Part shown: positions 1-17,359 of the stretch, piece by piece
Position numbering within the stretch: position 1 is the stretch's first letter
How the letters are laid out: every line of letters begins with the position of its first letter
Assembly (NCBI RefSeq): GCF_002003465.1
Contig: NZ_BDDQ01000040.1
Location: 1-17,359 of the forward strand
Length of the DNA stretch: 17,359 nucleotides
Direction: 5' to 3'
From: Caenibacillus caldisaponilyticus
Lineage (GTDB): Bacteria > Bacillota > Bacilli > Bacillales > Sporolactobacillaceae
Position numbers and translations under genes: made by a program
Notes under the pieces: model-generated
Database searches by the model: none
Told to the model about the DNA's origin: nothing
Seen by the model: the letters and a program-made list of their open reading frames with translations, nothing else

Positions 1-352
1 CGAAAAATGGATATCGGGACGCAAATACCTGGATATGTCCGACTATTGGCAGTGGCGGAAAACGAAAGAGTTAGGCGTTCAAACGATGAATCAGGAAGTT
101 TCGGCGATCAAGAAAGTGGGATAATTTCTTCGACGTGTCAAGGAGAACGTGAAATACCTCGGAAGCGAGGAGTTGCCGCGAAAGCGCCTTGACACACCTG
201 TACTTTGACAACAATGATCATTAGTCCGGGAAGGCGACCGGCAGGGAGACTTGCCGGACTTACCTGCCATACGTCAGGTCATCAGGTCCATCTTTCTATC
301 AAAGGGAAATTTACACAATAAAATGGACTTGACCTAATGGGGGAATTAAAAA

Positions 353-577
353 ATGGCATTAAAAAATGAAGTGGCCGTCGTTTTCTCGGATGCGAGGGGG
401 GGTGTTCTTTTTGACACCTTTATAAAACAATATGATCGCATCAGAAATCTATTGACGGCAAGAGGTTATCCACCATCCCATATTGACGCCGCCATCGATC
501 GCTGCGCTCAACAACAGCTACGGTTCTTCGCCGCAGAGGCTTGTTTAAAGGGGCGCCATCTCCATGGAACATCTTGA
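353..577 (+). CDS. hypothetical small protein (74 aa), possibly spurious
   Basis: The ATG has GGGGGA about 8 nt upstream. I recognise no family. The 3' end runs into the -35 box of the next promoter. Confidence 0.3.
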   Translation: MALKNEVAVVFSDARGGVLFDTFIKQYDRIRNLLTARGYPPSHIDAAIDRCAQQQLRFFAAEACLKGRHLHGTS

Positions 578-616
578 CATCGCACACATGAATGATATAT
601 TGGTTGTATGACCAAT
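574..616 (+). promoter_or_regulatory. sigma-A-like promoter plus inverted-repeat operator upstream of the TetR gene
   Basis: TTGACA (574-579), a 16-nt spacer, then an extended -10 TGaTATATT (593-601). A perfect 6-6-6 inverted repeat ATTGGT-tgtatg-ACCAAT (599-616) overlaps the -10 and start-site region. Confidence 0.5.
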
Positions 617-625
617 CAAAAGTGA

Positions 626-1225
626 GTGGAGGACGGAATGAAAACAAGAGAAAAGAATGCGCGGGCCAAATTGATCGAAGCGGCTTATAAGGTGCTTGCC
701 GAAAAGGGGTATGAGAATTGTTCCATAAAGGACATTGCCCGTGAGGCGGGGGTGTCGCCGGGGCTGGTTCATTATTACTTTGCGAACAAAGAAGAACTGT
801 TAGCGGCGGTTGTTAAAGAAGCGACTGATGCGTATTGCCGAGAGATGGAGCATATGCGGGCAACCGTCGCAGGAGACCGGCTGGCCGACGCCGCATTGGC
901 CGAGCCGCTCAAACGGACGAGAGAACATGCGGACTGGTATAAGCTGCGCTACGAGTTGTATGTCCTGGCCTTGCGGAATCCCACGATCCGGTCGGGGGTC
1001 AAAGAGCTGTTCACAAAGGGACGCGAGGGCATCGAAGGAACCGTGCAGGCTGTAGCTGGCAAACCTTTATCCAATGGGGCGGAGCTGTCGGCCATTTTGT
1101 TCGCTTGTTTTGAAGGCCTGGCCTTGCAAGCTTTGATTGATCCGGATTTTGATTTAGAAGGAGCCTACCGGGTTCTGGGTCAAATGGCCAAACAGTTTGT
1201 CCAAACAAAAAGCGAGGGAAAATGA
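626..1225 (+). CDS. TetR/AcrR family transcriptional regulator
   Basis: The N-terminal HTH 'CSIKDIAREAGVSPGLVHYYFANKEELL' is a classic TetR signature. The track start at 626 is GTG; ATG 638, 5 nt after GGAGG (628-632), is the more likely start. Confidence 0.9.
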   Translation: MEDGMKTREKNARAKLIEAAYKVLAEKGYENCSIKDIAREAGVSPGLVHYYFANKEELLAAVVKEATDAYCREMEHMRATVAGDRLADAALAEPLKRTREHADWYKLRYELYVLALRNPTIRSGVKELFTKGREGIEGTVQAVAGKPLSNGAELSAILFACFEGLALQALIDPDFDLEGAYRVLGQMAKQFVQTKSEGK

Positions 1226-1575
1226 TTATGGTTCGCGTCCTCATGCGGTTGGAAGGCTTGTGCGTGGCGCTGCTCAGTGCGGCGGCCTATTACACGCTTC
1301 ATCTAAACTGGGCGGCGTTTTTTGTTTTCCTTCTCGCTCCGGACATCGCGATGGCGGGCTATCGGGTGAATCCCCGCGTAGGGGCGATGGTGTACAATTT
1401 GGCCCACAGTTACTTTCTGCCCACGGGCATCTTGGCGGCCGGATGGTGGCAGCAAAGCCCGCTGCTTTTGCAGGTTGGCTTGATCTGGTCCGCGCATATT
1501 GGATTTGACCGGGCGATGGGCTTTGGGCTGAAATACCCGACCGCTTTTCAGGATACCCATTTTCAAAGGCTGTAG
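1222..1575 (+). CDS. DUF4260-family small membrane protein
   Basis: Hydrophobic 117-aa product with 'LLAPDIAMAGY..YNLAHSY..HIGFDRAMGFGLKYP', which I recognise as DUF4260. ATG 1222 overlaps the TetR stop (ATGA). ATG 1228 has better spacing to GAGGGA (1213-1218). Confidence 0.8.
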   Translation: MIMVRVLMRLEGLCVALLSAAAYYTLHLNWAAFFVFLLAPDIAMAGYRVNPRVGAMVYNLAHSYFLPTGILAAGWWQQSPLLLQVGLIWSAHIGFDRAMGFGLKYPTAFQDTHFQRL

Positions 1576-1661
1576 TTTTCTCTGTTATTGGTTGGTTGTA
1601 CAATCAAACGGATGGTATTCCGTTGTTTCCCATCCTGTGATCGAACGTTGGAGGGCATTCG

Positions 1662-2243
1662 ATGAAGGTGTTGATTATCTACGCTCACCCGAATCCGGAG
1701 AGTTTTAACGCCGCCCTTTTAAAAGCCGTGGAACGCGGGCTGCGAGAAGCCGGTCATGCGTATGCGGTCATCGATCTGTACAAGGACCGTTTTAATCCGG
1801 TTTTGGTGTACAACGACAAAATCCGGCGCCGGGATCTTAAAAACGATCCGGAAACCGCACATTATCGTGAACTCGTGCGGGACGCCGATCATCTCATCTT
1901 CATATTTCCCGTTTGGTGGTATGGCGTCCCGGCGATTTTGAAGGGCTTTTTCGATCGGGTCTTTGCCTCCGGGTTTGCCTATCGTTATGACGGTGCGGTG
2001 CCGAAGGGATTGCTGAAGGGAAAATCGGCGTGGGTGGTCTATACGCTGGACTCGCCCGGATGGTACGTCAGACTGGTTCGCCGAAGCGTGGAATGGACGG
2101 TCATCCGAGATGCGATCCTCAAGTTTTGCGGCATCCGCAAGGTCAGGCGCTTCATGTTTGCCGGCGTCAAGCGGAGCAGCATCAAACGACGTCAAAAGTG
2201 GTTGGCCTACTTGTACCATCAAGCCCGTTTCGGGTTGCGCTAA
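1662..2243 (+). CDS. flavodoxin-like-fold NAD(P)H dehydrogenase (quinone)/oxidoreductase
   Basis: N-terminus 'MKVLIIYAHPNPESFNAALL' and 'LIFIFPVWWYGVPAILKGFFDRV' are typical of the Flavodoxin_2 (NQO/KefG-like) family. GGAGGG lies 7 nt upstream of the ATG. Confidence 0.9.
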   Translation: MKVLIIYAHPNPESFNAALLKAVERGLREAGHAYAVIDLYKDRFNPVLVYNDKIRRRDLKNDPETAHYRELVRDADHLIFIFPVWWYGVPAILKGFFDRVFASGFAYRYDGAVPKGLLKGKSAWVVYTLDSPGWYVRLVRRSVEWTVIRDAILKFCGIRKVRRFMFAGVKRSSIKRRQKWLAYLYHQARFGLR

Positions 2244-2676
2244 ACGGATTGGAGGGGGTTCGGGCATCCTTGCCGTCCGGGAAAAGCACAGCGGCAGCGG
2301 CTGAAAAAATTGCAGGTAAAGATGAAGCGGCCCGAAGACGGAGAGGACGGTGGCGGCCGTGCGGATTTCATCGCTCAGGAAAACCTGCATGCTGGAGCGC
2401 TGCCCGAAAGGAAAAACCGATTGCTCGGTGTCCCGTGTGGGCCGGAGCGGATTTGGTGCTTCCACGACGTTTGTACAGAGAAGAAAGGCGCCGTGGGGAA
2501 ATCCGTACACTTTAGCGGCTTGCCGTGGAAGCGGGCTTGTCGCACGGTCGCCTGGCAGGCCAGTTCTCTGGCGCCTTCATGGTTGTCCGTTTAGGAGGTT
2601 TACGATTTTACTGCAAGGCTTCGGGGCCATGTGCTCTATCAATGAGCGACTTGGCCACAAAAAGAGGAGTTCATTG

Positions 2677-2712
2677 AAAACAGACCAAGACGGGACATCT
2701 TTGGCCTGTTTT
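2677..2712 (-). terminator. rho-independent terminator of the LOG gene
   Basis: About 10-bp imperfect stem (cagaccaaga / tctttggcctg) flanked by AAAA and TTTT, 18 nt past the stop at 2731. The one mismatch is a G-U wobble only in the minus-strand RNA. Confidence 0.5.
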
Positions 2713-2730
2713 GGACATTCAGAATTTGTT

Positions 2731-3297
2731 TTAGCGATAAGTTTTGACGGCGGGCGGTTCGTAGGCGTGAAATCGCTCAAGCAACCGGCTTGGCTCGTCG
2801 TCTACGAGCGCCATAGAACGGTATTGTTCATGTAAAAATTGTTCCTTCGTCATATGATTAAACAGCTCGACAAGGGGATCAAAATAATGGTTAATATTTA
2901 ATAGCCCAATCGGTTTTTGATGGAGCCCCAATTGAGCCCACGTGAACATTTCAAAAAACTCCTCTAACGTTCCCGGTCCGCCCGGCAGAGCAATAAATCC
3001 GTCCGCCAGCTCAGCCATTTTGGCCTTTCGCTCGTGCATGGTATCCACAATCATGAGTTCTGATAAATGTTTGTGGGCGATTTCTCTTTTTTCAAGGAAG
3101 CTTGGCATAATACCGATGACACGCCCGCCTCCCTCTAAAACGGCGTCCGCGACGGCGCCCATCACGCCAACGCTGGCTCCGCCATAGACAAGCGTGAGGT
3201 TCCGTTTTGCCAGTTCTTTGCCAAGTTGTTTGGCGCCTTCTACATAGAGATGAGAGGCCCCGTTGCTGGAGCCGCAAAATACGGCGATCCGTTTCAC
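2731..3297 (-). CDS. yvdD: LOG family (TIGR00730) protein, cytokinin riboside 5'-monophosphate phosphoribohydrolase-like
   Basis: 'VYGGASVGVMG' and 'GFIALPGGPGTLEEFFE' are the LOG PGGxGTxxE signature. AGGAGGGG RBS present. The symbol is by analogy to B. subtilis YvdD, from memory. Confidence 0.9.
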   Translation of the reverse strand: MKRIAVFCGSSNGASHLYVEGAKQLGKELAKRNLTLVYGGASVGVMGAVADAVLEGGGRVIGIMPSFLEKREIAHKHLSELMIVDTMHERKAKMAELADGFIALPGGPGTLEEFFEMFTWAQLGLHQKPIGLLNINHYFDPLVELFNHMTKEQFLHEQYRSMALVDDEPSRLLERFHAYEPPAVKTYR

Positions 3298-3329
3298 ATA
3301 AAATCCCCTCCTAATCTTTCAACGTTTCT

Positions 3330-3358
3330 ATTATATAAAAGTGGCAATAGTCTGTTAA
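3330..3358 (-). promoter_or_regulatory. sigma-A-like promoter for the LOG gene
   Basis: Minus strand reads TTAACA (3358-3353), exactly 17 nt, then TATAAT (3335-3330), about 30 nt upstream of the RBS. Confidence 0.5.
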
Positions 3359-3840
3359 ACTAAAGATGCGGGCATCAAAAAATGTGTCCCATGTTTTCAG
3401 CCGCCGTTTTAAGGCAACAAGGAAAAAAGCCTCTTTGGCCCAATGTCTAATCTTTTGTGCGCGAGTGATGCGGATCGTGCGAAGGCGGCGTTTGCTTGGG
3501 TTTTCCGGCCTTTCGCTTTGCGGTCGGCGATGTTGTCCGGATTTCCGCGGGGTGACGCTTTAACCTTTGCGTCATGCGCGATTCGGCCGGATCGTTCAAA
3601 ATGGCTTAGTTTATGTCCTGCCGGCGCTTCGTGCGAGACCTTGGTAGAGTTTGAGCGCCGGCCGCTATCCGTTTCGCCGCGGCGTTTGACAAAAAGAGAT
3701 CGGCGCCGCTGTTCAAGTCGGGATCGTTCGGCGCGGGAATGGATCCGTCGCTCAAGGCAACTGTTGTTTGACGTTTGAAGGAGTGTCCCGACTGTCCTAT
3801 ACTCTACTATGTTCAGAATTATAATAAGGAGTGAGTCCAC

Positions 3841-4407
3841 ATGGAGATTATGGATTTAATCAAATCCCGCCGTTCCATTGGCGCTGTGGAAGATAGAGAG
3901 GTACCGGACGATGTGATCCGGGAATTATTGGAGGCTGCGATATGGGCGCCGAACCATAAAAAAACGGAGCCTTGGAAATTTCGCGTCGTCAAAGGAGAAG
4001 GGCGCGTAAAATTCGGTGAAGAAATGGCGCGCATTGCGGCGGCCAAGGCTGCGGGCTTGAGCGAAGAAGAAGCGCAAAAGAAGATTGAAAAAGCACGAAA
4101 AGCTCCGCTGAGAGCGCCGGTCATCATCGTCATCGCCACGAGCCCGTCCGGAAAAGTGCCAGAAATAGAAGAAGTGGCGGCGACCGGCTGCGCCTTGCAA
4201 AACCTCTTGCTTGTCGCAACGGAAAAGGGCCTGGCTACAAAAGTAAGAACCGGGGATATGGCGTATGAAAAAGAGCTGCATAAGTTTCTCCAATTAGATG
4301 AGAACGATAAAATTATCGGTTTTGTTTATGTCGGTTATCCGAAAAAAGAATCGGAGATTAAAGCGCAACGGACTCCGGCCGAAGAAAAAACGATTTGGAT
4401 CGGTTGA
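3841..4407 (+). CDS. nitroreductase family protein
   Basis: 'IKSRRSIGAV...', 'EAAIWAPNHKKTEPWKFRVV' and 'ATGCALQNLLL' are nitroreductase-fold motifs. AAGGAG (3826-3831) lies 9 nt upstream of the ATG. Confidence 0.9.
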   Translation: MEIMDLIKSRRSIGAVEDREVPDDVIRELLEAAIWAPNHKKTEPWKFRVVKGEGRVKFGEEMARIAAAKAAGLSEEEAQKKIEKARKAPLRAPVIIVIATSPSGKVPEIEEVAATGCALQNLLLVATEKGLATKVRTGDMAYEKELHKFLQLDENDKIIGFVYVGYPKKESEIKAQRTPAEEKTIWIG

Positions 4408-4422
4408 TGGCTTGGCACAGGG

Positions 4423-4475
4423 GCCCGTCACCTGCAAACGATTTTGCGTTTGCGGTGCGGGCTCTTTTTTATTTT
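4423..4475 (+). terminator. rho-independent terminator of the nitroreductase gene
   Basis: Composite hairpin: outer stem gcccg(t)cacc/ggtgcgggc, inner stem gcaaacg/cgtttgc. It is followed by TCTTTTTTATTTT. Confidence 0.7.
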
Positions 4476-4645
4476 GGCGAAAGCGTTTTTGGATTTGCGG
4501 ATTAAAAATGTAATTACCCAAGATGTTTCGGCGGCTTGAGGTCGAGATAAAGCGGGCGGTTTTTTAAAGGACGGACTGCAGGGAAAGCGTTTGCGGCGTT
4601 ATCTTTAAGCAGGGGCATCATTTTAAATCCTTTACGGGCAAAAGC

Positions 4646-4691
4646 AGCCGTCGAGGCCCTCTACTAATGGCATTACTCGGCGGCTTTTTTA
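4646..4691 (+). terminator. orphan terminator-like hairpin + T-run
   Basis: 10-bp stem agccgtcgag/ctcggcggct (one G-U) followed by TTTTTT. No convincing ORF lies upstream between 4476 and 4645. Confidence 0.45.
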
Positions 4692-4803
4692 TTCATAGAT
4701 TCATCTTTTTCCGAATGGGGCTAGATTGTGCATCCGACCGATATTTCATATGCAAACCAATTTTAAATCGTGCTAAAATAATATACAGTAAGAGTATTTG
4801 TAA

Positions 4804-5064
4804 TGGGGATATGATCGAACGCCACCCGGGATACCGACGGTCAAGACCGTAACCTATAAATCGACTACCGTATCAGGAAAGGCGGAAGCCGGTTCCACCG
4901 TTTACGTCTATAACGGAAGCAAATATCTTGGGAAAGGGACGGCAAACTCCAAAGGAAACTACGTCGTTCACATCAGCAAACAGAAAAAAGGCTCAACCCT
5001 CAAGATTTACGCAAAAGATAAAGCGGGAAATAAGAGCGGTTATCGCTATGTGAAAGTGAAATAG
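4804..5064 (+). pseudogene. C-terminal fragment of an Ig-like-domain cell-surface protein
   Basis: The frame is open only from the stop at 4801-4803: 'PPGIPTVKTVTYKSTTVSGKAEAGSTVYVYNGSKYLGKGTANSKGNYVVHISKQKKGSTLKIYAKDKAGNKSGYRYVKVK*'. This is the repeat pattern of Bacillus bacterial-Ig domains ('VTGKAEAGSTV...KDKAGN'). There is no ATG/GTG/TTG start in frame until the last codons. Confidence 0.6.
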
Positions 5065-5070
5065 TAGAGC

Positions 5071-5100
5071 CAACCTCTCCCAAATGGGAGAGGTTGATTT
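5071..5100 (+). terminator. rho-independent terminator after the Ig-domain fragment
   Basis: Perfect 11-bp stem caacctctccc-aaat-gggagaggttg, 7 nt after the stop, followed by ATTT...TTTTTT. Confidence 0.7.
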
Positions 5101-5151
5101 CTGGCATTTTTTGTCCGGTACGACATTTCTTAATCTACAGGGGGGCCTTCC

Positions 5152-6420
5152 ATGGATGCACGGGTTCAAGAACTGATTGATTTCATTAGGACAAAATTTG
5201 GATTGCACCATTACGATTTAAAAAGGCACCGGTTCGCGCGGCATGTCAATCTCTTTAATCAAACCGTGTACACATTGAGCATGGAATGGTTTCCGGATCC
5301 GATTATCGCACAAGAGGATGAGGATTTAAATCCGGACGGGACCGCGGTGATTGACATCGACGTCAAGAGCCGCAGGGTTCAGAACGTGATTTTTGTTGGC
5401 GGCAAAACTTATGCCCGCGGCGGGATTGCGTTTGCCGGTCTCGATAAAAACGGCATGATCCAGTGGATCGAACAGGAGACAGGATTAACGTACGGGCTGC
5501 ACTTCCAACTGGAAAGGGAAGAACCAGGGGCGTTCAACTTTCAGGCTTGTTTTGACGGCATCCCGGTTTCGCCGCCCGGGTTTATCGAATTGCGCTGGGA
5601 TCCGAACAGAAACCTCACCTTATTTTCCGTCAGCGGTCCGTTTCCTTCTGAAGAAATGGTCCGGGAGGAAAGCTATGCCCTTTCCCTTGAAAAGGTGGAA
5701 CATCTGACGAAGGATCAATTCCGATTGATCGAACTTCCTTCCTATGAAGAGAAGCGGCTCGTTCCCGTCTATGCGTTGGAAGAGCTCTTTGTCACCAATG
5801 ATGGGTCATCGACGCTGCCTTTTGGACTCATTGAAAATGCAGGATCATTTCTGGAAATCGACAACATTCTGTCTTGGAACAAACCGCTTGCGCTTCCATT
5901 TGAAAGCCAAGCATTGAGTTTTACGGAGAACATAACGGCCGAACAAGCCTTCACCGGCGAGCCACATCCCGATTCTTTGCCGATTACCAAGCCTGAGCAA
6001 GAACAGTGCGTGGAGGCGGTTCGCGATTTTCTGCGCCGGGTTTATCCGAATGACAGCGGAAAATGGCGGCTTCATACGCTGCATCGCGAAAACGGATATA
6101 TTCATGCGACATTGAGAGAAAGCCGGCCCGAGGCCCGCGCGCTTCCAAGAAAACTGATCGTCATGATCGATGCGGAACATTTTCAAGCCGTCAATTATAT
6201 GGATAATCAAGCTTTGTTGGAGATTTTCGGTCCATTGCAAGCGCCTGAAAAAGTTAAAATAAAAAAAGAAGAAGCTTATGAAAAAATAAAAGATCGGATT
6301 GAGTTAAAGCCGGTCTACGTTTATGACTTCAAACAAAAACTCTATGTTTTGTGCGGAAAACTTGATTGCGGCGATGTTGTGGATGCGGTGAGCGGCGAAG
6401 TGCTGGCATTGGATGGATGA
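5152..6420 (+). CDS. YcdB/YcdC (DUF4901)-like protein with PepSY-like C-terminal repeat
   Basis: Long clean 422-aa ORF with a G-rich RBS (5139-5146). The C-terminal 'KKEEAYEKIKDRIELKPVYVYD...VDAVSGEVLALDG' resembles a PepSY module. The overall resemblance to Bacillus YcdC-type proteins is from memory. No signal peptide is visible. Confidence 0.8.
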   Translation: MDARVQELIDFIRTKFGLHHYDLKRHRFARHVNLFNQTVYTLSMEWFPDPIIAQEDEDLNPDGTAVIDIDVKSRRVQNVIFVGGKTYARGGIAFAGLDKNGMIQWIEQETGLTYGLHFQLEREEPGAFNFQACFDGIPVSPPGFIELRWDPNRNLTLFSVSGPFPSEEMVREESYALSLEKVEHLTKDQFRLIELPSYEEKRLVPVYALEELFVTNDGSSTLPFGLIENAGSFLEIDNILSWNKPLALPFESQALSFTENITAEQAFTGEPHPDSLPITKPEQEQCVEAVRDFLRRVYPNDSGKWRLHTLHRENGYIHATLRESRPEARALPRKLIVMIDAEHFQAVNYMDNQALLEIFGPLQAPEKVKIKKEEAYEKIKDRIELKPVYVYDFKQKLYVLCGKLDCGDVVDAVSGEVLALDG

Positions 6421-6436
6421 TAGTTGAGAGAAATGA

Positions 6437-6480
6437 AGGCAATCTCCTCCATGTTTGTTGGGAGAGATTGCCTATTTTTA
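6437..6480 (+). terminator. rho-independent terminator
   Basis: 10-bp stem aggcaatctc/gagattgcct followed by ATTTTTA, 17 nt after the stop at 6420. Confidence 0.75.
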
Positions 6481-6547
6481 TGAGAGTAAGCGCCGCGTGA
6501 TCGACAACAATACGGTCCAGACGGTATAGTTCAGATAAGAGGAGTGA

Positions 6548-7138
6548 ATGAGCATGAGCGATATGAAATCCGGGATGACCACAACGCGGGAACGCTTGTT
6601 GGAAACTGCCTGCCAGATTGTCCGCGCGGAAGGGGTCGGCCGTTTGACGCTGGATGCCGTGGCGCGCGCTTCCGGTGTAAGCAAAGGGGGACTGCTCTAT
6701 CATTTCCCTTCAAAAAAGGACTTGATTGCCGGGATGGTGCACTACTTGACGGAGCGGTTCAACGACGGCCTTGAACGGGAACTGCGGAAGGAATCCGAGG
6801 ATTATCCGGCGGGTTCAAGTGCGAATGGACGGTTTGTTCGTTCCTATATTCGCAGCACGTTTGCCGATGCGGAACAGATGGGGGAGATCAGCGCTGCTTT
6901 GCTGGCGGCAGTCGTCACCGATCCGCAACTACTGAATCCGCTGCGGGAACGCCAGCGGGAATGGCAGCGTCGGATCGATGACGACGGATTGGCTCCGGCT
7001 CTGGCGACCGTGTTGCGCCTTGCCGCAGACGGGCTGTGGTTCGCCGACCTGTTCGATCTGGCGCCGCCAAAGGGAGAGCAGCGCGCCCGCGTGCTTGCGC
7101 TGCTTGAGAGATGGGCCGGAGGGGGACAAAAACCGTGA
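6548..7138 (+). CDS. TetR/AcrR family transcriptional regulator
   Basis: HTH 'LTLDAVARASGVSKGGLLYHFPSKKDLI'. ATG 6554 has better spacing to AAGAGGAG (6537-6544) than ATG 6548. The upstream pseudo-palindrome TACgGTCcaGACgGTA (6511-6526) is a possible operator. Confidence 0.9.
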   Translation: MSMSDMKSGMTTTRERLLETACQIVRAEGVGRLTLDAVARASGVSKGGLLYHFPSKKDLIAGMVHYLTERFNDGLERELRKESEDYPAGSSANGRFVRSYIRSTFADAEQMGEISAALLAAVVTDPQLLNPLRERQREWQRRIDDDGLAPALATVLRLAADGLWFADLFDLAPPKGEQRARVLALLERWAGGGQKP

Positions 7139-7461
7139 AATCGTTTCTGTTTTTATTGATAGCCATCGCCAGCGAAGTGGTGGGGACAGCTTCGTTGAAA
7201 GCCTCACAAGGGTTCAGCCGCTTGTGGCCAAGCCTCATCGTCGTCATCGGGTACGGCACGGCCTTTTATTTCTTCTCCTTAAGCTTGAAACATATCCCGC
7301 TGGGTGTCGCCTACGCGATCTGGTCGGGCTTGGGAACGGTCGGTACGGTCATGATCGGTTATTTTGTCTGGCGCGAGACGCTGGACCTTTATCGGGCGAT
7401 CGGCATCGTGCTCATCTTGATCGGCACCGTGATCCTCAATGTTACGAACAACGAGGGATAA
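7135..7461 (+). CDS. SMR (small multidrug resistance) family efflux protein
   Basis: 108 aa with four hydrophobic helices, a TM1 Glu in 'IASEVVGTASLK', and 'AYAIWSGLGTVG'. GTG 7135 overlaps the TetR stop (GTGA). GGAGGGGGA (7118-7126) lies 8 nt upstream. The track start 7111 is probably too early. Confidence 0.9.
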   Translation: MKSFLFLLIAIASEVVGTASLKASQGFSRLWPSLIVVIGYGTAFYFFSLSLKHIPLGVAYAIWSGLGTVGTVMIGYFVWRETLDLYRAIGIVLILIGTVILNVTNNEG

Positions 7462-7464
7462 ACG

Positions 7465-7893
7465 ATGAACAACGTCATGACGACTTTGAAATGGTATTTT
7501 CTCGCGGTCGACGTGGCCTTTATTCTCTATTGGCTGATGACCGTTTTGCATCTCATTCCGCACGAATGGCTCTTTAAAGATTACGATCATCCGGTTCTGG
7601 TTGCCTGGAACTGGTCGTTTTTGCCCTTGGATTTGCTTATTTCGGCAACGGGTTTGATCAGTCTGCGGCAGTACGGGCAAAATCGTTCTTCATGGCGTTC
7701 GACCGCTCTCATTTCCCTTGTATTGACGTTTTGCTCCGGATTGCAAGCGCTCGCTTTTTGGGCGATTCGCCTTGACTTCGATCCTCTTTGGTGGCTACCG
7801 AACGCCTTTCTGCTGATTTACCCGTTGTTTTTTATCCCGAAATTGCTTGTGCCAACGGAGAAAGGGGAAAAATCACGGCCGCGCGCTTTTTAA
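7465..7893 (+). CDS. YvaD-like (DUF5360) integral membrane protein
   Basis: 142-aa Trp-rich polytopic membrane protein starting 3 nt after the SMR stop, with a GAGGGA RBS. As I recall, B. subtilis has a similar yvaD-yvaE(SMR)-yvaF(TetR) neighbourhood. Confidence 0.75.
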   Translation: MNNVMTTLKWYFLAVDVAFILYWLMTVLHLIPHEWLFKDYDHPVLVAWNWSFLPLDLLISATGLISLRQYGQNRSSWRSTALISLVLTFCSGLQALAFWAIRLDFDPLWWLPNAFLLIYPLFFIPKLLVPTEKGEKSRPRAF

Positions 7894-8226
7894 AGAAATC
7901 CTTTATCTGAATGCCGCATACAAAACCGCTTTGTATGACCGAACGGGTTTTTCGATTCTCAAGGTACGGTGATCCTGGTGCCTGGTAAAGGCATCGCTTT
8001 GATGGTTGATCAGTCGGAGGCAGAGCGGCTGACGACCATCATTTTTTATGTTCATTTGCTGATCGTGACGCACTGAGTTTTATCAAGATAAGGCATCTTG
8101 TTCGTTTTATTCGGCGGCGTTTGCCTCACCGATTTTTTAAGGCATCTTTATGTTTGCATATTCGTTATAACGGGAAACTCAATCACTCTCACCCTTTTAT
8201 TCCTCTTATATGTCTTGCAATAAGAA

Positions 8227-8247
8227 TATATCTTATAATAAGATATA
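8227..8247 (+). promoter_or_regulatory. perfect 21-bp palindrome, candidate MarR operator
   Basis: TATATCTTAT-a-ATAAGATATA, 22 nt upstream of the MarR ATG. It overlaps a TATAAT hexamer (8234-8239); TTGCAA lies at 8215-8220. Confidence 0.5.
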
Positions 8248-8268
8248 AATGCGAAAGGAGGCCGCTGT

Positions 8269-8694
8269 ATGCAATTGGACGAGATGGTTGAGACAATCAA
8301 CGAGCAATGGACGGACATCTATTACCTCTTGCATTATGTTTACGATGACAATCTCTCGCATCAAGCCATTCGTTTATTGCAATATATTGAAAAAAACGAG
8401 AAAGCGACCATAGGGGATTTAGCCAAACATTTAAAGGTGTCCCATAATACCGCTTCTGAACATACAAAAAGACTGATGAAAAAAGGGCTTGTGACGAAAC
8501 GCAGAAGCCGAACGGATGAAAGAAAGGTGTTCGTCGCTTTAACTGAAAAAGGCCGTAACGTGCTGTATCGTCATACCCGATTAGATAGGGATAAATTGAG
8601 AAAGGTTTTAGAAAATCTCAGCCCATCGGATTTGGAGATCATACAAAAGGCTTTTTCCGTTTTTAGCGAGGGAGTAAAGCAATGTTTGCGCTAG
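8269..8694 (+). CDS. MarR family transcriptional regulator
   Basis: Winged-helix segment 'ATIGDLAKHLKVSHNTASEHTKRLMKKGLVTKRRSRTDERKVFVALTEKG'. AGGAGG lies 7 nt upstream of the ATG. Confidence 0.9.
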   Translation: MQLDEMVETINEQWTDIYYLLHYVYDDNLSHQAIRLLQYIEKNEKATIGDLAKHLKVSHNTASEHTKRLMKKGLVTKRRSRTDERKVFVALTEKGRNVLYRHTRLDRDKLRKVLENLSPSDLEIIQKAFSVFSEGVKQCLR

Positions 8695-9017
8695 CAAAAA
8701 TCGTCGTATCTGCCGTCATAATTGGAATCGTAACGGAAGTGGCAAAGCGCTTCCCGACATTCGGCGGGATTATAGCCGCATTGCCGTTGGTGAGTTTACT
8801 CAGTTTAAGTTGGCTTTATATTCAAGGGGAACAAACGCCAAATCTAAGCAAATTTGTATTTGGCGTTTTATGGGGACTGCCGGCAACTTTCCTTTTATTG
8901 TTCATTGTCGCTTTGTCCTTAAAGGCTTCCAATTCATTGATTTTATCGATTGTATTAGGCATCGGCGGTTGGGGGGTATTTTTAGTCCTACAGAATATGG
9001 TATTTAAGAACATATAA
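8682..9017 (+). CDS. DUF3147-family small membrane protein
   Basis: 111-aa hydrophobic product ('GGIIAALPLVSLLSLSWLY') overlapping the MarR stop by 13 nt, with a GAGGGAG RBS. The family call is from memory. Confidence 0.75.
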   Translation: MFALAKIVVSAVIIGIVTEVAKRFPTFGGIIAALPLVSLLSLSWLYIQGEQTPNLSKFVFGVLWGLPATFLLLFIVALSLKASNSLILSIVLGIGGWGVFLVLQNMVFKNI

Positions 9018-9027
9018 ATGGATTCCC

Positions 9028-9060
9028 GCGCAGGAGACATATTCTGCGTCTGTTTTTTTT
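9028..9060 (+). terminator. rho-independent terminator of the MarR-DUF3147 unit
   Basis: Stem gcgcag/ctgcgt followed by a run of 8 T. Confidence 0.7.
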
Positions 9061-9067
9061 AGTGATT

Positions 9068-9141
9068 ACATCAAAAAATTTTGATTTATGCATTGACACA
9101 TCAAAAAAAATTGATGTAAATTTATATCAAGAAATTTTGAT
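9068..9141 (+). promoter_or_regulatory. three tandem ATCAA-N6-TTGAT inverted repeats with an embedded TTGACA promoter
   Basis: ATCAAAAAATTTTGAT (9070-9085), ACATCAAAAAAAATTGATGT (9098-9117) and ATCAAGAAATTTTGAT (9126-9141). TTGACA at 9093-9098 abuts repeat 2 (sharing its first base), and a weak -10 (GTAAAT/TAAATT, about 9116-9122) follows. All lie within 100 nt of the ArsR ATG. Confidence 0.6.
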
Positions 9142-9168
9142 CTGTTCTTTTGGAAGAAGGTGTAAGAG

Positions 9169-9564
9169 ATGACTTTAAACACTGAGCAATTGGCTAAAAT
9201 CGCAAAAGCCCTTAGCGATCCTATCCGTTTGAAAATTCTCGATCTCATTCGTGCCGGATATAGTGAATTAGATGTCAATCCTCCGGTTGCTTGTTGCACG
9301 GGCGGCGTTTGCGTCTGTGATATCCAAGAACAGATGGATATGGCGCAATCAAAAGTTTCTTATCACCTGAAAGAACTGAAAAATGCGGGCTTGGTTACAG
9401 AAACCAAGGTAGGGAAGTGGAATTTTTATTCCATAAACCGATCAACATTTCAAGATTATTTGAAAGAAATTTATCGATTATATATTGATGGCGACCCGGT
9501 TGCAACTCATATTGAGCATGGGGAAAGAAGGGAAAGCCCATATGTTCAGCAAAATCGCCCATGA
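9169..9564 (+). CDS. ArsR/SmtB family metalloregulator with extra Cys cluster
   Basis: 'LSDPIRLKILDLI...VCVCDIQEQMDMAQSKVSYHLKELKNAGLV...GKWNFYSI' is the ArsR winged helix. It carries an insertion 'GYSELDVNPPVACCTGG' directly before the CVC site. Confidence 0.9.
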   Translation: MTLNTEQLAKIAKALSDPIRLKILDLIRAGYSELDVNPPVACCTGGVCVCDIQEQMDMAQSKVSYHLKELKNAGLVTETKVGKWNFYSINRSTFQDYLKEIYRLYIDGDPVATHIEHGERRESPYVQQNRP

Positions 9565-10408
9565 TTTCTTTTCCATCGCAGTCGAATTGACTGTTTTATT
9601 CGTCGTGATCTCATTTCTTATCAGTCTCCTTCAAGGGCTCATTCCTTATGACAAGATTAACAAAGCATTGTCCGGGAAGAATACGTTTCTTGGAGTGATC
9701 GCTGCGCTTGTCTTTGCCTTTGTTACTCCCTTTTGCTCCTGTTCAACCATTCCGGTGGTTGTAAATCTGTTAAACAAGCAAGTACGGTTTGGGATTGTGA
9801 TGGTTTTTCTCTTTTCTTCTCCTGTCTTGGACCCAACCATCATCACCTTAATGGCCACTCTACTGGGAGTAAAGGTTGCGGTCGCTTATACCTTGATCAC
9901 TTCTATGTTATCGGCTGTCATTGGGCTTGCTTTAGAAAAATTGGGATTTGAAAAAGCAGTGAAACGGGTTATCATGACCGGATATGAAGAAAAGCAAGTG
10001 ACATTCAGTTTTAAACGGGCTCTAAAGGAAACGCTCGGTTTAATGAAATCTGTTTATCCTTACCTCCTCATCGGTGCGGGCATCGGTTCGATCATCCATG
10101 AGGCGGTACCATCCCAATGGATTTCAGAACACTTTAGTGGTGAAAACTGGTGGTTGGTTCCTGTGGCAGCCATCATCGGAATTCCTTTATATGTCCGAAT
10201 TTCCACGATGATCCCGCTTTCGCAAATATTGATCACAAAGGGAATGGCGTTAGGTCCTGTCATGGCTTTAATGATTGGTTCTACAGGTGCCAGCCTACCT
10301 GAGTTAACCTTGTTAAACTCTATCTTTCAAAAACGGTTAGTCATGGCTTTTGTTGTCTCCGTTGTGATGATGGCCTCTATTTCAGGCTTCCTGTTTTATA
10401 TCATTTAA
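9542..10408 (+). CDS. PF03773/ArsP-type permease with TM CxC motif
   Basis: Polytopic membrane protein. 'FVTPFCSCSTIPVV' and 'FLFSSPVLDP' match the predicted-permease (YraQ/ArsP) family as I remember it. The likely start is ATG 9542, 8 nt after GAAGGGA, overlapping the regulator by 23 nt. The track start 9485 lacks an RBS. Confidence 0.85.
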   Translation: MFSKIAHDFFSIAVELTVLFVVISFLISLLQGLIPYDKINKALSGKNTFLGVIAALVFAFVTPFCSCSTIPVVVNLLNKQVRFGIVMVFLFSSPVLDPTIITLMATLLGVKVAVAYTLITSMLSAVIGLALEKLGFEKAVKRVIMTGYEEKQVTFSFKRALKETLGLMKSVYPYLLIGAGIGSIIHEAVPSQWISEHFSGENWWLVPVAAIIGIPLYVRISTMIPLSQILITKGMALGPVMALMIGSTGASLPELTLLNSIFQKRLVMAFVVSVVMMASISGFLFYII

Positions 10409-10422
10409 AGGAGGTGAAATAC

Positions 10423-10539
10423 ATGCTGAAATGGTTTAGCCAAAAAGAAGAATCCTGTTGCAACATTCAAATCCAAGAAGTGCAATCAGAACAAAAGGAA
10501 CCATGTTGCGGTGAACAAACTGAACAAGAATGTTGCTAA
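10423..10539 (+). CDS. 38-aa acidic peptide with three Cys-Cys pairs (MLKWFSQKEESCCNIQIQEVQSEQKEPCCGEQTEQECC)
   Basis: Too short for the ORF track. AAGGAGGTG (10408-10416) lies 6 nt before the ATG, which is 14 nt after the permease stop. A terminator follows within 10 nt of the TAA. Confidence 0.55.
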   Translation: MLKWFSQKEESCCNIQIQEVQSEQKEPCCGEQTEQECC

Positions 10540-10547
10540 ACATCAAA

Positions 10548-10588
10548 AGCCCTTTGCCCTTGGTGGTAAAGGGCTAACGGTGTTTTTT
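10548..10588 (+). terminator. rho-independent terminator of the ArsR-permease-peptide unit
   Basis: 8-bp stem agcccttt/aaagggct (10548-10555 / 10568-10575); a TTTTTT run at 10583-10588 sits 7 nt after the stem. Confidence 0.6.
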
Positions 10589-10660
10589 AAATAAGTGTAC
10601 CCTGGATGACCCGCGCAGCAACTAAACAAGAATTCCCAGCCATTTTGAACATTTGATTAA

Positions 10661-10686
10661 AGCCACATCTCAAAATCGATGTGGCT
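10661..10686 (-). terminator. hairpin at the end of the minus-strand ars unit
   Basis: 9-bp stem agccacatc/gatgtggct, 8 nt past the remnant's stop. The downstream U-tract on the minus strand is weak (UUAAUCAAAU). Confidence 0.4.
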
Positions 10687-10693
10687 CGGCTTT

Positions 10694-11370
<677 letters not shown>

Positions 11371-11667
11371 GTTGTACACTCCTTTAGTGTAAGATGGATA
11401 CCCAGAGGAGTTCGGTGGAATGGGGGGGCTTGGGAGATGTCTGAACCGTAACGGCAATTGTTTTAAATGCGGTCCTTGTGTTTTTGGCCGTTGGGATCTT
11501 TAAAATTGGCATGTCTGTCGTGGTTTATGGCAGTGCCAGGATGGCGTCTCCTGTTGCGGACCAACCGATCGATAGCCCCTTAGGTTGCCAAATCACGAAA
11601 ATTCATGCAATCAAAAAACGATAAGTGTTAAAACGGATATCCATGACAAGACCAAATCTTCTTTGGC

Positions 11668-11994
11668 TTAATCGCATACAACCTTTAATCCGTTGGCTTT
11701 CAGTTCTTCAATTTCCTTAGAGGTATCCGGGAGTGTTTTGAGAAACTCTTGGAAGAAAGGGAACATGGAACCATCAAGGGAATAAAACACCCACTTTCCT
11801 TGGCGTCGCTCCTTAACGAGTTTTGCATTTTTTAGCTTTCGCATGTGTTGGGAAACGGCCGGTTGAGTCATTTTGAGGAGTTCCACTAATTCGCATACGC
11901 ATAGATCTTCTGTTCTGAGCAAGGAGAGGATGCGTAATCGAGTTTTGTCCCCCAGTGCTTTGTGATACTCCGCTAATTGCTCCCAATCAAGCAT
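11668..11994 (-). CDS. arsR: ArsR family arsenic-responsive repressor
   Basis: 'LGDKTRLRILSLLRTEDLCVCELVELLKMTQPAVSQHMRKLKNAKLV' is an ArsR HTH with a CVC site. GGGGAG RBS. It heads the unit containing arsC. Confidence 0.9.
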   Translation of the reverse strand: MLDWEQLAEYHKALGDKTRLRILSLLRTEDLCVCELVELLKMTQPAVSQHMRKLKNAKLVKERRQGKWVFYSLDGSMFPFFQEFLKTLPDTSKEIEELKANGLKVVCD

Positions 11995-12204
11995 AGATAT
12001 CTCCCCATAAAATATAAAGATATGCTTATATTATAATTTAATAAACATTTATATTCCAGCTAAGATTTTCTCGAGAAACTCAATCTAACACAATGATACG
12101 AGCTTCTTGAGCAGGGAGTAGTCAATATAAATAATAAAACAATGGTTTGATTGTTTGATCATCTTGCGTTATTATTAAAATAATCATTTGAATGTTATAA
12201 TGGG

Positions 12205-12597
12205 GTGTTGTTTTTGGCTGAAGATCGTTGCGATATTTACTGTTATGATGAAGCGAAAGTGCGGCGGGTCCATCGTTCGCTGGAACAAGAAGACTTTCTC
12301 GGCACGGCACAGCTTTTCAAAGCGTTGGCCGATCCGACGCGCCTAAAAATTGTTTATGCTTTGGTTCAAGAGGATGAGCTTTGTGTTTGTGATGTAGCGA
12401 ATATTATCGAATCCACAGTAGCTGCGGCTTCCCATCATTTGCGCTTTCTTCGGAATATCGGCTTTGCGAAGTATCGGAAAGAAGGAAAAATGGTTTTTTA
12501 TTCTCTGGATAATGACCATGTCAAACAACTTGTCCAATTGGCATTCACTCAAAATAAGGGGTTAACCACAAGTGGAGCAAGTAAAAGTTCAAGATAA
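12205..12597 (+). CDS. cadC: Cd(II)/Pb(II)/Zn(II)-responsive ArsR-family repressor CadC
   Basis: The N-terminal '[12 protein letters not shown]' Cys pair plus '[10 protein letters not shown]...AASHHLRFL' closely parallels S. aureus pI258 CadC as I remember it. The start is uncertain: GTG 12205, TTG 12208 or TTG 12214. Confidence 0.9.
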
Positions 12598-14698
12598 AAA
12601 AGTGTACCGTGTTCAAGGGTTCACCTGTGCCAGCTGTGCAGCAAAGTTTGAGGGGAATGTGAAAAAGCTTCCCGGTGTCAGGGATGCCCAGGTAAACTTT
12701 GGAGCCGCTAAAATCACCGTATATGGGGAGCCTTCCATAAAAGATTTGGAGAAGGCCGGCGCATTTGAGAGCCTGAAGATTTATCCGGAAAATCAGGACG
12801 TCCGTATGGAGAGAGAACCCTTTTGGAAGCGGAATGAAGCCATTCAAGTCGGGGTTTCATTGGCGCTTCTCATGATCGGCTGGTTGATGGGTAAGTTCTA
12901 TGGCGAAGACAGCCTTCTTTCTGTAGCTTTTTATTTCCTTTCCATGTTAATAGGCGGATATGCTTTGTTCCGGAAAGGATTGCTAAACCTCACTCGACTC
13001 CGATTTGATATGTATACCTTGATGACGATTGCCGTCTTAGGTGCTGCTTTCATTGGTGAGTGGGGAGAAGGCGCGACTGTGGTCATTCTCTTTGCCATCA
13101 GCGAAGCGTTGGAAACCTATTCCATGAATCAGGCCCGTCAATCCATCCGCGAACTGATGGACGTTGCCCCCAAGCAAGCTCTTGTTCGCCGTGAAGGCAA
13201 GGAGTTCTTGATTCCGGTCGATGAGGTCCAGATAGGAGACATCATGATTGTGAAGCCGGGGCAAAAACTGGCCATGGATGGCGTGGTCGTCAAAGGAAGT
13301 TCCTCAATTAACCAAGCTCCGATTACAGGGGAATCCATCCCGGTGACAAAAAATGTAGGCGATCAAGTATATGCCGGAACGATAAATGAAGAAGGGCTGT
13401 TGGAAGTCAAAGTAACCAAACGCGTCGAAGATACGACCATTGCCAAGATCATCCATTTGGTCGAAGAAGCCCAGGCGGAAAAAGCGCCTTCTCAAACTTT
13501 TGTCGACCGTTTTGCCAAGATTTATACGCCTGCCATTCTGATGGCCGGATTTCTGGTTGCTGTTATTCCGCCTCTTCTGTTCCAAGCGGATTGGAACGAT
13601 TGGATCTATCGCGGGTTGGCTCTTTTGGTCGTGGGTTGCCCATGCGCATTGGTGATTTCAACACCGGTTTCCATAGTGACGGCCATCGGAAATGCCGCGC
13701 GAAACGGAGTGCTGATCAAAGGCGGCATCCATTTGGAGGAAGCCGGAGCGCTTTCCGTCGTGGCCTTTGATAAAACAGGGACTTTAACGCGTGGGGTTCC
13801 GGTGGTGACAGACTTTATTCCGTTGATATCCGACAAAGAAAAAGAGTTCTTAAGCATAGCGGCAACCATTGAGAAACACTCACAGCACCCGTTGGCCTCA
13901 GCGATTTTGCGGAAAGCGGAGGAAGAAGCCGTTCCAATTCGCGAGGTCGAAGATTTCTTCTCTCTGACGGGAAAAGGGGTCCGAGCAAAGATAAACGGGA
14001 TTTATTATTACATGGGCAGTCCTGGACTATTTGAAGAACTCTTGCCGGCCGGCATTCCAGACCAAACGAAGAAACGAATGCTTGATCTTCAACAACAAGG
14101 AAAAACCGTGATGGCATTGGGAACGGAAAGCGAAATGCTGGCTCTGATTGCCGCAGCGGATGATGTAAGGGAAAACAGTAAGGAAGTAATCCGACGGTTG
14201 CATGAACTGGGGATTAAAAAGACGGTCATGTTGACTGGCGATAACCGGGCCACGGCTGAGGCGATCGGTAAACAATTAGGAATTGGCGAAGTTCAGGCTG
14301 AACGGTTGCCTCAAGACAAATTTGAGTTTATCAAACAACTTCGTTCAGACGGTTCCAAAGTCGCGATGGTCGGCGACGGGGTCAACGATGCGCCTGCCCT
14401 TGCAGCCTCTACAGTTGGGATTGCCATGGGAGGAGCCGGTACGGATTCGGCCCTTGAAACGGCGGATATCGTGCTGATGGCTGATGACTTGGGAAAATTG
14501 CCTTTCACCATGCAGTTAAGTCGCAAAGCGTTGCAAATCATTAAGCAGAACATCACTTTTTCCTTAGCAATAAAAACGGTAGCCTTATTGCTCATCGGAC
14601 CGGGTTGGCTCACCCTATGGATGGCTGTCTTTGCGGATATGGGCGCAACGTTGATCGTTACTTTAAATGGGCTGAGATTGCTGAAAGTGAAAGATTAA
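12572..14698 (+). CDS. cadA: Cd2+/Zn2+/Co2+-translocating P1B-type ATPase
   Basis: One N-terminal HMA domain '[12 protein letters not shown]', TM 'CPC' ([13 protein letters not shown]), 'DKTGTLT', 'SQHPLA' and '[10 protein letters not shown]'. GTG start with TAAGGGGT upstream; it overlaps the cadC end by 26 nt. Confidence 0.95.
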
Positions 14699-15165
14699 GC
14701 ATCCGGCGTTTTTCAATGAGAGCAATAACCACATGACTAACAAGCCGTTGAGCGCGTATCATTGTGACATAACTGTCCGCGCGGGCAGATGCGTTCGGGC
14801 GCACCTTCTGGTGGTCGCTCGCCTTCACCGCGATCGAGCTTGTTCCCGCAATCTTTCTTCCCTGAAGCAAACGTGAACCGGGCAACTCATACGATCATAA
14901 CGGCGAGGAAACCCCAGGGCAAATGCGGGCTTCCTTTGAACGGTCGGTGTTCATTCGTTCTGGAGCGGTGGTTGAAGACCTCCCGCCTCCATGAAGAAAA
15001 TTTACCATCAGCACGGGAGAACGAAAAAAGAAAAAAGAGGGTTTCGGCAAACTTTGCGGAATAATATATTTATGGGCGAACGGGAAGTTTAGTTTCAAAA
15101 GGATTCATCATAGGGACGAGAATACAAACATAATCACTAACTAAACGATAAGGAGTCTGTTCGCG

Positions 15166-15561
15166 ATGCAAAAAATCACGACGTTTTTGATGTTCCAAGG
15201 CCAGGCGGAAGAGGCGATGAATTTATATACTTCTCTATTTGACAAGTCGGAAATCATCAGTATTTCCCGTTATGGCGCCAATGAGGAGGGGGAAGAAGGG
15301 ACGGTGAAGCATGCGATATTTTCATTAAACGGCCAAGAATTTATGTGCATTGACAGCAACGTGAAACATGATTTTACTTTCACACCTTCCATTTCATTGT
15401 ATGTCAATTGTGATACGGAAGACGAGCTCGACCGGATTTATGAGAAACTATCCGAGGGCGGCAAGGTTTTAATGCCGTTGGCCGCTTATCCATTTAGTAA
15501 AAAGTTTTGTTGGGTGCAAGATAAATACGGCGTTTCATGGCAACTGAACTTGGCAAAATAA
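15166..15561 (+). CDS. VOC-superfamily protein, PhnB/3-demethylubiquinone-9 3-methyltransferase-domain type
   Basis: 'ITTFLMFQGQAEEAMNLYTSLF...FMCIDSN..FTFTPSISLYVNC...KYGVSWQLN' is typical of this family. AAGGAG RBS. Confidence 0.85.
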   Translation: MQKITTFLMFQGQAEEAMNLYTSLFDKSEIISISRYGANEEGEEGTVKHAIFSLNGQEFMCIDSNVKHDFTFTPSISLYVNCDTEDELDRIYEKLSEGGKVLMPLAAYPFSKKFCWVQDKYGVSWQLNLAK

Positions 15562-15818
15562 CCGGTAAGAGAGGATACCGATAAAAATCCGCACAGCATT
15601 CACCGCTCTTTTATGGGCGGTTTTCTTGTATATGAATACCGCACCGGACCATACACTTTCCCATCATGAACCGCCATTTATCACAATGTCATATTTGGAA
15701 CAGATGGCTGAAAAAATCTTTAAAAGGCCGGGGACATCCAATGTGGAATGGTCCATCATAACATGAGGTTGCCGTCGAGGACGCATATATGCGATTGGAC
15801 GAGTTAGGAGGGGTTAAA

Positions 15819-16481
15819 TTGAAAGGCAGGCAAAAAAGCCGTTCGTTTTTATCGATCCTGACAATATTGATGCTTATGGCCATCATGGGGGCGTGTTCGC
15901 ATAATAAGGAGTCAAATGCGGAAGGAAAACATCGGGCCAAAGTTTACATGGAAGGTTCGTTTTCCATCAACATGGATGATCCCCGGGCAACCGTCGGTGA
16001 CGCGGATTATGTTTTTTTGGCCCGTGTCGATAAAAAAGGAAAAACGGTATACAAAAATAAGGTCCAAATTGAAACAGAAAATGGCACAAAAGAGATTGCA
16101 ACGCCTTATACCAATTATAAAGTCACGGTTTTAAAAAATATAAAAGGCAGCTTGCAAACCGATCAATCGATTCCCGTTCAAAAAGCTGGCGGTATTGACA
16201 AAAAGGGGGATTCCATTGTCATATTTGAGGACGATGCTCTCCCGGAAGTCGGTAAAACCTATGTATTTTTAGCCTATGCGCAAGATGACGGATCGTTATT
16301 AATTTCGGGTCCGCACTCGAACACACTTGTGGCAAATATCGATCGCACCGTCACAAGCCAAACGGTGAACGCTTATGCCAAACAATCTGATGTGGTTTCA
16401 TATTATGAAAAAGCCTTTGATCATCAAATCACCACGGACAGAAAACGCTCGATTTCCAAATATGATACAAGCGCCAATTAA
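15819..16481 (+). CDS. putative lipoprotein of unknown function
   Basis: TTG 15819 lies 7 nt after AGGAGG (15806-15811); the track start ATG 15789 lacks an RBS. N-terminus 'KGRQKSRSFLSILTILMLMAIMGAC' has a basic n-region, a hydrophobic core and a lipobox Cys. Confidence 0.7.
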   Translation: MKGRQKSRSFLSILTILMLMAIMGACSHNKESNAEGKHRAKVYMEGSFSINMDDPRATVGDADYVFLARVDKKGKTVYKNKVQIETENGTKEIATPYTNYKVTVLKNIKGSLQTDQSIPVQKAGGIDKKGDSIVIFEDDALPEVGKTYVFLAYAQDDGSLLISGPHSNTLVANIDRTVTSQTVNAYAKQSDVVSYYEKAFDHQITTDRKRSISKYDTSAN

Positions 16482-16808
16482 TCCGCGATCTAGAGCAACA
16501 TGTTCCATGAGCCTCTTTCATCTTTTTTGTATAGGCACCATGAAACATCGATTTCCTGAATCATGGCAATCAGTAGTGTTTCAGCCCGCTGCAGCAGTGT
16601 AATTAAAAATTTAAGAATACAATATATGTGCATTATTAGGGCCTATTGCTCTAACCATTGTGTCTCATTTCCCGTTCCGATATCGTAATTCAAACATTTA
16701 CGAGATTTATGCAGCGTTCAAAAAAATCTGTGCCAGTCTGCGGGTACCGTCAAGAATTTTGTGTAATGTAAGATAGATAGGGTATCTCTGAAATAGATTT
16801 GGAATAGA

Positions 16809-16876
16809 GGGGGGGCTGGTTCCCCCCCAGGGGACTGAATATTCAGTCTCTTGAGGGGGAAAGGGAGAATCCCCTC
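16809..16876. repeat. three consecutive hairpin-forming inverted repeats just downstream of the transposase stop
   Basis: G7-ctggtt-C7 (16809-16828), the perfect palindrome GACTGAATATTCAGTC (16833-16848), and GAGGGG-N12-CCCCTC (16853-16876). Confidence 0.6.
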
Positions 16877-16900
16877 ATCTCATCTATTTACATTATTTGG

Positions 16901-17359
16901 TTAATGATAACGTTCTTCAAACATTCGCTCGAGGGCTTCCTGCGCTTCGGCAAATCCTCGCAACTTTCGTTCTGCCCATTTCTCGTTAAAATCTTGAACG
17001 GTCAAATATACGACTTTTTCAGCGGCTTCTAAACTGCTCAAACTGTTCATCGGCTTTAGACGTTTCCGAATCTCCTTGATCGTTCGTTCGATGGCATTGG
17101 TCGTATAAATCACACTTCGAATACTGCTTGGATAATCCATAAATGTAAGGAGGACATCCAACTCATTGGCCCAAGATTGAACTTCTCTTGGATATTTGCT
17201 GGACCATTTCGACTCAAACTGTTGAAACATTTGTAACGCCATCTCCTTATTCGGCGCGCGATAAATCAGCTTGAGATCCTCGGCCATTTCGAATTGATCT
17301 TTTTTCCGAACACGGCTGAGGGTGTTGCGGACTTTGTGCACGACACAGCGCTGCACATC
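16901..17359 (-). CDS. IS256-family (mutator-type) transposase, C-terminal part; ORF continues past the window edge
   Basis: 'QRCVVHKVRNTL...', 'IYTTNAIERTIKEIRKR' and 'SLEAAEKVVYL' are conserved C-terminal IS256 transposase blocks. The frame is still open at base 17359. Confidence 0.9.
   Translation of the reverse strand, partial: DVQRCVVHKVRNTLSRVRKKDQFEMAEDLKLIYRAPNKEMALQMFQQFESKWSSKYPREVQSWANELDVLLTFMDYPSSIRSVIYTTNAIERTIKEIRKRLKPMNSLSSLEAAEKVVYLTVQDFNEKWAERKLRGFAEAQEALERMFEERYH

What the first reader, a model, noticed from the sequence alone, without database searches (positions are those of the whole stretch)
9066..10590. ArsR(4-Cys) / CxC permease / tri-CC micropeptide operon: candidate undescribed thiophilic metal(loid) module
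Seen in the sequence:
- One compact unit runs from a triple-operator promoter region (9068-9141) to a hairpin+T-run terminator (10548-10588).
- The regulator stop at 9564 overlaps the permease ATG at 9542, and the peptide ATG lies 14 nt after the permease stop with a near-perfect RBS.
- All three products place cysteines in pairs or clusters: regulator 'ACCTGGVCVCD', permease 'TPFCSCSTIP', peptide SCC / PCC / ECC.

Established knowledge (from memory):
- ArsR/SmtB repressors sense soft metals through Cys clusters.
- ArsP-type PF03773 permeases with a TM Cys-x-Cys pair were linked to organoarsenical efflux in Campylobacter.
- Vicinal Cys pairs are the As(III)/Sb(III) ligands of the ArsD chaperone.

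Inference: this is a self-contained sensor + exporter + soluble Cys-pair carrier or buffer. I know of no ars, cad or mer system with such a third component. It lies beside an ars operon that has lost its own pump, so it may be the working efflux route here.
Basis: partly seen in the sequence, partly recalled or inferred. Interest (0 to 1): 0.8.

Follow-up and report, generated by a model that had tools for sequence, protein, structure and literature searches.

The report
Arsenic pump operon with cysteine-pair micropeptide
This is an arsenic-type sensor-plus-export-pump operon whose third gene encodes a tiny protein studded with cysteine pairs; that protein belongs to a widespread, conserved and so far unnamed family that always travels with this kind of pump and probably hands the toxic metalloid to it.

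Summary
Window 9066-10590 (Caenibacillus caldisaponilyticus) holds one transcription unit:
- a promoter covered by three ATCAA-N6-TTGAT operators;
- an ArsR repressor;
- an overlapping PF03773 (ArsP-type) permease with a TPFCSCS motif;
- a strongly SD-led 38-aa ORF with three CC pairs;
- a strong terminator.

The regulator and permease are a known kind, arsR-arsP. Homologous cassettes sit among ars genes in 47 of 81 loci. They are controlled by arsenic-type regulators (ArsR, MarR_ars-like, PadR) that all carry CC pairs.

The new part is the micropeptide.
- It is present in 70 of 81 Bacillales loci.
- It shows codon periodicity and pN/pS of about 0.48; 369 of its 374 Cys lie in CC runs.
- It forms at least 156 clusters (50% identity) in public data. 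All are "hypothetical", with no Pfam or NCBIfam model, and I found no literature on it.
- It stays beside PF03773 permeases despite changes of regulator and gene order.
- It occurs fused to a thioredoxin domain and to a MerT-like protein.
- It is rarer where the permease carries its own CC-rich loop (Fisher p about 0.0015).

Best reading: a disordered, possibly membrane-tethered dithiol partner that captures trivalent (organo)arsenicals and passes them to the permease. The mechanism is inferred, not shown.

The parts
9028..9058 (+). Terminator-like hairpin plus T-run ending the upstream MarR/small-membrane-protein unit. It insulates the operon on its 5' side.
   Evidence: stem 9028-9049, then CTGTTTTTTT
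9070..9085 (.). Operator O1, ATCAAAAAATTTTGAT (ATCAA-N6-TTGAT palindrome)
   Evidence: The same motif occurs upstream of related ArsR-type cassettes.
9093..9122 (+). Sigma-70-like promoter: TTGACA, 18 nt spacer, TAAATT (10 of 12 matches)
   Evidence: a consensus match only
9100..9115 (.). Operator O2, ATCAAAAAAAATTGAT, lying in the promoter spacer
9126..9141 (.). Operator O3, ATCAAGAAATTTTGAT, just downstream of the -10 hexamer
9169..9564 (+). arsR: an ArsR/SmtB repressor of 131 aa. It has the alpha-3 CVCD motif. A 14-aa insertion (YSELDVNPPVACCT) carries an extra CC pair, and relatives' C-terminal CC tail is absent.
   Evidence: Pfam HTH_5 at E 1e-12 and NCBIfam HTH_metalloreg at 83 bits. PDB relatives are Lmo1102 and CgArsR.
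9542..10408 (+). arsP-type permease of 288 aa (PF03773) with C65-S-C67 in TPFCSCSTIP and a short K/R-rich central loop that has no Cys. Its start overlaps arsR by 23 nt.
10408..10417 (+). Shine-Dalgarno sequence AAGGAGGTGA for the micropeptide, with GGAGG 8 nt before the ATG
   Evidence: An equivalent SD is conserved in nearly all related loci.
10423..10539 (+). CC micropeptide gene of 38 aa, with SCC, PCC and a C-terminal ECC. It belongs to a conserved, unnamed family.
10538..10588 (+). Intrinsic terminator: a two-tier hairpin with dG -24.5 kcal/mol followed by U6
10700..11994 (-). Context, not part of the unit: a decayed convergent ars operon. It comprises arsR (11668-11994), an arsB remnant (11531-11599), arsC (10948-11370) and trxB with an internal deletion (10700-10926).

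Best explanation
This is an arsenic-type resistance operon, arsR-arsP-(CC micropeptide).

**Shown by sequence and comparison.**
- An ArsR repressor gene is preceded by three copies of its clade's operator (ATCAA-N6-TTGAT), which cover the promoter.
- A translationally overlapping PF03773/ArsP-type permease has an invariant Cys-x-Cys in a membrane segment.
- A co-transcribed, SD-led micropeptide gene follows and is under purifying selection.
- That micropeptide is a family-wide companion of such permeases.

**Inferred.**
- Trivalent arsenicals bind the repressor's Cys cluster (CC plus CVC) and release it from the operators. The likely inducers are MAs(III)-like organoarsenicals, which need only two thiols, and possibly As(III)/Sb(III).
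- The acidic, disordered peptide is held near the inner membrane face or the permease by its basic amphipathic N-terminus and the conserved CC-x-V-x-I-x-E-V segment.
- Each vicinal CC pair captures one arsenical. The peptide then passes it by thiol exchange to the permease's Cys-x-Cys, which exports it.
- The peptide therefore works like ArsD for ArsA, or CopZ for CopA, but for a secondary permease.
- In other lineages the same thiol-donor function is supplied in cis by a CC-rich loop between TMS4 and TMS5 of the permease. In others the slot after the permease holds a thioredoxin-like or DGC-domain protein.
For: **Anatomy:**

**Operator is functional-looking.** The same palindrome occurs in 2-6 copies before arsR and before the permease in all ArsR-type cassettes (31 of 80 loci). 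The recognition helix QSK[VL]SYHLK is shared.

**The peptide is a real gene.**
- It is present in 70 of 81 loci at 0-48 nt after the permease stop, with AAGGAGG-type SDs.
- Variability is 3-periodic (entropy 1.06/0.73/1.51 at codon positions 1/2/3). Cys codons vary only at the wobble base. Pooled pN/pS is 0.48. Of 374 Cys, 369 lie in CC runs.
- A profile search finds 156 clusters at E <= 1e-3, nearly all 32-73 aa.

**Coupling to the permease.**
- The pairing is kept at 46% permease identity (B. cereus plasmid).
- It is kept with MarR, ArsR or PadR regulators.
- It is kept with the peptide upstream instead of downstream.
- It occurs fused into a MerT-like protein next to a PF03773 gene, and fused to Thioredoxin_3 directly after the permease.

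**Cis/trans complementarity.**
- Enterobacterial plasmid homologues have no such peptide but carry 1-4 CC pairs and further Cys in the central loop.
- In 59 evaluable metagenome loci a CC-type ORF adjoins 11 of 17 permeases with <=1 extra Cys, against 8 of 42 with >=2 (p = 0.0015).
- The ~100-aa insertion type of ArsP was noted by Castillo & Saier (PMC2963123).

**Arsenic assignment.**
- 47 of 81 loci hold ars structural genes within 4 kb: ArsN1 31, ArsC 19, ArsB 14, ArsM 5, ArsA 4, ArsD 4, Acr3 4.
- An ArsM gene directly follows the permease in L054 and L060.
- The MarR regulators carry the CC plus C-terminal Cys pattern of As(III)/MAs(III)-responsive MarR_ars (bioRxiv 10.1101/2021.08.12.456183).
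- arsP in Exiguobacterium is induced by arsenic (PMC7374977).

**Peptide properties.**
- It is predicted disordered: pLDDT 62, no secondary structure.
- The N-terminal part has net charge +2.4 and the tail -2.9.
- Some members have GLFKRLFGG or GFIKRLFGG, almost the E. coli MinD membrane-targeting sequence KGFLKRLFGG (PMC5471200).
Against: - There is no experimental datum for any step. Substrate, binding, hand-off and membrane association are all inferred.
- Eleven of 81 loci keep the permease without the peptide, so it is not indispensable. Several metagenome permeases with no extra Cys have no detectable partner.
- PF03773 also contains Cu/Zn exporters: the SO_0444 model matches at 76 bits, and Shew_3410 has a zinc phenotype.
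- CadA lies nearby in 9 loci and in the window.
- A CC pair alone cannot give the three-sulfur site typical of inorganic As(III).
- The window peptide's own N-terminus (MLKWFSQKEES) is less basic and less MinD-like than the family norm. The hydrophobic-moment test did not beat shuffled controls.
- The fusions to Thioredoxin_3 could instead point to redox chemistry.
- The small-ORF detector used was a regular expression and produced a few false calls in both directions.
Confidence: 0.5

Rival explanations
1. Local sink, or metallothionein-like buffer. The peptide merely sequesters thiophilic metal(loid)s in the cytosol through its CC pairs and never delivers them to the permease.
For: - It has high Cys (12%) and acidic content and is predicted disordered.
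- The number of CC pairs varies from 1 to 6, and the CC unit shows tandem copy-number change (L014-L017). This looks like tuning of capacity.
Against: - A bulk buffer would not need the invariant non-Cys segment x-V-x-I-x-E-V, or the conserved basic N-terminus.
- It would not need strict adjacency to one permease family across changes of regulator and gene order.
- It would not be replaceable by a loop inside the permease.
- Ten of the 67 unique Bacillales peptides have only one CC pair, which is a poor buffer.
Confidence: 0.17
2. Same architecture, different substrate. The unit exports Cd, Zn, Cu, Hg or organomercurials rather than arsenicals.
For: - The permease matches the SO_0444 Cu/Zn efflux model (76 bits) and the SaoE model (85 bits), both far below their cut-offs.
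- A DUF318/ArsP relative has a zinc phenotype in Shewanella.
- CadC-CadA lies next door in the window and CadA in 9 loci.
- One family member is fused to a MerT-like protein.
Against: - Ars structural genes, not cad, czc or mer genes, dominate the neighbourhoods (47 of 81).
- ArsM or ArsN1 directly follows the cassette in many loci.
- The regulators carry the Cys patterns of arsenic sensors: MarR_ars, and C-terminal CC(x5)C or CC-only ArsR tails.
Confidence: 0.12
3. Redox helper. The CC pairs act as a dithiol/disulfide couple. They either keep the permease's Cys-x-Cys reduced, or reduce or release thiol-bound or pentavalent organoarsenicals before export. This is the role usually guessed for the thioredoxin-like proteins found after PF03773 genes.
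For: - Two independent fusions join the peptide module to a Thioredoxin_3 domain (L103 at E 5e-26, and L115).
- Redox-active disulfide protein 2 and thioredoxin genes occur in ars operons (PMC2963123).
- trxB lies near several cassettes.
Against: - Vicinal disulfides are strained and rare (my own knowledge).
- The peptide has no CxxC motif and no fold.
- In the fusions the thioredoxin domain brings its own GCxxC, so the two parts look complementary rather than equivalent.
Confidence: 0.1
4. Regulatory micropeptide. The peptide binds the permease and gates or stabilises it, with metalloid binding to the CC pair as the switch. It is not itself a carrier.
For: - The docking-like segment is conserved and the peptide is co-translated with the permease in a fixed ratio.
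- Small proteins that modulate transporters are well known (my own knowledge).
Against: - The variable, multiplied CC tail and its equivalence to long CC-rich loops fit ligand handling better than a switch.
- There is no hydrophobic segment of the kind typical of membrane-embedded regulators.
Confidence: 0.06
5. Not a gene. The ORF is a chance reading frame in the permease 3' UTR or terminator region.
For: - It is only 38 codons long.
- RefSeq leaves it unannotated in some records, for example pJ45TS6.
Against: - It is conserved in 70 of 81 loci with an SD.
- It shows codon periodicity and wobble-only change in Cys codons, with pN/pS 0.48.
- A profile search finds 156 clusters.
Confidence: 0.01

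Closest known systems
arsR-arsP / MarR_ars-arsP units (ArsP organoarsenical efflux permease, TC 2.A.119, PF03773; Campylobacter jejuni, Shewanella, Exiguobacterium)
   Same: - A thiol-sensing repressor sits directly upstream of a PF03773 permease with the TPFCSCS Cys-x-Cys motif.
- The unit is located in or beside ars gene clusters.
- The ~300-aa type is one of two known ArsP types.
   Different: - No third gene has been described for these units in the papers I could search.
- Here, and in most Bacillales homologues, a CC micropeptide gene is attached.
- The window's regulator carries its CC pair in an insertion before the CVC motif, not in the C-terminal tail.
ArsD metallochaperone (PF06953), which delivers As(III) to the ArsA ATPase
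   Same: - Both are small cytosolic proteins encoded with an arsenic pump.
- A vicinal Cys pair is the ligand: Cys12-Cys13(-Cys18), plus further CC pairs in the ArsD tail (PMC12607644; ArsD in L038 reads DPAMCCPTGVCG).
- The proposed role is to capture the metalloid and hand it to the transporter.
   Different: - There is no sequence or fold relationship. The peptide has no Pfam hit and is predicted disordered.
- The partner is a secondary permease, not ArsA.
- It is 28-70 aa, against about 120 aa for ArsD.
- The core has two Cys, not three.
ArsP type with ~100-aa hydrophilic insertion between TMS4 and TMS5 (Castillo & Saier 2010)
   Same: It is the same permease family. In the examples read here the inserted loop is rich in Cys and carries CC pairs, so it could do in cis what the peptide does in trans.
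   Different: The window permease is the short type. Its loop has no Cys, and the CC module is a separate gene.
SaoC (CC-COOH protein beside the ArsP-family exporter SaoE) and DUF466 YbdD/YjiX (RCC-COOH, beside CstA transporters)
   Same: These are small or accessory proteins with a terminal CC motif, encoded next to a transporter. SaoE shares the CSC motif.
   Different: - SaoC is a lipoprotein of about 158 aa with a signal peptide.
- There is no detectable homology, the locus (nine-gene SAO system) is different, and the taxa are different.
- The window peptide has no signal peptide. Its conserved CC is internal, not only C-terminal.
Bacterial metallothioneins (SmtA/BmtA type)
   Same: Both are small, Cys-rich, metal-regulated proteins encoded beside an ArsR/SmtB-family repressor.
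   Different: - There is no family match.
- Cys content is lower and occurs almost only as CC pairs in an acidic, low-complexity chain.
- The peptide is obligately linked to a permease.

Membership tests
ArsR/SmtB metalloregulators (window 9169-9564) | Winged-helix HTH_5 domain | tested here: met
   Pfam PF01022 at E 1.2e-12. NCBIfam NF033788 at 83 bits against a cut-off of 55.
ArsR/SmtB metalloregulators (window 9169-9564) | Thiolate sensing site, such as the alpha-3 CVC of arsenic-responsive ArsRs | tested here: met
   CVCD aligns with the CVCD of Lmo1102 (PDB 9t6r) and of related cassette ArsRs. An extra CC lies 4 residues upstream. Actual ligand binding was not tested.
ArsR/SmtB metalloregulators (window 9169-9564) | Autoregulated promoter with inverted-repeat operator(s) | tested here: met
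   Three ATCAA-N6-TTGAT sites lie over the promoter. The same motif is conserved at the equivalent positions of the ArsR-type cassettes. Binding itself was not tested.
ArsR/SmtB metalloregulators (window 9169-9564) | Derepression by a specific metal(loid) | not testable with these tools
   Needs EMSA or reporter assays with As(III), MAs(III), Sb(III), Cd, Zn, Cu and Hg.
ArsP organoarsenical efflux permease (PF03773, TC 2.A.119) | PF03773 membrane domain of about 300 aa with about 8 TMS | tested here: met
   PF03773 at E 2.2e-48 covering residues 5-285 of 288. The hydropathy profile shows two hydrophobic halves separated by a K/R-rich loop.
ArsP organoarsenical efflux permease (PF03773, TC 2.A.119) | Conserved membrane Cys-x-Cys pair (TPFCSCS) | tested here: met
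   C65-S66-C67 is invariant in 22 close homologues. The two Cys are invariant in the 7-sequence alignment of diverse homologues, and C-x-C is kept in all 8.
ArsP organoarsenical efflux permease (PF03773, TC 2.A.119) | Genomic association with ars genes and regulators | tested here: met
   47 of 81 loci have ars structural genes within 4 kb. Regulators are of ArsR, MarR_ars or PadR type with CC pairs.
ArsP organoarsenical efflux permease (PF03773, TC 2.A.119) | Efflux of MAs(III)/Rox(III) and resistance to them | not testable with these tools
   No NCBIfam equivalog model for ArsP matched. The SaoE and SO_0444 models match only far below cut-off.
ArsD metallochaperone (for the micropeptide) | PF06953 thioredoxin-like fold | tested here: not met
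   No Pfam or NCBIfam hit. The AlphaFold model has pLDDT 62 and no secondary structure.
ArsD metallochaperone (for the micropeptide) | Cys12-Cys13-Cys18 three-thiol site | tested here: not met
   Only the CC pair is invariant. No third Cys is conserved at a fixed distance.
ArsD metallochaperone (for the micropeptide) | Works with the ArsA ATPase | tested here: not met
   There is no arsA in the window. ArsA is present in only 4 of 81 loci. The constant neighbour is the permease.
Metallothionein (for the micropeptide) | Match to a metallothionein family model, with dense C-x-C / C-x-x-C clusters | tested here: not met
   No family hit. Cys makes up 11.9% of residues, and 369 of 374 Cys lie in CC runs.
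SaoC / DUF466 CC-COOH proteins (for the micropeptide) | Homology, and for SaoC a lipoprotein signal peptide and a length of about 158 aa | tested here: not met
   The profile search returns only proteins carrying the same CC module, nearly all 32-73 aa. The sequence has no hydrophobic leader.
CC micropeptide family defined here | Short basic N-terminus, invariant CC, x-[VI]-x-I-x-E-[VI], acidic tail with 0-5 further CC pairs, and a gene adjacent to a PF03773 permease | tested here: met
   The window peptide scores E 4e-6 and 2e-6 against family profiles. C12, C13 and E19 are invariant in A3; I17 is >=90% conserved in A1-A3, and E19 is >=90% in A1. Its position 14 nt after the permease is shown.

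The most novel reading that the evidence does not exclude
The CC micropeptide is the founding example of a new class of membrane-face metalloid chaperones for secondary permeases. More generally, PF03773 Cys-x-Cys exporters would need a cytosolic vicinal-dithiol donor. That donor would be supplied interchangeably in three ways:
- as a separate micropeptide;
- as a thioredoxin-like or DGC-domain partner;
- as a CC-rich loop built into the permease.

This would explain the long-unexplained ~100-aa insertion type of ArsP and the 'redox-active disulfide protein 2' genes in ars operons.
Probability: 0.3. Interest if true: 0.75.

Novelty: new variant of a known kind. Interest (0 to 1): 0.65.

Why it matters
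ArsP-type permeases are widespread resistance determinants against methylarsenite and aromatic arsenicals, which include natural antibiotics and former feed additives. How they acquire substrate is unknown.

A conserved, mostly unannotated micropeptide that travels with them adds a missing component to the ars toolkit.
- It gives a concrete, cheap experimental handle: a 38-aa synthetic peptide and Cys-to-Ser variants.
- It offers one explanation for three scattered observations: Cys-rich loops in long ArsPs, thioredoxin-like genes after PF03773 genes, and CC pairs in every regulator of the cassette.
- It shows that genome annotation systematically misses a functional gene in ars islands of Bacillales. 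This includes the plasmid pJ45TS6, where the ORF is unannotated.
- A 2025 review still states that no arsP has been found in Bacillus ars operons. The loci collected here show otherwise.
- CC-pair peptides could also be useful as genetically encoded organoarsenical binders or biosensor parts.

Tried and rejected
- **Leader or attenuator peptide.** Rejected. The ORF lies after the permease and, in the window, directly before a terminator. It is conserved whether or not a gene follows.
- **RiPP precursor.** Rejected. No modifying enzymes recur in 81 neighbourhoods. The only hit, to a RiPP model, had E 0.24.
- **Galaxin_repeat hit** (24 bits, below the cut-off of 28) for one long member. Treated as a compositional CC-repeat match.
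- **Homology to SaoC, DUF466, ArsD or metallothionein.** Not found.
- **Helical hydrophobic-moment test of the N-terminus.** Values equal MinD's targeting sequence, but shuffled controls score the same. The test says nothing, and only the sequence resemblance remains.
- **AlphaFold of the peptide with its family alignment.** Low confidence, no structure.
- **PDB sequence search for the permease.** No relative. I did not model the permease, because the tool returns no coordinates from which to locate the Cys-x-Cys.
- **Nucleotide search of plasmids.** One hit only, but it was the key lead, pJ45TS6.
- **The ArsP paper** (PMC4681449) is not held. Statements about ArsP substrates therefore rest on reviews and on my own knowledge.
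- **First peptide searches** failed on the 40-aa minimum. I repeated them with the 41-aa GTG-start form as query and as first row of alignment A2.
- **My first filter** (>=3 Cys) wrongly scored single-CC peptides as absent. This was corrected.


Full report
**Source and observation**

Exact protein look-ups place the window in Caenibacillus caldisaponilyticus: permease WP_077616092.1 and ArsR WP_077616091.1, on a 17,359-bp contig.

- Three exact ATCAA-N6-TTGAT palindromes lie at 9070, 9100 and 9126. The window has 4 matches against 0.06 expected. They cover a TTGACA-18-TAAATT promoter-like site.
- The 131-aa ArsR ORF (9169-9564) contains ACCTGGVCVCD.
- The permease ATG at 9542 overlaps the ArsR ORF by 23 nt.
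- The 288-aa permease is PF03773 (E 2e-48) with C65-S-C67 in TPFCSCSTIP.
- Fourteen nt after its stop, and 8 nt after a GGAGG, starts a 38-codon ORF: MLKWFSQKEESCCNIQIQEVQSEQKEPCCGEQTEQECC.
- A two-tier hairpin (dG -24.5 kcal/mol, z -5.4) plus U6 follows directly.
- An upstream terminator-like site at 9028-9058 closes the preceding unit.

**The regulator and permease are a known kind**

I fetched 80 genome loci with permease homologues at 59-77% identity. Nearly all are Bacillales; three are Negativicutes. I clustered their neighbours.

- 47 of 81 loci, window included, hold at least one ars structural gene within 4 kb: ArsN1-like 31, ArsC 19, ArsB 14, ArsM 5, ArsA 4, ArsD 4, Acr3 4.
- In L054 and L060 an arsenite methyltransferase gene starts 14 nt after the permease.
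- The gene directly upstream of the permease is a regulator in nearly all loci, and its family changes.
  - In about 52 loci it is a MarR with a CC near the N-terminus and a CC at the extreme C-terminus.
  - In about 25 loci it is an ArsR with CVCD plus a C-terminal LCC(x5)C or LCC tail.
  - In a GC-rich metagenome lineage it is a PadR with GCC.
- The MarR pattern matches the published MarR_ars subfamily. That subfamily has Cys36/Cys37 plus a C-terminal Cys, responds to As(III), Sb(III), MAs(III) and Rox(III), and is found next to arsV, arsP and arsN.
- arsP in ars operons has been known since Castillo & Saier 2010. arsR-arsP was reported and shown to be arsenic-induced in Exiguobacterium.

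"Sensor plus exporter" is therefore an arsR-arsP unit, not an undescribed module.

**The window's ArsR is a local variant**

- It shares the recognition helix (QSK[VL]SYHLK) and the CVCD motif with the ArsRs of the other cassettes.
- It has a 14-residue insertion (YSELDVNPPVACCT) that carries the CC, and it lacks their Cys-bearing tail.
- It is found only in a handful of near-identical contigs.
- Its operator is not local. ATCAA-N6-TTGAT occurs in 2-6 copies in all ArsR-type cassettes, both before arsR and just before the permease, in 31 of 80 loci. This is good comparative support for the operator assignment.

**The micropeptide is the new element**

A Paenibacillus plasmid gave the first lead. 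It holds an unannotated ORF after a permease that is 70% identical at the nucleotide level (75% as protein), reading ...DDCCSVKIEEV...SCCNIKIEEV...DSCC....

*Presence in the 81 loci.*
- An intact homologue follows the permease in 70 loci, at 0-48 nt, almost always behind an AAGGAGG-type SD.
- One locus has a frameshifted remnant (L028).
- Three Negativicutes have a DGC-domain (PF08859) Cys-rich protein in the same slot.
- The remaining seven (L041, L050, L051, L054, L055, L060, L072) have no such ORF after the permease.

*The family pattern.*
- A short basic N-terminus, typically M-x-LLKKLFG-x-KK.
- An invariant CC followed by x-[VI]-x-I-x-E-[VI].
- An acidic tail with 0-5 further CC pairs.

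*Coding signals.*
- Entropy at codon positions 1/2/3 is 1.06/0.73/1.51.
- The Cys codons change only at the wobble base.
- Pooled pN/pS is 0.48.
- 369 of 374 Cys are in CC runs.

*Database status.*
- No Pfam or NCBIfam model matches.
- A profile search of 5.8 billion proteins returned 44 small "hypothetical proteins".
- An exhaustive profile search of 1.84 billion representatives returned 156 clusters at E <= 1e-3, nearly all 32-73 aa.
- Literature searches for a small Cys-rich partner of ArsP found nothing.

**Coupling to the permease goes beyond synteny within one clade**

1. At 46% permease identity, a B. cereus plasmid still has MarR(CC...CC) - permease - 46-aa CC peptide, annotated as hypothetical WP_000523765.1.
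2. In GC-rich metagenome contigs the order is ArsR - peptide (three CCGVRIEEV units) - permease. Elsewhere it is PadR - permease - 120-aa CC protein, beside ArsR-ArsD.
3. In a 35% GC genome, three DCCN[IV]SIEEVKENKPN units sit inside a MerT-like three-TM protein encoded immediately upstream of a PF03773 gene.
4. Two metagenome loci fuse the peptide module to a Thioredoxin_3 domain directly after the permease (L103 at E 5e-26, and L115).
5. Enterobacterial plasmid homologues (345-383 aa, with a divergent arsR) have no such peptide. Instead they carry 1-4 CC pairs and further Cys in a long loop between the two membrane halves. This is the ~400-aa ArsP type noted in 2010.
6. In a diverse metagenome sample (80 loci, 32-54% identity to a distant permease), a CC-type small ORF adjoins 11 of 17 evaluable permeases with at most one Cys beyond the Cys-x-Cys, against 8 of 42 with two or more (Fisher p = 0.0015). 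Scored by CC in the permease, the figures are 15 of 28 against 4 of 31 (p = 0.0017). The detector was a regular expression with a few errors in both directions, so these numbers are approximate.

**Mechanism**

*Shown.* The operon anatomy, the conserved operator, the conserved and selected peptide, its constant partnership with PF03773 permeases, the cis/trans pattern, and the arsenic context.

*Inferred.*
- Trivalent arsenicals are the inducers and substrates.
- Each CC pair binds one arsenical. Organoarsenicals need two thiols, which a vicinal pair supplies.
- The peptide is disordered on its own: AlphaFold gives pLDDT 62 and no secondary structure.
- It acts at the cytoplasmic face of the permease and passes the ligand to C65/C67 by thiol exchange.
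- The window permease's central loop is K/R-rich (9 K+R in the 74-residue inter-segment stretch), so it is probably cytoplasmic. This fits the cis version lying in that loop.

*Membrane association.* The peptide's N-terminus is basic (+2.4 on average, against -2.9 for the tail). In some members it reads GLFKRLFGG or GFIKRLFGG, nearly the E. coli MinD membrane-targeting sequence KGFLKRLFGG. A hydrophobic-moment test did not beat shuffles, and the window's own N-terminus is atypical. Membrane tethering is therefore only a suggestion.

*Likelihoods.* I put the chaperone or hand-off reading at about 0.5. The rivals are a passive sink (0.17), another thiophilic metal as substrate (0.12), a redox helper (0.10), a gating regulator (0.06), and a non-gene (0.01).

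**Context claim**

The neighbouring convergent ars operon is decayed.
- Between arsR (11668-11994) and arsC (10948-11370) only ArsB residues 17-39 survive, at 91% identity (11531-11599).
- trxB has lost residues ~56-292 (10700-10926).
- No other arsenite pump is in the window. The near-identical locus L082 shows only Rrf2, NmrA, DoxX, TetR, MarR, CadC/CadA and glyoxalase genes around it.

Whether the ArsP unit substitutes for ArsB cannot be decided here. The rest of the genome is unseen, and ArsP is known for organoarsenicals.

**Verdict**

- The operon is a new variant of a known kind: arsR-arsP plus a conserved, undescribed CC micropeptide family.
- The peptide family, its interchange with Cys-rich permease loops and its fusions are the points of interest, and they are directly testable.

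Noticed in passing
window 10700-11994 (minus strand): The convergent ars operon is decayed. arsB is reduced to a 69-nt remnant (ArsB residues 17-39, 91% identical). trxB (arsT-like) has an internal deletion joining about residue 55 to about residue 293. arsR and arsC look intact.
   Followed up: yes
window 9169-9564, compared with the upstream regulators in L033-L081: Within one ArsR clade that shares an operator and a recognition helix, the sensory CC pair sits in different places. In relatives it is in the C-terminal tail, LCC(x5)C or LCC only. In the window it is in a 14-aa insertion just before the CVC. This looks like relocation of a metalloid site. The window arrangement (CC-x4-C-x-C) has the same CC-x4-C spacing as the ArsD site seen in L038 (AMCCPTGVCG).
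   Followed up: partly
L002-L081, L086, L093 (regulator directly upstream of the permease): Regulators are swapped on a constant permease-peptide cassette. Types seen are MarR with two CC pairs (about 52 loci), ArsR (about 25 loci) and PadR with GCC (metagenome). Three loci (L025, L053, L070) have no adjacent regulator but carry 2-3 ATCAA-N6-TTGAT operators, which suggests control in trans.
   Followed up: partly
L039, 878 nt after the permease start (between the permease stop and the peptide SD): An extra operator-like palindrome, ATCAATTTATTTTGAT, lies between the permease and the peptide gene. It hints at separate control of the peptide in Aquibacillus.
   Followed up: no
L014-L017, L024 (Brevibacillus); P0218; P0229: The unit SCCNVxIEEVKxDKE varies in tandem copy number between close relatives: two units in L014 and L016, three in L015 and L017. 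Similar duplications occur elsewhere, so the CC module behaves like an expandable repeat.
   Followed up: partly
L029, L030, L035 (Negativicutes); L103, L115; L097: The slot after the permease holds other Cys-rich proteins in other lineages:
- a DGC-domain protein (PF08859);
- Thioredoxin_3 fused to the CC module;
- a carboxymuconolactone-decarboxylase (AhpD-like) protein ending PCCDNAAGNCCR.
   Followed up: partly
L105, L134 and the C-terminal half of P0312 (L093 3403-3765): A further unnamed small domain (...GGCCP..., then ...G..IG/V..L.D.L...) with no Pfam match recurs next to PF03773 genes. In P0312 it is fused behind the CC module.
   Followed up: no
window 8269-9017: A MarR-family gene (8269-8694) overlaps a 111-aa small membrane protein gene (8682-9017). 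That protein has a weak DUF3147 match, and is called BV97_02767 in L082. The pair lies just upstream of the operon and ends at its own terminator. Its function is unknown, and this MarR has no CC pairs.
   Followed up: no
window 12205-14698: A CadC-type ArsR/SmtB regulator gene overlaps a Cd/Zn/Pb P-type ATPase gene (CadA-like, TIGR01512 at 532 bits), divergent from the decayed ars operon. The window is therefore a small metal-resistance island.
   Followed up: no
window 5714-5729: A fourth exact ATCAA-N6-TTGAT match (ATCAATTCCGATTGAT) lies inside the 5152-6420 ORF. It is GC-richer in the spacer than the operators and is probably chance.
   Followed up: no
L001/L007 3816-4007 (plasmid pJ45TS6, NZ_LC597664.1): The CC micropeptide gene is unannotated in this RefSeq plasmid record, where it lies between the permease and arsN1. 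A 2025 review states that arsP has not been detected in Bacillus ars operons, yet dozens of Bacillaceae loci here carry it.
   Followed up: yes

What the first reader, a model, noticed from the sequence alone, without database searches (positions are those of the whole stretch)
10423..10539. Unannotated 38-aa Glu/Gln-rich peptide with three vicinal Cys-Cys pairs, the last at the extreme C-terminus
Seen: the ORF reads MLKWFSQKEESCCNIQIQEVQSEQKEPCCGEQTEQECC. AAGGAGGTG lies 6 nt upstream of its ATG and a terminator follows directly. Six of 38 residues are Cys, all arranged as CC doublets, in an otherwise acidic, non-hydrophobic sequence with no signal peptide.

Established (from memory): the C-terminal tail of R773 ArsD carries similarly spaced CC doublets (..CCGGNTSCC).

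Inference: it could be a minimal metallochaperone or metallothionein-like buffer handing soft metal(loid)s to the CxC permease. Alternatively it is the remnant of an ArsD/thioredoxin-fold partner often found next to such permeases.
Basis: partly seen in the sequence, partly recalled or inferred. Interest (0 to 1): 0.8.

Follow-up and report, generated by a model that had tools for sequence, protein, structure and literature searches.

The report
Small Cys-Cys partner of ArsP-type permeases
The 38-residue open reading frame is a real, conserved small protein from an unnamed family that always sits next to one type of metal(loid) efflux permease in many bacteria, and it probably catches arsenic-like toxic metals on its paired cysteines and passes them to the pump.

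Summary
The ORF at 10423-10539, its Shine-Dalgarno site, three CC doublets and a strong downstream hairpin are all present.

It is not a chance ORF or a remnant. It belongs to an unnamed small-protein family of 28-87 aa.
- The family comprises at least 120 clusters at 50% identity. Every member is labelled 'hypothetical' or left unannotated, and none matches Pfam, NCBIfam or PDB.
- The core is a hydrophobic-basic N-terminal stub, an invariant CC, then x-[VI]-x-I-x-E-V-K, followed by 0-5 further CC units (modal period 15 aa).
- The reading frame is under purifying selection.

A family member follows the permease in 70 of 80 loci retrieved through permease homologues. All 10 independent peptide-to-context look-ups also found a PF03773 (ArsP-type, PFC[SA]C motif) permease next door. 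These look-ups cover Bacillales, Xenorhabdus, Pseudomonas aeruginosa ICEs, a Cupriavidus plasmid and metagenomes. One Bacteroidota protein carries the repeat inside the cytoplasmic loop of a MerT-like membrane protein.

The associated regulators (ArsR, MarR_ars-like, PadR) all carry vicinal cysteines. Frequent neighbours are ArsN1, ArsM, ArsC and ArsB.

Best reading: a minimal cytosolic thiol-pair relay or chaperone for the permease. This is inferred, with no biochemistry behind it. The C-terminal CC and the resemblance to ArsD are incidental.

The parts
9093..9122 (+). Promoter-like site (TTGACA-18-TAAATT) ahead of the three-gene operon
   Evidence: Consensus scan, 10/12 matches. The number of such sites in the region is not above the shuffle expectation, so this is weak evidence.
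9169..9564 (+). ArsR/SmtB-family repressor gene with a four-cysteine motif ACCTGGVCVCD (a vicinal CC plus CVC)
   Evidence: PF01022 at 1.2e-12; NF033788 at 83 bits against a cut-off of 55. Sequence.
9542..10408 (+). ArsP-type permease (PF03773) of 288 aa with the membrane motif TPFCSCS. The likely start, ATG 9542, overlaps the end of arsR.
   Evidence: PF03773 at 165 bits against a gathering score of 32.3. It falls below the cut-offs of the SaoE and SO_0444 NCBIfam models. L001 and L002 call the same 288-aa gene.
10408..10416 (+). Shine-Dalgarno sequence AAGGAGGTG, 6 nt upstream of the peptide's ATG and overlapping the permease stop codon
   Evidence: Read directly from the sequence. Equivalent AGGAGG sites precede the homologues.
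10423..10539 (+). Gene for the 38-aa Cys-Cys small protein. It has an N-terminal hydrophobic-basic stub (MLKWFSQK), the invariant core CCNIQIQEV, and two further CC pairs.
10538..10588 (+). Terminator-like hairpin plus U-tract that ends the operon
   Evidence: RNA fold of -24.5 kcal/mol, z = -4.65.

Best explanation
The ORF encodes a member of an unnamed, widespread family of small cytosolic Cys-Cys proteins. These proteins are dedicated partners of a subfamily of ArsP-type (PF03773) permeases that carry a PFC[SA]C motif in the membrane.

The conserved unit has three parts:
- a thiol-sensing repressor (ArsR here; MarR_ars-like or PadR elsewhere, each with vicinal cysteines);
- the permease;
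- the CC protein.

Proposed mechanism:
1. The protein is disordered in the apo state.
2. Its short hydrophobic-basic N-terminus keeps it at the inner face of the membrane or on the permease.
3. The invariant vicinal thiol pair captures a thiophilic substrate from cytosolic thiols. Extra CC units, which arise by duplication of a 15-residue module, add capacity.
4. The substrate is most probably a trivalent arsenical or antimonial, such as As(III), Sb(III) or methylarsenite.
5. The substrate passes by ligand exchange to the permease's CxC site for export.

This is a minimal functional analogue of ArsD for ArsA, or of the cytoplasmic Cys pair of MerT.

Shown here: the gene is real, it is conserved under selection, and it is strictly linked to the permease. 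Inferred: metal(loid) binding, the direction of transfer, and the identity of the substrate.
For: **Real gene**
- The frame is open in 63/63 distinct core sequences, against stops in 52-54/63 for the other two frames.
- Codon-position diversity is 0.43/0.29/0.59. pN/pS is 0.48 in frame against 0.91 and 1.11 when shifted.
- The invariant Cys codons alternate between TGC and TGT.
- An SD lies 6 nt upstream.

**Family**
- The profile search found 120 clusters at E <= 1e-3 among 1.84 billion representatives. All are 32-87 aa except one fusion protein.
- In 184 unique peptides, 96.4% of Cys residues sit in CC doublets, and the modal CC-CC spacing is 15 residues.
- Around the first CC, Ile is conserved at 89%, Glu at 95% and Val at 79%.

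**Linkage to the permease**
- 70/80 loci retrieved through permease homologues carry the ORF 1-46 nt after the permease stop.
- All 10 look-ups that started from the peptide found an adjacent PF03773 permease with PFC[SA]C at 39-70% identity.
- Two of those have the opposite order, ArsR-peptide-permease (L086, L091).

**Minimal cassette**
- PadR-permease-peptide travels alone as cargo on P. aeruginosa ICEs and on a Cupriavidus conjugative plasmid.
- MarR-permease-peptide occurs on Priestia and Paenibacillus plasmids.

**Fusion**
- P0110 (Halosquirtibacter) places four CCN[IV]SIEEVKENKPND repeats between TM2 and TM3 of a MerT-like protein, where MerT carries its cytoplasmic Cys pair. Its gene lies next to a PF03773 permease.

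**Arsenic context**
- Neighbours in the 80 loci: ArsN1 in 21, ArsC in 20, ArsB in 14 and ArsM in 5.
- An ArsM-like methyltransferase sits directly after the peptide in Xenorhabdus.
- The regulators carry ACCTGGVCVCD, NCC...VCC or CSTQACC.
- The MarR_ars subfamily is reported to sense As(III)/Sb(III) through Cys36, Cys37 and Cys157 (bioRxiv 10.1101/2021.08.12.456183).

**Slot replacement**
- Where the peptide is absent, the same position holds a Cys-rich DGC-domain protein or ArsM.
Against: - There is no biochemical, proteomic or ribosome-profiling evidence that the peptide is made or binds anything.
- The substrate of this permease subfamily is unknown. The permease scores far below the curated cut-offs for SaoE (84 against 325 bits) and for the SO_0444 Cu/Zn exporters (76 against 300 bits). 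Characterised ArsP needs no partner when expressed in E. coli (PMC6205960).
- The window also carries cadC/cadA, and 10 of the 80 loci carry CadA. Cd, Zn, Cu or Hg therefore cannot be excluded.
- AlphaFold2 gives no structure (pLDDT 60).
- A hydrophobic-moment test of the N-terminus was not significant. A conserved hh-xx-hh pattern is far above scrambles (112/184 against 6.4), but the window peptide itself lacks that pattern.
- 35 of 184 members have only one CC pair, so three-coordinate As(III) binding by one peptide alone is not general.
- The ICE cassette has no other ars genes nearby.
Confidence: 0.55

Rival explanations
1. It is a metallothionein-like sink. The peptide simply sequesters thiophilic metal(loid)s in the cytosol, buffering them while the permease works, with no specific hand-off.
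For: - The number of CC pairs varies from 1 to 6 and is expanded by tandem duplication of a 15-aa unit. Brevibacillus strains differ at 3 against 4 units, as expected for a dosage-type trait.
- The predicted apo state is disordered.
- The composition is acidic and Cys-rich.
Against: - 35/184 members have a single CC pair, and only the first CC is invariant. That is poor capacity for a sink.
- Adjacency to the permease is strict even when gene order is inverted, and the repeat is fused into a membrane protein.
- The conserved N-terminal stub and the x[VI]xIxEV motif have no obvious role in simple sequestration.
Confidence: 0.15
2. It is a regulatory or gating subunit. The peptide binds the cytoplasmic face of the permease and acts as a substrate-sensing plug or activator, so that transport occurs only when its CC pair is loaded. 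Alternatively, it contributes thiolates to a shared site with the permease's CxC.
For: - The 1:1 gene pairing and tight translational coupling (SD overlapping the permease stop) suggest stoichiometric assembly.
- The non-Cys motifs (I 89%, E 95%, V 79%) look like a protein-protein interface.
- The repeat in the cytoplasmic loop of a MerT-like protein shows the module can be part of a membrane protein.
Against: - No structural or interaction data exist.
- Variable copy number of the whole CCxVKIEEVK unit is odd for a fixed interface.
- 10/80 homologous permease loci lack the peptide, and characterised ArsP works alone in E. coli.
Confidence: 0.15
3. It is a redox helper. The CC pairs keep the permease's CxC thiols reduced or reduce the substrate. 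This would replace the thioredoxin-like proteins said to neighbour other PF03773 permeases.
For: - Thioredoxin-disulfide reductase and Trx-dependent ArsC occur in some neighbourhoods.
This was not tested here.
Against: - Vicinal Cys-Cys disulfides are strained and make poor redox couples (general chemistry).
- No CxxC motif is present.
- No fold is predicted.
- Regulators with matching vicinal-Cys sensing sites point to metal(loid) ligation rather than redox.
Confidence: 0.05
4. It is not a functional protein. It would be a chance ORF, a decayed fragment of an ArsD or thioredoxin-like gene, or an RNA or terminator element that happens to be open.
For: - It is very short and of low complexity.
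- It is unannotated in RefSeq plasmid pJ45TS6.
Against: - There is purifying selection and synonymous Cys codon turnover.
- The family spans 120 clusters across at least three phyla.
- An SD is present.
- There is no Rfam match.
- There is no similarity to ArsD or any Pfam family.
Confidence: 0.02

Closest known systems
ArsD arsenic metallochaperone (PF06953; E. coli R773)
   Same: It is a cytosolic protein encoded in ars operons next to its efflux partner. It uses a vicinal Cys pair (Cys12-Cys13, with Cys18) to bind As(III) and hand it on. It also has extra C-terminal CC pairs (PMC4562236, PMC6205960).
   Different: ArsD is a 120-aa thioredoxin-fold protein that serves the ArsA ATPase. The peptide has no sequence similarity to it, no predicted fold and no conserved third Cys. 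It partners a secondary permease, not ArsA.
SaoC, the CysCys-COOH protein next to the ArsP-family exporter SaoE (NF040734; Haft, bioRxiv 10.1101/2022.07.06.499078)
   Same: It is a 'dark matter' protein with a CC motif, encoded beside a PF03773-family permease carrying a CSC motif. It was proposed to handle a heavy-metal moiety.
   Different: SaoC is about 158 aa with a (lipoprotein) signal peptide, so it is extracytoplasmic. Its CC is invariably C-terminal and is sometimes Cys-Sec. It occurs only in the nine-gene SAO locus of anaerobes. There is no NCBIfam hit here. In the present family the N-proximal CC is invariant and a C-terminal CC is rare (19/184).
MerT cytoplasmic Cys pair and the MerP/NmerA thiol relays of the mer system
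   Same: The logic is a thiol-pair relay between a membrane transporter and the cytosol. In P0110 the CC repeat physically occupies the TM2-TM3 loop of a MerT-like protein.
   Different: MerT imports Hg(II), and its loop cysteines are not vicinal (from memory: Cys76 and Cys82). The window peptide has no membrane segment and pairs with an ArsP-type permease. The MerT match of P0110 is below Pfam's gathering score (25.8 against 32.9 bits).
DUF466 small proteins YbdD/YjiX (Arg-Cys-Cys-COOH) next to CstA-type transporters
   Same: These are very small proteins with a terminal CC, encoded beside a transporter. They were noted as an analogy in the Haft preprint.
   Different: They are unrelated in sequence (no Pfam hit), their partner belongs to a different transporter family, and their context is carbon metabolism.
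Bacterial metallothioneins (SmtA/BmtA)
   Same: They are small, Cys-rich, metal-binding proteins that are disordered without metal.
   Different: Metallothioneins use CxC/CxxC and His clusters around a zinc-finger-like fold, and they are not tied to a permease. Here 96% of Cys residues are in CC doublets and His makes up 0.5% of residues.
DGC-domain proteins (PF08859)
   Same: They occupy the same position directly downstream of homologous permeases in Sporomusa, Pelosinus and Dendrosporobacter, and they are Cys-rich, including a CSGCC motif.
   Different: They are 120-aa folded domains with no sequence relationship to the peptide, and their function is also unknown.

Membership tests
Unnamed CC small-protein family defined here | Invariant vicinal CC followed by x-[VI]-x-I-x-E-V | tested here: met
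   The window peptide reads CCNIQIQEV. The alignments show an invariant CC with I and E at 90% or more.
Unnamed CC small-protein family defined here | Short hydrophobic-then-basic N-terminal stub 9-20 residues before the first CC | tested here: met
   The window has MLKWFSQKEES before the CC, belonging to the 'M-x-W-F-K-K' subgroup. Across the family, mean charge is +2.05 before the first CC and -3.7 after it.
Unnamed CC small-protein family defined here | Gene adjacent to, and on the same strand as, a PF03773 permease with a PFC[SA]C motif | tested here: met
   The permease at 9542-10408 ends 14 nt upstream. The same holds in 70/80 loci and in 10/10 independent look-ups.
ArsD (PF06953) | Sequence match to the ArsD family model | tested here: not met
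   No Pfam or NCBIfam family matched at E <= 1 to 10. The profile found nothing in the PDB, which holds ArsD 3MWH.
ArsD (PF06953) | Thioredoxin-like fold of about 120 aa | tested here: not met
   The peptide is 38 aa. AlphaFold2 gives mean pLDDT 59.9 with no secondary structure.
ArsD (PF06953) | Three-cysteine As(III) site (Cys12, Cys13, Cys18) and adjacency to arsA | tested here: not met
   There is no conserved third Cys near the first CC. No ArsA gene appears in the window or among the recurrent neighbours.
ArsD (PF06953) | Binds As(III) and transfers it to the pump | not testable with these tools
   This needs biochemistry.
SaoC (NF040734) | Match to the NCBIfam model; about 158 aa with a signal or lipoprotein peptide | tested here: not met
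   No NCBIfam hit. The peptide is 38 aa with no hydrophobic signal segment.
SaoC (NF040734) | C-terminal Cys-Cys | tested here: met
   The window peptide ends ...QECC, but only 19/184 relatives do. The match is therefore not a family trait.
Bacterial metallothionein (SmtA/BmtA) | Family model match and a Cys/His cluster pattern | tested here: not met
   No Pfam hit. Cys occurs only as CC doublets, and His makes up 0.5% of residues.
MerT (PF02411) | Three transmembrane helices with CC in TM1 | tested here: not met
   The window peptide has no hydrophobic helix. Only the fusion P0110 resembles MerT, and it does so below the gathering score.
ArsP organoarsenical efflux permease (for the neighbouring gene 9542-10408) | PF03773 membership and a membrane Cys-x-Cys pair | tested here: met
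   PF03773 at 165 bits against 32.3. The TPFCSCS motif is read.
ArsP organoarsenical efflux permease (for the neighbouring gene 9542-10408) | Efflux of MAs(III)/Rox(III) but not As(III) | not testable with these tools
   Only genomic context is available: ArsN1, ArsM, ArsC and ArsB neighbours. Curated NCBIfam equivalogs are not reached.

The most novel reading that the evidence does not exclude
The CC protein is an obligatory second subunit of a two-component ArsP-type transporter. Its N-terminal stub and IxEV strand would dock on the permease, and its vicinal thiols would complete the substrate site together with the permease's CxC. The peptide would then determine substrate loading, gating or specificity. 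In operons with ArsM it could channel freshly made, highly toxic methylarsenite directly from the methyltransferase to the exporter. That would define a new transporter architecture, a secondary permease with a ribosomally made thiol 'antenna'. It would also mean that the many PF03773 'permease' annotations miss half of the system.
Probability: 0.2. Interest if true: 0.8.

Novelty: new variant of a known kind. Interest (0 to 1): 0.66.

Why it matters
- **Knowledge gap.** ArsP-family permeases are among the most common transporters in arsenic islands, yet they are poorly understood. A 2025 review states that no arsP has been recognised in Bacillus ars operons (PMC12607644).
- **What this adds.** A large subfamily comes with a conserved small Cys-Cys partner that annotation pipelines label 'hypothetical' or skip altogether.
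- **Spread.** The compact regulator-permease-peptide cassette rides on plasmids and on ICEs of Pseudomonas aeruginosa and Cupriavidus, so it is a mobile resistance module.
- **If the hand-off model is right.** It would be the smallest known metal(loid) chaperone, a second example after ArsD-ArsA of chaperone-assisted arsenic efflux, and a simple tunable thiol-pair module of interest for biosensing or bioremediation.
- **Testability.** The peptide is 38 residues and can be made synthetically.

Tried and rejected
1. **Word-index search.** I got round this by collecting homologues through the permease and then using profiles.
2. **Split permease tail.** I tested whether the peptide is a split-off C-terminal tail of longer PF03773 permeases; the SaoE and SO_0444 profiles are about 350 long. 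The exhaustive profile search returned no permease-length hits. All hits were 87 aa or shorter except the MerT-like fusion. Rejected.
3. **ArsD or thioredoxin remnant.** Rejected.
4. **RNA element.** No Rfam family reaches its gathering score.
5. **Leader or attenuator peptide sensing Cys-tRNA.** Rejected. The ORF is usually downstream of the permease, it has conserved non-Cys residues, and it exists as a protein fusion.
6. **RiPP precursor.** No maturase genes recur in the neighbourhoods, and the NCBIfam RiPP hit was noise (E = 0.24).
7. **AlphaFold2.** Uninformative (pLDDT 60). Complex prediction with the permease is not possible with the tools available.
8. **N-terminal amphipathicity.** The hydrophobic-moment test was not significant. 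The positional pattern test was significant, but it does not prove a helix or membrane binding. The similarity to the MinD membrane-targeting sequence rests on memory only.
9. **Primary ArsP paper.** PMC4681449 is not held. Statements about ArsP rest on reviews and on memory.
10. **Literature.** Searches for arsP with vicinal cysteine, arsP with PadR, and PF03773 with cysteine found no description of this peptide.
Full report
**1. The observation**

The ORF at 10423-10539 (+) translates exactly as reported: MLKWFSQKEESCCNIQIQEVQSEQKEPCCGEQTEQECC. AAGGAGGTG occupies 10408-10416, 6 nt before the ATG, and it overlaps the TAA stop of the upstream gene.

Directly after the stop codon the RNA folds into a long hairpin at 10538-10585. 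Its energy is -24.5 kcal/mol, with z = -4.65 against 200 shuffles, and it runs into a U-tract at 10583-10588. The simple consensus terminator scan did not flag it, because 7 nt lie between the G+C-rich inner stem and the U-run.

This is the only ATG-ORF of at least 30 aa in the window with two or more CC pairs. None of 300 shuffled windows gave a 30-60 aa ORF with three CC pairs. No Rfam family reaches its gathering score anywhere in the window.

**2. Surroundings in the window**

The ORF is the last gene of a compact + strand unit.
- **Regulator (9169-9564).** An ArsR/SmtB repressor: PF01022, and NF033788 at 83 bits against a cut-off of 55. It carries an unusual four-cysteine stretch, ACCTGGVCVCD.
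- **Permease (9542-10408).** A 288-aa PF03773/ArsP_1 permease at 165 bits, with the membrane motif TPFCSCS.
- **Peptide (10423-10539).** The ORF under study.

The permease scores far below the curated cut-offs of the nearest NCBIfam equivalogs: SaoE at 84 against 325 bits, and SO_0444 Cu/Zn efflux at 76 against 300 bits. Its substrate is therefore not assigned by any curated model.

Downstream lie a thioredoxin-type arsC and an arsR on the - strand, followed by cadC-cadA. The 8-13 kb region has 40-45% G+C against 50-53% in the flanks. A transposase-like fragment ends the window, which is consistent with an acquired metal-resistance island.

**3. It is a conserved gene**

The peptide matches no Pfam or NCBIfam model. 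A word-index search found only its own cluster of three near-identical sequences.

I therefore fetched 80 loci encoding homologues of the permease at 59-77% identity from one-genome-per-species contigs. The genera include Bacillus, Brevibacillus, Paenibacillus, Anoxybacillus, Fictibacillus, Rossellomorea, Halobacillus and Lysinibacillus.

In 70 of the 80 loci a small ORF with at least one CC begins 1-46 nt after the permease stop, usually behind an AGGAGG site. Alignment of 41 of these gives the following picture:
- an invariant first CC;
- near-invariant Ile and Glu residues;
- the consensus M-x-x-L-K-K-L-F-G-K-K-x3-CC-x-V-K-I-E-E-V-K-E, followed by a variable number of further CC units.

Anchoring 63 distinct DNA cores on the first CC gave these results:
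- Nucleotide diversity at codon positions 1, 2 and 3 is 0.43, 0.29 and 0.59.
- pN/pS is 0.48 in frame, against 0.91 and 1.11 in the shifted frames.
- There are no in-frame stops, against 52-54 of 63 in the other frames.
- The two invariant Cys codons vary synonymously (TGC 47 and TGT 16; TGC 38 and TGT 25).

This is protein-level purifying selection.

**4. Size and spread of the family**

A profile of the window peptide plus database hits was searched against 1.84 billion cluster representatives. It found 120 clusters at E <= 1e-3. All were 32-87 aa except one 178-aa protein.

Where sources name these proteins, the name is 'hypothetical protein'. In RefSeq plasmid pJ45TS6 the ORF is not annotated at all. 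A profile search of PDB sequences found nothing.

Across 184 unique peptides:

| Property | Value |
|---|---|
| Cys residues in adjacent pairs | 799 of 829 (96.4%) |
| Peptides with 1 / 2 / 3 / 4 / 5 CC pairs | 35 / 97 / 39 / 12 / 1 |
| Modal distance between successive CC pairs | 15 residues |
| His content | 0.5% |
| Peptides ending in CC | 19 |

The modal spacing corresponds to a duplicated module, CCxVKIEEVKEEKxS. Brevibacillus strains differ by one such module.

The segment before the first CC is hydrophobic then basic, with mean charge +2.05 against -3.7 for the rest of the peptide. A hh-xx-hh pattern occurs in 112/184 peptides, against 6.4 in scrambles. A hydrophobic-moment test was not significant.

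Taxa reached beyond the Bacillales:
- Xenorhabdus and Pseudomonas aeruginosa;
- Cupriavidus;
- the Bacteroidota species Halosquirtibacter laminarini.

**5. Linkage to the permease**

The 80 loci were chosen through the permease, so they are biased. I therefore also went from peptide to context. All ten look-ups found an adjacent, same-strand PF03773 permease with PFC[SA]C at 39-70% identity to the window's permease.
- **Inverted order.** In two metagenomic contigs the order is ArsR-peptide-permease (L086, L091). The pairing therefore survives rearrangement.
- **Xenorhabdus.** The operon is PadR-permease-peptide followed by an ArsM-like methyltransferase.
- **P. aeruginosa.** PadR-permease-peptide sits alone as cargo between the relaxase and the TraG/Trb genes of an integrative conjugative element. 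The peptide is listed in 203 blocks of the index.
- **Cupriavidus basilensis.** The same cassette sits on a conjugative plasmid.
- **Priestia and Paenibacillus.** MarR-permease-peptide occurs on plasmids.

**6. A fusion**

The single long hit is P0110 from Halosquirtibacter. It has an N-terminal MerT/MerC-like pair of helices with CC in the first helix. The MerT matches are E = 3e-7 in NCBIfam and 25.8 bits in Pfam, which is below the gathering score. Then come KRRPKK, four near-identical CCN[IV]SIEEVKENKPND repeats and two more CC pairs, followed by a third helix.

The repeat thus occupies the loop where, from memory, MerT carries its cytoplasmic Cys pair. The gene lies immediately upstream of a PF03773 permease. 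A second MerT-like protein, P0147, has a CC in that loop and a CC-rich tail.

This is a Rosetta-stone type hint that the module works at the cytoplasmic face of a thiophilic-metal transporter. It rests on one or two proteins only.

**7. Which substrate?**

Recurrent neighbours in the 80 loci:

| Neighbour | Loci | Curated model score |
|---|---|---|
| ArsN1 (arsinothricin-resistance acetyltransferase) | 21 | 221 bits against cut-off 170 |
| Thioredoxin-type ArsC | 20 | |
| ArsB | 14 | |
| CadA | 10 | |
| ArsM | 5 | 372 bits against cut-off 263 |
| Acr3 | 4 | |

In 52 loci the upstream regulator is a 151-aa MarR with NCC near the N-terminus and VCC at the C-terminus. A MarR_ars subfamily with Cys36, Cys37 and Cys157 has been reported to respond to As(III)/Sb(III) (bioRxiv 10.1101/2021.08.12.456183). 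The PadR of the proteobacterial cassette has CSTQACC, and the window's ArsR has ACCTGGVCVCD.

All three unrelated regulator scaffolds therefore carry vicinal cysteines, as does the peptide. Where the peptide is missing, the slot holds a Cys-rich DGC-domain protein (Negativicutes) or ArsM.

Characterised ArsP from Campylobacter exports methylarsenite and trivalent roxarsone (PMC6205960). Together this points to trivalent arsenicals or antimonials. The CadA neighbours, the relation to Cu/Zn exporters and the MerT-like fusion keep other soft metals open.

**8. Mechanism**

Shown:
- The gene is real and under selection.
- The family is strictly linked to this permease.
- Its context is mobile, arsenic-flavoured resistance islands.
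- The module can be built into a membrane protein's cytoplasmic loop.

Inferred:
- The vicinal thiols bind the substrate.
- The N-terminal stub keeps the peptide at the membrane or on the permease.
- The substrate moves by ligand exchange to the permease's CxC.

AlphaFold2 predicts no structure (pLDDT 59.9). That fits a peptide that orders only on binding a metal or a partner, but it is not evidence for such binding.

I put 0.55 on the relay/chaperone reading, 0.15 on a plain sink, 0.15 on a gating or regulatory subunit, and 0.05 on a redox helper. About 0.02 remains for a non-functional ORF.

**9. Comparison with known systems**

The peptide works most like ArsD, but it fails every structural membership test for ArsD.

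The closest described situation is SaoC, a CysCys-COOH protein next to the ArsP-family exporter SaoE in the SAO locus (Haft preprint). SaoC, however, is a 158-aa secreted lipoprotein with no sequence relation to the peptide.

The small RCC-COOH proteins YbdD/YjiX next to CstA-type transporters are a looser parallel. Metallothioneins differ in Cys pattern and in genomic logic.

No paper found in the library describes this peptide. A 2025 review states that arsP has not been detected in Bacillus ars operons.

**10. Verdict**

The metallochaperone-type interpretation is plausible and is strengthened by comparative genomics. The 'remnant' alternative is refuted, and the emphasis on the C-terminal CC and on the ArsD tail is misplaced.

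This is an unrecognised small-protein family that is not homologous to any known chaperone. It fits a known functional idea, hence 'new variant of a known kind'.

Noticed in passing
window 9169-9564; L036:2466-2918; L095:5660-6037: Three unrelated regulator scaffolds sit in front of the permease-peptide pair, and each carries vicinal cysteines. The window's ArsR has ACCTGGVCVCD. A 151-aa MarR in 52/80 loci has NKNCC...VCCKPF, resembling the published MarR_ars type. The PadR in the P. aeruginosa, Cupriavidus and Xenorhabdus cassettes has CSTQACC. A PadR-type thiol sensor for metalloids appears not to be described.
   Followed up: partly
L031:3916-4272, L032:3896-4267, L037 (Sporomusa, Dendrosporobacter, Pelosinus): In Negativicutes the slot directly after the homologous permease holds a Cys-rich DGC-domain protein (PF08859, 80 bits) instead of the CC peptide. 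In L056 and L062 it holds ArsM.
   Followed up: partly
L085:5001-5537 (P0110, Halosquirtibacter laminarini) and P0147: These are MerT-like membrane proteins whose cytoplasmic loop (P0110) or C-terminal tail (P0147) consists of CC-rich acidic repeats. P0110 sits beside a PF03773 permease and an ECF sigma factor.
   Followed up: partly
L016/L018 versus L017/L019 (Brevibacillus): Copy number of the 15-residue unit CCNVNIEEVKSDKES differs between close relatives (3 against 4 CC pairs). This indicates recent tandem duplication or deletion inside the gene.
   Followed up: no
L030:~3897-3968: A 23-aa ORF (MEKRIKQVESCCKEEKEKSEEKN) looks like a truncated remnant of the peptide gene. It is followed by a 278-aa methyltransferase-like gene.
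   Followed up: no
window 8001-13000 and 15001-17359: G+C drops to 40-45%, against 50-53% in the rest of the window. The low-G+C part holds the MarR/DUF3147-like pair, the ArsR-permease-peptide operon, arsC, arsR and cadC-cadA. A transposase-like ORF runs off the end at 16901-17356 (-). This looks like an acquired resistance island.
   Followed up: partly
window 8269-9017: A MarR-family gene (8269-8694) overlaps a 111-aa membrane protein gene (8682-9017). The membrane protein matches NF006750 at 167 bits against a cut-off of 101 and is a 'hypothetical protein' of the DUF3147 type. The pair ends at a terminator-like site at 9028-9049. Its function is unknown.
   Followed up: no
window 5152-6420: A 422-aa ORF has no Pfam family on record in the matching contig L001. 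It was not examined further.
   Followed up: no
L084 (NZ_LC597664.1, plasmid pJ45TS6) 4816-5007: RefSeq annotation leaves the 59-63 aa CC-peptide gene unannotated between 'permease' and ArsN1. On Priestia plasmids the homologue is annotated as a 41-aa hypothetical protein. Annotation of this family is inconsistent.
   Followed up: yes
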